Origin: a virus
Lineage: Duplodnaviria; Caudoviricetes
Direction: 5' to 3' (one strand)
DNA: 64,000 bases
Virus record (IMG/VR): IMGVR_UViG_3300017909_001085
Coordinates: 1-64,000 of that record
The first letter of the stretch is position 1, and each line of letters begins with the position of its first letter. A model generated the notes under the pieces. It was not told where the DNA came from. It did not search any database and saw nothing but the letters and a program-made list of their open reading frames with translations. A program made the position numbers and the translations under genes. Positions 1 through 64,000 of this stretch are shown here, one piece after another.

Positions 1-717
1 GATTAATAGCAATACTGCCAATGGGTCAAACACAAAAATCAACAGTAAGATAACCCATCTCACTGCTTCATCAAAGTGGTCTTTTGCTTCATCACCGTAT
101 ATCAGTTCTGCGATATACTTCAGAGGTCCTACCTCTGCTTCAAGTGCAATCTGCTCTTTACTTAATACTAATTTCTCACCTTCCAACTCATCGATATTAT
201 TCTGCGCTTCATTGATGACTGCTTCTAACTCTGCTCTTTCTTCTTTCTGTGATTGACGAACAGCAATAGCACCCTCTGGTCCACGAATACGGTCATAGTC
301 CATGAGAATTTGCACTGCTTCATCTAACTGTGCAATAACTTTCGTGGCATCTGCTATGGTAGTTACTTCTCTTGTAATTTTCTGCTGGATTCTTTCGATT
401 ACAACAGTATTGTCACCTGTCGCAATAGTCTGGTCTAAGTGTGCTTTTGACAGAAATCCAAAGATACCCATCGATGTGATGAATACTAGTACGATAACTG
501 CGAAAGATAGGTACGATTTGAGTAGTATTGGTGTTCTTTTCCAGTTCTGATATAACCATGATGCTGTGACTAGTTTACCTACTTCTAGTACACCACCCAT
601 GAGTAGAACTGGTATCTTTGCCGCACTAAAGATAGCGGCAAGACCTAGTAATGAATATAGTGCGGCGATTGATGATATAGACAATGCCGACAGTAAAGTA
701 ATTATTGCTAGTGTCAT
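1..717 (-). CDS. Membrane protein with coiled-coil region (runs off left edge)
   Basis: Manually translated from ATG at 717 (ATGA overlap with ruvC stop): MTLAIITLLSALSISSIAALYSLLGLAAIF...EVGKLVTASWLYQNW...GIFGFLSKAH...EVGPLKYIAELIYG...FVFDPLAVLLLI; several TM segments plus coiled coil; open to position 1; absent from ORF track because truncated. Confidence 0.8.
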   Translation of the reverse strand, partial: MTLAIITLLSALSISSIAALYSLLGLAAIFSAAKIPVLLMGGVLEVGKLVTASWLYQNWKRTPILLKSYLSFAVIVLVFITSMGIFGFLSKAHLDQTIATGDNTVVIERIQQKITREVTTIADATKVIAQLDEAVQILMDYDRIRGPEGAIAVRQSQKEERAELEAVINEAQNNIDELEGEKLVLSKEQIALEAEVGPLKYIAELIYGDEAKDHFDEAVRWVILLLIFVFDPLAVLLLI

Positions 718-1277
718 ATGCGTTCTATTCCTGCTTTACAGATATAATAAGCATCGATAATGTCTGTCACTGGCGAATCCAGCGTATCTTGTCCCATTAT
801 ATCTTTTAGTTCTAACACATATTTATGCTGTTCAAGAAATGCTTCATACATCGCTTCTTTATTTGCGTTGCCTTTACCTGTAGCATACTTCTTAACTTCA
901 GACGGTGTGATTGTGCTATAACTCATCTGATTGCGATATAAACGCATCTTCAAAGCACCACCATTCTCACCTATATGAAATACACGACCTTTTGCACCCA
1001 TAGCATAATCTTCTATGAAAACATGGTCTATTGCTTGTAGACCAAACTGAGCATCTTGCTTGCTCATGCAACTCATCGCCCAACTAGAAATGTTGTGATA
1101 TCGTTCTTCTGCGCTATCCCATGGTTTATGAGGGTCACCATAGATGTTGTTCCATGTACCCTCATATTTCTTTTTGCTTGTTAAGAAATAAAACTTACAG
1201 GTAAAGAATGAACACTTATCATCTGACGATATGCATATCGCCGGACTACTTAGTGAATAATCTATACCTACATACAT
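714..1277 (-). CDS. ruvC: RuvC-like Holliday junction resolvase (RNase H fold)
   Basis: N-terminal YVGIDYSLSSP, central FIEDYA, PSEVKKYATGKGNANK, C-terminal DIIDA acidic pair; likely ATG at 1277 (TAATG overlap). Confidence 0.75.
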   Translation of the reverse strand: MYVGIDYSLSSPAICISSDDKCSFFTCKFYFLTSKKKYEGTWNNIYGDPHKPWDSAEERYHNISSWAMSCMSKQDAQFGLQAIDHVFIEDYAMGAKGRVFHIGENGGALKMRLYRNQMSYSTITPSEVKKYATGKGNANKEAMYEAFLEQHKYVLELKDIMGQDTLDSPVTDIIDAYYICKAGIERI

Positions 1278-1435
1278 TACCAATACCCTAAATTATGTCC
1301 ATTGTGAACAATGATAAACATACATGCAACAATATGTATGACTACCCAACCTGTTCTTAATACTGCTACGATATCAGACTTACGCTTGTCATCGTATGCT
1401 TTGGTCCCAATTGTCTTGCACCAAATATCCCACAT
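1277..1435 (-). CDS. Small membrane protein (52 aa)
   Basis: Manual translation MWDIWCKTIGTKAYDDKRKSDIVAVLRTGWVVIHIVACMFIIVHNGHNLGYW; fills the gap exactly with stop/start coupling. Confidence 0.65.
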   Translation of the reverse strand: MWDIWCKTIGTKAYDDKRKSDIVAVLRTGWVVIHIVACMFIIVHNGHNLGYW

Positions 1436-1436
1436 A

Positions 1437-1847
1437 CTACTTCTGGAATCTTAGTGTATACTGTTTACCGTTGTGTTCAAATGTCACAATAGAATGACTG
1501 TAGACTGTCTGTCTCTCTTCATCATATCTTGTTTCTACTGAACACACTCTTCTTGTACCGCCTACTGCTTTGCTATTGTTGTGACCTAGAATACCACCAA
1601 TAACTGCACCAACTGCGGCACCGTTGTCTACGTTCTTCGTTACGTTGTTACCAATCAAACCACCGATGATTGCACCTTTCAGTGTATCACCTGTCTTATC
1701 GCCTGATACTGTTCTATCTGTGCAAACTTCGACTTGATATGGTTTCTTCATAATCACTTCTTTGCTTACATCACTGACAATCACGCCAGCATTTGCATAG
1801 TTACACGCACCAAGTACGAATAACACACTAATCAAAATATACTTCAT
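1437..1847 (-). CDS. Glycine-zipper 2TM domain secreted/outer-membrane protein (YcfJ-like)
   Basis: Signal peptide, GAIIGGLIG...GAAVGAVIGGILG glycine zipper flanked by Cys residues. Confidence 0.75.
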   Translation of the reverse strand: MKYILISVLFVLGACNYANAGVIVSDVSKEVIMKKPYQVEVCTDRTVSGDKTGDTLKGAIIGGLIGNNVTKNVDNGAAVGAVIGGILGHNNSKAVGGTRRVCSVETRYDEERQTVYSHSIVTFEHNGKQYTLRFQK

Positions 1848-2245
1848 TATAAGTCTCCTTGTTTCCTGTTTTCGCTAAAATATGTATCAAACTTGCCGCC
1901 AGGATATCGACTTTCTAGTTTGAATACGTTCTCTTTAATTACCTCGTTAGGGTCAATATCCAACGCTCTGCAAGAATTAACCCAATACCAAATAATATCC
2001 CCAAGTTCTCGCTTGAGATGATATTTTGTCTCATCATCAAGTGGTTTACCTTGAAATAATACTTTCTTAACGATTTCTGCAAATTCGCCTCCTTCACTGT
2101 TTATTCCCATTGCACCTGTTAAGAGCAATGGTATGTTCATTTCATCAATGTCTAATAGAGACATTCTTCTAGTCAAACTAGACAAGTTTTGACTTTCATT
2201 AGATGTTACTGTACTAACAAATTCACTGTAATCTTTTAAGTCCAT
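1847..2245 (-). CDS. mazG: MazG-like nucleotide pyrophosphohydrolase
   Basis: SEGGEFAEIVKK...KRELGDIIWY...NVFKLESRY motif set. Confidence 0.85.
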   Translation of the reverse strand: MDLKDYSEFVSTVTSNESQNLSSLTRRMSLLDIDEMNIPLLLTGAMGINSEGGEFAEIVKKVLFQGKPLDDETKYHLKRELGDIIWYWVNSCRALDIDPNEVIKENVFKLESRYPGGKFDTYFSENRKQGDL

Positions 2246-2394
2246 TATTCTTCGTCCTCTTCAAAATCTAATTCACCTTCTACTTCGCCCCCACAAAAAG
2301 GACATGTCTGCACTTCATAATAATCTTCATCCATATTATGTGATATCTTAAACTCAGCATCACAATGGGTACAGAAAAAAGTTTTTCCTCTCAT
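2245..2394 (-). CDS. Small zinc-ribbon protein (49 aa)
   Basis: Manual translation MRGKTFFCTHCDAEFKISHNMDEDYYEVQTCPFCGGEVEGELDFEEDEE; CxxC...CxxC; AGGAG SD upstream; TAATG coupling to mazG. Confidence 0.7.
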   Translation of the reverse strand: MRGKTFFCTHCDAEFKISHNMDEDYYEVQTCPFCGGEVEGELDFEEDEE

Positions 2395-2402
2395 AGAAAC
2401 TC

Positions 2403-3503
2403 CTACAGTTTGAAGTCTTTGAATGTATCGTCTGACACATCTTGCTTAATACCTCCAATAACATAGGACTCGATTTCAGTTTCTTGAGGTGCGTTCTGTA
2501 GTCCAGAACTATTTAACCAGTGCAATGTCCACGGTAGTGGGTTGTCACCTGGTTTGATGCTGAAGATAGGGTCAAGACCAATCGCTTTCATACGCTTGTT
2601 TGCTACCCACTCAACATAGTCTGACAGCAACTTTTCATTTAGTCCAATCATTGAACCATCTTTGAATAGATACTGCGCCCAACGCTTTTCTTCGTCTACT
2701 GCATCACGATATGCTTCATACATCCACTCTTCTTCTTCTTTGATAACGTCAAGCATTTCTTCATCATTCTCGCCTTTCTTGAAGTTCTTAATGATATGCT
2801 GTGTGATAGCAAGATGTTGACTTTCATCTCTCGCAATGAAAGATATAATCTTTGCTGAACCTTCCATCAGTTTCAACTCACCGAATGCAAACGTACATGC
2901 GAATGACACATAGAAACGAATACCCTCTAGAATATTCACTGTCACTAACGCTCGCCACAATTTACGCTTGAGTTCTTTTGATGACCCTTTACCAGTCACT
3001 TCATACTTTCTTGCATAGTTCATGAAATCATCGTAACACTTTGTAATGCTATCTGCACGTTCCATGATACGCTTGTCATCGATAACTGTATCAAAAATTT
3101 CTGCTGGATCAGAGTACAAGTTCTTAATCATATATGTGTAACTGCGACTGTGAATTGTCTCCATGAAGTCCCATGTGATGATACAACCTTCTAGTTCTGG
3201 TATCGAACAGTGAGGTAAAAATGCTAGTGCAGGACCTCTACCTTGAACACTATCAAGCAAAATCTGATACTTCAGATTAGATGTGAAGATATGCTTTTGC
3301 TCAGGTCGCAACTCATTATAGTCGTTTCTGTCTTTCTGCAAAGATATCTCTTCTGGTCTCCAAAAGAAACCTAGTTGCTTCTGTGTAAGTTTATCAAAGA
3401 TAGGATACTTGAATTCATCGTATCTCTGCATACCTTGGTCCTCACCAAAGAACATCGATTGCTTAGTGAAGTCTACTTTATTCTGATTAAATACGCTTGC
3501 CAT
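2403..3503 (-). CDS. nrdB: Ribonucleotide reductase class Ia beta subunit
   Basis: FFWRPEE, ETIHSRSY, LEGIRFYVSF, RDESQH diiron motifs; APQETE C-terminus. Confidence 0.97.
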   Translation of the reverse strand: MASVFNQNKVDFTKQSMFFGEDQGMQRYDEFKYPIFDKLTQKQLGFFWRPEEISLQKDRNDYNELRPEQKHIFTSNLKYQILLDSVQGRGPALAFLPHCSIPELEGCIITWDFMETIHSRSYTYMIKNLYSDPAEIFDTVIDDKRIMERADSITKCYDDFMNYARKYEVTGKGSSKELKRKLWRALVTVNILEGIRFYVSFACTFAFGELKLMEGSAKIISFIARDESQHLAITQHIIKNFKKGENDEEMLDVIKEEEEWMYEAYRDAVDEEKRWAQYLFKDGSMIGLNEKLLSDYVEWVANKRMKAIGLDPIFSIKPGDNPLPWTLHWLNSSGLQNAPQETEIESYVIGGIKQDVSDDTFKDFKL

Positions 3504-3512
3504 TTCTTTCTC

Positions 3513-5831
3513 CTATATTGCACACGCATCACACATTTCATCATCTTCAGATGACTGCAGTGTAGCAGGTTGCGTTTCTGGTTGATTGTCATGCCACCCG
3601 ATTGAGTGTGCTGGTTCATCATCATCTTTCTTACCATCGTATGTGTTTTGATAGTAAGATGTCTTCCACCCATACTTATATGTTGTCAACAAATCTTGTG
3701 CCATAACAGACACAGGTACTTCATTGTTGTCATAGTTCTCTGGATTATACGACCAGTTACCACTGATTGCTTGGTCGAAATATTTTTGCATCATTGCTAC
3801 AACTTTGATATACCCCTCATTGCTATTCATATCCCATAGCAATGTGTAAGCATTCTTTAGTGTAGAATATTGCGGAACAATTTGTTTAAGAGTCCCCTTC
3901 TTTGACTTTTTAACGGACAAGTAGTCTCGTGGAGGTTCGATTCCGTTTGTTTCTCCTGACACAACGGAACTGCTCTCTGATGGCATCTGTGCGGACAATG
4001 TAGAGTTCCGTAGACCGTATGCTTTGATGTCTGCCCTAAGAGATACCCAATCACGACTTAGTTTCCTGTTGCATATTTCATCTACTTCTTTCTTGTAAGT
4101 GTCGATAGGCAGAATATCGTCTGCGTATTTTGTTCTATTGTAATAGTCACACTTACCTTTTTCTTGTGCAAGTTTGTTAGATGCCTTCAGCAAGAAATAC
4201 TGAAAACTCTCAGATAGTTCATCTACAAGTTCCCATGCTTTCGGGTCATCATATTTGACTTTGTGTCTTGCAAGATAATGTGCTAGACCTATATATCCAA
4301 CTCCCAAACTGCGTCTTGCTTTTGTTGACAATTCAGCGGCGAGTACAGGATACTTCTGATAGTCTATAATCTCATCAAGTGAACGAACTGCTAAATCGCA
4401 CAACTCTTCTAAATCATCAGTGTCACGCAACTGACCAACATTGATTGCAGATAGAATACACAATGCAATCTCACCTGCTTCATCATCGATATGCTGAATA
4501 GGTTTAGTAGGCAGTGTAATCTCTTGACATAGATTAGACATATAAACTCTGTCTTTGAATGAACTGTGACTGTTACAATGGTCAATGTTCATCAGATAGA
4601 TACGACCTGTCTCTGCCCGTTCTTTGAGCATGTCGATGATAAGTTCTCTAGCACTTACTTTCTTCTTCGGTATGCTAGTTGCTCTTTCATACTTTTCGTA
4701 CATCTCATCAAACTCTTCTGTACCAAATGCGTCATATAGACCTGGTACATCATGAGGTGAGAACAGAGTGATATCTTCGTTCTTTAGAAAACGCTCATAA
4801 AACAACTTCGACAACTGAATAGAGTAGTCAAGTTTACGAACACGATTATCTTCTGAACCTTTGTTGTTCTTCAATACAATGATATCTTCTATCTCTTTGT
4901 GCCAGATTGGAAAGTGAGTTGTAGCAGAACCACCACGCACACCATTCTGTGTGCAACATCTTACTGTGCTTTCAAACTTCTTTAAGAATGGAATGACACC
5001 AGTATGTTGTACCTCTCCACCTCTAATCTTTGAATTAATACCTCTAATGCGTCCTGCATTGATACCAATACCTGCTCGTTGAGATACATAATATCCGATA
5101 GCACTATCAGAATTAAAAATAGAGTTAAGAGTATCATCAACATCAACAAGCACACAACTAGCAAACTGACGGATGGGAGTACGAACCCCTGCCATGACCG
5201 GCGTTGGGATGTTAATCTTGAATGTCGATATTGCATTATAATACCTCTTGATATAGTTCATTCTAGTTACTTTAGGATACTGTGCAAACAAAGTTGCGGC
5301 AATAAGCATGTACATAAACTGCGGTGTTTCATAGATATCACCACTGCTTCGGTCTTGCACAAGATATTTGTCTACGACTTGCTGAAGACCAGCATATGTA
5401 AAGTTTAAGTCACGCTTATGATTGAGCATGTTATTAAGTGCTTGCCATTCTTCTGCATCATAATAAGTTAATAAGTCTTTATCATATACACCACGGTCGA
5501 TATTATGCTTTACATGGTCAAGCAAGTCAGGATAGTCAAAGTGACCGAACACGTTCTTTCGTAGTCCGTACAACAATAGTCGTGCGGCGACATATTCATA
5601 GTTCGGTGCTTCAAGTGAAATCAAGTCAGATGCAGACTTCACTAGAATTTTTTGAATGTCTGAAGTTTCAATGCCATCATAAAACTGAATACCAGAATTC
5701 ATTTCGACCTGTGATGGTGATACACCATGCAGACCATCACATGCTTCTTGTGTGATTTTCTGAACTTTACGAACATCTAAAGTTTCTTTTCTGCCATCAG
5801 TTTTAATGACATGAATATCTTCGTTGACCAT
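3513..5831 (-). CDS. nrdA: Ribonucleotide reductase class Ia alpha subunit
   Basis: N-terminal ATP cone, QFASCVL, SNLCQEI, MPSESSS, KTSYY, C-terminal CDAC. Confidence 0.97.
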   Translation of the reverse strand: MVNEDIHVIKTDGRKETLDVRKVQKITQEACDGLHGVSPSQVEMNSGIQFYDGIETSDIQKILVKSASDLISLEAPNYEYVAARLLLYGLRKNVFGHFDYPDLLDHVKHNIDRGVYDKDLLTYYDAEEWQALNNMLNHKRDLNFTYAGLQQVVDKYLVQDRSSGDIYETPQFMYMLIAATLFAQYPKVTRMNYIKRYYNAISTFKINIPTPVMAGVRTPIRQFASCVLVDVDDTLNSIFNSDSAIGYYVSQRAGIGINAGRIRGINSKIRGGEVQHTGVIPFLKKFESTVRCCTQNGVRGGSATTHFPIWHKEIEDIIVLKNNKGSEDNRVRKLDYSIQLSKLFYERFLKNEDITLFSPHDVPGLYDAFGTEEFDEMYEKYERATSIPKKKVSARELIIDMLKERAETGRIYLMNIDHCNSHSSFKDRVYMSNLCQEITLPTKPIQHIDDEAGEIALCILSAINVGQLRDTDDLEELCDLAVRSLDEIIDYQKYPVLAAELSTKARRSLGVGYIGLAHYLARHKVKYDDPKAWELVDELSESFQYFLLKASNKLAQEKGKCDYYNRTKYADDILPIDTYKKEVDEICNRKLSRDWVSLRADIKAYGLRNSTLSAQMPSESSSVVSGETNGIEPPRDYLSVKKSKKGTLKQIVPQYSTLKNAYTLLWDMNSNEGYIKVVAMMQKYFDQAISGNWSYNPENYDNNEVPVSVMAQDLLTTYKYGWKTSYYQNTYDGKKDDDEPAHSIGWHDNQPETQPATLQSSEDDEMCDACAI

Positions 5832-5840
5832 GTTCTCTCC

Positions 5841-6338
5841 TTATCTAATTCTAAATTGTAAATATACTAACGGGTGCTTTGCTTTAATATTTGGTTGTGT
5901 AATCTTTTGCCATGGTGTACCTTTCGATACATATATTCTACCTGGAAACGATGCAACTACATCTTCTGGTTCTGTATCATGATATGTGATATATTCTCCA
6001 CCCCAATTTTTTGACCATGCTTTAGCAAAACAAACACTAATTACATAACCGTCTGCTGGTGCGTGAAAAGGTGTAGGATAATCATCATAAGTGTATGTGT
6101 GTACTGTTGGATATAAAATATCTGCGTTCATGTATTTACGCATCTCTGGATTGTTAGTACAAACTTCTTGTAAAACTTGTTTACATATACCCACAATTTC
6201 TTCATCAGACTTCTCATACAAATCAATCAATTCTGTATCCATCTGACTTACCATATTATCATAGAAAACTAGTTTTGGTTCAGTTCTAGTTTCATCAAAC
6301 ATATGGTCTGCTTTCACTGCATGTTGTAATGTTGACAT
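5841..6338 (-). CDS. 2OG-Fe(II) oxygenase-like protein, metal ligands apparently degenerate
   Basis: W..NWGGE and PGRI signature of phage 2OG oxygenases, but HxD reads HAP and distal His reads Q. Confidence 0.55.
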   Translation of the reverse strand: MSTLQHAVKADHMFDETRTEPKLVFYDNMVSQMDTELIDLYEKSDEEIVGICKQVLQEVCTNNPEMRKYMNADILYPTVHTYTYDDYPTPFHAPADGYVISVCFAKAWSKNWGGEYITYHDTEPEDVVASFPGRIYVSKGTPWQKITQPNIKAKHPLVYLQFRIR

Positions 6339-6341
6339 AAT

Positions 6342-6929
6342 TTATTCTCCGTAACTATTAGCGAGTTCTGCGCCATGCTTTATTGCATACTCTTCATCGC
6401 CATCAACTGTTAATTTATAAGCGAGTGTATATCGATAGTCATGCTGATACAAGCGATTGAAAGAACCTGCCTTGTGTAGCATCCAACCATTGAAAAACAC
6501 CGCTCGACCTGGTTTAGGCGAGACTGCGCCAATCACATCTTCGTTATTATCATAAAATATAGTTTCACCGCCATATGTTACATTATAATCACGATTGCAA
6601 TATACTACGCATGTTGTGTGATTACCATCGTGGTGAGGTAAACTCACATCATCACATTTCCATGCATTCAGATAACCTCTGAATATACTATACTCTTTAT
6701 CAACAAGTGCTTTTGCTTGACTAATTATTCTATCGTCAAGCATGTTTCTCCACTTGTCAGGTAAGTCTGCTATCATACCAGACAAAACTCTTTGCCCTTT
6801 GTAGATATCAGTTTCAAATGCGTTCCAGTCAAAATGATTGAGGTCTTTTCTCAATTCAACTAACTCATTAGGTAGCATGAAATCATCTACAACACTAATT
6901 CTATAATCGTCTACTCGCACTTCTTCCAT
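6342..6929 (-). CDS. 2OG-Fe(II) oxygenase (prolyl-hydroxylase-like)
   Basis: HHDG, YGGETIFY, PKPGRAVFF, distal H (LHKA), RYTL. Confidence 0.85.
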   Translation of the reverse strand: MEEVRVDDYRISVVDDFMLPNELVELRKDLNHFDWNAFETDIYKGQRVLSGMIADLPDKWRNMLDDRIISQAKALVDKEYSIFRGYLNAWKCDDVSLPHHDGNHTTCVVYCNRDYNVTYGGETIFYDNNEDVIGAVSPKPGRAVFFNGWMLHKAGSFNRLYQHDYRYTLAYKLTVDGDEEYAIKHGAELANSYGE

Positions 6930-7912
6930 TCTGTAAACCTCATCTTTGCACTTAGATTTTTATGTGTGCTTTTACTTATAATGTCTAATATCTCTAACTT
7001 GCTTTTTCCTGCGATAATCATATCGTTAATATCTTTTTCACCGACATTATCAGGCCATATCACAACAGTATCGTTATTGTCAATATGCTTTTGCATACGC
7101 TTTACAATCTCAGGATTGCGTGGTTCATTATCATACACAAATACATAGTCACCGTTGCTAGGTAACTTAGTCGCATCTGCACCTGCCATAGCAATACTAT
7201 TATCTATAAACATGGAATCGATAGGACCCTCTACAACGTAAATCTTTTCGGTAAGATTGACTTTATCTAACCCATAAAGTTTAGGTGCAGTCTCATCAAG
7301 CATGATAGTGATGTACTTAGGTTTCTCGTTACCGAATGCTCGACCTTGAAACCCTGTCAGTTTACCAGTCTTGTCATAGAAAGGTATAATAAGTCTAGGG
7401 TGGTCTTGGTCTACATTAGGAAACTTATTAGGTAATAATCTGTTGACGAAAGTGTAAAACTTGTTGACTAGTCTTAGTTCATCCCATCGCTCTTCAGGTA
7501 TCTTTCGCATCTGCATATACTTTCGTACTGGATGCTCAGAAGATAGTCTAGAAACGGTTTTAACGGTGTCTAGGAGGGTTGTTTCTTTAATTACGACTGA
7601 TTGATACTCAGGTTCATCATGTATTGTGTGCTTACTTTCTCCACTACTATATCTTGCGAGTACATATCTCTTATATACTTCTGCATCGACACGTTCTAGT
7701 AATTTACCGAAAGTTGTAGATAGACCACAGTTATGGCAACGGTAAAGCATCATGTCTTTGACACGATACAAGTACCCTCTTGCTTTGGTCTTTTTCTTTT
7801 GACTATCGCCACAAACAGGACAACTGAAGTTATAAAGGTAGTCTTTTTTCTTCTTAAAGTTGCGTAGTTTGTGTGATATGGAATGAATATAATCTAAATC
7901 TGTCAACAACAT
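6911..7912 (-). CDS. gp61: DNA primase (T4 gp61-like)
   Basis: CPVCGDS...CHNCG zinc finger, VVEGPIDSMF and YDNEPRN TOPRIM motifs, KDINDM. Confidence 0.95.
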   Translation of the reverse strand: MLLTDLDYIHSISHKLRNFKKKKDYLYNFSCPVCGDSQKKKTKARGYLYRVKDMMLYRCHNCGLSTTFGKLLERVDAEVYKRYVLARYSSGESKHTIHDEPEYQSVVIKETTLLDTVKTVSRLSSEHPVRKYMQMRKIPEERWDELRLVNKFYTFVNRLLPNKFPNVDQDHPRLIIPFYDKTGKLTGFQGRAFGNEKPKYITIMLDETAPKLYGLDKVNLTEKIYVVEGPIDSMFIDNSIAMAGADATKLPSNGDYVFVYDNEPRNPEIVKRMQKHIDNNDTVVIWPDNVGEKDINDMIIAGKSKLEILDIISKSTHKNLSAKMRFTEWKKCE

Positions 7913-7919
7913 GTTTCAT

Positions 7920-7948
7920 AATATACATTAGTGAGTTTATAATGTCAA
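7920..7948 (-). promoter_or_regulatory. Sigma70-type early promoter for primase
   Basis: TTGACA-N17-TATATT on minus strand. Confidence 0.7.
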
Positions 7949-7949
7949 G

Positions 7950-8369
7950 TTAAAAAAGGTCTGTCCACGGTATATTTGCCAGCACATAACCAACAACTGC
8001 CGCACCACCAATCATCAACCAACGCCATTGTTCTAATGCAGTTAGTCTTTCTGTCACCAGTTGATGATGAAGTTGCTGGTCCTCTCTTAACTTGCGAATT
8101 TCATCCATAATCACTCTATGTGATTTTTCGATTTCCACAGTTACCTCGTCCCGGTGCTTTTCTATTCTTTCATGAATTATTTCCACATTATGTCCTATGC
8201 TTTGTTCTGTTTGTTCAATTCTTGTCTCTTGCACCGCTATCATAGTATTAATTGACGTTGCTACTTCAGATAACTTTTCAATCGCCGTGTCGAGTTTACC
8301 AATGACCTTGTTAAGTTGGTCAATGTCTTTCTTTACTATTGCGAGTTCTGTTTGAATATTATCTGTCAT
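7950..8369 (-). CDS. Coiled-coil protein with C-terminal TM helix (possible holin/lysis accessory)
   Basis: Heptad-rich body, WRWLMIGGAAVVGYVL tail; last gene of block containing spanins. Confidence 0.55.
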   Translation of the reverse strand: MTDNIQTELAIVKKDIDQLNKVIGKLDTAIEKLSEVATSINTMIAVQETRIEQTEQSIGHNVEIIHERIEKHRDEVTVEIEKSHRVIMDEIRKLREDQQLHHQLVTERLTALEQWRWLMIGGAAVVGYVLANIPWTDLF

Positions 8370-8383
8370 AATCGCCCTTATTA

Positions 8384-8977
8384 TTATTTATTCAGTTCGG
8401 GCGTTTCATTTCTTTTTCTGTGTCCATTCCATGCGACAAAACCACCAAGTCTTAATGCCCAATATGCTAAGTAGTTTAGAAAATGAAAACCATTCTGTTC
8501 GATGTTGATATCTCTAAATATCTCATCTGCACGTTTTTGAGTAATCTTACCCATTGTTTCTTTCTGACCAGATTTAAGTAGAGTTTCATACTTGTAAGCA
8601 TAGTCATGCACAAGTCCACCCATGAGAAGAACACCTGTAGGTGATAACCATGTGTGTAAGAACTTAGGAATAGATGCACCATCAAATCTGAAACCTTGCG
8701 GTATGATATACTTCTGACCTTCGATAGTAAATGACCAATCATCAGCAACTTCCCAATGGCGAGTACCTGTTATCCACATCCAGATTGCACCCCAAAAACC
8801 TTTACCTGCTGTCGGTATTGGAATTGGTCTTAGTTGAGGCATGACGTTATATTCAAAACCAATTCTTTCTTTTTCGTTATCAACACCAAACAGGTTGATA
8901 ATAAAACCTATTATAATTAGTATACCAACTACAGTGAACTGCCACCAAGTGACTGCTAAATCAATTATCATCTCCAT
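8384..8977 (-). CDS. DUF1353-like membrane-associated protein
   Basis: IPQGFRFDGASIP, LVHDYAY, ADEIF, LRLGG motifs; N-terminal TM. Confidence 0.75.
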   Translation of the reverse strand: MEMIIDLAVTWWQFTVVGILIIIGFIINLFGVDNEKERIGFEYNVMPQLRPIPIPTAGKGFWGAIWMWITGTRHWEVADDWSFTIEGQKYIIPQGFRFDGASIPKFLHTWLSPTGVLLMGGLVHDYAYKYETLLKSGQKETMGKITQKRADEIFRDINIEQNGFHFLNYLAYWALRLGGFVAWNGHRKRNETPELNK

Positions 8978-9335
8978 CTTTCTTATCTCCCTCGTAGTAA
9001 TCTCGGTACTGTATTATTATTTCTTTTTGCGTACCCATATATGTTTTTATGTCTGCAATATTCATGCTAAGTGCCTCGTATCCGTCGGCAGTTAATGCGA
9101 ACAGTGCGACTGGTTGTCCTTTTGCTTCAAGTTCTTCGAAAATCTTATCAGCATTTTCTTGTGTGACAACAATAAACTTTTGCTCTCGCAATTTCAAAGG
9201 TTCAGGATTAGGTAAGTTCAAAGCAGGTTTACTGACTTCGACTTTGACTGTCTCTATCTGCTTCACAGGTGTACTGAATAACGCACAACCTGATAGCAAG
9301 ACTGCGCTACTCAGCAGTAAGATTTTCAATATCAT
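8961..9335 (-). CDS. Outer-membrane lipoprotein, o-spanin candidate
   Basis: Lipobox LLSGC, Pro-rich segment, overlaps the end of the i-spanin candidate. Confidence 0.65.
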   Translation of the reverse strand: MILKILLLSSAVLLSGCALFSTPVKQIETVKVEVSKPALNLPNPEPLKLREQKFIVVTQENADKIFEELEAKGQPVALFALTADGYEALSMNIADIKTYMGTQKEIIIQYRDYYEGDKKDGDDN

Positions 9336-9690
9336 TTAACACATCCTTTGTACCTTTATTTACGATACGTTCTATTAATCCTGGTTTTTGAACTGCAAGA
9401 TAGTTGATGTCATGGTCTGAAAGTTTTTTCTGTAATTCTGCTTTCGCACCATTCAACTCTTTTACTTTTGAAGATAGTTCATTGTTTGCAACCATAATCT
9501 TTTCATAAGATTCCTTTTGCATCGCAATAACTTCTTTTTGTTCAGTGATACTTTCTTCAAGTTTCACTTGATTGACTTTAAGCAAATCGTTTTCATGTTG
9601 TAGTTTCTTGACATAATAAAGTCCTCCACCAGCAACGGCGAGGACCATGACTATCATGACTACTTTTGCGCCACTAAATATTCCTATCAT
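9307..9690 (-). CDS. Inner-membrane coiled-coil protein, i-spanin candidate
   Basis: Single N-terminal TM followed by long coiled coil, immediately upstream of lipoprotein. Confidence 0.65.
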   Translation of the reverse strand: MIGIFSGAKVVMIVMVLAVAGGGLYYVKKLQHENDLLKVNQVKLEESITEQKEVIAMQKESYEKIMVANNELSSKVKELNGAKAELQKKLSDHDINYLAVQKPGLIERIVNKGTKDVLNDIENLTAE

Positions 9691-10429
9691 CTATAAACTC
9701 TCTTAATGAAGCATTCTTTCTTTGTATCTTTCCCCACGAACCACCACCATTGGGGTTGTAGCGAATACCTTTTTGATTTCCTGTATCTTGACACTGTAAA
9801 ATAATCATACCGTGTGGGTTTTTTCTTGCGAAACTATAGATGCTTGCTTCTGCTTCATCTTCTATGTTTAGATACTTGTTCCAGCGTTCAAACTTCTTCT
9901 TACCTTTTGAAAATCTAGCAAACACTTCAGGTGTAACTTTGAAGATTGCAGTCTTACGCTTTTTCTTTTTAACTACAACTGTGTCGCTATCTTCTCCTGT
10001 TCCTGCTACTGCTGGACCTGTAGAATTTGCGGCGGCATCCTCCCACGCTTTTCTCACTTGCTGTTCTGCTAGATAAAATCCAGGTCGGTGTTCTGCGGCA
10101 TCTAGTTTTTCTAGAAGCACATCGTCTGTTTCCCAAAACTCTTCCTCTTTTACAATCTTCTCACGAATAAGCAGTAGAGCGGCGGCATAGTTTGCAAGTC
10201 TTGACTTTACAAATGGCACCTTCTCTAGCAACCCACGCAATCTAAACACAAGTCTATGAAGAAGTGTGTATGCGTTTGACTGATTTGATGTAGTGAAGTT
10301 TCTCATCTTGATAAGTTGTTCACCTTTGTCGTTGATGATACCTTGTTTATATGCTTCGGTATCTTCATACTTGACAGTGAACAATCTCAACATTCTGAGG
10401 GTAATAAGATTATCTACTAATTTGCTCAT
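9674..10429 (-). CDS. Conserved hypothetical T4-like phage protein
   Basis: 251-aa ORF with coupled overlaps; EAYKQGIINDKG and NYAAALLLIRE segments typical of marine T4-like genomes. Confidence 0.6.
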   Translation of the reverse strand: MSKLVDNLITLRMLRLFTVKYEDTEAYKQGIINDKGEQLIKMRNFTTSNQSNAYTLLHRLVFRLRGLLEKVPFVKSRLANYAAALLLIREKIVKEEEFWETDDVLLEKLDAAEHRPGFYLAEQQVRKAWEDAAANSTGPAVAGTGEDSDTVVVKKKKRKTAIFKVTPEVFARFSKGKKKFERWNKYLNIEDEAEASIYSFARKNPHGMIILQCQDTGNQKGIRYNPNGGGSWGKIQRKNASLREFIDDRNI

Positions 10430-10788
10430 TCTTTTCTTAATTCCTGTACTATGTTATTATCCAATGCTACATCGACAAATTCATCATCTCTCATATAGTT
10501 CAAGAATACCAGAAAGGTTTTCAAGCAAGGCAACATATCAGTTTCTACTTTATATAAAAGCATCTTCTTTGTTGCTTCAGGACCAAATACATTGTTTAAG
10601 ACTACCATGTGGTTTATCACTAGTCTTGCTCTCATCTGACCAGTCTCAAGATATTTCTTGAACAGTCTCTTAATATATTTAATGCGTTTCAAGTCTTCCT
10701 GAAACTCTTCAAAGTCCATGCAATGAGGATTATTATATGCTTTCATTGCATAGACTAAGAAGTTCTTTTCTGTCAATTCACCATTCAT
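10426..10788 (-). CDS. Conserved hypothetical T4-like phage protein
   Basis: NFLVYAMKAYNNP...EFQEDLKRIKYIKRL...NHMVVLNNVFG; recognisable conserved marine T4-like gene. Confidence 0.7.
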   Translation of the reverse strand: MNGELTEKNFLVYAMKAYNNPHCMDFEEFQEDLKRIKYIKRLFKKYLETGQMRARLVINHMVVLNNVFGPEATKKMLLYKVETDMLPCLKTFLVFLNYMRDDEFVDVALDNNIVQELRKE

Positions 10789-10812
10789 GATATAATAATT
10801 TATAATAGCGAA

Positions 10813-11598
10813 TTAAACGATTTTAGCGTAGACTTTGGTACATCCTGTTGGTAACTTTTCATAGTCAAACTGAATGTTCAAACCCTCTGCAGGATTTTCG
10901 TTATCAAATTGGTCGATAGGAGTTGTGCCACTCTTACCTGTGATACCACCAAACTGTGTCAAAGGTGCTGATACAGTACCTTTCGCTTCAGTCATTGCAG
11001 GGATATCAAATGTCAGACCGATTGTTGCGAGTTTACCTTGCAATTGCAACAACGCACCTTTAGGGTTGATATACTCACGCTGACCAATCATGCCAACATG
11101 TGCGTTCAACTGTTCAAGTACTTCTGGATTCTTAACATCATTCAATGATAAGTCTGTACCATCTCCTGTTGGGTTTTGTGAGTAACCATCTTCCATGATT
11201 GCTTTCACTGTATCTACAATGTTTACACTCTCAGTTTTTGGTTTAGCAGGTGCGGCAGGTTTAGGTGCCGCTGGTTTTGCTGTTGCTGTTTTGATATCTG
11301 CTTTTGCTTTCGCAAGTCTCTCACGGTCTGCTTTCTTCTTCTGAATTTTAGCAAGTTTCGCTTGTGCGGCATCTGCACGACCAGAAACCGACATTCTGTT
11401 TGCCGCTTTCTTCGCTACATTTACTGCACCTTTTGCTACTTTTGCTACGCCTCGACCGATTGCACCTACAATACCTTCTTCAAGTTCATTGAGTTCTGTG
11501 TCTGATAGATTGTCAATGTAAGCATCGAACAACTCATCATTCATCTCAAGAACTGATACGAGTTTGCTTTCGGTGAGATGTGTCTTAAATGATTTCAT
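10813..11598 (-). CDS. Probable internal head protein with capsid-targeting-like leader
   Basis: N-terminus MKSFKTHLTE resembles T4 internal-protein targeting leaders; internal L/I-x-E sites; Ala/Lys/Pro-rich linker. Confidence 0.55.
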   Translation of the reverse strand: MKSFKTHLTESKLVSVLEMNDELFDAYIDNLSDTELNELEEGIVGAIGRGVAKVAKGAVNVAKKAANRMSVSGRADAAQAKLAKIQKKKADRERLAKAKADIKTATAKPAAPKPAAPAKPKTESVNIVDTVKAIMEDGYSQNPTGDGTDLSLNDVKNPEVLEQLNAHVGMIGQREYINPKGALLQLQGKLATIGLTFDIPAMTEAKGTVSAPLTQFGGITGKSGTTPIDQFDNENPAEGLNIQFDYEKLPTGCTKVYAKIV

Positions 11599-11613
11599 TA
11601 CACTCTCCCTTTA

Positions 11614-12081
11614 TTATGTTCCGATTGTGCAACCAGTATTTGACAAGATTTGCCACTTCGAATTATTAAACATCAATGTGATATTATCACCTGCATCTCC
11701 AAAGGTGATAGATAATCCGTTTGCAAAGTTTGCAGGATTAACTTGAACATCACCACCATCTGTAATGAGAGTGATATTTTTAATTTGTCCTTGTACACCA
11801 TCAGCAAGCGTCAATGCATTACCTGAAATTGTTGCCGCAGTTGATGTAATGTTAGTGATTGCTGTTGTTACACTGACAGCGGCAGTTGAACCCGCCGCCG
11901 TGATTGCTTCTGCAGTTCCATCAAATGCAAGATAACCATCTAGTTTGATGTTGCCTGCGATATTCTCTAACAGATTTTGCACTGTTAGTTTTTTGTTCGA
12001 ACCACCTTGTACGATGTGAAGCAAGTCGGCGGATGCACCTGAACTTGCGGCGGTCAATTCACTTATTTTTTGGTCTGCCAT
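11614..12081 (-). CDS. Virion structural protein
   Basis: MADQKISELT N-terminus and LADGVQGQIK beta-rich body, typical phage tail/fibre accessory. Confidence 0.6.
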   Translation of the reverse strand: MADQKISELTAASSGASADLLHIVQGGSNKKLTVQNLLENIAGNIKLDGYLAFDGTAEAITAAGSTAAVSVTTAITNITSTAATISGNALTLADGVQGQIKNITLITDGGDVQVNPANFANGLSITFGDAGDNITLMFNNSKWQILSNTGCTIGT

Positions 12082-12145
12082 ATTAGTCTCCTATTTTGCA
12101 GTTTATTCACTCTATGCTTTGTTACAAGACATAGACTTTTCTAGG

Positions 12146-12169
12146 TGGGCGCAACTTCAATGGCGCCCA
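12146..12169. other. GC-rich hairpin downstream of 12175-13206 gene
   Basis: TGGGCGC...GCGCCCA inverted repeat; no clear U-tract so may be a stability/processing hairpin. Confidence 0.45.
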
Positions 12170-12174
12170 AATTA

Positions 12175-13206
12175 TTAAGATGCTGTAACGGTTACAGTCT
12201 GTGCAGTTGCACCAGTTGTTACTCTTGATACATCACCACCTGTCATTGTTACAGTACAATCTTCCTGGTCAAGACCAGTACCTGCTACTGAAACAGTAGG
12301 TTTGCCGGTGTATCCAGAACCTGCTCCACTCACTGCTACACTTTCTACTGCAAGTGTTACATTAAATGTTGCACCTGTACCAGAACCAGTTGTAGACTGC
12401 GTTGCGATACCAGTCACACCACTTGCTAGTGCAGTGTATGCACCATCGTTAGTGATAGTAAGACCAGTAACAGCACCAGAGTTTACAGTTGCTACTGTGA
12501 ATGTTGCATTAGTACCTGTACCGAAAGAGTTTGCAATAGTCAATACATCGCCTACTGCGTGACCTGAACCACCAGCGGCAACTTCAACTGAAGCAACTTT
12601 AGCAGTTACGGCACCGATAGATGCGTTACTGATATTTGTTGTTACAGTGTTGTCGATTGTAGCAGTTGGGAATGTAGTGCCACCAGTAGTGACTGTACCA
12701 CCAGCGATTGAACCAACTCTGTCGCCTGCTGTATCTTTCAGAGTACCACTGTTCAGAGCGATTGCCGCTGAACCAGAACCACCAAATGTCAATACGTCAC
12801 CTGTTGATACTGTTTGTGATGCCGCTGTAAATCTTTTTACGTTCGGTGTTGAACCTGTTGCTGTATAAGTCAACGTATAGTTTCCATCACCATCACCAGA
12901 CTGGTTGCCGTTAGCAACTGTAATTTGTGGTGAACCAGTTACGGTCACTGCTTCGTTGAATGTTACATCAACTGTAATTGTTGCTGTGCCATTGACAATA
13001 GTATCTGTGATAAATTCAACTGCAGTAACATCTGCTACATTAACTTTACCTGACAGTCCGCCAATAGCAACAATAACTTCTTCTAGACCCGTATTAGGGT
13101 CACGATATACCCAACCTTTTGGAGTTGCGTAAGTATCGCTTTTCTTTGCAGTAGTCAAAAACTTAGGTTTTGCTTCGTCTGCATCTGTTGCGCCCCATGA
13201 AGACAT
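12175..13206 (-). CDS. Virion structural protein with Ig-like/beta-rich Thr-Gly-Ala repeats
   Basis: VTFNEAVTVTGSPQ Ig-like strand, GGSGHAVGDVLT and GSGYT repeats. Confidence 0.65.
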   Translation of the reverse strand: MSSWGATDADEAKPKFLTTAKKSDTYATPKGWVYRDPNTGLEEVIVAIGGLSGKVNVADVTAVEFITDTIVNGTATITVDVTFNEAVTVTGSPQITVANGNQSGDGDGNYTLTYTATGSTPNVKRFTAASQTVSTGDVLTFGGSGSAAIALNSGTLKDTAGDRVGSIAGGTVTTGGTTFPTATIDNTVTTNISNASIGAVTAKVASVEVAAGGSGHAVGDVLTIANSFGTGTNATFTVATVNSGAVTGLTITNDGAYTALASGVTGIATQSTTGSGTGATFNVTLAVESVAVSGAGSGYTGKPTVSVAGTGLDQEDCTVTMTGGDVSRVTTGATAQTVTVTAS

Positions 13207-13231
13207 AGTATTTTCTCCTTTAATTTTTTTA

Positions 13232-13753
13232 TCAGAAACCGTGTTTCTTCAAAGTATTTATAGTTTTCCTTGCGTCAGTGTGCCATATACCGATGCCACC
13301 TGCCGCTTCCCATTCTCTAATATTTTTGATGTAATCATCAATCAATATGTTTTGTACACCATCAGTCACCGCATAATCTTTCTTTTCTTGTCTCAATACA
13401 AGATTTATGCGTTGCTTCGGTATCATAAGATGTCTTTTTATCCAAGACTTCTTACCATCTTTACAATTCTTATCCCAATTTGCATAGGCAGAGAGAATAT
13501 AAGGATGACTTGACTTTACATATCTGAACAATTCTTTACCGCCTGGCATCCAATCAAGAGTGTGCCAAAACGATGGGTTCTTCTCAATCTGTGCTTTGAT
13601 TTTACCTTTTGCGCCTTTAGAAATATCTGGTGATGTAAAATCTTCACCTGTCGTATCTTTTACGCCTTTGATAAAATCACAAAGAACTCCATCCATATCT
13701 AAAAATATTTTCGCTTGTCCTCTTTGTTCAAATTGTTTTAGTGTTATAGTCAT
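13232..13753 (-). CDS. HAD-family 5'(3')-deoxyribonucleotidase
   Basis: IFLDMDGVLCDF motif I, ILS, K, LIDD...WEAAGGIGI. Confidence 0.85.
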   Translation of the reverse strand: MTITLKQFEQRGQAKIFLDMDGVLCDFIKGVKDTTGEDFTSPDISKGAKGKIKAQIEKNPSFWHTLDWMPGGKELFRYVKSSHPYILSAYANWDKNCKDGKKSWIKRHLMIPKQRINLVLRQEKKDYAVTDGVQNILIDDYIKNIREWEAAGGIGIWHTDARKTINTLKKHGF

Positions 13754-14002
13754 TTATTCATCTTCTTCTTTTGGTTTTTCTTTTACGTTATGCGTGACTT
13801 TCATAGTCGTTTCTCTGTTAGCATCTACAAATATCAGTTCCAATCGATTTGTTATCTCATGGTCTGGTGTATCTTTCAACTTCAGTTGTATACTAACATC
13901 TTTATCACAAAAGTCAAGACCTAAATCACGAACTTTTTTAATAAAATTAAACCACAAATCCTCTACCTTGGGAACATCGTCCCTTGTAAATTGCTTTGCC
14001 AT
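13754..14002 (-). CDS. Hypothetical protein
   Basis: 82-aa ORF in operon context. Confidence 0.5.
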   Translation of the reverse strand: MAKQFTRDDVPKVEDLWFNFIKKVRDLGLDFCDKDVSIQLKLKDTPDHEITNRLELIFVDANRETTMKVTHNVKEKPKEEDE

Positions 14003-14029
14003 CGTTCTAACTTTCGTGCGAGTGAACCC

Positions 14030-14251
14030 TTAGTCGGATTCTTTATCGCCTTTCCAATTAGCATCAATGTAGTCAAAAAATTTCTTCTTATCTCCGTCTG
14101 ACAATTCTGAAGGTGACTTAACGCCACGCTTTTTTAACTCTTTAGCAAAGAACTTCTGATATGCACTTTGGTCTTCAGTTTTAGTGCTATCAATTTCTTC
14201 TCTACTTCTTTCTTTCAGATTGAACGGATTATTGATTCCTAATCCAAACAT
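14030..14251 (-). CDS. Hypothetical protein (possible internal head protein)
   Basis: AYQKFF...GVKSPSELS...KKKFFDYID module; TAATG coupling. Confidence 0.6.
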   Translation of the reverse strand: MFGLGINNPFNLKERSREEIDSTKTEDQSAYQKFFAKELKKRGVKSPSELSDGDKKKFFDYIDANWKGDKESD

Positions 14252-14784
14252 TATTTGCTCTCCTTTGTTTCTACTTTAGTGTCTAGATAATCCGCAGAAC
14301 CATCTAGTTTATCTACTGCTACTGCGACTTTATTAGTCCACCAAGTAGGTAGTTCGTCTTCATCACTTAATTTATCTAGTTCAGTTTGCATCTTTTGTAG
14401 TGCAGACATAGCAATCTGTACTTGATTTTTTGCAGATGCTACATCAGTGTGTCCGTCTTCTTTTACAAACTCTTCACTCTTGCCTCTGACTTTAGCGGCA
14501 AGGTCTGCATCTGCTTTACCCCATGTACCTGACGATTTGGTCACGAAAGAATTTACTCTTGCGAGTCCCCATTGCTGTGGGTTTGTTCCTGGTCTATGAC
14601 CACCCTTCCATGCGGCAACGCCTCGCTTAAATACTTGCTTCAATATACCAAGTGGCATACCAGATTTTTCTGCTTTCTTCTTTAGTGCGGCATCATTCTC
14701 ATCAAGCAATTTCTCTTCTAAGTTTGCTTCAACTTGAGATACTTCTGCTAGTACTTGTGCCATTGTTTTTCTGTAATGTGTCAT
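14251..14784 (-). CDS. Two-module probable internal head protein
   Basis: ALKKKAEKSG...RGVAAW...QWGLARVNSF module and DGHTDV...WWTNK module separated by acidic x-x-E linker; ATG at 14784 (ATGA overlap). Confidence 0.6.
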   Translation of the reverse strand: MTHYRKTMAQVLAEVSQVEANLEEKLLDENDAALKKKAEKSGMPLGILKQVFKRGVAAWKGGHRPGTNPQQWGLARVNSFVTKSSGTWGKADADLAAKVRGKSEEFVKEDGHTDVASAKNQVQIAMSALQKMQTELDKLSDEDELPTWWTNKVAVAVDKLDGSADYLDTKVETKESK

Positions 14785-15053
14785 CGCTCTTCCCAAATCT
14801 TTATTTTAAGATTTCCTTTTCCTTTTATTACTCTATGATACTGCATTGCAGGTATCTTATAAATTCTTCCTCTCTCAAGTGTCACTGGTAATTCATTATC
14901 TAATTGTAACTGCCAATCTACACCTTCAAGAATTGTTATCTCTCTATTGTATTTATCCCTATGCCAAATCAACTCTGCATCTTCAACATCTTCGCTGAAA
15001 ATACGTTCATCGCCTCTATCAGTATATGGATTACCAGAAGAAGTTTCCGCCAC
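14781..15053 (-). CDS. Small cupin-fold protein
   Basis: WHRD...W.LQLDNELP...IPAMQYHRVIKG. Confidence 0.65.
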   Translation of the reverse strand: MAETSSGNPYTDRGDERIFSEDVEDAELIWHRDKYNREITILEGVDWQLQLDNELPVTLERGRIYKIPAMQYHRVIKGKGNLKIKIWEER

Positions 15054-17610
15054 CAGATAATCCTAACTGTTTTGCATAATAAGGCATTCTACACGCCCAA
15101 TAACCAGGTTTTGTTTTATCTTTCTTTGCTGGACAATTATGTCTAGCAGAAAATGATTTTCTTGCTTCTGGATCATTGAGTTTAATTTTCAAACCAGTAG
15201 TGTCACCCCAACTGACTTTTTTGATGTTGCCAGATGATGGGTCTTTCACATACACATAATACTTCTTAGGTCCACCTGCTTTAGGTTTATTCAACTCGGG
15301 TTGCTTTTCTTCTTCAATCATAGGACAATCAAGTGGTACATGATTACCTTCGTACATTGCAAATGAACCAATGTCAGTCTCTAGTAATTCTTTATCAAAG
15401 TAATCTAAGTTAGTTCTGTCTATTGTTTTCTTCCAGTCATTGAATGTTTCATAGTACATTTCAGAACCCACACGATAGATATTACTTTCTATCAGTCTGG
15501 ACTCTTGTTTGTTCATACTCTTTAGACGCTCTTGTTCTAATTTCTTGAGTTTTGGTCTTAGTCTCATCGCAATACGATTAATCAATGCACCTTTACCTTG
15601 CAGTCTTTTTTCGATTGCTTGCTTTTCTGCAAAACTCAAATCGTTATAATTCTTTCCTTTGATGTATCTCTTACGCATCAGATTTCTTGCATGACGTTGC
15701 GCCCTCTTCTGCAACTTCTCAGGTGAAGACGGTCTACGCAATGCAATCTTTCTTGCTCTTGCAATCTTACCTTTCAGTCTACGCATTTGCTGACTACGCT
15801 TAAATCTCTGCGCTGGTGTCAATACTTCATCGACCCAATCATAATTATCGTCAATGACTGTTCTCTGCATACCATCATCACTAGACATGTTTGACCAGTC
15901 TTCATCGTCATGGTCACCATCATTGTCTAGGTCTGGATAGATATCTTCTACATCTTCTAGTTCATCATAACCATCGATGACACCTTCTAAATCTGTCGCA
16001 AGTTCTTCATCATTGTCGATATCTACTTCTTCTTCTAAAAAGATATCGATATTCCATTCATCACGCAATTCATCTTCTTCGTCATGTGAGATATACGAAA
16101 AATCTTCGTTCTTCTTCGCCATCTTAGTAAGAGTAGCATAATAGATGGATTCACCCTCATCACCATATCTGTCGATGAAGTCTTGCTTGTCTATATCTTT
16201 TTCATACTTCTTCATCTTCTTTTTTTCTGCAGGTGTCAGTGTTCGTTCATCTATTTCAAACTCATCTTTGAATGGTTTGTCACCTTTATTAATAATTCTA
16301 CCTGACTTTTTGGTCACAGGAACTTTTAAGTTCTTTAGTGTTTTATGTCTTCTCAAATATGTCTTCTCACCTACAGATTGTCCGGGCGTTACCTCTTTCG
16401 TATGGTCAGCATAGTCTTTACCTATTTCATATGCTTCGTATTTGTCAGATTTTCTTTTCGTGCCATCCGCTCTTGGAATAAGTCCTTTTGCTTTAAGATG
16501 TGCTATATCTGTGAATCCTGCTTTACCTGACTTGTATCGTGCCATCGCATCTTTTGTATTTGGAGCATCTTCTCCAAACATCTGCTTGAATTTCTTTGTG
16601 TGCTTTGAAGGTTTTGTAGTCGCTGTCGCATCTCCAGGTGCTGGTTCGTAAGCACTTGGGTCGTCATCTGATTTCTTTGCACCTTTCTTGAAATGTGCAT
16701 CTCTGGCAGATTTGGTAGACTTGGACTTGATTCCCTTATAGTATTTTGCTGGTTGAGTACCGGACTTATCTCCGATATCTTTGTCTTGTCGGACAGTGGA
16801 TCTATCTTCGTCATCTTTCTTTTTCTTCTCGGATAGGTCAGACAACCACTTTGTATAAACATTACCATCTTCTCCTTGACAATACACAAAGTTAGGACCT
16901 TGCTCAATGATTTCGTATTCTGTTTCTTCATTCATGTCATAGACGATATCGCCTACGTTGAAGAACTCACCCATGAGATATGCTTCACGGAGTTCATCTC
17001 TATCAAACATAACATCATCACTGATAGAATATACTTTGCGAATTTGATTATAAATTGCAGTCTTTTCTCTGTCTGATAGTTTAGATGCAAGTGCTTTCTT
17101 AAACACATCAAGTTTACCAGTCTTTGCGAGTTCACGCAACTTAGTACCAGAGATACCTTCAACACCTTTCGCATTCGGGTCACGCTTACCAGCGGATACT
17201 GAATTGATTGAGTTGAAGTTAAAATCTTTTCCGTTATATCTTTTGATGAGATTGACCATCTCAGCATCACGGTCTTCACCAAATACTAATGTGATATCTG
17301 TGTAACCGTCTGCTTCTAATTCTTTTGCAACTTCAATGATTGTTCTTGCTCTTGACTTTTTGAAAATACCAAATGCTTTCTTAGCATACTTTGCTTTTTC
17401 ATTATATGTCAGAGGGTCTTTTTCTTTGTTGCTTGTATGTGACAAGTAAAGACGGGCATCTGCGCCTCTCGCCTTTGCTTCTGATTTGATTTTATTTACG
17501 AGTTTCTCATGCCCGATAGTAGGCGGGTTCATTCTGCCGAATGAGAATACAATTTTCTTTTCTTTTGCTTCCTTCAGTCTTTGCTGAAGGTCTGTAAACT
17601 TTAACGTCAT
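15031..17610 (-). CDS. HIGH-superfamily nucleotidyltransferase (cytidylyltransferase-like) fused to multiple C-terminal modules
   Basis: FGRMNPPTIGH, DPL, GEDR, SAGKRDP, SGTKLR in first ~200 aa; remainder is a chain of basic modules and acidic linkers; ATG at 17610 via ATGA overlap. Confidence 0.8.
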   Translation of the reverse strand: MTLKFTDLQQRLKEAKEKKIVFSFGRMNPPTIGHEKLVNKIKSEAKARGADARLYLSHTSNKEKDPLTYNEKAKYAKKAFGIFKKSRARTIIEVAKELEADGYTDITLVFGEDRDAEMVNLIKRYNGKDFNFNSINSVSAGKRDPNAKGVEGISGTKLRELAKTGKLDVFKKALASKLSDREKTAIYNQIRKVYSISDDVMFDRDELREAYLMGEFFNVGDIVYDMNEETEYEIIEQGPNFVYCQGEDGNVYTKWLSDLSEKKKKDDEDRSTVRQDKDIGDKSGTQPAKYYKGIKSKSTKSARDAHFKKGAKKSDDDPSAYEPAPGDATATTKPSKHTKKFKQMFGEDAPNTKDAMARYKSGKAGFTDIAHLKAKGLIPRADGTKRKSDKYEAYEIGKDYADHTKEVTPGQSVGEKTYLRRHKTLKNLKVPVTKKSGRIINKGDKPFKDEFEIDERTLTPAEKKKMKKYEKDIDKQDFIDRYGDEGESIYYATLTKMAKKNEDFSYISHDEEDELRDEWNIDIFLEEEVDIDNDEELATDLEGVIDGYDELEDVEDIYPDLDNDGDHDDEDWSNMSSDDGMQRTVIDDNYDWVDEVLTPAQRFKRSQQMRRLKGKIARARKIALRRPSSPEKLQKRAQRHARNLMRKRYIKGKNYNDLSFAEKQAIEKRLQGKGALINRIAMRLRPKLKKLEQERLKSMNKQESRLIESNIYRVGSEMYYETFNDWKKTIDRTNLDYFDKELLETDIGSFAMYEGNHVPLDCPMIEEEKQPELNKPKAGGPKKYYVYVKDPSSGNIKKVSWGDTTGLKIKLNDPEARKSFSARHNCPAKKDKTKPGYWACRMPYYAKQLGLSGGGNFFW

Positions 17611-18851
17611 TTTTTCACCCAATTTTTTGCGGCAGTGAAGTTAGCACGACTGAACTCTAAACGGTTCACAAGTTTAACTGCATTACCTTTTAATCTGTCC
17701 ACTGCCACAAATCCCTCAGGTTCTGTGGTCTTCAATCCATCATCTGTTCTCAGAAATGTCCCAATAGATTTAACTTTTGACAATTTCTGCACCAATACAT
17801 TCTTAGCGTCCATAATATAGTTGTATAACTGTGTAGCATTCTGCAAGTCTGCAGTTTGCTGTTCAATCTTATTTAGTCCATCTTTCTTTATTTCAGTATA
17901 CTTTTGTTTACCTGCTTCAGATTTTACACTCTCAATCTTCTTGTCTAGTTTAGTAATCCAGTAGTTCTTGAAATCAGAAACCATTGTATTACTATCAGGT
18001 AAATCATCAGTACTTCTAAAATACGAGTTCAGATGAACCTTAAAATTAGTTGGGATAGCGAATTGGTTCTTTTCATCAAAGTTATCTGCCATCTGGTCTA
18101 AGTACTTAGACACTTTAGGTAGAAGACTTTCAATCCGTTCGATATAACCATTGAGAAGTTCGGTTTCATCTTTAGTCAGTGTAACTGTGCCTGAAACATC
18201 TTTATATGAGGCATCATCGAACCAGACCGTCTTCTGCTTTCTCAACTTACTAATATTTATATTAAATGATGCTTTCATAGTGTCTAATGTGCGACCTTTA
18301 TATTCTGTGTGAAATATGATACCCATCTTAGTTTTTTGTACAAATTTACCAAGAGGTCCATTCGCAGGTATCGCATAGACAATAGTGTTAGGTTGAAAGA
18401 TAATGTAATCTTCACCATCAATTGTTTTCTTTTGCAAGTCAGATTTCGTATACATCATATCGCCTTGTATGACGCCTTTGATACCTAACTTTGATAATTC
18501 GTTTAGTGCTACAGTCAACTTCTCAACAAGACCACCAGTGTGGTTCTTGCGAATGTCTGCAACTGTTTTGTTTAGTTTAGGGTTGACATTAAATACTGAC
18601 TTAGTAGCAACAAAGAACTTACCATCTGACGGATCGATACCACAGAAAATAGCAGGTGCGCCATCCCATTTAGTAGTGATATTTACACCAGTGCGAACAC
18701 TACTTGATAGCATGTTACGAACTTCTTTGAGGAAGTTGATAGCATTCTCTGCACCACTAGAACCATCAGTAATGATGGTTTCTTCGATATGTGTCAGATG
18801 CGTATTGCGGTTTTCTGACAGTTCTTCTGTGTGTTTCTTAAAACTTAACAT
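17607..18851 (-). CDS. Conserved phage protein with ATP-dependent ligase-like nucleotidyltransferase motifs
   Basis: TKWDG (motif I KxDG), QGDMMY (III), EGFVAV (IV), VKLV (V); N-terminal MLSFKKHTEELSE leader. Confidence 0.6.
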   Translation of the reverse strand: MLSFKKHTEELSENRNTHLTHIEETIITDGSSGAENAINFLKEVRNMLSSSVRTGVNITTKWDGAPAIFCGIDPSDGKFFVATKSVFNVNPKLNKTVADIRKNHTGGLVEKLTVALNELSKLGIKGVIQGDMMYTKSDLQKKTIDGEDYIIFQPNTIVYAIPANGPLGKFVQKTKMGIIFHTEYKGRTLDTMKASFNINISKLRKQKTVWFDDASYKDVSGTVTLTKDETELLNGYIERIESLLPKVSKYLDQMADNFDEKNQFAIPTNFKVHLNSYFRSTDDLPDSNTMVSDFKNYWITKLDKKIESVKSEAGKQKYTEIKKDGLNKIEQQTADLQNATQLYNYIMDAKNVLVQKLSKVKSIGTFLRTDDGLKTTEPEGFVAVDRLKGNAVKLVNRLEFSRANFTAAKNWVKK

Positions 18852-18857
18852 AGTACT

Positions 18858-18885
18858 ATAATACCATACTTTCCCTATTTGTCAA
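18858..18885 (-). promoter_or_regulatory. Sigma70-type promoter
   Basis: TTGACA-N16-TATTAT with TGn extended -10. Confidence 0.55.
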
Positions 18886-18942
18886 CACTAAAATGCATTT
18901 ATGGCAAACTTTTTTCACTAGTGTTGTATTTTTGCAACAGTA

Positions 18943-20136
18943 TCATCTAATCGTTGTCTTATTTAGTCCAGATTTACTCTTGTAGTCCATCATCAGATGA
19001 GATGGATATACACCTGATTGTTTGTTTCTTATATTTAGTTTGAAATCAAAGTACGAATTACCAAACTTCATATCTATTCTTTTTGCACGTCCATCGTTCC
19101 CGGCGTAGATAAGTTCGATGTTACCTACGATAGTTGCCATCGCATCATTTTTTGCAGGGTCCATAAACCAGAAGTCTACTGACCCATTCTCTTTTCCATG
19201 TACCATGTAATAGTTTGAACCGATTGCTGTTGATATAAGTGCTTTCAATTGCTGTCTGTCTACAGTTCTTGAAGCATCAACTTTATTTTCTTTTAGTGCT
19301 ACTGCAGAACCATAGTTGTTGAACACATTACAGAACTTAGAGTTATCAATACCAAGTGCCTTGAGAAGATTAACACCCATTACGTTAGTCACTTGACCTG
19401 TCTTAATTTCTTCTTCTGGAAATGCTTTGCCTCTTGCTTTGACACCAGTATTAACGAATGTCAATGTACCACCATGCTTGAGTGATAAGTGAGACTTCTG
19501 TCCGTTTGCATGTGTGATATCTACATCAGTCAATTTAGCACCATGGTCTTGATGTCGAGGCGGCATCACTACAATCTTACCACCACTATAACCAAATGGT
19601 CTACTTTCATTTGCGCCACCAAGTTGTTCGACACTGACTGCAGGTGACCTCATATTCTTTGAAGTCAAGTCAATGATATATTTTGCATGTGCTTTCATTG
19701 GGTGGTCAGTATCTTCACCTCTTAGCAATTCAGCAATCGCATTTGTAAAGTCTCGTTCAAACTTCAGACCTTTATTTTCTTTTGCGCCGCCTGCTGGTTG
19801 ACCACCAAACTCTTCAGACTTTTCAATCTTAGAAATAGGCAGTGTTACTTTTCTATCACTACCTGTCATTTTACCGCTTAACTCAAGCGTCACATTACGC
19901 TGACCTTTTAGTGCAAGTATCTTACTTGCAAGCATTTGCGTATGTGCTTCATTTGAATATTGTGGAGAGTATTTGTAGAGTTCGCCTTGAATGTTTATTT
20001 CATCAGCATAGAACAAACCATTATCTGTCATGAAGTTGTTTGTCTTTCCTCTTACAAGAAATATTTTTTCGACTAACAACTCTGACCGATACTCTTTACT
20101 CTCTCTAGTGATTTCATTGACACTGAGATTTGCCAC
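18943..20136 (-). CDS. Putative PD-(D/E)XK-family nuclease
   Basis: GLKFERD...LTDVDI...HLSLK spacing resembles E...D...xK restriction-nuclease core; GTG start. Confidence 0.45.
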   Translation of the reverse strand: MANLSVNEITRESKEYRSELLVEKIFLVRGKTNNFMTDNGLFYADEINIQGELYKYSPQYSNEAHTQMLASKILALKGQRNVTLELSGKMTGSDRKVTLPISKIEKSEEFGGQPAGGAKENKGLKFERDFTNAIAELLRGEDTDHPMKAHAKYIIDLTSKNMRSPAVSVEQLGGANESRPFGYSGGKIVVMPPRHQDHGAKLTDVDITHANGQKSHLSLKHGGTLTFVNTGVKARGKAFPEEEIKTGQVTNVMGVNLLKALGIDNSKFCNVFNNYGSAVALKENKVDASRTVDRQQLKALISTAIGSNYYMVHGKENGSVDFWFMDPAKNDAMATIVGNIELIYAGNDGRAKRIDMKFGNSYFDFKLNIRNKQSGVYPSHLMMDYKSKSGLNKTTIR

Positions 20137-20562
20137 TTAGAAGACCCCTTTATCCCAACATGACTTTGCTAATTTTGCTTGCATTTGATATGCTTCTTTT
20201 TCCCACGGTAAATCGTAGTACTTAGTTTTGGCAGGAACAGTTGACCTTTTCCAACGTGCATCAGTCACGCCATTCCAGTCATCCATCTCTCCACGAAAAT
20301 ATTGCTTGACATGAACCATTTCATGACAGACTGTCATAACAAAATCTTTGATGCTTAAATCTTTACATATATCTATCTGATAAGTACGTCTATTGTCAGT
20401 CATCATAGCATAACCGACTGCATCATCGTTCATTTTGCATAGGCGACACTCAATATCGATGCTACGAACTCGTGGCATCAACTTTTTGAGCATGTGGTAG
20501 ATAACATTCTCAGCGATTTTTCGCTGTGTCTTGTTACCCCCTACAACGTCAACAACTAGCAT
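20137..20562 (-). CDS. Zincin-like metallopeptidase-domain protein
   Basis: CHEMVHVKQY (HExxH) and LPWEKEAY; ATG at 20562 behind GAGAGG. Confidence 0.8.
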   Translation of the reverse strand: MLVVDVVGGNKTQRKIAENVIYHMLKKLMPRVRSIDIECRLCKMNDDAVGYAMMTDNRRTYQIDICKDLSIKDFVMTVCHEMVHVKQYFRGEMDDWNGVTDARWKRSTVPAKTKYYDLPWEKEAYQMQAKLAKSCWDKGVF

Positions 20563-20591
20563 AAACACCTCTCATTTCTCAGTATAGTTAT

Positions 20592-20620
20592 ATTGTACTA
20601 TACTTTATTGTGCTTGTCAA
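20592..20620 (-). promoter_or_regulatory. Sigma70-type early promoter
   Basis: TTGACA-N17-TACAAT. Confidence 0.75.
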
Positions 20621-20627
20621 CTAGTAT

Positions 20628-20849
20628 TTATGCTTTTTCGTAACTTTTATGTAGGTGTTTTGGTATCTGCCAATCTTCGAAAGCACCACCAGAGTTGAGA
20701 TTATTGATTATATCTTGCGATTTTTTTCGGTTTGAAGACAGTTCAATTATGTCTTTATATTTACCATCATGTGCAGTCCACACATTATTCTCACCATCAA
20801 ATACTAACTTAAACCTTAAATGACGAGAAGTCTTTGTACTTTTTTTCAT
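20628..20849 (-). CDS. Hypothetical protein
   Basis: 73-aa ORF overlapping helicase end; LNSGGAFEDWQIP motif. Confidence 0.5.
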   Translation of the reverse strand: MKKSTKTSRHLRFKLVFDGENNVWTAHDGKYKDIIELSSNRKKSQDIINNLNSGGAFEDWQIPKHLHKSYEKA

Positions 20850-22251
20850 TTCGTTGCTCCTTTAACTTATCAAACGTACTTGCTTCTACTACTTGTACCC
20901 CTTGTGGTACAGATTTTGGTACCATGTTCTCTACAAGTTCTTCTTGTGCAGAGTCCTCAACATCGTACAACTGCATCTTTGCTCTATCAATACCCAATAC
21001 AAAACGCTTGTATTTTGTAGGGTCATTGTATCTGTTCTTCAACTGCTTCACTAGAACTTGATTATGTTCTTCTAGTTCTTCATTTGAGATAAGTGCAAAC
21101 ATGAAGTCTACTGTTGCTGGTAGACCAAAACTTTCTGAAGTATCTTCAAGACCAATATCGGTACTTGAAAAACCTTGTCTTGTCGTTTGAGTTGCAGAGA
21201 TAAGTGGCACATTATGCTCTACTGCAAGACCACGCAATTCTTCTGCAATCGACTTAACAAGTGTGTATGAATTGATATTAGCACCTGCACGAAATCTTTG
21301 TGATGCACAGATATTGAGATAATCAATAAAGATAGCATCAGGTTTGAAAGACTTCTTCAGTGCTAGTTCGTTGAGCAACGCATCAAAATGACCACGGTGT
21401 GCAGATGCAGTCGGATATTCTTTGACTATCAACTTACCATGTGTCTCACGTTGAATTGAAGCAATCTTCTTATCGAACATTTGCTTCGGCATCTCTTCTA
21501 GAGATTGTATATCTAAGTTCATCAGATTAGCATCGATACGTTCAGCAATACGTTCTTCTGCCATCTCTAATGTGATGTACAAAACATTCTTTCCATGCAT
21601 TAGAAAGTTAGCGGCGAGGTGACACATAAAGAGTGACTTACCTACACCAGTACCTGCTAGTGCTACATTGAGTGTTTTGTTTGGTAGACCACCTTTCGTA
21701 ATCAAGTCAAAATACTTGAGATTGAAAGGTATCTTTTCTTCTTTTGTGTGATAGAAATCATATCTATCTGTTGACTGTTCGAAATAGTCATGACCTACTC
21801 GGTTATCAAACGAAACGGATAGGGCATCAGATAAAAGAGAGGGTAAAGCATCAGGTGTGAACTTCTTGTCTTTACCTTCAATTATCTGAATACCCTGTGC
21901 TACGGCATTGTAGATTGCTTTGTCTTTACAAAACTTTTCAGTTGCATCTGTCAACCATTCTACGTCTGCATGTGACGTATCTAGACTATTGATAATCTCG
22001 ACAGATGATTTGAATTCTGGTTCTGGTACATTGTATGCTTCGTTCAGAGTGATTATGAGTTGTTCTGAAGTTGGTGGTTTGTTGTACTTATCAAACGCAT
22101 CAGTGATTGTTTTGAATACTAACTTTTCTGAACCATCATGAAAGTAGTCAGACTGTAGAAATGGCAATACATTTCTAGCATAGTCTTCATTGTTCATTAA
22201 GTTTGATAGAATAGTTCTTTCAATCCGTGCCGTTTGCATATACCATTTCAC
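20809..22251 (-). CDS. gp41: Replicative DNA helicase (T4 gp41-like)
   Basis: AGTGVGKS Walker A, YITLEMAEE, IDYLN, SATQTTR, KQLKNRY. Confidence 0.96.
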   Translation of the reverse strand: MKWYMQTARIERTILSNLMNNEDYARNVLPFLQSDYFHDGSEKLVFKTITDAFDKYNKPPTSEQLIITLNEAYNVPEPEFKSSVEIINSLDTSHADVEWLTDATEKFCKDKAIYNAVAQGIQIIEGKDKKFTPDALPSLLSDALSVSFDNRVGHDYFEQSTDRYDFYHTKEEKIPFNLKYFDLITKGGLPNKTLNVALAGTGVGKSLFMCHLAANFLMHGKNVLYITLEMAEERIAERIDANLMNLDIQSLEEMPKQMFDKKIASIQRETHGKLIVKEYPTASAHRGHFDALLNELALKKSFKPDAIFIDYLNICASQRFRAGANINSYTLVKSIAEELRGLAVEHNVPLISATQTTRQGFSSTDIGLEDTSESFGLPATVDFMFALISNEELEEHNQVLVKQLKNRYNDPTKYKRFVLGIDRAKMQLYDVEDSAQEELVENMVPKSVPQGVQVVEASTFDKLKEQRNEKKYKDFSSFKV

Positions 22252-22501
22252 CTTTTTCTATTTTTTCTTCAATCTGTTGTACAATGATATCACCTATAAT
22301 ACTTGTGATATCATTTAGTATTTCTACTTCATTAGGGTTTTCTAAGATTTGATACTTAAATCGCATTGCTCTGTGACCAGTTGCATCTGGTTGAGCAAAC
22401 TGAATACGACCAACTTGGTATACAATATCTTTATAATACCCCTCAGTTATTCTTGTTGCAATCACATCTTCTTTGTGAACGTAACTAAATTTCACCGCCA
22501 T
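22220..22501 (-). CDS. Conserved hypothetical protein between uvsX and gp41
   Basis: Position equivalent to T4 gp40 slot; ATG at 22501 (MAVKFSY). Confidence 0.55.
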
Positions 22502-23507
22502 AACTAAACTTCTCTTTCGCATGTTCATCTAACTGCTTCATGATATCTTCTGTGAAGAACTGCTCTGGATTGTGCAAGATTTCTTTACCATAACGCTTTG
22601 ACCCGTCAGGTAGTTCAAATCTTGTAGCGACTTTCTTAAAGATACCAGCATCTTCTGCTAGTTCAAGTAGACCATAGTATCTGTTTAGACCACCTTTGTA
22701 TCTTAGTGATACATCGACCATAGAGTTTTCTTTAGTCAATCGTGACTTGTTCAGTTTACAGTGAATAATGTTACCTACAACTTCTGTGCCGTCTTTTTCT
22801 TTTTTCTTAGACAAGAATACAATTGAAGATGCGGCATACTGAAGACCAGAACCACCGCCCATGACTTTCTGTGGGAACATGACGCCCATCTGGTCGTAAG
22901 TGTGATTAGTAACAATCATAGGTACTTTTGCTTTGCCTAGTTTCAGTGTCAATACTCTGAATGCCGCTTTAACTAGTTGCGACCTTGTCATGTCTCTAGT
23001 CTCTTTACCATCTGCAGTATCTTCGATTTCTTTCGTTGTCGATAGCATACCTAGACTGTCTAGAACAAACATGATAGGTTGTCTATCTTCTTCTTTCTGT
23101 TCTAGATATTTGTCGATGATACGAATTGCTTGTGTACGAAATTCTTGTACAGTTGTTACTGGCATCATGACCATACGCTTCGTATCAATACCACGCTCAT
23201 CAATCATATCTTTCGTCAATGCACTTTCAGTTTCGAAATATACAACACCTGCATCTGGATTAGTATCTAAGAAATGCTTACATAATCCAAGTGCAAAGAA
23301 GGTCTTACCAGTTGCGGACTCACCAGCAATCGCTGTAATCTTGTTCGCAGGAAGACCTCCATAAATGCTACCACTTAATAGTGCGTTGAAGACATATGAA
23401 CCAGTGTCAATGAAACCTTGAACGTCACCTGCTTCTACGCCATCTGCGACAACGCCAGCAAACTCGTTCTTACTCTCTTTGACAATATCATTTAGAAAAT
23501 TATTCAT
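22485..23507 (-). CDS. uvsX: RecA-like recombinase UvsX
   Basis: [29 protein letters not shown]. Confidence 0.95.
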
Positions 23508-23530
23508 ATTATATCTCCAGTGTTTTGATG

Positions 23531-23559
23531 ACTATACACTATACAAATGTATTTGTCAA
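23531..23559 (-). promoter_or_regulatory. Sigma70-type promoter for uvsX
   Basis: TTGACA-N17-TATAGT. Confidence 0.75.
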
Positions 23560-23795
23560 GGCAATTTTGCATACGGATGTGCAGGGTCAAGATATCTATC
23601 AATCATCTCAATCTGGTCATGATATTTCGCCATGTGTTCCAGTTCAAGTTCAATAGTTTCGATGATATCTGAGTGTTCTCCGATACCTACTGTTTGGTTC
23701 ATATAGACCATCACATTTGCTTTGTGCTTTTCAATATGACCTTCAGCATGTTTTCTTACTGCATTCAGCAGTTGTTCTGCTTGTTTTTCTGACAT
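23556..23795 (-). CDS. Conserved small phage protein
   Basis: GHIEKHKANV...VGIGEHSDI motif common in marine phages. Confidence 0.65.
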   Translation of the reverse strand: MSEKQAEQLLNAVRKHAEGHIEKHKANVMVYMNQTVGIGEHSDIIETIELELEHMAKYHDQIEMIDRYLDPAHPYAKLP

Positions 23796-23804
23796 ATTTA
23801 ACTC

Positions 23805-26336
23805 CTATCCGAAAAATTCTTCTAGAGTAGCAATCTTTTCTAGTTGCCACCCTATGCTTTCTGCAATGAACCTAAGTGGTTCAAGAAATGCTTTTGTAAA
23901 CTGCATATCATAATCAATATACTTATGCAATTCAAACTCATCAGGAAGAGTACCAAGAAATGAAATGATATTCTCACCGATAGTGTTTGGCATCTTGAGA
24001 TGCACAAACTTGATTTTCTCACCGTCTTTTATTTGTGGATATCTTTGTGATATCTTCTTATTCTTTACAAGTTCATTATACATAAGCGCACCACGCACAT
24101 GCATTGGTGTACCCTTTGTGTATACTTTGATATCAGACTTGTACTTCTCAACACCATTCACACTACGAGGAAAAGCAATCTCTTCTGGTGGCAGTGCATT
24201 GAATTCTTCTCTTGTCTTATCTATAAACTCAAGTAAGTCATCGTTACTACCATTCACAATAACTTTAATAGCATCTTTTAGCATGACACGCACAGGCGCA
24301 GGAGTTGAAGACTTGACAACTTCTAGACCCATAATCTTGAGTTTAGGTTCTGAATACTGCACACCTTCAGAGTTGTGTACATTCAAAACATATCTTTTCT
24401 TCGCAGTCCAGATGCCTCGGTCAGCGATAACTTCTCGCTTCATAAACATCTTTTGTGCATATGCATTCATATAGTCAGCAAGATTTTGATAATTCTTATC
24501 GATAAAAGGTTCAATCTTCTCATTAGCAACTCGGTCAAGGAACTTAACAATTCGTGCTTTTGATACGCCACCCTCGTTCTCTGGTAGTTTCGCTCTCTCG
24601 CCAAACACCTCATCAACCAGTCCACTAAGATTAATGTAAACTGAATCCGTATCGCTTGCAATGACATAGTTTTCTCCATCAGTCTTTAGAAGTTTGTTGA
24701 AATATTTATTCAACGCTTCTTCAATCCATCTAATCGACAACTGACCAGATAATGTAATACCCTCTGCTTGTCGAATATCAAAGTATCTGAAGTACTGATT
24801 ACCTAGCGCACCATAAGCAGAGTTCAATGCAATTTTCTTTGCGAGTTGAATGTTACCATATCGTGCAATATCTTTTTGTAGTTCTTCATTCTTTGTGACT
24901 TGATACTCTTGTTCAGCATCAAGCATCTTCTTCTTGTAAAACTTTCTACTCTCGTATAGTTCTTCCATCATCGCAGGCAGAAACCCTTGAAAGTCTTTTC
25001 TGAAACACTGACCATTCGCCGCCATCGTTAGATTGCTTGCTTGTAAATGTGTCGTATCAAGTTTCTGTTCAAGTAGTTCATCAACCGAACATTGAATACG
25101 CTCATCAACAATAGTATCAGGTGAGATATTATATTGCATAATCAAGTGAGGGTAGAGTGAGTTCAAGTCAAATGATAGTACCCAATCATGCTGACCTACT
25201 GTAGGGTCTTTCACATATGCACCAGCATATGCTGTATCTTTGTGAGACATTTTCTTAGGCGGAATCACAATACCTTTTCTACGCAAGTGATTGTACACAA
25301 GCATATCCCAACATCGAACTTGAGAGAATACATCTTCGTAGTTTACACGAAAGTCATATGCCATCATCAACTGCAATTCAATCAGACCAAGTTTGTCTTC
25401 TAGTTGTGCAACAAGTTCAACGTCACGAATATTATAGTCTACGAACTTTGTCCAGTCATTCTTGTAGAAGTCTGCAAAAGATTGATATTCAGAGTGGTCA
25501 AGTTTCTCTGCGCCAAGTTCAACATTTGCAATGTGACCTAGTGCGAAACTTTCATAACCGATACCACGATACTTACGAAACAGTTCAAGATAGTCAATGC
25601 CAGCGATACCAAAGATATCATAATACTGTTGCTCTCTACCTTGCACAGTGACTTTACTACCTTTGACAATCTTCCAAGGCGAGATAAGACGAACTTTCTC
25701 TTCACCAAGAAGTCTTTCAATACGATTTACGATGTAAGGTATATCAAAGAAACGACTGTTCCAACCAGTGATGACATCTGGTTTGTACTCATTGAGAAAT
25801 TGAATGAAGTCACTTAATAGTTCACGCTCATCAGTGAAACATCTATAATCAACTTCTTTGTTTTTACCGTGATATTCTTGAAGACCCCATGTGGTCAACT
25901 TCTTAGTCAAACTATCTCGCACAGTGATGAGCAAGATTTGTTCGTTAGCAGTTTCAATGTTTGGGAAACCATACTCTGCACCAGTCTCAATATCAAGTGA
26001 CAGAATAGATATTTGACTTGTATCAAACTCAATCTCATCTCTATCAACAAAGTTGTCAGATATCCACTGATAGAGATATTGCGTTTGACCGTAAATCTTG
26101 AAGTTCTCTACATCACGATACTGGTCAAGAAACTCTCTCGCTTCTTTCACACCACCGGGTTTGAACTCATCAACATACTCACCTTCAATAGTCTTGAACT
26201 TTGTAGGTTTCTGTGACTTCAAGTATAGCGTAGGCGAAAAGTCTTTGTATCTTTGCATGATACGCTGACCGTCATTACCTACACCTCGTACTAGAATGTT
26301 GTTACCCCATTGCTGTACATTTGTGTAGAACTTCAA
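23805..26336 (-). CDS. gp43: Family B DNA polymerase (T4 gp43-like)
   Basis: DIET exo I, FDIPY, DLNSLYP, KIALNSAYG, SDTDS, KKRY; TTG start; C-terminal clamp-binding LEEFF. Confidence 0.97.
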   Translation of the reverse strand: MKFYTNVQQWGNNILVRGVGNDGQRIMQRYKDFSPTLYLKSQKPTKFKTIEGEYVDEFKPGGVKEAREFLDQYRDVENFKIYGQTQYLYQWISDNFVDRDEIEFDTSQISILSLDIETGAEYGFPNIETANEQILLITVRDSLTKKLTTWGLQEYHGKNKEVDYRCFTDERELLSDFIQFLNEYKPDVITGWNSRFFDIPYIVNRIERLLGEEKVRLISPWKIVKGSKVTVQGREQQYYDIFGIAGIDYLELFRKYRGIGYESFALGHIANVELGAEKLDHSEYQSFADFYKNDWTKFVDYNIRDVELVAQLEDKLGLIELQLMMAYDFRVNYEDVFSQVRCWDMLVYNHLRRKGIVIPPKKMSHKDTAYAGAYVKDPTVGQHDWVLSFDLNSLYPHLIMQYNISPDTIVDERIQCSVDELLEQKLDTTHLQASNLTMAANGQCFRKDFQGFLPAMMEELYESRKFYKKKMLDAEQEYQVTKNEELQKDIARYGNIQLAKKIALNSAYGALGNQYFRYFDIRQAEGITLSGQLSIRWIEEALNKYFNKLLKTDGENYVIASDTDSVYINLSGLVDEVFGERAKLPENEGGVSKARIVKFLDRVANEKIEPFIDKNYQNLADYMNAYAQKMFMKREVIADRGIWTAKKRYVLNVHNSEGVQYSEPKLKIMGLEVVKSSTPAPVRVMLKDAIKVIVNGSNDDLLEFIDKTREEFNALPPEEIAFPRSVNGVEKYKSDIKVYTKGTPMHVRGALMYNELVKNKKISQRYPQIKDGEKIKFVHLKMPNTIGENIISFLGTLPDEFELHKYIDYDMQFTKAFLEPLRFIAESIGWQLEKIATLEEFFG

Positions 26337-26365
26337 TATATTACCTCATCATTTATTATCACACT

Positions 26366-26394
26366 ATTATGCGCCATAAAGTGTGATTTGTCAA
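26366..26394 (-). promoter_or_regulatory. Sigma70-type promoter for gp43
   Basis: TTGACA-N17-CATAAT. Confidence 0.7.
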
Positions 26395-26420
26395 CAGTTT
26401 TATGCGCTTGAAAGTGTATT

Positions 26421-26741
26421 TTACCCTTTTAGAAATTTGCTTGTGTCAATTTTTTTATTTGGCATAACAAGTCCACTGCCAAAGTTTGTGTTATAACTGT
26501 TTAACAATTCTGTGTTTGGTTCAGCAACATACATGATGCTTTGCTTATTGATAGCAATAGGTTTATCAGTAAATGTATCCCACGGACCCATTTGAACTTG
26601 AACACCAGTACCATCTGCTTTTGGTGATAGCATAACAATAACAGGTTTTTCAACTTGTACTGTTTCTGCATCTTCTGATTTCACTTTGCCGATGATTTGC
26701 TCACCGTTAATCATTTTAATTACTGTCACATCACTCATCAT
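26421..26741 (-). CDS. Conserved small beta-barrel (Sm-like) phage protein
   Basis: IKMINGEQIIG...PW...YNTNFGSGLVMP. Confidence 0.6.
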   Translation of the reverse strand: MMSDVTVIKMINGEQIIGKVKSEDAETVQVEKPVIVMLSPKADGTGVQVQMGPWDTFTDKPIAINKQSIMYVAEPNTELLNSYNTNFGSGLVMPNKKIDTSKFLKG

Positions 26742-26979
26742 TTACTTCCTCGAAAATATTTTCATTGGCAATTTCTTCAATCAAAAGTTTACGCAATGCT
26801 GAAATAGAACCGAGAATTGAATTCGCTTCTGCTTCTAGTTGAACTTTTGTATTGTGTGCGTTAGTGATACCTTGTTTGCGCTTTTCAAGTTCGACTTGAT
26901 ATTTTGCAATTTCATCTTCAATATGATTTTTAGATACGTTCATCTTTTCTAACTTATCTCTTACCGGTTTTTCACTCAT
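26731..26979 (-). CDS. Hypothetical coiled-coil protein
   Basis: 82-aa ORF with AGGAG SD. Confidence 0.55.
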   Translation of the reverse strand: MSEKPVRDKLEKMNVSKNHIEDEIAKYQVELEKRKQGITNAHNTKVQLEAEANSILGSISALRKLLIEEIANENIFEEVNDE

Positions 26980-27030
26980 TATATACTCCTAATAAATGGG
27001 CAGTTTACCGTCTGTACCCAGGACACTTTA

Positions 27031-27486
27031 TTACTGAACCTTAATTTTATGAGGTTTCTTTTCTTCAGGAACGATACGCTCAAGTTCAATCTTTAGCATA
27101 CCATTCTCCATTTTAGCAGAGTTGACTACAACTTCATCTGCAAGAGTAAACTTTCTAGTAAAGTTTCTTTGTGAGATACCTTTATAGATAGTATGCTCAT
27201 CAGTTGCACCTTTCTCTTTATCCTTCACTGATTTTACAGTAAGAACACCTTCAGCAAACTCGATATCAAGGTCTTTCTTATCGAAACCAGCAAGTGCCAT
27301 TTCGATTTCATACTTGTAATCTTCTGTTTTCTGAATGTTGTAAGGTGGATAACCTGTGGACTCTGCTTGATGTGCCGCATAATCCCACAGTCTATCAAAG
27401 TGTCGGTCGAAACCAACTGCATATGGAGTTAAAAGGTTTGTGTCGAAATGCTGAAGAGCATTTCTAAGGTTAGTTAGATTAGTCAT
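27031..27486 (-). CDS. hsp20: Small heat-shock protein (Hsp20/IbpA family)
   Basis: GYPPYNI, EMALAGF, KGISQRNFTRKFTL, NGMLKIEL, PEEKKP..I. Confidence 0.95.
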   Translation of the reverse strand: MTNLTNLRNALQHFDTNLLTPYAVGFDRHFDRLWDYAAHQAESTGYPPYNIQKTEDYKYEIEMALAGFDKKDLDIEFAEGVLTVKSVKDKEKGATDEHTIYKGISQRNFTRKFTLADEVVVNSAKMENGMLKIELERIVPEEKKPHKIKVQ

Positions 27487-27550
27487 TTTACGCCTCCTTG
27501 TTAAGCAAGACTAGTTAAATGAAGACCCAACCTTTGGCGTCTTCATACAT
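27487..27550 (-). promoter_or_regulatory. ROSE-like RNA thermometer in hsp20 5' UTR
   Basis: UCUUGCUU-AAC-AAGGAGG hairpin (UUGCU motif with bulged G pairing the SD) preceded by a second hairpin AUGAAGAC...GUCUUCAU. Confidence 0.65.
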
Positions 27551-27597
27551 ATTATATAGTCATTATTTTTCATAATACAAGCATCAATATGGCAAAA

Positions 27598-27960
27598 TTA
27601 TTCGTGTTCGCCACCCCTATCGTGTGCGTCTAATTTTACCTTTTGTCCGTTCACCCACATATATTGTCTACTACGACTTGGTGTCGATGTCGGAAACTTA
27701 TTGAAGAAGTTTGGATTCTGTCTAGCAGTTTCGAAAGTTGCAACTGTTACTACAATCGCACCGAGAACAATAGCATGTGCAATCATGCTTGCACCCATTA
27801 CCCAAAAACTACCAACGTACATGCTGAATACAATACACCACATCCATGCTAGGACTTGAAGTACCATATGTCTCACATTTGTATCTGGAATATGTCGCAA
27901 TGGATTAACATCTGCATTCATAATCATATTCCAATTATCATAAATTACTTTACGCATCAA
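27598..27960 (-). CDS. Membrane protein (2 TM)
   Basis: NPLRHIPD...LQVLAWMWCIVF...AHAIVLGAIVVTVATF. Confidence 0.65.
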   Translation of the reverse strand: MMRKVIYDNWNMIMNADVNPLRHIPDTNVRHMVLQVLAWMWCIVFSMYVGSFWVMGASMIAHAIVLGAIVVTVATFETARQNPNFFNKFPTSTPSRSRQYMWVNGQKVKLDAHDRGGEHE

Positions 27961-28357
27961 CTCGCTTCTTTCCTATGTTATATTTTGTTTCTAAAACCCA
28001 TTCGCTTTTCTCTTTGAAAGCGATTACTTTGATTTGAGACAACGGTGCTTGTTGTGTAATCTTTGCTTCATTCACAACAGTTACTAGTCCCCAATCATTC
28101 AACAGTTTTACAATCGTATTTCTACGCTGTTCATCTTCTGTTGAAAAGTTTGTTTGCTTGCCATCTAGTCCAAATAATTCTTTGAAGTGTACAATAAAGT
28201 ACCTACCTTGCTTATGCAAGATATGACAAGACTGATATAATTTTCTATCTTTCTTTGACGCAATACCCATGCGTGAAAGTGTCTCTCTAATTTTTAGAAA
28301 GTCATCAGGTTGAGATAGTTGTACCTCGACCATATTTTCAATTGACCACTCATTCAT
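27950..28357 (-). CDS. regA: Translational repressor RegA
   Basis: DDFLKIRETLSRMGIAS...LYQSCHILHKQGRYFIVHFKELF...KYNIG. Confidence 0.96.
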   Translation of the reverse strand: MNEWSIENMVEVQLSQPDDFLKIRETLSRMGIASKKDRKLYQSCHILHKQGRYFIVHFKELFGLDGKQTNFSTEDEQRRNTIVKLLNDWGLVTVVNEAKITQQAPLSQIKVIAFKEKSEWVLETKYNIGKKRVDA

Positions 28358-28737
28358 TTTACTCCACCTTTATTATCTATCTTTTTCTTTATAGTTTCAA
28401 TTTGAGTAGGGGAAAGAACTGATAAAGCGGAGACTGCTTTAGGATATGAGTAGTTGTAGTATGCTTTAACATAATCTAAGTCTTCACTCTTATCCGCCTT
28501 CTGCCATTTATCAAATCGCTTTCGCTTACTTATACTATTTAGTAAAAAGTCGAATTGTAACTTCTTACTAAGGTGGTGTCTCTGGTTCATCTCGTTTGCT
28601 TGTAGTACAGTATCAATACCCATACTCAAAGCACGATTAACGATGAATGGATTGTATTCTCTTTCTGTCAAATCATCAACAATCATATTCTCTTTTGTTG
28701 TTGATATTGCTTTTACATAATCAAATGGTGTTGTCAT
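28354..28737 (-). CDS. gp62: Clamp loader small subunit (T4 gp62-like)
   Basis: YNPFIVNRALS, ANEMN, YYNYS..KA; synteny gp44-gp62-regA. Confidence 0.9.
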   Translation of the reverse strand: MTTPFDYVKAISTTKENMIVDDLTEREYNPFIVNRALSMGIDTVLQANEMNQRHHLSKKLQFDFLLNSISKRKRFDKWQKADKSEDLDYVKAYYNYSYPKAVSALSVLSPTQIETIKKKIDNKGGVK

Positions 28738-29426
28738 AACTTAAACTCTGGTTTCACTCTATTGAAGTATACTTGACTGTATCTCCAGTTCTCGACCCAT
28801 TCACTGTGGTCTTCCATATATGCACCATGCCAGTACCAACTAGGATAGATAATAGTTCTATTCTTCTTACCTGTAATCACTTCAACTAATTCTGCATTCT
28901 TCGATATGTCACATCGAATGTCTACAACTTCATCTTGTTTGGCATCACAGTAAGAATAAAACGCAGTGCCATGGTTTTCATTATCATTGAAATAAGTTAC
29001 AGATGCAATGTGAGATTTACCTGCACTATCTTGATGCGGCATGGACTGAATGTCATTGCTTGCAGGTGGATGTAACCATGTAAAGCAATTGAAAGCATAA
29101 TCAAGTTCTTCATCAATACACTCATACCCAAGATAGTTCTTCGCCATATCTCTAATTAGAAGTTGAACTTCATTTTCTTTAGCATGACCTGTTTTGCAAA
29201 TCTGAATATTGTGTCTGCAATCATAGTAGTCTTTGTAATTTGCACTATGTCTACCATAGTGAAAAGATGGAACCCATGCTTGGTCTAGCATCAGTTCAAT
29301 ATCACTTGGATATTTGTACATCTTATCAATCACTACGATAGGACCGATACCTTCTATCACATGCTTCTTGCATAGAAGACCATCATTTAGTTCAAATAAC
29401 TCATGATGTAAATAAGGTATCGGCAT
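28734..29426 (-). CDS. 2OG-Fe(II) oxygenase-like protein (DUF6445-like)
   Basis: PHQD, GTAFY, NRTIIYPS..WHG, RYSQ. Confidence 0.75.
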   Translation of the reverse strand: MPIPYLHHELFELNDGLLCKKHVIEGIGPIVVIDKMYKYPSDIELMLDQAWVPSFHYGRHSANYKDYYDCRHNIQICKTGHAKENEVQLLIRDMAKNYLGYECIDEELDYAFNCFTWLHPPASNDIQSMPHQDSAGKSHIASVTYFNDNENHGTAFYSYCDAKQDEVVDIRCDISKNAELVEVITGKKNRTIIYPSWYWHGAYMEDHSEWVENWRYSQVYFNRVKPEFKL

Positions 29427-30376
29427 TACTTGAACTCACAATCAACCATAACTTCAGTAAAGAATGCAACCATGTTTACTTCTTGGTCAGCAACATGAAC
29501 ATTCTTATACTGATAATCAGCAATCTTGAGTACTACAAGAGGTATGCTCGGTGCTTGAATATGCTCATTCATAGTGTCATAAACAGTTCGATATACATCT
29601 TGTGCGTCTGTTGTGTGTATGGTATCTGCAACCCACTTTCGCATTTTTTGAAAGTCTTTATTTTTGCAGAAATCAATAACAGTTTTGATTGCTACATCGC
29701 CAGTGTTACCAATAGTATCTTTATTGATAGCACCACTGATAGAGATTTTTTGTAGTTCATTGAGAGTACGTCTGAAGTCAGGAAAGTGTTTCTCAACTAC
29801 ACTTGCAACTGAACCTTTGTCATACTGAATATTTTCAGCATCTAAGATTTGTTGAATGCGATTGAAGAAACTACCTGCCAGTTGAGGTCTCTCATCTTTT
29901 GGTATGTTGAACTTGATTACTGAACATCGACTATGCAATGCTGGAATAATCTTGTTCTCATAATTACAAGTGAAGATGAAACGACAATTCTTACTAAACT
30001 CTTCGATAAAGTTACGCAAAGCAGGTTGCGTCACCGCTGTCAAATAGTCTGCCTCATCATAAATGACAACTTTACCTTTGCCACTGAAGGACACAGTACT
30101 AGCAAAGTTTACTATCTTAGTTCGTAAGGTGTCGATATCACCCTCACTTGAACCGTTGAGAATAATCCAATCGTAACCCATCTGTTCGCAAAGTGCTTTT
30201 GCTACAGTAGTCTTGCCGATGCCGGCACCACCACAGAGTAGTAGATTAGGTATCTCACCGCTTTCTACAAACTGTAGAAAGGTTTGTTCTAGATGCTTTG
30301 GCAGTATAGCATCTTGAACTTTCTGAGGTCGATATTTCTCAACCCACAGAAATTCGTCACTTTTAATATCCATCAT
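29426..30376 (-). CDS. gp44: Clamp loader large subunit (T4 gp44-like)
   Basis: WVEKYRP, GGAGIGKTT, DEAD, SRC. Confidence 0.96.
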   Translation of the reverse strand: MMDIKSDEFLWVEKYRPQKVQDAILPKHLEQTFLQFVESGEIPNLLLCGGAGIGKTTVAKALCEQMGYDWIILNGSSEGDIDTLRTKIVNFASTVSFSGKGKVVIYDEADYLTAVTQPALRNFIEEFSKNCRFIFTCNYENKIIPALHSRCSVIKFNIPKDERPQLAGSFFNRIQQILDAENIQYDKGSVASVVEKHFPDFRRTLNELQKISISGAINKDTIGNTGDVAIKTVIDFCKNKDFQKMRKWVADTIHTTDAQDVYRTVYDTMNEHIQAPSIPLVVLKIADYQYKNVHVADQEVNMVAFFTEVMVDCEFK

Positions 30377-30387
30377 ATACCCTTGTG

Positions 30388-31053
30388 TTAACCTTCGTAT
30401 TTGCTATCAGTTTCAAGAGCAACCCAATATTGCAAATTCTTGTTAGCATTAATCCAATGCGAAATATTCTTCTGAGAAATAATCAAGTCATACTCGCCGG
30501 GAATCATACGCAAGTTCTCACGCTTGAAGTAGAAGTTGAACTTAGTACCGGTACCCTCTGCTACTTCAACATTGAACTGATTTGAAGTTTGGTTCTTCTT
30601 ATCAGTTGCAATTAGATTAATCGTATCACCATCTGATACTAGACCAACATCAGGCAATTGCATGATGTTCGATGCTTTAAGCAAATCAGTATAGTTTGAT
30701 TGCGTGATACGAACTTTCACTTCAGCACTCGGCATAGTGATTGCTTTAGTAGGTGACACTACAAGACTAGGGTCAGCATACCAAAACTTAGAACTTGACT
30801 TACCTTGTGATACAGTCAAGAAATCGTCACCGAGTGTGACATCTGGACTTTCATATAGTGACAATACACTTAATAGAGAGTTCAAATCATAGATAGCAAA
30901 CTCTTTATCGAATGTCTCTTCTACGGTCGCTTCTGCTAGAACATTTTTCATTACTGAAATAGTCTGCAGTTTGTTACCTGGTTTGATGAGCAGGTTCTCA
31001 TTAATCTCACTGAAGTTCTTTAGAACGTCAAATGTTTGTTTAGATATTTTCAT
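30388..31053 (-). CDS. gp45: Sliding clamp (T4 gp45-like)
   Basis: MKISKQT..VLKNFSEIN, FAIYDL, YWVALE. Confidence 0.95.
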   Translation of the reverse strand: MKISKQTFDVLKNFSEINENLLIKPGNKLQTISVMKNVLAEATVEETFDKEFAIYDLNSLLSVLSLYESPDVTLGDDFLTVSQGKSSSKFWYADPSLVVSPTKAITMPSAEVKVRITQSNYTDLLKASNIMQLPDVGLVSDGDTINLIATDKKNQTSNQFNVEVAEGTGTKFNFYFKRENLRMIPGEYDLIISQKNISHWINANKNLQYWVALETDSKYEG

Positions 31054-31331
31054 TACAAATCCTCATCATGTATATACAATTGTATTAGTGCGTAGTGTAA
31101 GACCTTCATCAAATCTTTTCGGGCATCACTCGCCATACCCTTCTTGCCGTATCGTTGTGCATACTTTAGTACGTTACCGATACAGAAACCTGTGCCATGA
31201 CCGCCGTCTATAATAAACTCGGTCGCTTGAAACTTGTCTTTCGAATAGTGACCAGTATAGGTACTATCGATATAATCTTTGAACTCTTTAATCAGTTCTG
31301 CTTCATTAAATTTATAATCAATCTTACTCAT
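31053..31331 (-). CDS. DUF3310-like protein
   Basis: HY...GFCIGNVLKYAQRYGKK...DLMKVLHY. Confidence 0.7.
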   Translation of the reverse strand: MSKIDYKFNEAELIKEFKDYIDSTYTGHYSKDKFQATEFIIDGGHGTGFCIGNVLKYAQRYGKKGMASDARKDLMKVLHYALIQLYIHDEDL

Positions 31332-31359
31332 AATATCTCATATTGTCAAGGTAAAAGTA

Positions 31360-31407
31360 GGGGCGAGGTGGAGAGAAAGGTGACTGTAAGATGAACCACC
31401 TCGCCCC
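31360..31407 (-). ncRNA. 3' UTR hairpin with antisense loop (terminator-like; candidate regulatory RNA)
   Basis: Perfect 12-bp stem GGGGCGAGGTGG/CCACCTCGCCCC, 24-nt loop UUCAUCUUACAGUCACCUUUCUCU complementary to early-gene leaders, followed by UACUUUU. Confidence 0.55.
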
Positions 31408-31414
31408 ACACCAC

Positions 31415-31666
31415 CTAAGCGTTTACTGCTTGAATACCAGCGGCAATAATCGCCTTAGTTGGAGTACCGATACGATACGATACACCGTTACCCTTTTTCA
31501 CAGGGTTTGCATAGACCATGTAACCTTCGCTACGCAGGTCATAAACTCGCCTTGAAACATTAACTGTTGAAGTCTTTGCTTTACGAGCAAGTTGCTTTGT
31601 GGTGAATGTTTCACCTGTTGAAAGGGCAGTCAAAATCTTTGACTTAACGGAAGTTGCTTTACGCAT
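31415..31666 (-). CDS. Winged-HTH DNA-binding protein
   Basis: KILTALSTGETFTTKQLA...VSRRVYDLRSEGYMVY...YRIGTP; ATG at 31666 behind AAGGAG. Confidence 0.75.
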   Translation of the reverse strand: MRKATSVKSKILTALSTGETFTTKQLARKAKTSTVNVSRRVYDLRSEGYMVYANPVKKGNGVSYRIGTPTKAIIAAGIQAVNA

Positions 31667-31697
31667 AATGTTTTCACTCCTTAACATTGTTAAAAGC

Positions 31698-31718
31698 GAG
31701 GTCGCCCTATGCGACCTC
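31698..31718. other. Hairpin in 5' UTR of HTH gene
   Basis: GAGGTCGC-CCTAT-GCGACCTC perfect 8-bp inverted repeat. Confidence 0.6.
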
Positions 31719-31730
31719 TATCATTGTTCT

Positions 31731-31759
31731 AATATAATCTTAGAACGGTGTTTTGTCAA
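31731..31759 (-). promoter_or_regulatory. Sigma70-type promoter for HTH gene
   Basis: TTGACA-N17-TATATT, -35 inside end of cobS. Confidence 0.65.
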
Positions 31760-32894
31760 CACTTGTTTCGGGTTCAGTAACACTTTCACCGAAATCAGTC
31801 TCGACTGCCTGCTCATCGACTTTCGTATAAAGGTCGATGAATGCAGACTTGGTCTCATCATCAAAACGATTGATACACATTTGTATCGCCTTCATTCTAT
31901 CACCGAACACGGCATATGCTTTGACAATGTGGACTAGACGCCTCGTAGCGATAATCTCATCGATACCACCATCGAGGAAAGTCTTTCTGATAATATCTGC
32001 CCACTTGGTCAGTTTATCAGCAAAATCATCATCTGGTTTACCAACAGAGGTCAACTCTTTATTGATGATTTTTTTCTCTACTGCAACGGCAGGATAATCC
32101 TGTTCGATACAGATTGGGAAACGCTCAAGGAACGCTTCGTTGAGAATATTAGTACCGATGAAACGACCGTCATCAGAACCTTTACCTTTAGTGTTTGCAG
32201 TAGCAACAATCTGAAACCCAGGAGCAGGTTGTACATACTGATTGATTTTCTTCAGTAGAATACCTTTACCTTCGAGGATTGGTTGCAAACACATAATCTT
32301 GTTTGACGCAAGGTCAATCTCATCAAGAAGCAGGACACCGCCTTGCTTCATTGCTTGAATAACTGGACCATCGAAAAAGACAGTCTCGCCATCAACAAGA
32401 CGATAACCACCGAGCAAATCATCTTCATCAGTTTCGATGGTAATGTTCACACGGAAAAACTCACGCTTCAGTTGGGCGCAAATCTGTTCGACCATCATGG
32501 TCTTACCGTTACCTGACAGACCAGTGATGAATACAGGATAGAACATTTTCGACTTGATAATGTTCTTTACATCACTGAACTGACCGAACGGTACATAGTT
32601 GTCATACACACTTGGTATCAAATTTGTCACCGTACTGTCTAAGACTGCCAACTTCTTCTTCGGCAGTTCTACTACTTCAGCAACTTCTTGTTGCTGTACT
32701 GGAGCAAGGTTTGAATTCGCAAACAACGAATACAGACCATTGCCAAGTTTGAACTCATCAGATTTTACAATCCATGAGGGAGCATATTTCATGCCCACTG
32801 AATTCGCAACTTCGACAAGTTCTGCACGACTGAATTCAGTCTGCTTCGGGAACATTGCTGTTGCGGCATTCAGGAAAGTATCACGCTTATTCAT
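31740..32894 (-). CDS. cobS: CobS-like/MoxR AAA+ ATPase
   Basis: GLSGNGKT, ETDEDDLLGG, LLLDEID, ANTKGKGSDDGRF, NEAFLERF. Confidence 0.9.
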   Translation of the reverse strand: MNKRDTFLNAATAMFPKQTEFSRAELVEVANSVGMKYAPSWIVKSDEFKLGNGLYSLFANSNLAPVQQQEVAEVVELPKKKLAVLDSTVTNLIPSVYDNYVPFGQFSDVKNIIKSKMFYPVFITGLSGNGKTMMVEQICAQLKREFFRVNITIETDEDDLLGGYRLVDGETVFFDGPVIQAMKQGGVLLLDEIDLASNKIMCLQPILEGKGILLKKINQYVQPAPGFQIVATANTKGKGSDDGRFIGTNILNEAFLERFPICIEQDYPAVAVEKKIINKELTSVGKPDDDFADKLTKWADIIRKTFLDGGIDEIIATRRLVHIVKAYAVFGDRMKAIQMCINRFDDETKSAFIDLYTKVDEQAVETDFGESVTEPETSVDKTPF

Positions 32895-32927
32895 AATATA
32901 TACCTTTCTTTTTTCATCTTACGTTTC

Positions 32928-32957
32928 ACTATAACATACGAAAACAAGTATTGTCAA
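32928..32957 (-). promoter_or_regulatory. Sigma70-type early promoter for cobS
   Basis: TTGACA-N18-TATAGT with TGn. Confidence 0.7.
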
Positions 32958-32970
32958 GCACTTTTTTCGT

Positions 32971-35244
32971 TTATGCGGCAATTTTTTCGATAAATTTGCT
33001 CAAGATTGCTCTGTTTTGCAACTTACCTTTCGCCGCTTTCTTGAATGCTGTAGTCAGTTTTTGCTTCGAAGCACCAACCTCAACATCAAGACCTTCATCG
33101 TCTACCTCAAGTGTCTTACCACCTTTGAGAATATACAGTTCATCAAGACCGCTGATTTTTGACACCGCACTCTTTTCTTTATTGAATTGCTTCTTCCAGT
33201 TCTCAAGTTCTACCCAAGCACTGGCGGCAGAAGAACCTGGTGTTTCAATATACTTGTTGAATGCATACTGAACATCAGAACGACCACTCGCAAGGAAGAA
33301 CCCCATAGTATTGAACCCGGTGCTTGCTTTAAGAGACATGTATAATGCTTTTGTCAAATCGCCACTATAATAATCGCTTGACTGACTTTTGATAGTCACA
33401 TTCTTAGATTTGTCACGGATGTAGAAGACACCTCTGGTGCTGATATCTGCTTCAGTTGAGTAGTACTCTTCACCATTGTATTTTTTGTCATACCCGATAA
33501 CTCCACTAGGTTTGTGACTTGAACCGTCTGTCAAGAAACATACGTTCATGACTTGGGCGCCAGTTGTCTTTTGAAACTTTTCAACCATCTTATGAGCAAC
33601 AATAACTGCGGCATCAAGTGGAGTACCACCAAGGTAGTATTTACGAGGCAGACCCATGTAAGCAAAGTCACCGTACCCATACTTTCTTGACCACATATGA
33701 GATAGTGCTACGCAAATCTCAACTGCTTGATTGAACTGCACTGTAGTCATTTTTGGACCAAACAGTTCTAACATAGTCACGCCTTTGACATTGAACTCAT
33801 TCAGATTAGTTGATTGTAAATCTTCTAAAGGTGTATTCACTGTTGAATGACGCTTGGCATATTCAGAAGAGAATGCATAAGCGGCGAAAGGTATTTGTGC
33901 TTTCTTACAGAACAATGCGAGACAAAGCAACTGCTCCATAGTACCTTTCATATTATCTGACATCGAACCAGACCAGTCAATAAAGAACATCATACCGTGG
34001 TTCTTACCATTCGGAAGATTAGTCTTTTTCATGAAGATATCTTCATTGTACTTGTATGAGTAAAGCAGATTTGAATTGATAACACCAGTCTTAGTAGTAT
34101 TTGCTCTGGCATAGATATCTGCCGCTTTCTTCATTTCAAATTCTTTATGAAGATAAGCAATCACTTTCTCATTTTTCTTTTTGAATTCTTTTGCGTTCTT
34201 AATGAGTTTCTCTTGAACGTCACTGACAGTCCAGTATTCCATCAGTTCTTTTCTAACTTCTGAAAAAGGAACTACAATCTTTTCGAAGTTGATAGTCTTC
34301 GGAATGTCATAGTACTTAGGAATCAAATCTTCGTTAGTCTCTACTAACTTCTTAGTACTTTTTTGAGATGCTTGGTCAGTGATAGACTTGACACCAGGAG
34401 CAGTACCGTCAGTATTTTCTGCTTTACCATCCATACCTTCTTTTGCTGGAGCAGGTGCTTTAGTCTCGGTCTTGTCTTCGCCATCATCGCCTTCTTCTTC
34501 TGGTGATGAAGCAGACTTACCTTCTTCTTCTGATTGTTCATCAGGAGTACCAGTAACAGCATTCATACCGTTACCTTGACCTTCTTGAGCATCGCCTTCA
34601 GACTGTTCATCATCTTGACCTTGTTCAGACTGAACTGGCATATTGTAAGCAGAAGTATCTTCTTGGTTCTGCTGTTTTTCTTCTAATTCTTTTTCGCAAT
34701 ACTCAAACAACTCTTTAGATAGTTCAATAACTTCTTCGAAAGTCTGAGTAGTCATTGCTCTATCGAAAAACTTCTGCTCAACATCATCGAATGTCAAATC
34801 AATTTGAGTACCGAGTTTTGCTTTCAGATTGAGACGGTCAATCAAAAGCATATCAGTGACAGGAACTTGTGAAGTACCGAAGAAATCTTTTTCTTGTAAC
34901 TGACCGTATGCCTGATAGAAAGGTTTCTTTAGACCAGGATACTTCTTTTGAATAAGACGCTCAATACGGGCATCTTCTACGACATTCACAACTGAATGAA
35001 AATTTTGTGTCTTGATTGGTAAGTTCTCCATACCGTCAAGAGGTGTATAGAGAGCATGAGCAACTTCATGACCAACAAACAAGTCTAGAGTTTTTGCGTC
35101 TAAGTCCTTCATAGTAGGAATACGCAATATACGATTTTTAACATCGAAACTAGCAGTATCGACATTCGCATACTCAACCGTCAAATTCTCTGTCGCTAGT
35201 AGTTTAGCGAGAGCAGACTTGACTTCTGTAATCTTGGTTGGCAT
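32971..35244 (-). CDS. CobT-like protein: N-terminal HExxH domain, acidic linker, C-terminal vWA domain
   Basis: GHEVAHALYT, NVVEDARIE, DWSGSM MIDAS, GGTPL, LTDG; ATG at 35244 behind GAGGTG. Confidence 0.85.
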   Translation of the reverse strand: MPTKITEVKSALAKLLATENLTVEYANVDTASFDVKNRILRIPTMKDLDAKTLDLFVGHEVAHALYTPLDGMENLPIKTQNFHSVVNVVEDARIERLIQKKYPGLKKPFYQAYGQLQEKDFFGTSQVPVTDMLLIDRLNLKAKLGTQIDLTFDDVEQKFFDRAMTTQTFEEVIELSKELFEYCEKELEEKQQNQEDTSAYNMPVQSEQGQDDEQSEGDAQEGQGNGMNAVTGTPDEQSEEEGKSASSPEEEGDDGEDKTETKAPAPAKEGMDGKAENTDGTAPGVKSITDQASQKSTKKLVETNEDLIPKYYDIPKTINFEKIVVPFSEVRKELMEYWTVSDVQEKLIKNAKEFKKKNEKVIAYLHKEFEMKKAADIYARANTTKTGVINSNLLYSYKYNEDIFMKKTNLPNGKNHGMMFFIDWSGSMSDNMKGTMEQLLCLALFCKKAQIPFAAYAFSSEYAKRHSTVNTPLEDLQSTNLNEFNVKGVTMLELFGPKMTTVQFNQAVEICVALSHMWSRKYGYGDFAYMGLPRKYYLGGTPLDAAVIVAHKMVEKFQKTTGAQVMNVCFLTDGSSHKPSGVIGYDKKYNGEEYYSTEADISTRGVFYIRDKSKNVTIKSQSSDYYSGDLTKALYMSLKASTGFNTMGFFLASGRSDVQYAFNKYIETPGSSAASAWVELENWKKQFNKEKSAVSKISGLDELYILKGGKTLEVDDEGLDVEVGASKQKLTTAFKKAAKGKLQNRAILSKFIEKIAA

Positions 35245-35276
35245 TTCAGTCACCTCTTTTCTCATCATCTATAGTC

Positions 35277-35306
35277 ATAATAACATATGACATCAGGTTT
35301 TGTCAA
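35277..35306 (-). promoter_or_regulatory. Sigma70-type early promoter for cobT-like gene
   Basis: TTGACA-N18-TATTAT with TGn. Confidence 0.7.
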
Positions 35307-35440
35307 GCGATAAAAGCACTAATTATGGTAAAAATGAGCAAAAAACTCATATAAAATGCAAAAAGTCCGACACAGAACAGAAACCCCCACCAAATTATTC
35401 TAAATGGGAGTGTCAGACCAAACCAAATCGCATTTAACAT
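35303..35440 (-). CDS. Small hydrophobic membrane peptide (45 aa)
   Basis: Manual translation MLNAIWFGLTLPFRIIWWGFLFCVGLFAFYMSFLLIFTIISAFIA; own promoter and GAGAGAGG SD. Confidence 0.65.
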   Translation of the reverse strand: MLNAIWFGLTLPFRIIWWGFLFCVGLFAFYMSFLLIFTIISAFIA

Positions 35441-35467
35441 AGATACCTCTCTCTCATCTCTATATAT

Positions 35468-35497
35468 ACTATAGCATGTAGGAATCTAATTTGTCAA
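35468..35497 (-). promoter_or_regulatory. Sigma70-type early promoter
   Basis: TTGACA-N18-TATAGT with TGn. Confidence 0.7.
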
Positions 35498-35995
35498 GCG
35501 TTTTCTCATAAAAATTTGTATTGTTCTTCTGACTGGTGCGCCAAGATTAACTGAAGTGACAGAGTGTCGCACACCACCTTCTTGAAATATTGCTCTATTA
35601 GGTTGAGGTTGAATTGCCTCTATTGTATCATCACTTTTTTCATACATGAAGTATCCACCATCATCTGCATCTTGTTCATTGAGATAAATTGTAAGTGCCG
35701 CTGAATGATTTCCATCATTATGCCACGGTATGTAACTAAACTGTGTCCAGTAATAAAACATAGGTGTGATATCATAGTGACCAAATTCTTCTTCTACTCT
35801 TGTTTGTAAGTAGTTCACAAGTTTGTCATCAGATATCTCATGTACAAGAACAGTATGACTTGTTCGCACAACATCAGAATCCCAAGATGCATTAGATTTT
35901 AGTGTGCATTCTGTTGAAGTATAAATTTCGTTTGATAGTGAAGTTGCTCTGAAAAATGTATCAGGTTCTAAAAAATTATCTATTAGTATTATCAT
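35486..35995 (-). CDS. 2OG-Fe(II) oxygenase
   Basis: IPWHND, YLN...GGYF, HSVT, RRTIQ. Confidence 0.85.
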   Translation of the reverse strand: MIILIDNFLEPDTFFRATSLSNEIYTSTECTLKSNASWDSDVVRTSHTVLVHEISDDKLVNYLQTRVEEEFGHYDITPMFYYWTQFSYIPWHNDGNHSAALTIYLNEQDADDGGYFMYEKSDDTIEAIQPQPNRAIFQEGGVRHSVTSVNLGAPVRRTIQIFMRKRLTN

Positions 35996-36663
35996 CTCTT
36001 CATAATAGTTACATAGTATCTAAAATCATCATATCTAGATATTTTTGAACCTACACTTGCATATGGTATAGACGATGACCCGTCTGCAAAGTTTTCTAAC
36101 TTCTTAATACCACCTGCTACATGTGCAGTTATATCTGCATTATACAATTTTTTGAGACCATGTACTCTTTCTAAAATTTCAATAAAATTATTATATTCAC
36201 TTTCATGAGTTGAGTTCTGAACTATACACAAGATACCATCATCTGCTAGTGCTTGTGATAATCTAAGTAACAAAACACTCTTATTATCATATTGGTCAAA
36301 CGCATCGATAGATATAATTAGATTTGCGTCTTTCTGCTTTGATAAAATAAAATCTTTATAAAAAGAGATACCAGAGTGTCTATCTTTACATGCTTCAAGC
36401 ATGTTTTGGTCACTATTGTATCCTATACATTTTTTGAAGTTGTACTCACCTTTGAGACATGCTAGACCATATCCAAGACCACAGTTGATATCCATTGCTG
36501 TGATTTCAGAATGATTTGTTAAATAATCTTTGATAAAGTAACGATATGTTTGATATGAGTATTTTTCTATACTACACATCTCATCATAATCTTTTTGACC
36601 CCAATCTTCGAATTCGACTGGTACGTTACTAAAGATGTTTTTTGAATACGAATATTGGTTCAT
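35992..36663 (-). CDS. Class I SAM-dependent methyltransferase-like protein
   Basis: MDINCGLGYG motif I variant, L..DGIL; some canonical residues altered. Confidence 0.6.
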   Translation of the reverse strand: MNQYSYSKNIFSNVPVEFEDWGQKDYDEMCSIEKYSYQTYRYFIKDYLTNHSEITAMDINCGLGYGLACLKGEYNFKKCIGYNSDQNMLEACKDRHSGISFYKDFILSKQKDANLIISIDAFDQYDNKSVLLLRLSQALADDGILCIVQNSTHESEYNNFIEILERVHGLKKLYNADITAHVAGGIKKLENFADGSSSIPYASVGSKISRYDDFRYYVTIMKR

Positions 36664-38188
36664 ACTTTAACCAGATACCATTCACTTTGCAAAAATTCTT
36701 TGCTCGTGGTTTACCTGTCTCCTCATCAACTCTGTTACCGCCTGGCATCTGAGCGAGTGCCATCTTTAATGTAGTCACATACTCAAATCCAAGTTCTTTA
36801 CAGATACGAATGCTATCACCCTCAAGTGGCAACATCTCATTACCGAATTTTGCATCTGCAATATTCCATAGTAAGTATCTGTCGTTCTTTAAGTATTTAT
36901 ATGCATTTGTAAGTGTAGGTCTAAGAAAACCTTCTACCCACGTTTCATATTGATTGAATTTCTTGTACGATTGTTCCTCGTCATCAGAATACGCCTCTTT
37001 CGCAAAGTACGGTGGTGATGTGAAGACGAGGTCAAGGGTTTCATTCTCACATGAGAAATCTTCTGAACCGCATTGGTGTATTTCGTATGTGTTTGTATGC
37101 GGAAATAGACCTGTTCCTCTGTAAGTTTTCTCATTGAAAAACCTAGCGAGTTCATCATACTTTGTGCTTTTGGTACCGTCTTCTCTAATAACTGTATGGT
37201 CTGTATTAGGGTCGGTGCCAATATAGTGTATATTACGGTCGTCACTAACAGACATAGCACCGAGAATACGACCACCCCAACCAGCAGAGGGATCCCAAAT
37301 ACGAATAGTAGACTGTTCTTTGAAATGTTCAGTATATTTCTCATACAGATATTTAGCAGTCAGAGGCGGGAAATTAACAGCATATTGACACCATGATATA
37401 CGAAAGGGTTTGAACCCTAACGGAAAAATCTTCTGACCTTTTTTGAACAACATAATCTGATATACATCACAATCGTCTTTCATATTGACTTTGCAATTAT
37501 CAGGTATGTCTAGTTGCTCAATCTCTTCTCTAGTAACTTGCGCCCACTGTACGTTACGCAACTTGTCATCATAACCTGTGTACTCTTGTTCTTTATCAGG
37601 TTTTAACCAATAATCATGGGTATCATATTCTCTAGCATTATGCTCAAACCAACTGATAAAACTATTGCCATCACTAACCGTGTGTCGCTTAGTGCCAAAC
37701 TCCAAGAGTTCTTCTTTTTTAATAGGATTAGAATAGTGATAAAAACTATCACGCTTAAAATGCCTGTGACCATATGTGTATACCTTCTGAAACAAATCTT
37801 CATCTACGAAATGGTCATAGATAGACTTTGCTTTATTTATGTCATTATACACAATCTTCGTTTTCATCATTGTAGGAAACCACTGATTAGCGGCATTACC
37901 TACAACTGATGTGTTACGAATAACATCACACTTACCTGTCTCTTCATCAAGACACTCAAACTCATGAACAGGAAAACTTGACATCTGATTGAACTGGTCA
38001 ATAATCTTATCTTCTGACCAACCAACTCTTGGTGGTAGACCTAGTTCATCCCATGAGTATGCTACTTCTTTTCGCATATCACGCAACCATTGTCTAAATT
38101 CTTCATCTGACATCCACAAGACTTCTTCAAATGTCTTGTTTACTTCATGCTCTAACAGATAACTGTTTCGCTCATAAAAATGCTTCAC
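36629..38188 (-). CDS. Amino (N4C/N6A)-type DNA methyltransferase with long N-terminal extension
   Basis: WDPSAGWGGR motif I followed by DLVFTSPPY motif IV. Confidence 0.8.
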   Translation of the reverse strand: MKHFYERNSYLLEHEVNKTFEEVLWMSDEEFRQWLRDMRKEVAYSWDELGLPPRVGWSEDKIIDQFNQMSSFPVHEFECLDEETGKCDVIRNTSVVGNAANQWFPTMMKTKIVYNDINKAKSIYDHFVDEDLFQKVYTYGHRHFKRDSFYHYSNPIKKEELLEFGTKRHTVSDGNSFISWFEHNAREYDTHDYWLKPDKEQEYTGYDDKLRNVQWAQVTREEIEQLDIPDNCKVNMKDDCDVYQIMLFKKGQKIFPLGFKPFRISWCQYAVNFPPLTAKYLYEKYTEHFKEQSTIRIWDPSAGWGGRILGAMSVSDDRNIHYIGTDPNTDHTVIREDGTKSTKYDELARFFNEKTYRGTGLFPHTNTYEIHQCGSEDFSCENETLDLVFTSPPYFAKEAYSDDEEQSYKKFNQYETWVEGFLRPTLTNAYKYLKNDRYLLWNIADAKFGNEMLPLEGDSIRICKELGFEYVTTLKMALAQMPGGNRVDEETGKPRAKNFCKVNGIWLKYEPIFVFKKHL

Positions 38189-38412
38189 TCAATAACCTCA
38201 ACTTCACTTTCTGTTTCTATTACTACTCTCGCACCGCAAGATAGAATAGGTTTCTCATTACCACCATATCGAACTACACTGTCGCCATGTATCTTTACAG
38301 CATGACAGTATGTGTTTGAGCGACCTTGCTTTATTGTAATAACAGGTTCATTTGTACCATGCTTCTTATTCGCTCTAATCTTATGCTGGTTTACATGTAT
38401 ATAGGTTTTCAT
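38185..38412 (-). CDS. Conserved small phage protein
   Basis: IHVNQHKIRAN...LSCGARVVIET. Confidence 0.65.
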   Translation of the reverse strand: MKTYIHVNQHKIRANKKHGTNEPVITIKQGRSNTYCHAVKIHGDSVVRYGGNEKPILSCGARVVIETESEVEVIE

Positions 38413-38422
38413 ATTACTCTCA

Positions 38423-38980
38423 CTATAGCATTATTGGACTGGTTTTGTCAAATACTAAATCAAAACTTTTCCATGTTAATGTCATTCGACAATTGTTTTT
38501 TACCGATGTTGACAGTCCTCGATGCGGCATCACAGAACTAAAAATCACAACTCGTCCCGGAACAAAGTCAACTACACCCATCTGAGTTTCAAATCCTCTA
38601 ATACCTTCATGATGATAATTTACCATGTAAAGTATCGTATAGTTCTCATCGAGGTTTTTTGTTCGATGTCTACTGTCAATGTGCATAGAACCATCTAGTT
38701 CATATGTCTGTCCATTGATATAGACATGTTGTTTATCTAAGTCTTTTTCTTTGACTTCAAACTTATAATATTCTTTAATTTTCTGAAAAATAAATTGTTG
38801 GTCAGGACAATCTAAAATATGAGTGTAATCATTCAATCTTGTGCTACACCAAAATATTGCATCATCTGGATTGTTTGACACATTACCATAGTAGAATAAA
38901 TTATCATGATACTTTGTTGCTACTCTTGCTACAAAATCATCATCAAACAAATTATCAACATAATCTATTCTTTTCATCAT
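38423..38980 (-). CDS. 2OG-Fe(II) oxygenase
   Basis: YINGQT, HID, PGRVVIF, PHRG, RMTL. Confidence 0.8.
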   Translation of the reverse strand: MMKRIDYVDNLFDDDFVARVATKYHDNLFYYGNVSNNPDDAIFWCSTRLNDYTHILDCPDQQFIFQKIKEYYKFEVKEKDLDKQHVYINGQTYELDGSMHIDSRHRTKNLDENYTILYMVNYHHEGIRGFETQMGVVDFVPGRVVIFSSVMPHRGLSTSVKNNCRMTLTWKSFDLVFDKTSPIML

Positions 38981-39744
38981 GCCGCTACATTCCAGAATAA
39001 ATTGAGTTTACTTCTATCCATGTTTTCTTGTATCACTTTCCATGCTTTAGCATCATACTCAGGCGCACTTGGAAACGGTGGTGCTTCACTTTCTTTGACA
39101 GGTTTATCGAATTTATACGGTGATACCCACAACTTCGCACGCCCTTGTTGTCTTTCATCTAATTTATGTCCTGTCTGTATCACATGCACTTCTGCTTCTG
39201 GGAATGCAAGTTGCAACCCTCGGTTCAGAGTTCCTGATGACCCTACTGTCCAGATTACTTCTGGCATAACATCTAGCGACTGCGCTACTTTCACTATACT
39301 TCCTAGAACCCAATCGTGTTCTAGTCCTAAAGGCAACGTCCTTCGGGTTTGTGGACTCTCTCTGCGATATTGCTCTGCTTTTGACAGAGTGACATTTAAC
39401 ATACCCATCTTTACCCATTCAATACGACCTCCATACTCCATGTATTTCTGTTGATGCCATGTGGGTTCTTTTCTATCTGCCCAAAAACAAGTTGATTTCT
39501 TACCGTACTTTTGACAAACATATGCTAACGAGATTGGTCCCCATCCGACTTTGTTTGAACCTCCAAAGACCCACTCTTCACAGTCTGTGTCTCTGATAAG
39601 TTTATCGATGAACCTGATTTTGCTTCCTGCAGGAAGTACATCATCACGCACCACAATAACATCATCATGATTGACAAGCATAGGCGGGTCGTAAGGGTCA
39701 GACCAGTCACTTACTAACTCTAAATAATCTTCTGCAACTATCAT
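38977..39744 (-). CDS. Fold-type II PLP-dependent enzyme (D-cysteine desulfhydrase/ACC deaminase-like)
   Basis: VVRDD..AGSK.R Schiff-base Lys context, VGSSGT phosphate loop, YDAKAW, FWNV. Confidence 0.8.
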   Translation of the reverse strand: MIVAEDYLELVSDWSDPYDPPMLVNHDDVIVVRDDVLPAGSKIRFIDKLIRDTDCEEWVFGGSNKVGWGPISLAYVCQKYGKKSTCFWADRKEPTWHQQKYMEYGGRIEWVKMGMLNVTLSKAEQYRRESPQTRRTLPLGLEHDWVLGSIVKVAQSLDVMPEVIWTVGSSGTLNRGLQLAFPEAEVHVIQTGHKLDERQQGRAKLWVSPYKFDKPVKESEAPPFPSAPEYDAKAWKVIQENMDRSKLNLFWNVAA

Positions 39745-40849
39745 TCGCTTCTATATCCACTACTAAATGTATTCTTGTTTCATCACCATTGTTAATCGCC
39801 ATATGTGGTTTGCGAATATCTAGATACCACAACTCACCTTCTTTCATATTAACAACATGCTTCTCACCATGCATATCCCACGATGTAAACTCCATCTTCG
39901 GATTTGTAATCACTGGAATATGTAGTCTCATAATCTTACCATCTGCAACACCAAGATAAGGGTCAACTTGGTCAGTGTGTCTTTGCAGTTCACCACCGCC
40001 TGGAGCAAGTGACATAAATCTTATTCGTTCAATATTATCTGTAGGTATTCTTGATAGCAAGTCATTTACATACGGAAACTGTTCTCGCAAAGGTGTGTCT
40101 TCACACTCCCACTCTTCCCATGTGTCATTTTCTGCTTTCCATTTCTTGCTCATCTCTACAGGTTTTGCAATAAATGATGGGTCTGGTCTATAACCTCTCA
40201 ATGATATTGCTGACCATGAACCTTTTTTATTGTAATTTGAGTAATGATTAGTGTACTCAAGTGTTATTTTTTCTAGTTCTTTGCGTATAATCGATGTATT
40301 GATAGTGTCAAACATGCATTTACTTATAGAAACCGTCTCAGCGCCGTCTATGGGCGGATGAGAGCGTTCTTCGAATGAAGTGCTAGAATTACGAAAGAAT
40401 ACGCTATATATCTCTGCAAACGTAGTTATTTTACTACCAACATAGTCAAAACCTGCATCTTGTGCAAACTTGACTGCTTTTTCATCTTCTGACCACACAA
40501 ACAACCAGCAGTTTCTATCGCTATAGTGACTGATATAGTTCTTTACATTCTCTGTGTATGCAGATATATTCTGAATTACAACATCACCTGGTTCTTTATA
40601 ACCAATAATAGTCTCACCATGCATTGTAATCTTCGAACGGACTTTTGCTTCAGTGATGTTAATCCAAGCATCACCTGCTTTGCGTAGAGAACCTTTATCT
40701 AAAAAGTCTGCTACATTATTCTTCTTGAACTGTGCAAAAGGACTATCAGTGTATGAGTTGTAATGGTCATACTCTGCAGTAATTTCTTTTAGATAATCTA
40801 ACTGATAACCTTTTTGCCAGTCTTTCATTTCTACTTCTGTTTGTGTCAT
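39707..40849 (-). CDS. Fusion: GNAT-like N-terminal domain + aspartyl/asparaginyl beta-hydroxylase-type oxygenase
   Basis: V..EDEKAVKFAQDAGF resembles GNAT motif B; C-terminal LAPGG..HTD, RLHIP, H...N.G...RIHLVVD AspH signature. Confidence 0.7.
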   Translation of the reverse strand: MTQTEVEMKDWQKGYQLDYLKEITAEYDHYNSYTDSPFAQFKKNNVADFLDKGSLRKAGDAWINITEAKVRSKITMHGETIIGYKEPGDVVIQNISAYTENVKNYISHYSDRNCWLFVWSEDEKAVKFAQDAGFDYVGSKITTFAEIYSVFFRNSSTSFEERSHPPIDGAETVSISKCMFDTINTSIIRKELEKITLEYTNHYSNYNKKGSWSAISLRGYRPDPSFIAKPVEMSKKWKAENDTWEEWECEDTPLREQFPYVNDLLSRIPTDNIERIRFMSLAPGGGELQRHTDQVDPYLGVADGKIMRLHIPVITNPKMEFTSWDMHGEKHVVNMKEGELWYLDIRKPHMAINNGDETRIHLVVDIEANDSCRRLFRVSK

Positions 40850-41439
40850 ATATCTGACCTTTCTTTTACACTATCAAAAAAATCCTCTTCAATAGCAAAA
40901 CTAACTGAACATCTTGGACCCGTAATACTTGGGCAGTGTTTCCACCATTTTGGAATATATATCATATCATTTGGATATAGTGTAAACTCTTCTATCACAT
41001 CATCTTCATCTATTCCTTGCTGAACTTTCCAAAGGGTTTCGCCTTGTATTTGCCATATGTAAGTATGCATATCATCATTATGAAAATTAAGTCCATCACT
41101 TTCTGCAACAAGAGAAACAAATAAATGACAATTTACTCTATGTCTAGTTTTATCAATTAGATGTTTTTCTTCTATAATTTTTCTCACATATGCAACTTGA
41201 GGTATTAACTCTGCATTATGTGTAGCGAAAGAAGGAAATATATTAGTATCATTATCAACTTCAATTTGATTTTGTGATACTAATCTAACTGCACGACCTG
41301 ACTTAGAAATAACTTCTGACCATTCTTTTGAGTTTCTATAATCAACCGATGCCTGAAAATTCTGAACTATGTCAGACCAGTCAAATCGCTCAAACTGCAT
41401 TTGTCCTATCTCGCCAATTTTTGGTAACTCATGCCACAT
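40846..41439 (-). CDS. JmjC/cupin-4-like 2OG oxygenase
   Basis: FHNDD, WQIQG...W, LYPNDMIYIP..W.H, RCSVSF. Confidence 0.8.
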   Translation of the reverse strand: MWHELPKIGEIGQMQFERFDWSDIVQNFQASVDYRNSKEWSEVISKSGRAVRLVSQNQIEVDNDTNIFPSFATHNAELIPQVAYVRKIIEEKHLIDKTRHRVNCHLFVSLVAESDGLNFHNDDMHTYIWQIQGETLWKVQQGIDEDDVIEEFTLYPNDMIYIPKWWKHCPSITGPRCSVSFAIEEDFFDSVKERSDI

Positions 41440-41962
41440 CTGGTAACTTTAACTTTCCCTCTTTAATGAGTTTCTTTATCTTCTTGTCTCTTGCTTTGAT
41501 GCCTCTATCAAGCACCAACTTAGATGCTCTCTGTGTAAAGTCAATACCCATCATGTGGTCCATCTCATGCAAGAATATTCGTGCAGTCAATCCTTCATAT
41601 TTCATTTTTTTGTTCTCACCATTCTCATCATGATATGATACTACGCAAAACTTAGGTCTACGAATAGATAAGAACAAACCAGGCCATGTCAAACAACCTT
41701 CTTTCAGATGTTCAAGTTCAGGACTCATAGTAAGCACTTGTGGGTTGAATACATTTACACGAAAATCATCTTTACCCATAACGAACACTTTAGCATCAAT
41801 ACCAACTTGATTAGCAGACAGACCTACGCCGTTGTAGTGTTTCATATTGAACCACAACTGGTCAGCAAGTTCTTTCGGATCCATAAATGGATTATCAAAA
41901 TCAAATGCCTTTGGTTTGTATAACGCATCATTTGGTGGCGTTAATTCTAAAACTTTACTCAT
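41429..41962 (-). CDS. def: Peptide deformylase
   Basis: GVGLSANQVG, EGCLT, HEMDH; ATG at 41962 (TGATG overlap). Confidence 0.92.
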   Translation of the reverse strand: MSKVLELTPPNDALYKPKAFDFDNPFMDPKELADQLWFNMKHYNGVGLSANQVGIDAKVFVMGKDDFRVNVFNPQVLTMSPELEHLKEGCLTWPGLFLSIRRPKFCVVSYHDENGENKKMKYEGLTARIFLHEMDHMMGIDFTQRASKLVLDRGIKARDKKIKKLIKEGKLKLPDVA

Positions 41963-42075
41963 CAAGATACCTGTACTGCAATATAAAGACAAATAGCAAT
42001 AATAAGTAATTTACCATAGTCTAAATCAAAATCAGTACCTTCACCAATTTTTTCTTTTATCTCACTAAACTTCAT
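41962..42075 (-). CDS. Small membrane peptide (37 aa)
   Basis: Manual translation MKFSEIKEKIGEGTDFDLDYGKLLIIAICLYIAVQVS; AAGGAG SD; fills gap exactly. Confidence 0.55.
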   Translation of the reverse strand: MKFSEIKEKIGEGTDFDLDYGKLLIIAICLYIAVQVS

Positions 42076-42499
42076 CGTTTTCTCCTTCTATAGTAATATT
42101 TAGGCCGGTGTTTATAAAGATTTCACAATCAGTGTCTTCCCAACCTAATTCATAAACACCATCAAAACTATCTTCATCAAATGCTGTTTCAAACTCATCA
42201 AGCATCTCTGCAGTTACATCTTTTGAACCTTCAAAGTCTAACCATACACCATCGTCAAGATAGTCCATCTCAAGACCTTCGTACATGTCAGGTTCACAGA
42301 CACCGTTTTCGCTGTCTTCTCTAAGTTCTTGCAGTTCGTCTGCAGTTACTTCACCAACCCATTTACCCCATCGCCAACCTTGGTCCATAGTAATCCAGTA
42401 TTTGTGTTCACCCTCTTCTTTATAAAAAGTAGTCAATTCACTGATTGCTTTTTTGTTGTCTGGTTCTACGCTAATTTTATACAATTTTTCTTCGCTCAT
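42065..42499 (-). CDS. Acidic hypothetical protein
   Basis: 144-aa ORF, GWRWG motif, ATGA coupling. Confidence 0.6.
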   Translation of the reverse strand: MSEEKLYKISVEPDNKKAISELTTFYKEEGEHKYWITMDQGWRWGKWVGEVTADELQELREDSENGVCEPDMYEGLEMDYLDDGVWLDFEGSKDVTAEMLDEFETAFDEDSFDGVYELGWEDTDCEIFINTGLNITIEGENDEV

Positions 42500-44211
42500 G
42501 ATACTAACCTCGAATAGTTGTTTGGTTTGTCAAATCTCAATACATTTGTAAACTTATCAAACAAGGTGTCGCCTTTATGTGATATTACAAATGCGTTGAT
42601 ACCGTTATCCATAGTATTTAGGATTTTCAAAAACTCTTCTGTACCGTTTGCATCTAGCGAACTGTCGAATACTTCATCTAGAACAAGAAGGTTGGTATTA
42701 GTTGAGTTTTTCATCTTAGCAATAATACGCCAAGTAAATAGAAGTGACAAGTCAATACGCAACTTCTCACCTTCTGAGAATGATGCATAACTAAAGTCAT
42801 CTCTATGTCTAGACTTGATTGTTTCTTTGAATGAACCATCTAAATTGAACTGAACAAAGAAGTCAAGTGCTTGTAGAAAGTGATTTACATAATGATTAAT
42901 CACTGGTAGATACTGATTAATAATCTTAGTCTTGATACCAGTATCTTTGAGAAGATTTGCAGATATCTCTGAATAGTAACGCTGGTCGTTCAACTCGTTT
43001 TTCAAGTCTGATACTTTGCGTTCTTCTTCTTGCATATCGGTTAGTTTTTGAATATGTTCATCTGCATCTGTCAGTTGTGCATTAGCAGTTTCAATCTCTG
43101 TATTCCATTCTTCAATGCTACGATTATACGTCTGAATATGAATATTTCTTTCGTTGATATCATCTTGCAGAGTTTGTATTTGCGAGTGTACTTCTGTGAT
43201 TTCAGACATGCGTTTGCGAACTGCTTCAAGTTCTGACTTTAACTGCAATTGTGCAGTGTCAAACTCTACTAGTTTTTCTTTTCGTTCTGCAAGTATATTG
43301 CTTTTGAATGTCTCATCAATAGTTTGCTTACATGTGCCACACTCATCATTCTCATTATAGAATGTAATATCGTTTGCAACTTTTGTCGCATTTCTTTTTA
43401 ATTGTTCTCCGATTGAGTTGAACTTTTGATACCTTTTATCTGTTCTGCTTTCATCTTCAATAGTTCCTCGTAAGTCTCGTATCCTGTCAGTTCGTTCTGT
43501 GATTTGCTCTTGGTGTAGTTCAATTGCATCCTTCGCCTTGACAATTCGTTGTTTAATTTCCTCTGTCGATTTCTTACGCTGTTCATCTAGTCTCTCCAAG
43601 TAATCTTGCTGTAGGTCAATTTTTTGTCGAACCACCGACAGATTGCTTTCAGCATCTTTGTACTCTTGTGCTACTTCTAACAACTCACCTCGCAGAATAT
43701 CATTCATACGACTGAAGATTTGAATATCAAGTAAGTCTTCGATAATCTCTCTTCGTTGTGGTGCTGGTAGTTGCATGAAAGGAACAAAAGATGATGAACC
43801 AAGTACTACAATCTGAGTGAAAGACTTATAGTTCAATTTTAGAATTTGTTTTTCTAAGAACTCTTGATAGTCTTTTGTTGCGGCGTCTTGGTTCACCAAA
43901 ACATTATTTTGATAGATTTCAAAGATAGCAGGTTTCAACCCTCTTCGTACTTTATACTGTGATGAACCAATACTAAACTCGACTTCGACAAGTGCATCTT
44001 TTTGATTGATTGAGTTTACTAACTGACCAATCTTAATTTTACGAAAGGGTTTATTAAACAATGCAAAACATAATGCATCGATAAATGTTGATTTACCTGA
44101 ACCGTTTGAACCAACTACGAGTGTCGTTGGTGATTTACATATATCAATCTCGGTAAACGCATTGCCTGTTGACAGAAAATTGCGCCACCTTACATACTCA
44201 AATTTTATCAT
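42496..44211 (-). CDS. gp46: Recombination endonuclease ATPase subunit (T4 gp46, Rad50/SbcC-like)
   Basis: GSNGSGKST, CGTC zinc hook, FSEGE signature, LDEVFD, ISH. Confidence 0.96.
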   Translation of the reverse strand: MIKFEYVRWRNFLSTGNAFTEIDICKSPTTLVVGSNGSGKSTFIDALCFALFNKPFRKIKIGQLVNSINQKDALVEVEFSIGSSQYKVRRGLKPAIFEIYQNNVLVNQDAATKDYQEFLEKQILKLNYKSFTQIVVLGSSSFVPFMQLPAPQRREIIEDLLDIQIFSRMNDILRGELLEVAQEYKDAESNLSVVRQKIDLQQDYLERLDEQRKKSTEEIKQRIVKAKDAIELHQEQITERTDRIRDLRGTIEDESRTDKRYQKFNSIGEQLKRNATKVANDITFYNENDECGTCKQTIDETFKSNILAERKEKLVEFDTAQLQLKSELEAVRKRMSEITEVHSQIQTLQDDINERNIHIQTYNRSIEEWNTEIETANAQLTDADEHIQKLTDMQEEERKVSDLKNELNDQRYYSEISANLLKDTGIKTKIINQYLPVINHYVNHFLQALDFFVQFNLDGSFKETIKSRHRDDFSYASFSEGEKLRIDLSLLFTWRIIAKMKNSTNTNLLVLDEVFDSSLDANGTEEFLKILNTMDNGINAFVISHKGDTLFDKFTNVLRFDKPNNYSRLVS

Positions 44212-45275
44212 ACTACTGTATTACTCGCTTCTACATATAGTCTTTTCATATCTGTTTTTATTCTTTCTTTGTCTGCAGTTGTATCAACTTCATCGACATA
44301 TGTGTTAAGTAATGATAGTGTGTCATCTAACTGTAAGTTCTTATCATCAACAAATGTAGCATCAAAATCTGTAAAATCTTCTACAATTGTCAACTCATGA
44401 ACCCCAACAGTATACAACTTATCTATCACTTTGTCAAACTCTTTTGCGTTAATCTTGTTGATTACTACCACCTTTACATAGTGGTCTTTGAATTCTGTCG
44501 CATCAAAGTTTTCGTATGACTTATCTCTATCGTTGTATTCTAACTTCTTGAAAATACTGTATGGGTTTTCGATAAACTCTAACTCTCTAGTCTCTGTATC
44601 AAAAATATGAAACCCACGCTTGTCACCATAGTCAGACCAAGTCATCTGATATGGGTTACCTAGATATGTAATGTTGTCTTGCGTTGATTTGTGATGAAAG
44701 TGACCGCTGAATGCACAGTCAAACTTATTGAATAACTTTCTATCTAGACCGTGGTCAAAGTTTGTGAACCCACGATACATTGTAAAACCTTTGACTTCTA
44801 GATGACCCATGAGAACTTGTGCATCTGTCTTTTCAATCATCTGCATTGTTTCATCATAATTCTCAGGACAAATCCAAGGCACAAAAAGCATCTTACATCC
44901 ATCGAACTCTACTTCAGTTGATTTCTCATAAATCCAAGGTTCTAACTTACCATCGAATGAAGTGAATAAACTATTCATGCTGTTGACTTCATTTGTGTTC
45001 TTGTAGTAAGTATCGTGATTACCTATGATAACATGAGTATCTACACCCATGCTACCTAGTTTCCATACAAAGTCATGTCTAAACTTCTGTAGTGTTTTGA
45101 AGTTGATAAACTTTCGTCTATCTGTAATATCACCTAGATGAATACATGTGGTAATATTGTTCTCTTCTAAGTATGGAAAAAATGTGTTATCATAAAACTT
45201 AAAAAAGTAATCATTAAATACTTCACTATCATTTCTGGCACCAAAGTGTGTGTCAGTTATTAGTGCTATTTTCAT
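44208..45275 (-). CDS. gp47: Recombination endonuclease nuclease subunit (T4 gp47, Mre11/SbcD-like)
   Basis: DTHFG, GD, GNHD, GHFH. Confidence 0.96.
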   Translation of the reverse strand: MKIALITDTHFGARNDSEVFNDYFFKFYDNTFFPYLEENNITTCIHLGDITDRRKFINFKTLQKFRHDFVWKLGSMGVDTHVIIGNHDTYYKNTNEVNSMNSLFTSFDGKLEPWIYEKSTEVEFDGCKMLFVPWICPENYDETMQMIEKTDAQVLMGHLEVKGFTMYRGFTNFDHGLDRKLFNKFDCAFSGHFHHKSTQDNITYLGNPYQMTWSDYGDKRGFHIFDTETRELEFIENPYSIFKKLEYNDRDKSYENFDATEFKDHYVKVVVINKINAKEFDKVIDKLYTVGVHELTIVEDFTDFDATFVDDKNLQLDDTLSLLNTYVDEVDTTADKERIKTDMKRLYVEASNTVV

Positions 45276-46698
45276 ATTCACTGTTCCATTTGTTAATCAA
45301 ATCTTTATGCTTCCATGTAGCATTATCTGTAAACTTATGTGCTTTCGGTAGTCTACCATACATGGATAGAAATTCTTCTACATTCTGTTTTGGCAACATA
45401 TCAAGTGCATAAAACACTTGATTAAAGTTGTCACTACCAAATATTCTCCAGTCCCAACCGACCTGTTCTCCTAAGTCTTCACATACTAACACACGGTCAC
45501 TGTTTATGTCAATAAGTTTTTGCAGATTTACCGGTAAAACTGAATTCTCTACATCTTGCCAGAATGGACTTGTTACTTCACAGTTTACATAATGCAAACG
45601 AATAAACATAAACATCTGTTCGAACATCTGTTGAATTTTATCATTATAACCCTTTTGTGCTTCAGATGTAGTTGAGTTTACATACTTCACTAACAGTTTT
45701 GCTTGTTGCAATCCAACACCAATAGCAGTTGCCTCTAAGGGTTCAAAAAAGTGTGATGATAAACCAATCAATACAACATTTTTATGAAAAGTCTTATTAT
45801 AGTGACCTGCTTCAAACTTAAATGTTCTACCTACTTTTGGTTCAAACCCTAATTTTTCTGTGACTTCTTTTACTGCATCTTCATATGAGATGTGCTTTGA
45901 ACTGTACGCATATCCATTACCCATTCTTTCAGATGTAGGTATACGCCACATCCATCCTGCAGACATCTTTTGTGCAGTTGTGAAAACAGGATAGTTATCA
46001 CCCTCATGAGGACACTGAAATGCAAAAGCACTATCTACAAACATGTCATCTTGCTTTGAAATGAACTGAAACTCTGAAATTTCATTTGCAATAAGTCTTT
46101 TGAATCCAGACGCATCGACAAATAATTCTGCTTGATATTCTGTAGTTTCACTTTCTATGCTTGTTACATGTCCATCATCATGATTTACTTTTGTAATCAA
46201 ATCATCGTAAAACGCAATGCCTAACATTTTACATCTCTTATGTAACCACTTATTCAGTTTTTGAGTATCAAAATGAAATTGATTAGGAAGACTATCTTTG
46301 TCATCTACACGCTGTTCTAGATAATTTGGTGGCAGTAGTTCTAAGTTAGATAACCCATATGCCATACCTGCCATTTGGTCAAAGTCAATACCTTGTTCAT
46401 TTGTATCAGTTACTAGAGAGTGTACATAATCTTCACCTTCTTTAACCCAGTCTTTGAAATGAACACCGAACTTAAAAGTTGCACCACACTCTTGAACTAT
46501 CTCTTTGTGTTCTACACCTAACAGATGCATAAACTGCATCACATGTTCAGTACTACTCTCACCAACACCTACAATACCAAGTTCTGATGAACCTACAACA
46601 TATACATCTAGACCAGGTAATGATTTTTTTAGATATATTGCGGCAAATAAACCTGCATTACCTGCCCCCAATACACATACAGTTTTTCTATTTAACAT
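45253..46698 (-). CDS. Flavin-dependent tryptophan halogenase-family protein
   Basis: GAGNAG, GVGES, ATFKFG catalytic Lys, FHFD, DASG, GWMWRIP (WxWxIP), FFEPLEAT. Confidence 0.88.
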   Translation of the reverse strand: MLNRKTVCVLGAGNAGLFAAIYLKKSLPGLDVYVVGSSELGIVGVGESSTEHVMQFMHLLGVEHKEIVQECGATFKFGVHFKDWVKEGEDYVHSLVTDTNEQGIDFDQMAGMAYGLSNLELLPPNYLEQRVDDKDSLPNQFHFDTQKLNKWLHKRCKMLGIAFYDDLITKVNHDDGHVTSIESETTEYQAELFVDASGFKRLIANEISEFQFISKQDDMFVDSAFAFQCPHEGDNYPVFTTAQKMSAGWMWRIPTSERMGNGYAYSSKHISYEDAVKEVTEKLGFEPKVGRTFKFEAGHYNKTFHKNVVLIGLSSHFFEPLEATAIGVGLQQAKLLVKYVNSTTSEAQKGYNDKIQQMFEQMFMFIRLHYVNCEVTSPFWQDVENSVLPVNLQKLIDINSDRVLVCEDLGEQVGWDWRIFGSDNFNQVFYALDMLPKQNVEEFLSMYGRLPKAHKFTDNATWKHKDLINKWNSEYENSTNN

Positions 46699-46700
46699 GA

Positions 46701-47249
46701 CTACTCCATAAATTCGTCTAACGCACCTCTGCGTTCTTTCTTTTCTTTCTGTATTTCTTTTATTTCTTCAACTTGCTTATCATCATACATGTTATCTTGT
46801 AGAAACTCTAGATACTGATTTGTATACTGACCATCATCATGGTCGTCAGTAAACAGACTTTCATCAACAACCATATTCTGAATAATCTTTTGCTTCAGTT
46901 CTGTTTGTTTCTTTTCTTTTTGTATTCTTCGTAGAAATGCATAGTAAATAATCTGTGTAAAATAAGCGAACGGATTCTTCGATTTCTCAGGATTAAAATT
47001 GTGTAAATACATTAAACAATTTTCGATACCATCAGATATCATATCATGTTTATATGTATAATTAATAAAGTTTGGTCGATATGATAAATGCTGTGCAATC
47101 TTCAAAAAACATTCGCCAATATATCTAGTTACTGGTGGTGTTTCTTTACCTGCTGATTTTGCCTCATCAACTTTTGCTCTATATTCGATTAGTGCTTCTA
47201 AGAACTCTTTGTTGTTGACATAGTGTTCTCGCTTCTTCTTTTCTGCCAT
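46701..47249 (-). CDS. gp55: Late-transcription sigma factor (T4 gp55-like)
   Basis: HYVNNKEF, RPNFINY, MISDGIENC, NPFAYFTQI, C-terminal LDEF clamp-binding motif. Confidence 0.95.
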   Translation of the reverse strand: MAEKKKREHYVNNKEFLEALIEYRAKVDEAKSAGKETPPVTRYIGECFLKIAQHLSYRPNFINYTYKHDMISDGIENCLMYLHNFNPEKSKNPFAYFTQIIYYAFLRRIQKEKKQTELKQKIIQNMVVDESLFTDDHDDGQYTNQYLEFLQDNMYDDKQVEEIKEIQKEKKERRGALDEFME

Positions 47250-47268
47250 AATATCTCCATAATAACTA

Positions 47269-47297
47269 TTGACAACACCTACTTAGGTGCATATAAT
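47269..47297 (+). promoter_or_regulatory. Consensus sigma70 promoter in antisense orientation
   Basis: TTGACA-N17-TATAAT exact, with CACCTA-CT-TAGGTG palindrome in spacer. Confidence 0.75.
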
Positions 47298-47322
47298 AGG
47301 GGTGTTCCCCTTTCAGAATAAC

Positions 47323-47796
47323 TTAATGTTTTGTTATCTTGTGCTTGTTGTACATATATTCCTCAACTTGACTTGTTTCATCTAGACTATCATCTAGACC
47401 TAACCTCTCGTTAAGGTCATCAACAACGTCTTTCAACTTTCTCAATCTTCTTGCTTTCATTTCATAATCATCTTCAGGTTCATCCATTCTTTCAACAGGT
47501 GTTGATTTCAATCTTTCTATGATAGTATGATAGTAATTTATAACATCATCTCTAGGCATTGTCACGGTAATAATGTTACTCTTTGCAACATGAAATATTT
47601 GATTTTCTGAGAATGATTCCCAAGGTCCGAATGTTGCATTTTCAAATGCACCCTCACCATTATCTGATGGTGACATCCACTTATGAATTCTCACAGGTTC
47701 TATAATTGTAGCATAGTTCTTTTCTTCATCTACTCGTAATTTACATACGAGACTTTCACCATTTGTTAATTTTATGAGTTTAATTGGTGTTGTCAT
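47323..47796 (-). CDS. Conserved Sm-like hypothetical protein upstream of gp55
   Basis: IKLTNGESLV...PW...; usual neighbour of uvsW/gp55. Confidence 0.65.
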   Translation of the reverse strand: MTTPIKLIKLTNGESLVCKLRVDEEKNYATIIEPVRIHKWMSPSDNGEGAFENATFGPWESFSENQIFHVAKSNIITVTMPRDDVINYYHTIIERLKSTPVERMDEPEDDYEMKARRLRKLKDVVDDLNERLGLDDSLDETSQVEEYMYNKHKITKH

Positions 47797-49244
47797 ATCT
47801 TTACCTGTATAGTTTTATATTTGAACTTCTCTTCATTATATATCTTTATTCTTTCAACGGCATGTTCTAATGTGTAGTTTCTGTGATGTTTCCAACTCAA
47901 GTCATCTGATATATCAAATAAAGTTGCTTCATTTTTATTTTCACCTAACCTAAGACCACGTCCAATAGACTGTAGATTTCTGATTTTTGACTTACTAGGG
48001 GAAGCAAAAATGATATTATGCAAATTACGAATATTAATACCAGTAGAAAAAGTCCCGTAACTTGCAACGATAATAGCATCAGTTTCTTTCTCGGTAATAG
48101 CACGAATTTCTTCTCTATCATTTGCTGAGACACCTCCGTATACAAAGAATACTTTTCTATCAAGAGATTTGTCTTTGATGAGGTCATACAACACTTTACC
48201 ATGCTTCTCTACATACTGAAATAACAATAGAGAGTTACCTGATTGGTCTAATGCTAAGTTCTTAATAAAATTATTTCTTGGTGCGTATGATACTAAAAAG
48301 TCCATTTCTTCTTGATATGAAAACTTCTTACAATCTTTCTTCACTTCTTCTGAATAATTCAACATTAAGCACTTAATATTTAGTTTAGCAAGTTGACCAT
48401 CTTTCATCAATTGCTTCGATGTCGTAAATCTACGAACAGGTCCAAACAAACCCTCTAGCATCAACTTATGAGTTTTTGTACCGTCAAGAGTACCAGTTGT
48501 ACCGAAACGCATGACAGCATTCTCTGTTTTCTCCATAAGTGTTTTTAGACTTGTTGCTTTGAATAGATGTGCTTCATCACCAATTACCATTTTATACTCT
48601 GCGAACCACTTCTTTGGCAATTTATATACTGATTGCCATGTAGTGATTACAATTCTTTTGTCGGTTTCTTTGTCATGACCAGAATAAATTCTATGACAGT
48701 TTGCTTCTACGTCATACCCATAATCTGCAAAGTCTTTGTACATCTGTTCTACAAGAGATGTTGTAGGCACAATAATCAATACACGACCTGATGTACCTAA
48801 CTGTGTAAGACCATAGATGATGAGTGATTTACCAGAACCAGTAGGAGAAAGCATAGTCAATCTTTTATCATTGATACCATCACGAATAGCATCTACTTGA
48901 TAGTTTCTGGGATTGAAAGGTAGTTTCAAATCAACTAATGCTTTTACTACATCTTCTGTTGAAATGTTCTGCTTCGGTATGACACTATCTTGACCTACAA
49001 GATGATATTCTCTCTGCTTACAGAACTCTTCTAAGTGTGTCATCAACCCGATATAGAGTTGACTTGTCCACATATTGAACAAGCGTATCTTACCATCCCA
49101 CTGTCTAGTTCTAAAAGATGGCATGAACTCTGCGCCAGGAACTTTGAATGTAAAGTAGTCTGACAACTCGTATTTAATACCAGCGTCATCACAATCTACA
49201 GTCATGAACACTTCGTTAATTTTTGTGACGATTATTGTATTCAT
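47793..49244 (-). CDS. uvsW: SF2 helicase UvsW
   Basis: PTGSGKS, VPTTSLVEQ, DEAH, TGT, QSIGRGLR. Confidence 0.95.
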   Translation of the reverse strand: MNTIIVTKINEVFMTVDCDDAGIKYELSDYFTFKVPGAEFMPSFRTRQWDGKIRLFNMWTSQLYIGLMTHLEEFCKQREYHLVGQDSVIPKQNISTEDVVKALVDLKLPFNPRNYQVDAIRDGINDKRLTMLSPTGSGKSLIIYGLTQLGTSGRVLIIVPTTSLVEQMYKDFADYGYDVEANCHRIYSGHDKETDKRIVITTWQSVYKLPKKWFAEYKMVIGDEAHLFKATSLKTLMEKTENAVMRFGTTGTLDGTKTHKLMLEGLFGPVRRFTTSKQLMKDGQLAKLNIKCLMLNYSEEVKKDCKKFSYQEEMDFLVSYAPRNNFIKNLALDQSGNSLLLFQYVEKHGKVLYDLIKDKSLDRKVFFVYGGVSANDREEIRAITEKETDAIIVASYGTFSTGINIRNLHNIIFASPSKSKIRNLQSIGRGLRLGENKNEATLFDISDDLSWKHHRNYTLEHAVERIKIYNEEKFKYKTIQVKI

Positions 49245-49374
49245 CTGTTATATCAACAAAACTTTGATATGTAGCACCACAATTGATACATACATAATCT
49301 TCAGTCAAAGGTCCTTCTTCACTCTCAAAATAATATTCGCCACATACTGAGCATTGATAAATTCTAGGTATCAT
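49216..49374 (-). CDS. Rubredoxin-like small metal-binding protein (52 aa)
   Basis: Manual translation MIPRIYQCSVCGEYYFESEEGPLTEDYVCINCGATYQSFVDITDEYNNRHKN; TAATG coupling to uvsY. Confidence 0.65.
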   Translation of the reverse strand: MIPRIYQCSVCGEYYFESEEGPLTEDYVCINCGATYQSFVDITDEYNNRHKN

Positions 49375-49817
49375 TACATTACTCCGTTTGTAAACTTATG
49401 CCATTCAATAGCATGTTTGATGTCAAACCCTCTACTACTAATGCTACGCAATATTCTTTCTAGCGTATCTACTATAGTCTCCCAATATGCAATTCTATCT
49501 TTCTTCTTAATTAAATCAAAGTCGCCATCTAGTTGCTCATCCATTTCATTCTTGAGAGGTTTCGCACCTAGATATTGTTCCCATCCTAAATCATCTAATT
49601 CTTTTTGAGACAACTCACCACGATAATATCTCCACTTATATCTACGCAATTTGTAATAGTCGCTACGCTCTTTTTGTAGATTGAGTTTAGATGTGGATAA
49701 GATTGTCAGATACTTTGCATGAAGATTTGGCACATTCAATGCTTCTTTGTCGAGATTGATATCATCAATCTTAGCATCTTCTTGCCACATTGTTTGTATC
49801 TTATCTAAATCTACCAT
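49374..49817 (-). CDS. uvsY: Recombination mediator UvsY
   Basis: W.EDAKID, PNLHAKY, YYRG, RGFDIKHAIEW.KF; ATG at 49817 behind GGAG. Confidence 0.9.
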   Translation of the reverse strand: MVDLDKIQTMWQEDAKIDDINLDKEALNVPNLHAKYLTILSTSKLNLQKERSDYYKLRRYKWRYYRGELSQKELDDLGWEQYLGAKPLKNEMDEQLDGDFDLIKKKDRIAYWETIVDTLERILRSISSRGFDIKHAIEWHKFTNGVM

Positions 49818-49840
49818 TATTGCTCCATTCAAATGTACAT

Positions 49841-49869
49841 AATATAACACTAACTACATCAAATGTCAA
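49841..49869 (-). promoter_or_regulatory. Sigma70-type promoter for uvsY-uvsW
   Basis: TTGACA-N17-TATATT. Confidence 0.7.
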
Positions 49870-49870
49870 G

Positions 49871-50452
49871 TTAAATTTTGACTATTTCGTAGTGAGAGTA
49901 GGCAAATGATGCCGATGCGGTAAGATATGGCATTGTAGTATCAGTAATGTCAAACTGAATTGCTTCTAGTGAAGTAGGAAATAAGTCCTTAAATCTTACT
50001 TCTATATTGACTTTGTTGTTACTATCTGTAATACTCATTGTTGCATCTGTCATGGTAGGTGCGATAGGTTTTAGTGTTGCACTTCTTGCTGTTGGAAATT
50101 CTGCTTGTCTATTAATATAAGCATTATAATCGTCTGTGTCAAGGTCTGCAGTGATTTGTACCATCCAATCTTGCAATGCTTTGAAGTTTATCATGTTCTC
50201 ATCAATCAAGAATGTTATTAGCATATCACCAAATACCAGTGTATCACCAGGCAAAGGTGTATCTTTCATTCTGGTCGCCTGCAAAGATGATGACATAGAA
50301 ATGTTAGGTATGTTAGCAGTTTGACATGTGAATGCAACACCTTCTAGTCTTTGCATCGTGAATACGAATTGAGAGGGTGTCAAAAAGTTCAAATTAGATG
50401 CCGCTACACTATCGGTCCAATTTGTAATAGTTACGTTTGTATCATACGCCAT
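49871..50452 (-). CDS. gp3: Tail tube terminator (T4 gp3-like)
   Basis: NFLTP..F, CQTANIP, PGD, FLIDENM.N, FPTSL; synteny after gp23. Confidence 0.85.
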   Translation of the reverse strand: MAYDTNVTITNWTDSVAASNLNFLTPSQFVFTMQRLEGVAFTCQTANIPNISMSSSLQATRMKDTPLPGDTLVFGDMLITFLIDENMINFKALQDWMVQITADLDTDDYNAYINRQAEFPTARSATLKPIAPTMTDATMSITDSNNKVNIEVRFKDLFPTSLEAIQFDITDTTMPYLTASASFAYSHYEIVKI

Positions 50453-50488
50453 AGTAGTTTCCTATCTTTATACTACTATTTATCCAAT

Positions 50489-50515
50489 AAAAAAGGGGAG
50501 CATTTCTGCTCCCCT
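50489..50515 (-). terminator. Rho-independent terminator after gp23
   Basis: AGGGGAGC-AGAAAT-GCTCCCC followed by T6 on minus strand. Confidence 0.85.
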
Positions 50516-50546
50516 CTAAGTTTTCTCTCTCCCTTTAGGGATTATC

Positions 50547-51827
50547 TTACATCAAGTTAGTTACTGTTACCAATCTGTAGTAAGAGTTGCTATCTGCAGA
50601 GATAGAAGTGAATGGGTTTGACACTAGACCATATCTAGTCTTGAATCCAATCTTAGGTTGGAAAGTGTTCTCTCCCACTGCACGAACCATTTGCAGAGGC
50701 ACATATGGACAATAGAACAGACCAGCGTCATATGCGTTAGCGCCTTTGTAACCAACACAATAGAACTGATTGCTGTCACTGTCGTTTGCTGAGTATGGGT
50801 CAACGTACACTTTAATCTTACCGTTGATAGTACCAGCAAATGTGTTACCAGTATCATCTACGTTCAGATTAGTCTGAAGTGCAGGAGCGTAATCAAGTAC
50901 GCCTGCCATAGACAGTGCAGATGCTACATCACTTGAAGTGATGATGAAGTTACCCTTACCTCTACGAGTGTCTTGTGCGATAGTGTTCGCATCTCTTTCG
51001 ATTTGGAACAAGAGACCCTTAAATCTCTCTACGCTCCAACGACCGTTGGAATCAACGTCAAGGTCAAAAGTACCTGCACTTGCTACTGCACCAGACTGTG
51101 CGCCTGCTTTAGCAGAAGTGTATACAGTACGAACTACTTCACGGTTGATTTCAGCAAGAATTTCTGCTGAAAGGATGTTTGCGAGTTCAGTTTCAGCATC
51201 AAGACCATGAACTGCTTTCAAGTCTTGTGCAAGTTCAAGAGTGTATTCTGCTTTCAACGCTCTTGTCTTTGCTGTTACTGAAGTCTTTTCGATGGTGAAT
51301 GCCATCTCGTTGAACTGACCTGAGTTACCCATTGAGACTGCACCATCTCCAAGTGCTTCACCAGTACCGGTTCCAGCACCAGCGCCAGTTGCGTATGGTG
51401 ATTCCACTGGGTTACCGCCAGCATGTGCTGGGTTAACACCAGAGAAGTCTGTGTCTGCTTCGTTGTACAATGCTTCTGTACCACCCTGTGAAGAGTAGTT
51501 AGACTTCATTGCGAAAATCAGACCAGTTGGACCAGTCATTGGTTGCACACCACAGATGTCATATGCAATCAGATTTGGCATTGCTCTACGAACAAGCGAA
51601 ATCAGGATTGGGTCAAATTTTGCGATACCGCCTGTATCAGGCATTGTATCTGAATGGTTAGTCGGGATTGCTTCGTTAAGCATTCCACGCTCTTCACGCA
51701 TTGCTTTTTCTTGGTTCTCAAGAATTACAGTGGTGACTGCCTTCTTATAACTATCGCCGATTTGTGGTAAATCAGGATGGTCGAGGACAGGACCCCACTT
51801 TGATTGAAGGTTTTCTGTTAAAAACAT
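50547..51827 (-). CDS. gp23: Major capsid protein (T4 gp23-like)
   Basis: DPILISLVRR, GVQPMTGPTGLIFA, LAQDLKAVHGLDAE, FQPKIGFKTRYG; predicted maturation site MLNE|A. Confidence 0.98.
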   Translation of the reverse strand: MFLTENLQSKWGPVLDHPDLPQIGDSYKKAVTTVILENQEKAMREERGMLNEAIPTNHSDTMPDTGGIAKFDPILISLVRRAMPNLIAYDICGVQPMTGPTGLIFAMKSNYSSQGGTEALYNEADTDFSGVNPAHAGGNPVESPYATGAGAGTGTGEALGDGAVSMGNSGQFNEMAFTIEKTSVTAKTRALKAEYTLELAQDLKAVHGLDAETELANILSAEILAEINREVVRTVYTSAKAGAQSGAVASAGTFDLDVDSNGRWSVERFKGLLFQIERDANTIAQDTRRGKGNFIITSSDVASALSMAGVLDYAPALQTNLNVDDTGNTFAGTINGKIKVYVDPYSANDSDSNQFYCVGYKGANAYDAGLFYCPYVPLQMVRAVGENTFQPKIGFKTRYGLVSNPFTSISADSNSYYRLVTVTNLM

Positions 51828-51855
51828 TTTGTATCTCCTCGTTTCTTTCAGTTAA

Positions 51856-51863
51856 TATTTATA
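51856..51863 (-). promoter_or_regulatory. T4-type late promoter
   Basis: TATAAATA upstream of gp23. Confidence 0.8.
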
Positions 51864-51870
51864 ATATTAT

Positions 51871-53151
51871 TTATTTGCCTAGTGTTCTGGAGATTGCAGA
51901 AACGTAGTCTTTCATCTCACCGGTTAGATTGACAGTTTCAGTTTGTTCTTCAACAGCAACCTCGTCCTCTTCGATAGGTTTGGCGACCTTTGGAAAGTAA
52001 CTCTCTTTGAGTGTTTCCAATTCTTGAGCGAAAGAATCCTCATCTTTGAATTCTACGCTTTCTACTAGTGACATGAACTTCTCTTTCTGAGTATCGGTCA
52101 AGTCTTTAGCAGATTCCTCAATTTTAATTGCTTTCTTTGCTTCGTTTACCAACTTAGCAGTTTCAGCATTCTTTTCGATTTGCTCATTGAGTTTCTCATT
52201 GAGTTCATCAATCTTTGACTGTTGTTCTGCCATCACATCATACTTGTCTTCTGGAACATCAATGTAATGCTCTTCAAATACTTTCTTCAGTGATACAATA
52301 AAGTCTTCTGTGATTTCAGACTTCAGACCACGCTCAACAGCGAGTTCGTTGTCTTGTGACCACTGCTCAACAACATATGAAAGATATGTGTCAACTTTAT
52401 CAGTCAAATCTTCAGCAATCTTAGAAGTTTCTTCTTCGATTTGTGTTTCGTAATGCTCTTCAAGTTCAACAATCTTTTCAGCAACTTTAGAGTTTACTGC
52501 CGCTTCAAATACAGTCTTTGCTTTTGCTTTGAATTCGTCATCAAACTCACCGCCTTCAGTCAGTGCATTTACATCATCTGACATATCGACTTCTTCATTT
52601 GCTTCTTTCTTTCCATGATAAGATGACTTCATATAACCGTAAGATGCTTTCATGTGCTTCATTTCTTTCATCTTATCGACCATGGCATGGAGTTTTTCTT
52701 TCATCTTCTCCATTTCTTCCATTTCTTTGTCATCATCGTCATCGTCATCGCCGTCATCGTCAGATGCTTCTTTTTCGTCATCTTCTTCTTTAGCGACAGT
52801 TTTCTTTGCTTCAACGATTTCGTCTTCTGATGCTTCTTCTTCAGCGACTACTTCTAAGTCTTCGTCTGTTTCGTCTTCTTCTTTAACTGGTGTAGCACCT
52901 GGTTTGATTTTTTGTTCGCCTTTGTTTGCTTCACCACCTGGTACTGCCGCTTTCTTGACTTTCTTAGTCATTTCAGCAGGACCATTCTTATCGTCTGGTG
53001 ATACAACAGCGGCACCAGCATCTTCAACGCCATCAGCATCGGCATCGATTTTTTTCATTGGTTCAGCGGCAACACCTTTACCACCAGGAGCAGTTGCTTC
53101 TTGCATAGATGCTTCAAGCAATTCTTTGATTTTGTCTTCTACATTTGACAT
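51871..53151 (-). CDS. gp22: Prohead core scaffold protein (T4 gp22-like)
   Basis: KAKTVFEAAV, VDTYLSYVVEQW, FEEHYIDVPEDKYDV, LKESYF; acidic N-terminal half. Confidence 0.92.
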   Translation of the reverse strand: MSNVEDKIKELLEASMQEATAPGGKGVAAEPMKKIDADADGVEDAGAAVVSPDDKNGPAEMTKKVKKAAVPGGEANKGEQKIKPGATPVKEEDETDEDLEVVAEEEASEDEIVEAKKTVAKEEDDEKEASDDDGDDDDDDDKEMEEMEKMKEKLHAMVDKMKEMKHMKASYGYMKSSYHGKKEANEEVDMSDDVNALTEGGEFDDEFKAKAKTVFEAAVNSKVAEKIVELEEHYETQIEEETSKIAEDLTDKVDTYLSYVVEQWSQDNELAVERGLKSEITEDFIVSLKKVFEEHYIDVPEDKYDVMAEQQSKIDELNEKLNEQIEKNAETAKLVNEAKKAIKIEESAKDLTDTQKEKFMSLVESVEFKDEDSFAQELETLKESYFPKVAKPIEEDEVAVEEQTETVNLTGEMKDYVSAISRTLGK

Positions 53152-53178
53152 TTGGACACTCCTTATTTGTTTGTCTAA

Positions 53179-53186
53179 TATTTATA
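53179..53186 (-). promoter_or_regulatory. T4-type late promoter
   Basis: TATAAATA upstream of gp22. Confidence 0.8.
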
Positions 53187-53190
53187 TGTT

Positions 53191-53838
53191 TTATAGTTTT
53201 GACAAGAAATCGTTAAATGCGTTTAACTTTGCTTCTTGTAAAGAATTAAGTTTTGCTTTAGCAATATCTTGCTTATATCTTTCGATATTCACTTCTTTGA
53301 TGATGCCATTATCCCACACCCACTCTGCACCTTCCATGATGCCGTTTACAAAAGCATCTGGAGCAGACGGGTCTGCAACAATGTCGGCGGCGGTTGCAAG
53401 ATAGAAATCACCTTGCACTTCTTGGGCACCGTTACGTCCCTGTTTCAGAGACCCCATACCTCTAGAAGATACCCCCAATGTAGCGCCTTCATCCATCAAA
53501 TTCTTAACAATCTTACCATATGGAGTATCCATAATCTTTGCTTTGCCCATGACATTAGAACCATCCATTTTAAGTTCTGTAATCATGTGCGATACTCTTT
53601 CAAGATTGATTGTCGGACCATCAGGATGACCCAACTCACCAAACGCACGTTTGCGGTCGATATTATCTTTTGTATATCTCTTGACTTCTTTTTGCATAAC
53701 GTCAGATGGATATACTCGACCGTTTCTATTCTTGAGGTCGGACTGCATGAATACGCCCTCAATGAAATAATTTGACTTGCCATTCTTCTCTTCTACGAGA
53801 AAGTTAGCATCTTGAATTTCTTCTCTAATAAGTTTCAT
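53191..53838 (-). CDS. gp21: Prohead protease (T4 gp21-like)
   Basis: NRNGRVY, GELGHP, GVSSRGMGS, DIVADPSAPDA. Confidence 0.96.
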   Translation of the reverse strand: MKLIREEIQDANFLVEEKNGKSNYFIEGVFMQSDLKNRNGRVYPSDVMQKEVKRYTKDNIDRKRAFGELGHPDGPTINLERVSHMITELKMDGSNVMGKAKIMDTPYGKIVKNLMDEGATLGVSSRGMGSLKQGRNGAQEVQGDFYLATAADIVADPSAPDAFVNGIMEGAEWVWDNGIIKEVNIERYKQDIAKAKLNSLQEAKLNAFNDFLSKL

Positions 53839-53840
53839 GA

Positions 53841-54197
53841 TTAGATACCTGCATAACCTGTTAGTTTTTTAAGTACTAGAACTGCAGTTCCGCCTGTTGT
53901 AATAGTTACTTTGATATCTTCGTCACTATCTGTGACCTCTAGTGCAGGTAGAATCCAATGACCAGAGGTTTCAACCGCCCCACTATCAAATTTGACTGTA
54001 CCAGTTGTAGCACTTTCAATTACTACATCTCCTGACCAGTAGATTTCTTTGATACCTACAGTAGGTGATGAAGCAGTTTGACCGGACACCCGAAAATTTG
54101 CACCATCAATATCAATTGTGGTATTTCCAGCACCGCCAGTCACACTGACTACGTTTGTCGTTTTGGTGACTTTTAGAAATTGTTGACCTATTGCCAT
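53841..54197 (-). CDS. Small beta-rich probable virion protein
   Basis: Late promoter upstream; paralogous to 63215-63586. Confidence 0.55.
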   Translation of the reverse strand: MAIGQQFLKVTKTTNVVSVTGGAGNTTIDIDGANFRVSGQTASSPTVGIKEIYWSGDVVIESATTGTVKFDSGAVETSGHWILPALEVTDSDEDIKVTITTGGTAVLVLKKLTGYAGI

Positions 54198-54222
54198 TGC
54201 TTATACCCTTTTTATTTACTAA

Positions 54223-54230
54223 TATTTATA
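54223..54230 (-). promoter_or_regulatory. T4-type late promoter
   Basis: TATAAATA. Confidence 0.8.
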
Positions 54231-54250
54231 AAAGTTTTACTTTTGTCTAC

Positions 54251-56590
54251 TCACTTACTTTTCATAAAATCTTTGAAGTTCATCGATGCTTTTAATACAG
54301 GATTAAAAGGTCGATTAATCTCCATATCTCCAACTTTTTGTGACATAGGTTTTTTCAACTTATGCACAACACCTTTATTTCGTCTTGCCATGTCTTTTGC
54401 ATCATCTGCTTTAGATGCGAACCCTATAATCTTACCTTTAGCATCTACTGCGACATGCGTATACTTGATTGCTTCATCAAGTTCAATTTCTTCTTTCACT
54501 CCTGCTAATTTATATGCCGCATTGGCAAGTTGAGTGACTTTCATTTTTCTCATTCTGTCTTGATTTTGTTTGTTTACTTTCTTAAAAATTTTCATAATTA
54601 ATGATGCAGTAAACATATCAACCATTACACCATCAATCTTCATTGCTTGTTTATCATCAACAACTTTTTGAATTTTATCAATCGTGCCACCAAACGCAGA
54701 ACCACCTACTTCATCTAGTTCAGTTTCTTCTTTTACTAAAAACTTACCCTCAATGGACAAATTATCATTACCACCAAAGTTGACTTTGAAATCTCCATCT
54801 TTATAATCTTTCATAATAGTGCCGACTGTTTTTTCATAATGACGCTGAGAGGGACTTTTCAAAGAACCTTTCTTCACCTTTACTTTGTCACCAACCTTAA
54901 ACTTTTCATCAAGTTGTTTGACTTCAGTTAAGTGATAACCTTTACCTTGGCAATGGTCACAACCTTCGCCTTTACACTGAGGACACTCTACTTTCTTTCC
55001 TACTTCTTCAGGAACTACTCTCAACGCACCCGAAACGTAAGCAGGATGCATCTTCAATGCTCTCTGAGCATCTTTCTCATCGTTACTATCAACGTATACT
55101 TTTATCTTTTTATTTCTACTATCAGCATCTACACGAAATTTGATACGACCCATTTTCTGAGCAATCTCTTTTCCAATACCATCACCCATCATTTTGTCAA
55201 AGACTTTTTGTTTCTTAGGGTCTTTGAAGTTTCCATCTTTATCAAACAGTTTTGCAAGATGTGGTGGTAGTGCTTCTTCTAGTTCAACTTCTTCCATATT
55301 GAGTTCTTTTCTTAACTTTGAGATTTCTCTTGAAAGAGCATCATGTTTTGGTGAACCAGAAGGAATCTTCATTGCTCTTGTGTACATCACCATAAGTGCT
55401 TTTAGTTTGTCAACATCCTTTTTGTCAATATTAAGTTCCTGTGCCATGCTCTTCATCTTACTTTCGTCTAGTTCGACTTCTTCAATCGCATACTTAGACC
55501 AAGAACCCTTAAAGTTTTTCTTCATCCACTTACTTACAATAGGACGGGCATCACCATTTGGATTCTTGTCGCCAGCAACACCTAAATCATCATATAACTC
55601 ATCATCACCGATGAACTCACCAACAACAGATATTGCATCATCTCCGCCTTTACCAAGTTTAATTGGTTTAGACATTGCTTTCTTCAGTCCTTGTTTCTTC
55701 TTTGAGGAATCAGGAAGCGCCCAAGTTCCTTCTTGTAGTTCTTCAAGCATCTCTGCGATATACCCTAATTCATCATTAGACAAAATCTCTTCACCCATAT
55801 TCAACAGACCTGCAACTTGCTTGCCCGGAATATAATCTGGTAGAATTTTTTCTAGTGATTTCTTAGGGTCTTTAGATTTCTGTGCATCTGCTTTGAATTT
55901 CTTTGCAAAAGGTTTCAATGTTCTGTCTTTATTCATAGCAGTTACGATGTCATCAATGTACATAGCAATCTGCTTCATCTTACCTTCTTCGATGCTTTCA
56001 TCAAAGTATTCGTTCTCTTTCAACTTTTGTACTGCTTTGTCAAAATCTCTTTTTGATTTTGCAAGAACTGTCTGTAGTTGTAACTTTGAAGCAGGTTTTA
56101 GTTTGTCGTAGATAGCAAGCAACTTCTCTGCATCTTTGGGATTTATTTTTGCTTTCTTACCATCAGCAAACTCAATAGGTTTCATACCTCTGAGCGATAC
56201 TGCTTTTCTCAATTGCATCATAATATTTTTATCTGCCGCTTTTCTATCGTCATCAGTAGCAAAGTCATCAATATCAGCGGCGTCTTTACCTCTTCTACGA
56301 CCCATTGCTCTCATTGCGTCACGCTTTGCACGATTTTCTTGCAACTCTTCACCCACAAGTTTCAAGTAATCTTTTACGACTTTTTGAGCATCTTTCTCGT
56401 TACGATACGAACCAGCATATTTTTCTCCATCAAAGTATACAAAGAACTTACCACCTTTTGTAGAGATAGTAACTTCTATATTTTTCTTTCGACCGACTTT
56501 ATCGGTCTTGACAATTTTCTCTCCACTGTCTACTTTGACTTTTTCAGCGAGATTTAATGTCTGTGATAGTTGGGTGAATGTGACTGACAT
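54251..56590 (-). CDS. Multi-module prohead core/internal polyprotein
   Basis: Lys-rich modules separated by repeated EE-x-EL-D/E-E linkers; sits in the gp67/gp68 slot between portal and protease. Confidence 0.7.
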   Translation of the reverse strand: MSVTFTQLSQTLNLAEKVKVDSGEKIVKTDKVGRKKNIEVTISTKGGKFFVYFDGEKYAGSYRNEKDAQKVVKDYLKLVGEELQENRAKRDAMRAMGRRRGKDAADIDDFATDDDRKAADKNIMMQLRKAVSLRGMKPIEFADGKKAKINPKDAEKLLAIYDKLKPASKLQLQTVLAKSKRDFDKAVQKLKENEYFDESIEEGKMKQIAMYIDDIVTAMNKDRTLKPFAKKFKADAQKSKDPKKSLEKILPDYIPGKQVAGLLNMGEEILSNDELGYIAEMLEELQEGTWALPDSSKKKQGLKKAMSKPIKLGKGGDDAISVVGEFIGDDELYDDLGVAGDKNPNGDARPIVSKWMKKNFKGSWSKYAIEEVELDESKMKSMAQELNIDKKDVDKLKALMVMYTRAMKIPSGSPKHDALSREISKLRKELNMEEVELEEALPPHLAKLFDKDGNFKDPKKQKVFDKMMGDGIGKEIAQKMGRIKFRVDADSRNKKIKVYVDSNDEKDAQRALKMHPAYVSGALRVVPEEVGKKVECPQCKGEGCDHCQGKGYHLTEVKQLDEKFKVGDKVKVKKGSLKSPSQRHYEKTVGTIMKDYKDGDFKVNFGGNDNLSIEGKFLVKEETELDEVGGSAFGGTIDKIQKVVDDKQAMKIDGVMVDMFTASLIMKIFKKVNKQNQDRMRKMKVTQLANAAYKLAGVKEEIELDEAIKYTHVAVDAKGKIIGFASKADDAKDMARRNKGVVHKLKKPMSQKVGDMEINRPFNPVLKASMNFKDFMKSK

Positions 56591-56596
56591 TTTTTT

Positions 56597-56779
56597 CTAC
56601 TGCTCCGCTTTTTCTATTTCTAGTTCACCTTTATCATTAAATAGAGTTTTTGATAGACGCTCTTTTGCTTGTGCAAGTGCATCTGCTACTTTGTCATTCA
56701 TTACTGACTGAAACTTATTTTCAGCATCTACAAAGTTTTTATCGTTAATATCTTTAATCATTGCGTTAATTTTTTTCAT
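56597..56779 (-). CDS. Small prohead core protein (gp67-like position)
   Basis: 60 aa, F...MNDKVADAL motif, directly after portal. Confidence 0.6.
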   Translation of the reverse strand: MKKINAMIKDINDKNFVDAENKFQSVMNDKVADALAQAKERLSKTLFNDKGELEIEKAEQ

Positions 56780-58290
56780 TAGAATCCACCTTCGTCATCT
56801 TCTTGTTCAGGCGCCGCTTCCGCTTCTGCCTCTATTTCACTATTTAGTGCTTCAATTTCATCGTCAGTTTGCTTCAGAATATTCTTACGAATCCATAACT
56901 GACTGTAGTATTGACCAGCATACTCTGCCGCATCTCTTACAAGTGCAAGACGCTCTCTAAGTATCTCTTGGTCTTTCAGTTCTGAGAACTGATTATCTTT
57001 TACATAATCATAACGAATATCTTCTTTCATCAGTTCCCAGTCTTCTTCAGTTATTACGCCTTTCAGCAATAACTGTGTACGCAACAAGTCTTGAAATAAT
57101 TCATTAAACTTCTTACGCAAACGACCTACGAACTTCGTAAATTTCAATTCATCACGATTAATCTCTGTTGCTCGACCTAACTGAAAACCACTTTCAGGTT
57201 GCATACGAGATTGTGGCACATTAAGTGCTAAGAACATCTTCTTCTTAAAGTACTCAATATCTTCAATCTCACCAAGGTTCTGACCACCACCTAATGTAGT
57301 AATCTCTGTACCTCTGCCGCCTTCTCTTCTTGGCATCCAAAAGTCTTCTAGCATGTTCATGAACTTACGGTCATCTTTAACTTCACCAGTATCACCATCA
57401 TACACTAACTTATTCTTAAAGTTATTCATGATATCTTTTAGATACTGTTCTGCTTTCAACTTAGGTAAGTTACCAACATCTACATAAAAAACTCTACGCT
57501 CAGGTGCCCTTGCAATACGATAGATGACTAGTGCATCTTCCATCATACGCAACTGATTGACTGGTTTGATTGCTTTGTGCAAATAACCTACAACCATATT
57601 ATTGTTCAAATCAGTTTGTCCAGATGGTACATAGCAAACACTATCTTTAGTTAGTGCTACTGCAGATGATTGTTTCATCTGTGAGATATTACCCATGACT
57701 TGACCTTCAGTATACAGGAAGTATTCTTTTATTTTTTTAATACCACCGATACCTTTAGATATCTCTTGTTGTTCATCTTTCTGAACTTCACGAACAAATT
57801 TTATTGAGCGTGGGTCAATAATTCTTAATTTTTGTATACCGTCTTTTTGATTTTTGGTATCTACAACTTTATGAAAGTATAGACGACCATCAATATACCA
57901 ACGCTTAAAGAGTTCATGAGAACGCTTGTTAAAGTCAAGCATTCTTAGAACTTCCTTAAACTCTTCATTTATTTTCTTCTTGATTGAACTTGAAACCTGA
58001 ACATCATCTAGAGTTATAGATACTTGTCTATCATCGTCAGACACGATTGCTTCATTGATGATATCATCAATTGCCGCTTCGCATTCTGGATGCATAGAAA
58101 TCTCACGATACTTCTTAATTAAGTCGTATTCGCTTTTTGCTTTATAATCCTGATTGACGAAAGTACCAAATGCGCCACCAGAGACGGTAGCGACACCATC
58201 ATCTGGTGAAGGAAGAATTATATCCTGCTTGCTTAAATTCTTCTCTTCTCCAGCACGACTGATTTCAAATCCGAAAAGTTTTACTGCCAT
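56779..58290 (-). CDS. gp20: Portal vertex protein (T4 gp20-like)
   Basis: WYIDGR, YLHKAIKPVNQLRMMEDALVIYRIARAPERRVFYVDVGN, PRREGGRGTEI. Confidence 0.98.
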   Translation of the reverse strand: MAVKLFGFEISRAGEEKNLSKQDIILPSPDDGVATVSGGAFGTFVNQDYKAKSEYDLIKKYREISMHPECEAAIDDIINEAIVSDDDRQVSITLDDVQVSSSIKKKINEEFKEVLRMLDFNKRSHELFKRWYIDGRLYFHKVVDTKNQKDGIQKLRIIDPRSIKFVREVQKDEQQEISKGIGGIKKIKEYFLYTEGQVMGNISQMKQSSAVALTKDSVCYVPSGQTDLNNNMVVGYLHKAIKPVNQLRMMEDALVIYRIARAPERRVFYVDVGNLPKLKAEQYLKDIMNNFKNKLVYDGDTGEVKDDRKFMNMLEDFWMPRREGGRGTEITTLGGGQNLGEIEDIEYFKKKMFLALNVPQSRMQPESGFQLGRATEINRDELKFTKFVGRLRKKFNELFQDLLRTQLLLKGVITEEDWELMKEDIRYDYVKDNQFSELKDQEILRERLALVRDAAEYAGQYYSQLWIRKNILKQTDDEIEALNSEIEAEAEAAPEQEDDEGGF

Positions 58291-58332
58291 ATTTTCTCCA
58301 CCTAATCATTATACCACGAACTTCAGAAAGAA

Positions 58333-58902
58333 TTAAGCAGTTGTATCTGCGGTCACATTACCGCCGAAACGACCACCAACACTTTCAAAGAACTGGTAAG
58401 TAAATTCACATGTAAACTCTGCAATTGCATCGTTTGTTCCAAAGTCTAGAGCAATCTCACCAATATTGGTTGGATATGCATCTCTGATTATGTATGACTT
58501 TAGAACATCATCATTTCTGTCAAGATGGTCAACTCTCAAGTCAACGAGATATTCTGCAGGAAACACTCTACCTCTGTTTGTGACTACGTTGTTGATACCA
58601 TTCTGCCAGATTTCTAATGCGTCACGAATTGCAAAAGAAGTGTCATTATAGACAGTTACGGTCCATGGAGTGAAAGTTCTTTCACCGCCAAAGTTTACTA
58701 CACGACCCCTATAGTTGACTGGAGTGTTACCGATTGTTGAACCAGGTAGTGCGGCGCCTCGGCATAGAAACTCACTGTCTCTGCCTGCTACACCTGCTAC
58801 TGCACCTGAGACATACTCAGGAAACGTCAGTGTACACTTAAACTGGTTTGCTCTCGCACCCCCACCAATCATACGGGACTTAAAGTCTGAAATTGTTGCC
58901 AT
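58333..58902 (-). CDS. gp19: Tail tube protein (T4 gp19-like)
   Basis: GGARANQF, LPGS, RGR...GERTF.PW..TVYND, YPTNI. Confidence 0.95.
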   Translation of the reverse strand: MATISDFKSRMIGGGARANQFKCTLTFPEYVSGAVAGVAGRDSEFLCRGAALPGSTIGNTPVNYRGRVVNFGGERTFTPWTVTVYNDTSFAIRDALEIWQNGINNVVTNRGRVFPAEYLVDLRVDHLDRNDDVLKSYIIRDAYPTNIGEIALDFGTNDAIAEFTCEFTYQFFESVGGRFGGNVTADTTA

Positions 58903-58934
58903 TTGTTATGCTCCTATTTACCTTTATTTATCCC

Positions 58935-60854
58935 TTATACACCAGTCTCTTCGAAACTGATTCCAGTTCTTGTTGCAACGAATGTTAAAGTGATAAAGTT
59001 GATTGACCTTGCAGGTTTCACAAAGATATCTGCTCTAAATTCATTTGCATCAATTACAGCGGCGGTGTTATTCGTTTCGTCACACACAACTTTGAAATCA
59101 AAGATACCTCTACGACCTTGAATGTCTCTCAAGAAAGGTTCTACAAGATTTCTGAAGTTTGCTCTGGTGAATGTGTCGTTAAATTCAAACAACTGAAACT
59201 TCGCCGCTGTTGCAATTGCTTTCTCAAGAACAATGAACAATCTACGAACATTAATTCTATCGAATGCACTTGGTGCAGTCAGCATAGTTTTATCACCAAA
59301 GAGTGTAATTCCTTGTCCAGGGAATGCTACAACTGGGTTTACTTGACTTCTATAGAGAGTGTCTCTATCTGCTTTGTTCGGTGAGAACGCTACTTTTACT
59401 GCATTCTTAATCTGCCCTCTGTTAAATCCAGCAGGTGAGAAGAATGGATCAGCAACTAAGTCTGTTCTTACACAACATCCAGCAACATCAGCATTGAGTG
59501 GAATCCAACGATATACATCATTGTATCTGTCATACTGATACTTCCAACCACTGTCCATTACTGCAAATGAAGAGTTGATGTTTGCTGAAGCATCTCTAAA
59601 GTCTACAATATCTGTAGCGGCAGTTGTCGCCTGTGCGTCAGCAAGTTCAGGTGACAAGAATACCATACAGTCTTTTCTTATTTCTGCTACGTTATCTACA
59701 ACATACTTAGCAGTTGCTCCATCTGCAGGACCCATAACAATCAGTGAGATATCGTATTTCTCATCATTTGCAAATTCTGCATATGCTGTTTGTCTTTCGC
59801 CTGCTGATACAGCGGCACCATTTGAACCACCTGCTAGTGATACATATTGTGGTTTTCTGCCTGTGTGTGAAAATCCGTTACTTAGAAGACCTGTTGATGA
59901 ATTACCTACATCTGCATCTAAGTCACCATGATGGTCACCCCAATAGATATATGTTGAATACTCGTTAATGTGGTCTTTGTAGAAGTTTATAGTACCATCT
60001 GCTTTTTTCGCATCTGATGCTACTGAAAGATTTGAAAACTTCTCAAGTACTGTGTTTGCTGTACCACTGATATCGCCATCTTCATCGACAACAATAACGT
60101 GAACTTCATCACCTGAACCGCCTCTTGCAGTTGCTTGTGCAGAAGTTCCCGGTGCTGAATCAAATTCAGCATGATAGAACCATTTTACAGTTACATCAAC
60201 TGCTGTGCCACTTCCATCAACTGCAGAGGTTAGACCAGTAGTCTTACCTTTTTCTCTGATAGTTAGTGTGTTTGTTGATATTCCTGTTACTTCGTATTCT
60301 GTTGCATGATTAGCAAATACAATTAAGTCACCAACAGCAATGTTAGTGGCAGCGGTAACTGTAACAGATGTAGCACCTGCAGAGTTATTTGCTGTAGTAT
60401 TAGTTACTGCTGATTGACTGTATGAGTTTGCATTCATACAAAGTGAAATTCTTAATGAATTACCTAATGTACCTGGTGATTTTGCCGCCCAATCGCCAAC
60501 TCCTGCGGCGATTGCACTAGCACCCAATGTGTCATAGTGGTCATCATTTTTAATTTTGAATCCTGAACCGTCTTGTGCCGCATTCAGAAGTCCTGCTTTA
60601 TCTGCTCTAATTACTTGAAGGTTAGAACCATAAGACAAGAAGTTTGCCGCAGAGAAGAAATCTTCATATGTATCAGCATTCGGTTCACCGAAAACGGAAA
60701 CCAATTCATTTTCTGATGATACATTAGTTACTACGTCAACAGGTCCTGTCTGAAAATTACCTGCAAAGGCACCTGGAGAGGTTGCTACTGCTGGCACAAC
60801 CTGTGTCAAGTCCACTTCACGAACTAGAACGCCTGGTGAAATTTGAAATGCCAT
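58935..60854 (-). CDS. gp18: Tail sheath protein (T4 gp18-like)
   Basis: SPGVLVREVD, FSPAGFNRG, GDKT, FDRINVRRLF, KPARSINFI. Confidence 0.97.
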   Translation of the reverse strand: MAFQISPGVLVREVDLTQVVPAVATSPGAFAGNFQTGPVDVVTNVSSENELVSVFGEPNADTYEDFFSAANFLSYGSNLQVIRADKAGLLNAAQDGSGFKIKNDDHYDTLGASAIAAGVGDWAAKSPGTLGNSLRISLCMNANSYSQSAVTNTTANNSAGATSVTVTAATNIAVGDLIVFANHATEYEVTGISTNTLTIREKGKTTGLTSAVDGSGTAVDVTVKWFYHAEFDSAPGTSAQATARGGSGDEVHVIVVDEDGDISGTANTVLEKFSNLSVASDAKKADGTINFYKDHINEYSTYIYWGDHHGDLDADVGNSSTGLLSNGFSHTGRKPQYVSLAGGSNGAAVSAGERQTAYAEFANDEKYDISLIVMGPADGATAKYVVDNVAEIRKDCMVFLSPELADAQATTAATDIVDFRDASANINSSFAVMDSGWKYQYDRYNDVYRWIPLNADVAGCCVRTDLVADPFFSPAGFNRGQIKNAVKVAFSPNKADRDTLYRSQVNPVVAFPGQGITLFGDKTMLTAPSAFDRINVRRLFIVLEKAIATAAKFQLFEFNDTFTRANFRNLVEPFLRDIQGRRGIFDFKVVCDETNNTAAVIDANEFRADIFVKPARSINFITLTFVATRTGISFEETGV

Positions 60855-60905
60855 TTTATTTACTCCCGTATTTTTAATTCAAAGGTCTTAGTCATTTACA
60901 TTGAA

Positions 60906-60913
60906 TATTTATA
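60906..60913 (-). promoter_or_regulatory. T4-type late promoter
   Basis: TATAAATA upstream of gp18. Confidence 0.8.
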
Positions 60914-60916
60914 AGT

Positions 60917-62539
60917 TTACCAACTTCTGTCTTCTACTACGACCCATCTGTCACCATCTGCATCAGTGAAGGATTCGACATCGTTTGTATCCCCACTAAT
61001 AAATCCAAATGGTAATAATTCATCTTCTATTGCTTGCATTTTTTCTTTATAAAGTTTCTCTCGTATGTCATTTTCTGTTAATTCTTTGAAATACGGTTGT
61101 CCACTTAACCATGCAAACATCACCAAGCACATTGCTAAATCATCATGACTACCTTCTTCTGCTTCGTAAGAACCTTTTCTTGCTACAAAAGTAGATAGTT
61201 CGTTGATAATATCGAAATCTTGAATTATCAACTTGTTCTCTTCTATGAGATTTTTTAGATTACTACAACCCAATCTTTTCAGTTGACCTGTAGTTCTAGC
61301 ACCTAGTGTGGTGCCACCACCAAAACCTCCTCCTAAAACTTGTCCTGCTCTACCTTTCCATGTGGTAGACAATAAGTTTTCATATTCTATCTCACTATTT
61401 AGAATATCGGCGACTTGTTGACCTATGTCGTTTATCTCAACAAGTATGTATGCATCATTATAATGAGATGCCATACGATTAATTATTGTAGGATACATCA
61501 AAGGTGATATATCATTAGAGCGATACTTACATACAACTTTGAAAGGCATCTTTGTAACATCTAATATCACAAATGCGCTGTAGTCGATTCCTACGCCCCT
61601 TGAGACATCAACTGTGCAGACATATGTTCTACCTTCTTGTGCTTTCTCAAATACTGTTACACCCTCTTTATCATATTCAGGATGTTTATATGCCATATTA
61701 CGCAAAGCATTAGGATTAATAAGTGTATTGCTTGACCCTAAGAACTGACATTCAAACTCTTGTTGCCACTGTTCTTGTGATGTGTTCTTAATAGTCTCTT
61801 CTTTGAAACGTATACCTCGTCCCGGTATATCATTCCATTCAACTTCTATTGTAGCATAGTTGCTTCTCTTTTCTTCTGCATCTACCCACATTTTATAAAA
61901 GTGGTTCATACCATTAGGTGTTGATACTACCATAACTTTTGTATTTTTACCAGAAGTGATAGTAGGATATACTGACCTAAAAAAGTCTTCTGCTAGATTA
62001 AATGGAACGAATGCAAATTCATCTAGAAAAACTAAGTTATAAGAACCACCTCTAACTGCACTAGATGATGTTGATGATGCGATAATTTTACTATCATTCT
62101 CTAGTACAATAGAACCTTTGTTCCATTCTTTAATACCTTGTTGCAACCAAGGTGGCAATGCTTCGTAAGACATATGTATTTTTGCAAGCAAGTCTCTAGC
62201 AAGTGCGCCTTTGTTTGCAAGAATAGCACAGTTCACTGTAGGGTTGAACAATGCATACCATAGAATGTATGAACAAACTGTAGTTGACTTACCTGACTGT
62301 CTAGGTATTTTACATATAGAAAACCTGTTCTTGTGAAACGTCTTGACCATCTTCTTTTGAAATGGATACATCTCAAATGGCACAAAACCTTCATCAAGAT
62401 TAATAATCTTAACATACTTTTCGATGAAGTATGATGGGTCTTTAGAACACTTTACATACTCTTCGATTTGCTCTGCAGTGAACTCTTGCTGAACATTAGT
62501 CTTTTTAAGATTAGGGTTTCCTAAATAATTATCACTCAT
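60917..62539 (-). CDS. gp17: Terminase large subunit (T4 gp17-like)
   Basis: YLGNPNLK, RQSGKST, LDEFAF, STPNG, DVSRG, HDDLAM. Confidence 0.97.
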   Translation of the reverse strand: MSDNYLGNPNLKKTNVQQEFTAEQIEEYVKCSKDPSYFIEKYVKIINLDEGFVPFEMYPFQKKMVKTFHKNRFSICKIPRQSGKSTTVCSYILWYALFNPTVNCAILANKGALARDLLAKIHMSYEALPPWLQQGIKEWNKGSIVLENDSKIIASSTSSSAVRGGSYNLVFLDEFAFVPFNLAEDFFRSVYPTITSGKNTKVMVVSTPNGMNHFYKMWVDAEEKRSNYATIEVEWNDIPGRGIRFKEETIKNTSQEQWQQEFECQFLGSSNTLINPNALRNMAYKHPEYDKEGVTVFEKAQEGRTYVCTVDVSRGVGIDYSAFVILDVTKMPFKVVCKYRSNDISPLMYPTIINRMASHYNDAYILVEINDIGQQVADILNSEIEYENLLSTTWKGRAGQVLGGGFGGGTTLGARTTGQLKRLGCSNLKNLIEENKLIIQDFDIINELSTFVARKGSYEAEEGSHDDLAMCLVMFAWLSGQPYFKELTENDIREKLYKEKMQAIEDELLPFGFISGDTNDVESFTDADGDRWVVVEDRSW

Positions 62540-62789
62540 TTACAATTTTCTGTAATACTACTTCAAACTGGTCAATCTTTAATGTACGATTAGGCCAGTA
62601 GATGTAATCTTTCTCTGGGTTTGCTTTTAAGTTATTAAGTAAAGGTGTTACTGCTTCATGTAACTTTTTTACTTTTGCTTGTAGTTTAGTCACTTCTTCT
62701 GATGTAGATGATGCAGTCTGTGCTAGTTGTTGTACTGCTTCTAATTCATTCTCATCAACAGCGGTGAAACCAAAATCAAAATCACTCAT
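62532..62789 (-). CDS. Conserved hypothetical protein between gp16 and gp17
   Basis: FDFGFTAVDE...PLLNNL..NPEKDYIYWPNR. Confidence 0.65.
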   Translation of the reverse strand: MSDFDFGFTAVDENELEAVQQLAQTASSTSEEVTKLQAKVKKLHEAVTPLLNNLKANPEKDYIYWPNRTLKIDQFEVVLQKIVNE

Positions 62790-63207
62790 GGTCGATTACC
62801 TTTTCTTCTTTCTCACCTTTAATCAACTTTTGTAATTCTGCAGTTGAACCAACGAACAATGCGTTTGTTACGTTTTGAGGTGCTTTTTCGTCTACTTTAT
62901 TTAACTCTTTCATATTCTTCTGCAATCTCATCAAATCTTGAGTTACATCACTAACTGTTTTAATTAATTGACCTGCTACTTCATATGAACGAGGATTTTC
63001 TGCTTCTCTTGCTAATTGAAGAATACCTTCGATTGCTGTATTACCTTTCTCAATAAGCATATGAAAGTTTTGTCTAGCAATCTCATAGTCTGCATCTGCA
63101 TCTGCTTTGTTAGGGTCAGGTGCTGGTAAATGGTCAGATGGTGTTACTGAAGTAGGCAACTGTTCTGCTATATCAAACACTCGATTTAATTTATCATCTA
63201 TACCCAT
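62782..63207 (-). CDS. gp16: Terminase small subunit (T4 gp16-like)
   Basis: DYEIAR, PRSYEVAGQLIK, NALFVGSTAELQK. Confidence 0.92.
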   Translation of the reverse strand: MGIDDKLNRVFDIAEQLPTSVTPSDHLPAPDPNKADADADYEIARQNFHMLIEKGNTAIEGILQLAREAENPRSYEVAGQLIKTVSDVTQDLMRLQKNMKELNKVDEKAPQNVTNALFVGSTAELQKLIKGEKEEKVIDHE

Positions 63208-63214
63208 ATCACAC

Positions 63215-63586
63215 CTACAATTGTGTGAAACCGCTTACCTTTTTCAAAGTAATCGTCACAGTTCCATCTTCAATGAACACTCGTAAATCTTTGTCTGGTT
63301 CTGCAGATAAACCAAGTTGTCCTGTATTAATAATTGAACCTACTCCTGCACCAGTAAAAGTAAACACTGGTGTTAGATTTGGTTCAGTTACACGAAAAAT
63401 TTGTAAATCGCCTACATTATTATCATAATCAATTTGCAGAATGATACACTCAACATTTGTTGCAGTTTCATCTCTACCAAGTGTATCTACATCTATATCA
63501 AAGTCAATCGAACCTGGAGTAAAATCTCCTGATACTGCGAATGTTGCTCTTGTGTCTGTTGTGTTTAGAATTGTTTTAGTTGCCAT
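63215..63586 (-). CDS. Small beta-rich probable virion protein
   Basis: Paralogous to 53841-54197; inserted between gp15 and gp16. Confidence 0.55.
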   Translation of the reverse strand: MATKTILNTTDTRATFAVSGDFTPGSIDFDIDVDTLGRDETATNVECIILQIDYDNNVGDLQIFRVTEPNLTPVFTFTGAGVGSIINTGQLGLSAEPDKDLRVFIEDGTVTITLKKVSGFTQL

Positions 63587-64000
63587 TATGTATTCCCCGG
63601 AAAGTCAGTCCACACTTCTGTGAATCCAAAATCATCATTTGCATCTGCTGAAGTAGGATCAGGTGTAGTTGTTAATCTTGATGTAGGTCCTGTTGATGTA
63701 CCAATTGTCAATGCATTATTTTCTAAGAATGCATCTGCTTGCACCGTCTTGATAATACCTTGCTCCTTCACTGGTCCATAAAAATTCATTTTAACTGTAA
63801 ACGTCATAGTATATATGATACTTCTACGAGTGGCAAAATCACCCTCATAATCATCCTCATATGTTAGACCTTCTAATATCAGAGGAAAGTCATCTTTGAT
63901 ACCCATCTCTGGAACTGCGTTTATAGTTAGTGTATATGCTGGTGTAAAAAACGGCAATATTTGTTCAACTATTTGTAGTGCATCTTCTTGATTTTTCGCC
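63586..64000 (-). CDS. gp15: Tail sheath stabiliser/completion protein (T4 gp15-like), 5' part outside window
   Basis: QIVEQILPFFTP, DDYEGDF..RR.IIYT..F..K..FYGP. Confidence 0.92.
   Translation of the reverse strand, partial: AKNQEDALQIVEQILPFFTPAYTLTINAVPEMGIKDDFPLILEGLTYEDDYEGDFATRRSIIYTMTFTVKMNFYGPVKEQGIIKTVQADAFLENNALTIGTSTGPTSRLTTTPDPTSADANDDFGFTEVWTDFPGNT

Follow-up and report, generated by a model that had tools for sequence, protein, structure and literature searches.

In bacterial small RNAs derived from 3' untranslated regions (3' UTRs), such as CpxQ and DapZ, an mRNA and the regulatory sequence have a common 3' end, and in the usual layout the seed precedes the terminator. The pocket of H/ACA guide RNAs is built from two guide strands that flank a stem, and the target crosses the stem top. 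In icaR of Staphylococcus aureus, an anti-Shine-Dalgarno (anti-SD) motif in the 3' UTR pairs with the SD region and blocks initiation (PMC3868564). The c4 RNA of phages partly covers a ribosome binding site (RBS) with one loop and gains upstream specificity from another, its target being the phage's own mRNA (PMC5320573). Review passages describe phage small RNAs mostly from temperate phages or as cis-antisense RNAs (PMC12197685). In T4, early translation is ended with cuts by RegB in SD sequences; RegB does part of this work, and the early shut-off of T4-like phages is only partly understood even in T4 (PMC3014915).

Here we analysed a window of 64,000 nucleotides, the first 64 kb of a linear virus genome record of 125,860 bp (completeness 70% according to CheckV) that comes from an uncultured marine T4-like phage. 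At the 3' end of the message of a small winged-helix (HTH) gene we found a hairpin with a large loop. It is a real, conserved and apparently undescribed RNA with good comparative evidence for pairing with early leaders; literature searches, with most subscription papers outside their coverage, returned no description of it. The best reading of the hairpin, and one that we consider fairly probable, is a 3'-end antisense RNA that is predicted to pair with early transcripts and to damp their translation. It would then probably turn early protein synthesis down by RNA, where T4 uses a nuclease: RegB is a protein that cuts GGAG, and the element described here is an RNA with predicted pairing to AGGU-type leaders. 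A search for homologues of RegB in this 70%-complete genome returned none.

Like the c4 antisense RNA of phages P1/P7 (RF01695), itself processed by RNase P, the element exposes two modules, one against the RBS and one against sequence upstream of it, a likeness that concerns complementarity only. Unlike c4, it is a single stem with one large loop and not three stem-loops, it lies at the 3' end of a protein-coding mRNA of a T4-like phage and not in a temperate immunity region, and its predicted targets include many unlinked genes. It also differs from the Cuckoo/CcsR RNAs, which are tandem hairpins with CCUCCUCCC loops, in being one hairpin with another loop, and no Rfam match was found in the window or in four loci of the clade. 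Besides blocking initiation, the icaR pairing creates a substrate for RNase III. As in icaR, an anti-SD motif is present in the 3' UTR, and pairing could possibly take place within one cobT-cobS-HTH transcript, on which the cobT and cobS leaders would be reached through read-through. Unlike in icaR, the SD of the preceding gene is not matched (-3.9 kcal/mol for the HTH leader, which has a GGAG SD), a module for 5' ends is added, and unlinked genes are among the predicted targets. With CpxQ and DapZ the element shares the position of the regulatory sequence at an mRNA 3' end, and two variants in relatives have the layout with the seed before the terminator; unlike in these RNAs, the seed in the window lies inside a terminator-like loop and the predicted targets are the phage's own early class. 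The element also has a conserved and accessible seed with predicted complementarity to unlinked mRNAs, as do trans-acting sRNAs derived from 3' UTRs; these further use an mRNA's intrinsic terminator, accumulate as discrete RNAs and depend on Hfq or ProQ. No phage Sm/Hfq match was found. The element resembles both the 3'-UTR-derived sRNAs and icaR, a likeness that does not establish membership of either group. Its likeness to the H/ACA pseudouridylation pocket is one of geometry only, and the geometry is here a model; unlike the H/ACA RNAs it has no H/ACA boxes or known proteins, and the pocket would be closed by a short linker instead of a lower stem.

A hairpin at the 3' end of the HTH message

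The genes of the region follow each other in the order cobT-like peptidase, cobS-like AAA+ ATPase, small HTH gene, DUF3310 and gp45 clamp (Table 1). Gene calls and transcription starts are predictions throughout, and the 172 genes of the genome were called crudely. The nearest cultured homologues of the HTH protein belong to Pelagibacter and Methylophilales myophages. Its gene likely starts with the ATG at 31666 behind an AAGGAG SD, the start given by the ORF finder being 31687. All HTH-domain matches of the protein fell under the curated cut-offs and no single structural match was significant (best Foldseek E value 2.5e-3); the predicted fold is a winged helix resembling MarR/ArsR regulators. 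A GTDB search returned a single match, a distant HTH on a MAG contig of Verrucomicrobiales (L366); downstream of the stop codon of that gene we noticed a hairpin with a 17-nt AU-rich loop.

The palindrome over the -10 box of the HTH promoter is a candidate operator, which could serve autoregulation by the winged-helix protein, or a candidate RNA hairpin on cobS read-through transcripts. The hairpin at the 5' end of the predicted HTH transcript showed no conserved U-tail in the relatives and is possibly a stabiliser. A TTGACA-17-TAAGAT site lies directly past the 3' hairpin (31321-31349) and is not conserved in the relatives, so that expression of DUF3310 and gp45 probably depends on transcription through the hairpin. 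In the relatives compared, cobT, cobS and HTH have no conserved terminator between them. Elsewhere in the window a perfect antisense sigma70 promoter was seen at 47269 (+).

The perfect 12-bp stem given in the preliminary description is real: on the minus strand, positions 31396-31407 pair with 31360-31371 around a loop of 24 nt (31372-31395). The hairpin begins 7 nt past the HTH stop and a short U-tract follows the stem. The region folds with z = -3.2, none of 200 shuffles being as good, and when the whole predicted HTH transcript was folded the stem pairs reached probabilities of at least 0.98 and the loop was 98% unpaired. In canonical intrinsic terminators the loop has 3-8 nt and the U-tract adjoins the stem. 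Here the stem is strong, yet the U-tract is short and the loops of the element measure 19-26 nt, and the terminator scan of the window did not call the hairpin. The U-tract region probably acts as a leaky terminator or as a barrier to 3' exonucleases. HTH is covered by metatranscriptome contigs from three studies, which end at or in the hairpin, at 31363, 31376 and 31405; being assembled contigs, which show neither a discrete small RNA nor a strand, they hint weakly at transcription and at a 3' end in this place. They gave no cover over cobT, a gap to which no meaning can be attached. One RNA contig spans the end of cobS, HTH and the hairpin, which in a contig cannot prove a single transcript.

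A plus-strand ORF at 31391-31555, for which the loop would supply the SD and the AUG, was rejected, as it had no PHROG match, a variable stem after the AUG and no plus-strand promoter scoring above background. A relic promoter on the opposite strand was likewise discarded, no -35/-10 pair being present at the correct spacing.

Table 1. Features of the hairpin locus and of its candidate targets in the window (RNA features and pairing sites as predicted)
Feature	Position	Strand	Basis or remark
Conserved RNA hairpin, 12-bp GC stem and 24-nt single-stranded loop	31360..31407	-	Folding, compensatory changes
Loop module A (loop nt 1-11)	31385..31395	-	Complementary to the GUAAGAUGA tag at the 5' ends of early messages
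Loop module B (loop nt 12-24)	31372..31384	-	Extended anti-SD; 5' part varies with the cobT-like RBS
Short U-tract	31352..31359	-	Sequence; U-rich tails in relatives
Winged-helix (MarR/ArsR-like fold) HTH gene	31415..31666	-	Hairpin within its 3' UTR
HTH sigma70 promoter, TTGACA-17-TATATT	31722..31759	-	Promoter scan and conservation
Palindrome over HTH -10 box	31722-31750		Conserved, covarying in relatives
8-9-bp hairpin at HTH transcript 5' end	31698..31718	-	Conserved, covarying in relatives
cobS-like AAA+ ATPase gene, candidate target	31740..32894	-	PHROG 249, Pfam AAA_5
cobS promoter and leader	32895..32957	-	Module A site 32913-32922 (predicted +1 to +10), module B site 32902-32909
cobT-like / peptidase gene, candidate target	32971..35244	-	PHROG 459
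cobT-like promoter and leader	35245..35306	-	Covaries with module B
45-aa peptide gene promoter and leader	35441..35497	-	Fits junction model; not above anti-SD control
HExxH gene promoter and leader	20563..20620	-	Generic anti-SD match only; not counted as specific target

The antisense modules are retained while their scaffold changes

We compared the element in 16 syntenic viral contigs and further metagenome contigs. In the 10 distinct relatives of the loop type the stem sequence is largely replaced, and all 110 scored pairs (110/110) are canonical; 10 of 11 positions show more than one type of pair. Pairs were counted from the loop outwards, since stem lengths differ between relatives. 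The 10-nt core of the loop, within module A, is invariant in all of them, so the conservation that the preliminary description had made a test of its proposal was observed. Five further loci (L011, L013, L090, L097 and L160) have a linear architecture in which modules A and B stand single-stranded before an ordinary tetraloop terminator. A divergent clade (L014/L176, HTH 43% identical) has the order B-A, a direct antisense copy of the leader, and these colinear modules match the clade's own cobT leader over 12 nt. The order in which the three architectures arose could not be read from the trees, whose resolution was too low. Keeping the antisense sequence while the scaffold is rebuilt suggests selection on this sequence as single-stranded RNA. 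Compared with random segments of the sense strand, the elements scored better in 18 of 19 leader tests (5% level).

Plain tetraloop hairpins close the genes of more distant HTH homologues, as would be expected if the element were simply a leaky terminator, with a loop that either remains from an inverted leader as a relic or binds protein or host RNA, and with incidental anti-SD complementarity. The reverse complement of the loop does resemble any SD-spacer-AUG stretch, and a pattern scan of viral contigs returned, apart from members of the clade, only 10 unrelated contigs in which the match was a reverse-complemented RBS. We regard this explanation as very unlikely: against it stand a non-SD core that is invariant despite total turnover of the stem, modules retained through two rearrangements, and the enrichment at +1 and the cobT covariation described below.

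Complementarity of the loop to early leaders

All five loop-leader matches listed in the preliminary description were present in the sequence with the G:U counts claimed, and the promoter scan placed all four of the named target genes behind TTGACA promoters. The claim of several targets held in part. In a control in which the anti-SD part of the loop was fixed and the remainder was shuffled, the matches to cobS (0/250) and to the early ORF at genome position 114672 (0/250) were never equalled, and those to cobT (p = 0.008) and to the ORF at 116101 (p = 0.028) were significant. The matches to the 45-aa peptide gene (p = 0.25) and to the HExxH gene (p = 0.36) were not significant in the same control and are generic anti-SD matches. 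The earlier caution that part of the signal is of generic anti-SD character is therefore correct for these two genes and does not extend to module A, which is not an anti-SD sequence.

Elsewhere in the genome the 9-nt module A core is matched six times, and three of these matches (32922, 114640 and 122583) fall at the predicted +1 of TTGAC promoters. The binomial probability of this enrichment is 1e-8, or about 7e-6 when cobS, which had already been picked in the preliminary description, is left out. The other two sites lie approximately 80-90 kb away, beyond the window, and had not been picked before; the loop thus predicts new early targets outside the window.

Among the 172 called genes, the start region of the cobT-like gene is the best single-duplex target (tied first, -20.7 kcal/mol). 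When the genes were ranked for both modules, with A upstream and B downstream, the top four were the ORF at 114672, which is again absent from the preliminary description, cobS, cobT and the 45-aa peptide gene. With 17 of 172 genes early, the chance of such a ranking is about 7e-5, a value to be read with the fact that three of the four were known when the loop was split into modules. Genome-wide comparison of early with other genes by single duplexes gave no significant difference for the whole loop (p = 0.07) or for module B (p = 0.10), and gave p = 0.011 for module A alone. Most late leaders have SDs of the GGAG type. As a separate observation on this genome, a tmRNA-like sequence is present at genome positions 103700-103980.

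Covariation with the cobT-like leader

For covariation, each element was scored against the leader of each relative and the matrix was double-centred. Cognate pairs of element and cobT leader were better by 2.3 kcal/mol (exact p = 0.0006, 8 de-duplicated types); p was 0.005 without the divergent clade and 0.0014 with six types, and as the types are mutually related these values overstate their independence. The changes that covary are located where module B extends into the cobT SD spacer, and a held-out locus (L097) fitted its own element type. No covariation of cobS with the loop was seen across the leaders of the relatives (p = 0.58). Co-variation of the loop with the leaders, as foreseen in the preliminary description, thus exists for the cobT-like RBS and not for cobS. 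Two contigs that have the linear A-B element, G003/G005, keep the window-type tag in their unlinked GUAAGAUGA leaders, and these leaders fit window-type module A better than their own, which pairs only through a bulge. This and the lack of covariation for cobS count against the antisense reading that we prefer.

Covariation with the RBS of an operon gene, the lack of a conserved terminator between cobT, cobS and HTH, and the RNA contig that runs from the end of cobS through the hairpin (not proof of a single transcript) would all suit an action in cis only, similar to icaR. Transcripts from the cobT and cobS promoters would read through HTH and end at the hairpin, and the loop would fold onto its own leader, which would limit translation or set the decay of the complete message; matches to unlinked genes would be a by-product of the shared leader. 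A relative in which a hairpin right after cobS matches its own leader (L050, see below) fits this explanation too. Against it, the invariant core of module A is, for most loop-type relatives, a poor fit to the 5' ends of cobT and cobS (about -5 to -7 kcal/mol) and matches unlinked early leaders of the present genome perfectly, and the strong promoter of HTH itself would give hairpin-bearing RNA that has no target in cis. We therefore consider an action in cis only to be unlikely.

Predicted geometry of pairing

The two cobS matches had been taken for alternative registers. This is not necessarily so: they occupy loop positions 1-10 and 15-22 without overlap, and the target bases that they use do not overlap either. 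Module B ends, and module A starts, directly at the stem, so that a target consisting of 5' tag, spacer and SD can cross the stem top, and the two cobS matches need not be alternatives in the model, as they fit one three-way junction. When a circularly permuted hairpin was cofolded with early leaders, six of them formed the same three-way junction (-16 to -23 kcal/mol); the HExxH leader reached -11.5 kcal/mol and the HTH leader only -3.9 kcal/mol. The cofold ignores closure, and with a linker of 0-6 nt full double pairing may be strained; partial helices or pairing of a single module are possible. For cobT a colinear register over SD and start codon exists as well.

In the antisense reading that we prefer, the 3' end of the winged-helix message would be a stable hairpin that displays a two-part guide. 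Module A would pair with the 5'-terminal tag of early sigma70 transcripts, including a near-terminal AUG, and module B with their AGGU-type SD region. The target would cross the stem top, with both helices meeting the stem in a three-way junction, or one module would act alone. Such pairing would block ribosome loading and damp the early class, comprising the cobT-like gene, cobS and the unlinked early ORFs at genome positions 114672, 122612 and 116101, as the HTH transcript or a 3' fragment of it accumulates. For the unlinked genes the action would have to be in trans, and for cobT and cobS it could be in cis or in trans.

The 5' tag of early transcripts

At least 115 viral stretches have GUAAGAUGA at the +1 position of sigma70 promoters, and 50 of these stretches carry at least two homologues of genes of the present genome. 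Many of the tag-bearing stretches come from more distant phages in which no such hairpin element was seen. A near-terminal AUG is present in early leaders of L233-L347 and of the window (32895-32922 and 35245-35271). In 21 of 55 cases the AUG of the tag opens a two-codon ORF, and in related leaders of the AUGAUGA type it is mostly in frame with the gene or coupled to it. Most relatives have a leaderless orthologue of the 45-aa peptide gene, and the copy in the window has an SD leader. In E. coli, 5'-terminal AUGs bind ribosomes and influence downstream genes (PMC4965119). The tag probably has a role of its own in translation and is wider-spread than the hairpin element, which would exploit it as a class label.

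These properties of the tag, together with the fact that module A covers exactly +1 to +10, also bear on whether pairing would repress at all. It could be real and shield early 5' ends from 5'-dependent decay, or block the upstream AUG alone, and so tune or raise expression. Such a non-repressive outcome appears distinctly unlikely, as the SD itself lies under module B, which covaries with the cobT SD-spacer, and occluding an SD normally represses (PMC3868564). It is extremely improbable, in our judgement, that the main target is a co-infecting related phage, which would be excluded by silencing of the shared early tag. The tag is widespread in marine T4-like contigs, c4 RNA serves immunity (PMC5320573), and the HTH protein has weak matches to Ren-like PHROGs (E 2e-4). 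These matches probably reflect the winged helix alone, and the covariation is with the RBS of the phage's own cobT.

Some tagged leaders are structured in themselves. At L241:8092 (minus) the leader folds on itself, and an antisense copy next to the tag sequesters it; L235, L237 and L281 have a structured, self-folding tagged leader with CU-rich segments before a DUF7717 gene.

Anti-leader hairpins at other positions in distant relatives

Several distant relatives show no anti-leader hairpin, and in others (L050, L040, L044, L058, L304, L239 and L308) such hairpins sit at other positions. We put forward, tentatively and as something short of probable, a wider proposal in which early shut-off in T4-like marine phages is carried out by RNA. 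A terminator-like loop would clamp the shared 5' tag and the SD in a three-way junction resembling that of guide RNAs, a whole temporal class would be silenced in trans in the role that RegB has in T4, and different lineages would carry loops of this kind at several places in their genomes. Marine T4-like phages are abundant; early shut-off by an RNA that recognises a 5' tag common to a whole class of messages would be a solution not reported so far. The element has approximately 50 nt and comes with natural compensatory alleles, and it would be a compact and portable anti-leader module for synthetic gene control.

In L050, a terminator-like hairpin lies approximately 20-55 nt past the stop codon of cobS, and its CU loop of 16 nt is complementary to the leader of the same cobS gene (-15.6 kcal/mol, frac 0.058). 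L040 (7264-7310), L044 and L058 (7280-7325) have the hairpin after cobS, within the HTH homologue's 5' leader; 11-12 nt of its loop are antisense to the SD region of the cognate cobS, and the loop also matches promoter-spacer sequence just upstream. Compared with the 3' hairpin of the window, this means that the end of the HTH mRNA that carries the anti-leader hairpin differs by clade. Downstream of a DUF7717 gene, L304 (7815-7870) has a hairpin with a loop that is antisense to, and colinear with, the tagged early leaders of that phage. A sigma70-driven hairpin with a 27-nt CU-rich loop stands directly before tRNA-Gly in L239 (5765-5830, minus) and L308 (3886-3945), and cleavage by RNase P could release it as a free anti-leader RNA. 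In L060 and L069 a tRNA-like element lies between cobS and HTH, at the place where L040 and L058 have the anti-SD hairpin.

Follow-up and report, generated by a model that had tools for sequence, protein, structure and literature searches.

The locus examined here lies in a 64,000-nucleotide stretch (the window) of an uncultured marine T4-like phage, the IMG/VR record of which (IMGVR_UViG_3300017909_001085) spans 125,860 bp and is ~70% complete. Eight minus-strand open reading frames fill positions 35486–41439 (Table 1), and the enzymes that they encode raise two questions: do they act together, and on what substrate? An earlier note, made from the sequence alone, had proposed a single pathway in which a SAM-dependent enzyme installs a group on an exocyclic amine of a DNA base, and PLP, GNAT and oxygenase activities then tailor it.

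Table 1. Genes of the cluster, listed from the def side, with assigned role and basis of assignment.
Product	Role	Position	Strand	Basis
197-aa JmjC/cupin oxygenase	variable neighbour	40846..41439	-	PF08007
380-aa GNAT-fold + AspH oxygenase fusion	core but optional tailoring	39707..40849	-	PF05118, model
255-aa fold-type-II PLP enzyme	core tailoring	38977..39744	-	phrog_7093, hhalign, model
185-aa 2OG-oxygenase-like protein	alternative insert	38423..38980	-	phrog_274
75-aa protein	not module-specific	38185..38412	-	phrog_8676
519-aa amino-methyltransferase-fold enzyme	core, presumed installer	36629..38188	-	PF01555, motifs, co-occurrence, fusions
223-aa class-I SAM methyltransferase-like protein	sub-clade accessory	35992..36663	-	motif, adjacency
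169-aa prolyl-hydroxylase-type 2OG-Fe(II) oxygenase	variable neighbour	35486..35995	-	PF13640

Conserved core and variable neighbours

The JmjC gene overlaps def (41429–41992) by 11 nt and the GNAT–AspH gene by 4 nt; the GNAT–AspH and PLP genes share 38 nt, the PLP and 185-aa oxygenase genes 4 nt and, after a 10-nt gap, the 75-aa and methyltransferase genes 4 nt, the methyltransferase and 223-aa SAM enzyme genes 35 nt, and the 223-aa and 169-aa genes 4 nt. The ORF listing thus bears out the run of eight mostly overlapping genes next to def described in the earlier note. Its domain assignments also held: four proteins score above Pfam cut-offs (JmjC_2, Asp_Arg_Hydrox, N6_N4_Mtase and 2OG-FeII_Oxy_3), and the PLP, GNAT and 223-aa SAM enzyme calls, weak in Pfam, are upheld by PHROG, fold and motif evidence. 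The module sits amid DNA-metabolism genes, with gp46/gp47-like genes upstream; flanking cobS was confirmed by its AAA_5/CbbQ_C domains, and the flanking 765-aa “cobT” gave no match in a Pfam search. Against cultured phages the region gave no megablast match, and its sole match in sensitive blastn was the 75-aa gene, to Melnitz phages.

Co-occurrence across phages, suggested in the earlier note as a check, was found when loci were read outward from the PLP gene: the methyltransferase is present at 71 of 72 testable IMG/VR loci and the GNAT–AspH fusion at 61 of 70, and this association persists at only 43–67% protein identity. Read outward from the methyltransferase it is looser, the PLP gene being missing at 17 of 49 full-length loci (same syntenic slot, within available sequence). 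Independent assortment, which the note had held to count against its proposal, therefore applies to the core parts in part. The parts are also joined in single proteins. Four-domain methyltransferase–GNAT–AspH–PLP fusions of 994–1141 aa (~1084) are uninterrupted on their contigs, and methyltransferase–PLP (~680 aa) and AspH–PLP (547 aa) fusions exist. Some ParB-methyltransferases contain a PLP domain between their motifs I and IV; Microcystis phage Mae-JY30 has the same ParB-methyltransferase without interruption, followed by the PLP gene. The coupling of these enzymes is thus both physical and functional. The core consists of the GNAT–AspH fusion, the PLP enzyme and the 519-aa methyltransferase, and the eight genes are not one conserved unit. 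With the three enzymes welded into one protein in other viruses, they probably act together to give DNA bases a mark that is larger than methyl and has not been described before.

In IMG/VR, the PLP gene occurs at no fewer than 374 loci and the methyltransferase at no fewer than 569. Among uncultured T4-like phages of marine and fresh waters the module is abundant, and it also occurs in siphophages, where fusions to ParB-type DNA-binding domains are found, as well as in one Mu-like phage and in genomic islands; a scan of 185,579 cellular species genomes found it on only four MAG contigs. The minimal methyltransferase–PLP pair has two cultured carriers, Mae-JY30 and Erythrobacter phage R6L. The R6L paper labels gp1 merely a CcrM-like methylase, and a full-text literature search found no description of methyltransferase–PLP coupling.

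The other genes are less constant. The JmjC protein (JmjC_2, 37 bits, above cut-off) has homologues of 29–81% identity only at loci with a PLP protein at least 63% identical, and weak matches in cyanophages Syn9 and Syn10, in which neither PLP nor GNAT–AspH queries found a match. The 185-aa protein matches phrog_274 (2.4e-18) and has no match in Pfam; its cluster occurs at 20 loci, and elsewhere dCMP deaminase or other ORFs occupy that place. Homologues of the 169-aa protein (2OG-FeII_Oxy_3, 33.8 bits, above cut-off) are restricted to three related loci. An HxD...H pattern is visible in all three of these proteins. The 75-aa protein matches phrog_8676 (7e-21), and its gene has 77% DNA identity to Melnitz phages, in which PLP, methyltransferase and GNAT–AspH queries found no match; its presence there without the module counts against an eight-gene pathway. 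These four genes are variable neighbours without a demonstrated link to the module and are found only in close relatives, so the earlier claim of a single eight-gene pathway is not supported. The 223-aa protein carries a conserved DxNCGxGxG motif and matches Methyltransf_23, Methyltransf_11 and Methyltransf_31, in each case under the cut-off. Its homologues, none of which was found in cultured phages, adjoin a methyltransferase homologue in 11 of 11 IMG/VR cases; it is an accessory confined to the sub-clade of the window and always lies directly downstream of the 519-aa enzyme.

Properties of the three core enzymes

Residues 386–517 of the 519-aa enzyme match N6_N4_Mtase at 30.4 bits (gathering cut-off, 26.7 bits), a match confirmed again at genome level. 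The protein contains a motif X-like NFPP, motif I DPSAGWGGR and motif IV FTSPPY, the latter two invariant in an alignment across 17 homologues. It has a complete amino-methyltransferase core, with SAM-binding motif I and FTSPPY, and its SAM motifs all match an ordinary N4/N6 methyltransferase. Among protein families it matches DNA methyltransferases best. Its GTG start lines up with the Met of homologues, and a 260-aa N-terminal extension is conserved in the T4-like form. The N-terminal 262 residues found no match in the ESM Atlas, and the methyltransferase profile gave one insignificant match (E 0.63) among sequences of solved structures. Relatives in cultured phages of Staphylococcus, Bacteroides and Vibrio lack a PLP partner. 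On a FastTree phylogeny of the methyltransferases, partner content switches at least seven times, as would be expected if a core installer worked with tailoring enzymes that are optional. Some PLP-less and PLP-linked enzymes are separated by a path of <0.1 substitutions per site; the methyltransferase product must therefore be able to stand alone, for which plain methylation would be an explanation.

The PLP protein matches phrog_7093 (8.4e-35), the family that phage M6 gp52 matches over its full length (2e-159). Direct comparison by hhalign aligned the two proteins end to end (98.2% probability, E 6e-14) and placed K42 opposite the catalytic lysine K36 of gp52; K42 and the SSGT loop (S169-S170-G171) are invariant among homologues. 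The structure model (pLDDT 92; TM 0.70–0.76 against threonine deaminase and D-Cys desulfhydrase) predicts a fold-II PLP architecture with the Schiff-base lysine and the phosphate-binding Gly/Ser loop in place. Against PALP (PF00291; cut-off, 35 bits), the window protein falls short at 17.6 bits, and gp1 of R6L, a fused homologue, exceeds the cut-off at 40.6 bits; the family profile gave no significant match to sequences of solved structures. On this sequence evidence we assign the PLP enzyme as a homologue of the gp52 decarboxylase. M6 gp52 decarboxylates amino-acid:nucleobase conjugates in DNA and requires a DNA-bound substrate, and decarboxylation of a DNA-attached amino acid is an activity known only for gp52 and ViI gp226 (PMC8989533). 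An α,β-elimination, suggested by the best structural matches, was dropped in favour of decarboxylation once homology to gp52 had been tested.

In the 380-aa fusion, a GNAT-fold domain (~16–158) precedes an AspH/proline-hydroxylase-type oxygenase domain (~170–375). The Asp_Arg_Hydrox match reaches 60.6 bits (cut-off, 22.6), and the H291-x-D293...H349 triad and the 2OG-binding R359 are invariant among homologues. In the structure model (pLDDT 89.7), the oxygenase domain best matches 7v4p, 4p7x, AspH and 1e5r (Z 14.6–15.6) and is nearest to hydroxylases of free amino acids; residues 16–158 match the GNATs 2pc1, 2fia, 8zt3, 3bln and 9mto (Z 9.3–11.2). A Pfam search of this domain found no GNAT match, and the ESM Atlas yielded nothing for the N-terminus of the oxygenase beyond a GNAT lead under the threshold. 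A Pfam-positive stand-alone GNAT occupying the same slot at another locus (L125) aligns with it by hhalign (79.5%, E 1.5e-5); the fusion is gapped where that protein carries QGNGVA, and the Q/RxxGxG/A acetyl-CoA pyrophosphate loop was not found.

A proposed route and its alternatives

The statement in the earlier note that the window contains no hydroxymethylase, kinase or transferase proved correct and extends to the whole 125,860-bp record (~70% complete), a search of which turned up neither a ThyA-type hydroxymethylase nor a 5-hmdU kinase or amino-acid:DNA transferase. Kinase and transferase were likewise not detected in the complete R6L and Mae-JY30 genomes; M6 served as a positive control for this search (1e-128 to 1e-210). 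With neither kinase nor transferase detected, the methyltransferase is the only candidate installer left. Together, the fusions and the homology to gp52 make a SAM-derived, amino-acid-bearing group that is subsequently tailored the best available reading; to this extent the earlier proposal survives, as a scheme for the methyltransferase, PLP enzyme and GNAT–AspH fusion and not for eight genes. We consider the chances about even that the three core genes form a single enzyme system, which uses such a group to take modification of the bases in the phage's own DNA beyond methylation.

In the proposed route, the 519-aa enzyme would flip a cytosine or adenine and attach the 3-amino-3-carboxypropyl (acp) group of SAM to the exocyclic amine, either in place of a methyl group or in addition to one. 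The PLP enzyme would then strip the carboxylate from the attached group, leaving an aminopropyl-type cationic side chain that the AspH/proline-hydroxylase-type oxygenase could hydroxylate and the GNAT-fold partner domain perhaps acylate; in the sub-clade of the window, the 223-aa enzyme may add a further methyl. The specific sequence of acp transfer to cytosine or adenine in DNA, gp52-type decarboxylation to aminopropyl and tailoring by the hydroxylase is tentative, and we regard it as possible rather than likely.

The canonical motifs of the 519-aa enzyme and the many family members without a PLP partner, some almost identical to PLP-linked enzymes, lend a minor but real probability to a simpler assignment: a plain N4-cytosine/N6-adenine DNA methyltransferase, at the site of which the PLP and GNAT–AspH enzymes act on a small molecule (SAM, SAH or a derived amino acid) and not on a DNA-attached group. 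The affinity of the oxygenase to free-amino-acid hydroxylases would suit this assignment. However, methyl is no substrate for a PLP enzyme, the sole characterised PLP homologue works on DNA-bound amino acids, and both the four-domain fusions and the insertion of a PLP domain into the methyltransferase point to a single macromolecular substrate common to these enzymes.

Spermidine synthases transfer aminopropyl from decarboxylated SAM, and the order of steps might be reversed accordingly, with the PLP enzyme decarboxylating SAM first, perhaps in its methyltransferase-bound form, and the methyltransferase-fold enzyme then transferring aminopropyl. We judge this order distinctly unlikely: it would fit a decarboxylase homologue inserted beside the SAM-binding half of the methyltransferase, but gp52 needs its substrate on DNA, PLP-less methyltransferases retain the same core, and the Pfam search brought out no resemblance to aminopropyl transferases.

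That the target is DNA, we infer from the ParB-type fusions of siphophages, the family matches of the methyltransferase, the action of the PLP homologue on DNA and the surrounding DNA-metabolism genes. Little credence is therefore given to tRNA or rRNA (as in the wybutosine and acp3U pathways), a protein or a metabolite, although some fusions carry the automatic JGI name tRNA N6-adenine methylase, the N-terminal domain of the methyltransferase has no assigned function and, to our knowledge, aminocarboxypropyl transfer has so far been described solely on RNA. Oxidation of an N-methyl group by the AspH domain, followed by PLP-dependent coupling of an amino acid, was rejected as a general mechanism because methyltransferase–PLP pairs without any AspH exist, complete genomes included; the invariance of FTSPPY and the existence of ParB fusions make a T3-like SAM-destroying anti-restriction module unlikely.

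Relation to known pathways and significance

The closest comparison is with thymidine hypermodification in M6, ViI and PaMx11 (Lee et al., NAR 2021, PMC8989533). Both employ the same fold-II PLP family, place amino-acid-type tailoring enzymes (an acetyltransferase-fold domain, oxygenases) beside the PLP gene, combine and fuse pathway enzymes in various ways and, as proposed for the present module, act on post-replicative phage DNA. In contrast to those pathways, no dUMP hydroxymethylase, 5-hmdU DNA kinase or amino-acid:DNA transferase accompanies the module in this ~70% complete record, and the constant partner is an amino-methyltransferase-fold enzyme. Attachment would therefore be to the exocyclic amine of cytosine or adenine, with SAM as the probable donor, instead of a free amino acid on 5-hmdU. 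Phage N4/N6 methyltransferases, ParB-fused or stand-alone (PF01555; phrog_498, phrog_67, phrog_12517), share motif I, [ST][SC]PPY and the same PHROGs, whereas the enzyme of the module has a PLP decarboxylase homologue and a hydroxylase as coupled or fused partners and, in its T4-like form, also bears the conserved 260-aa extension at its N-terminus.

In the wybutosine side chain of tRNA-Phe, TYW2 transfers acp from SAM, the JmjC enzyme TYW5 hydroxylates it, and TYW4 performs methylation and methoxycarbonylation. The proposed logic is the same, with methyltransferase-fold use of the amino-acid end of SAM, 2OG hydroxylation and further SAM-dependent and N-capping steps; the wybutosine target is RNA, however, no PLP decarboxylation is involved, and its enzymes showed no sequence relationship to those of the module. 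The Mom protein of phage Mu, which has a GNAT fold, makes N6-carbamoylmethyl-adenine. Compared by description, it and the module as proposed here would share a GNAT-fold domain, iron-dependent chemistry, the exocyclic amine of a DNA base and a role in anti-restriction, but Mom has neither a methyltransferase nor a PLP partner.

Known phage DNA hypermodifications begin from 5-hydroxymethyl pyrimidines, 7-deazaguanine or C5 chemistry. If correct, the proposed route would provide a new entry point, the exocyclic amine, and possibly a new use of SAM as a donor on DNA; no amino-acid or polyamine-like DNA base derived from SAM would have preceded its product, which would be made without the 5-hmdU route. 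Because R6L and Mae-JY30 are cultured and carry the minimal methyltransferase–PLP pair, the question is directly testable, and the enzymes could become tools for site-specific DNA labelling. Judging from the locus counts above, such a base would be common in aquatic T4-like phages, and the abundance and wide occurrence of the module mean that, in environmental viromes, it may influence both the evasion of restriction and the bias of sequencing.

Gene cluster, source virus and predicted folds

The source IMG/VR virus record is 125,860 bp long and ~70% complete, and the window is its first half. The major capsid protein shares 64–67% identity with those of the OM43 phage Melnitz and the pelagimyophages HTVC008M and Mosig, and we therefore assign the source as an uncultured marine T4-like myophage. 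ORF coordinates and domain searches confirmed the cluster described in the earlier note: eight minus-strand genes, most of them overlapping, located next to def. Seven of the eight junctions, including that with def, overlap by 4–38 nt, and the remaining junction is a 10-nt gap. A 765-aa protein and cobS flank the cluster on the other side; of the early cobT/cobS block proposed there, cobS stands, but the supposed cobT gave no Pfam match at E 0.01.

Features of the cluster and its flanks, with cluster genes numbered in transcription order
Feature	Position	Strand	Assignment
JmjC/cupin oxygenase, 197 aa	40846-41439	-	PF08007; first
380-aa protein, AspH domain C-terminal	39707-40849	-	PF05118, 60.6 bits; second
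PLP-like protein, 255 aa	38977-39744	-	PALP below cut-off; phrog_7093 8e-35; third
Oxygenase-like protein, 185 aa	38423-38980	-	phrog_274; fourth
75-aa protein	38185-38412	-	phrog_8676; fifth
Methyltransferase (MTase), 519 aa	36629-38188	-	PF01555; DPSAGWGGR then FTSPPY; sixth
Class-I SAM-methyltransferase-like protein, 223 aa	35992-36663	-	Pfam matches sub-threshold; seventh
2OG-Fe(II) oxygenase, 169 aa	35486-35995	-	PF13640; eighth
def	41429-41992
765-aa protein	32971-35268
cobS	31740-32894		AAA_5/CbbQ_C
182-aa ORF	38906-39454	+	antisense to PLP gene; probably shadow ORF

The model of the 380-aa protein (pLDDT 89.7) comprises two domains. Residues 170–375 resemble 7v4p (a nucleoside-antibiotic hydroxylase), L-proline cis-4-hydroxylase, AspH and proline 3-hydroxylase (Z 14.6–15.6), and the AspH-domain residues H291-x-D293...H349 and R359 are invariant in the 14 homologues compared. 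Residues 16–158 resemble GNAT acetyltransferases (Z 9.3–11.2), which gives this domain a GNAT fold. Its hhalign alignment with the Pfam-positive stand-alone GNAT that occupies the same slot at other loci is weak (79.5%, E 1.5e-5) and places a gap opposite the QGNGVA acetyl-CoA loop of the latter; acetyl transfer by the domain is uncertain. The PLP protein model (pLDDT 92) matches threonine deaminase, D-cysteine desulfhydrase and other fold-II enzymes (TM 0.70–0.76), with K42 and the SSGT phosphate loop invariant.

Co-occurrence and fusion of the core genes

The earlier note read all eight genes as one pathway and pointed to gene-neighbourhood co-occurrence as a check. Among the best 80 of at least 374 IMG/VR relatives of the PLP gene (identity at least 52%), which lie on fragmentary contigs whose missing partners may be located elsewhere, an MTase with 54–67% identity to the window protein lay nearby at 71 of 72 testable loci and a GNAT–AspH fusion (43–64% identity) at 61 of 70, the latter gene overlapping the PLP gene almost universally. 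In these same best 80, the JmjC, 185-aa, 169-aa and 75-aa genes were confined to the closest relatives; a single pathway of all eight genes is not supported. Of the whole region, the 75-aa ORF alone resembles cultured phages at the DNA level, with 77% identity to Melnitz phages, which do not carry the module. All 11 IMG/VR homologues of the 223-aa SAM enzyme are encoded directly downstream of an MTase homologue, and none was found in cultured phages; this enzyme is an accessory to the module, specific to the sub-clade.

The interval between the PLP and MTase genes is a variable slot of 430–2160 nt that holds, again among the best 80 of at least 374, a dCMP deaminase (38 loci), an 82-aa ORF (26 loci), or assorted 2OG oxygenases or a PfkB-type sugar kinase, the last exemplified by the related locus L056 (10864-11688). 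Two T4-like lineages encode a GmrSD_N (DUF262) protein, a type-IV-restriction-like domain adjoining the presumed modification module: inserted between the GNAT–AspH and PLP genes in one (L013:6628-8001), and 4 kb downstream in the other (L017:14160-15602).

Longer homologues of the PLP protein showed several fused architectures: MTase–(GNAT-like–AspH)–PLP (994–1141 aa), MTase–PLP (about 680 aa), AspH–PLP (547 aa), and a ParB-methyltransferase whose motifs I and IV are separated by an inserted PLP domain (628–807 aa). Two of the four-domain fusions, checked on their contigs, are uninterrupted ORFs, one of which spans the whole GNAT–AspH protein (hhalign E 1e-50). One example of the PLP-inserted form is gp1 of Erythrobacter phage R6L, a cultured phage; Microcystis phage Mae-JY30 encodes the same ParB-methyltransferase without the insertion, followed by the PLP gene. 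A Mu-like phage, one podophage-like contig and a genomic island beside a Type ISP restriction enzyme carry MTase–PLP fusions that have no AspH. Fusion in several independent orders, in unrelated viruses, shows that MTase, GNAT–AspH and PLP work as a single machine.

In a podophage-like contig (L093:9005-10973), an MTase–PLP fusion is followed by genes for DUF2924, GATase_4 and GGACT (gamma-glutamyl-amine cyclotransferase-like) proteins, which may perform further amine-tailoring steps. The module seems to extend to very large viruses: a 356,782-bp contig (L015:8001-8768) carries a lone PLP homologue as well as MORN-repeat genes, with a 399-aa N6_N4 methyltransferase 5 kb away, and a four-domain fusion in L195 lies near a MORN_2 gene.

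Methyltransferases lacking the PLP partner

Viewed from the MTase, co-occurrence was looser. There were at least 569 IMG/VR relatives, of which each search covered at most 80 loci; of the 49 loci with at least 3.5 kb upstream, 32 carried the PLP gene, 37 an AspH gene and 27 both. The PLP gene was absent at 17 of the 49, although these contigs are fragmentary and the partner may be located elsewhere; four of the 17 encoded GNAT–AspH with the MTase, six a separate AspH with the MTase (accompanied by a bona fide GNAT where checked, in L125), and seven the MTase alone. Distant relatives without partners occur in Staphylococcus Twort-like, Bacteroides and Vibrio phages. In a FastTree phylogeny of 45 MTases, computed without bootstrap, partner content switches at least seven times and PLP-less MTases are nested among PLP-linked ones at path lengths below 0.1. 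This nesting and the shifting partners argue that the MTase very probably catalyzes the same reaction with or without them, yielding a product viable alone. The partner pattern fits an installer with optional tailoring and a plain methyltransferase equally well.

The PLP enzyme and the proposed installed group

Lee et al. (PMC8989533) showed that M6 gp52 and ViI gp226 use PLP to decarboxylate amino-acid:thymidine conjugates in DNA, and proposed K36 of gp52 as the likely Schiff-base lysine. Phage M6 gp52 is a full-length match to phrog_7093 (2e-159), the family that the window PLP protein also hits; the profile of the latter aligns end to end with gp52 (98.2%, E 6e-14, 27% identity), placing K42 on K36. 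The earlier observation that the window encodes no hydroxymethylase, kinase or amino-acid:DNA transferase holds for the whole ~70%-complete record, in which no ThyA-type hydroxymethylase, 5-hmdU kinase or amino-acid:DNA transferase was found. The kinase and transferase were likewise not found in the complete R6L and Mae-JY30 genomes, with M6 positive as a control. Given a gp52-related PLP enzyme and no detected gp52-pathway kinase or transferase, the MTase-fold enzyme is the only candidate for installing an amino-acid-bearing group on DNA. We propose that it may place the 3-amino-3-carboxypropyl group of SAM, as this is the only amino-acid-bearing group of that cofactor; known precedent for such transfer is limited to RNA (TYW2, Tsr3, TapT).

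The FTSPPY motif would fit the pattern of N4-cytosine methylases, and a Vibrio phage MTase homologue adjoining a dCMP deaminase is annotated as an N4-cytosine methylase. A dCMP/cytidine deaminase (PF00383) is encoded directly upstream of the MTase at L037:11458-11922 and 37 other related loci; another (L097:4682-5227) lies beside the PLP-less MTase homologue of Vibrio phage 2.058.O, and none was found in the 125,860-bp record. This neighbor could hint at a cytosine target or could be plain nucleotide-metabolism synteny.

No description of MTase–PLP coupling was found in the literature searched. An MTase-led modification tailored by PLP and oxygenase activities, which the earlier note extended to all eight genes, is partly supported: it is the best reading of the three-gene core, or of four genes in this sub-clade, and not of the full eight.
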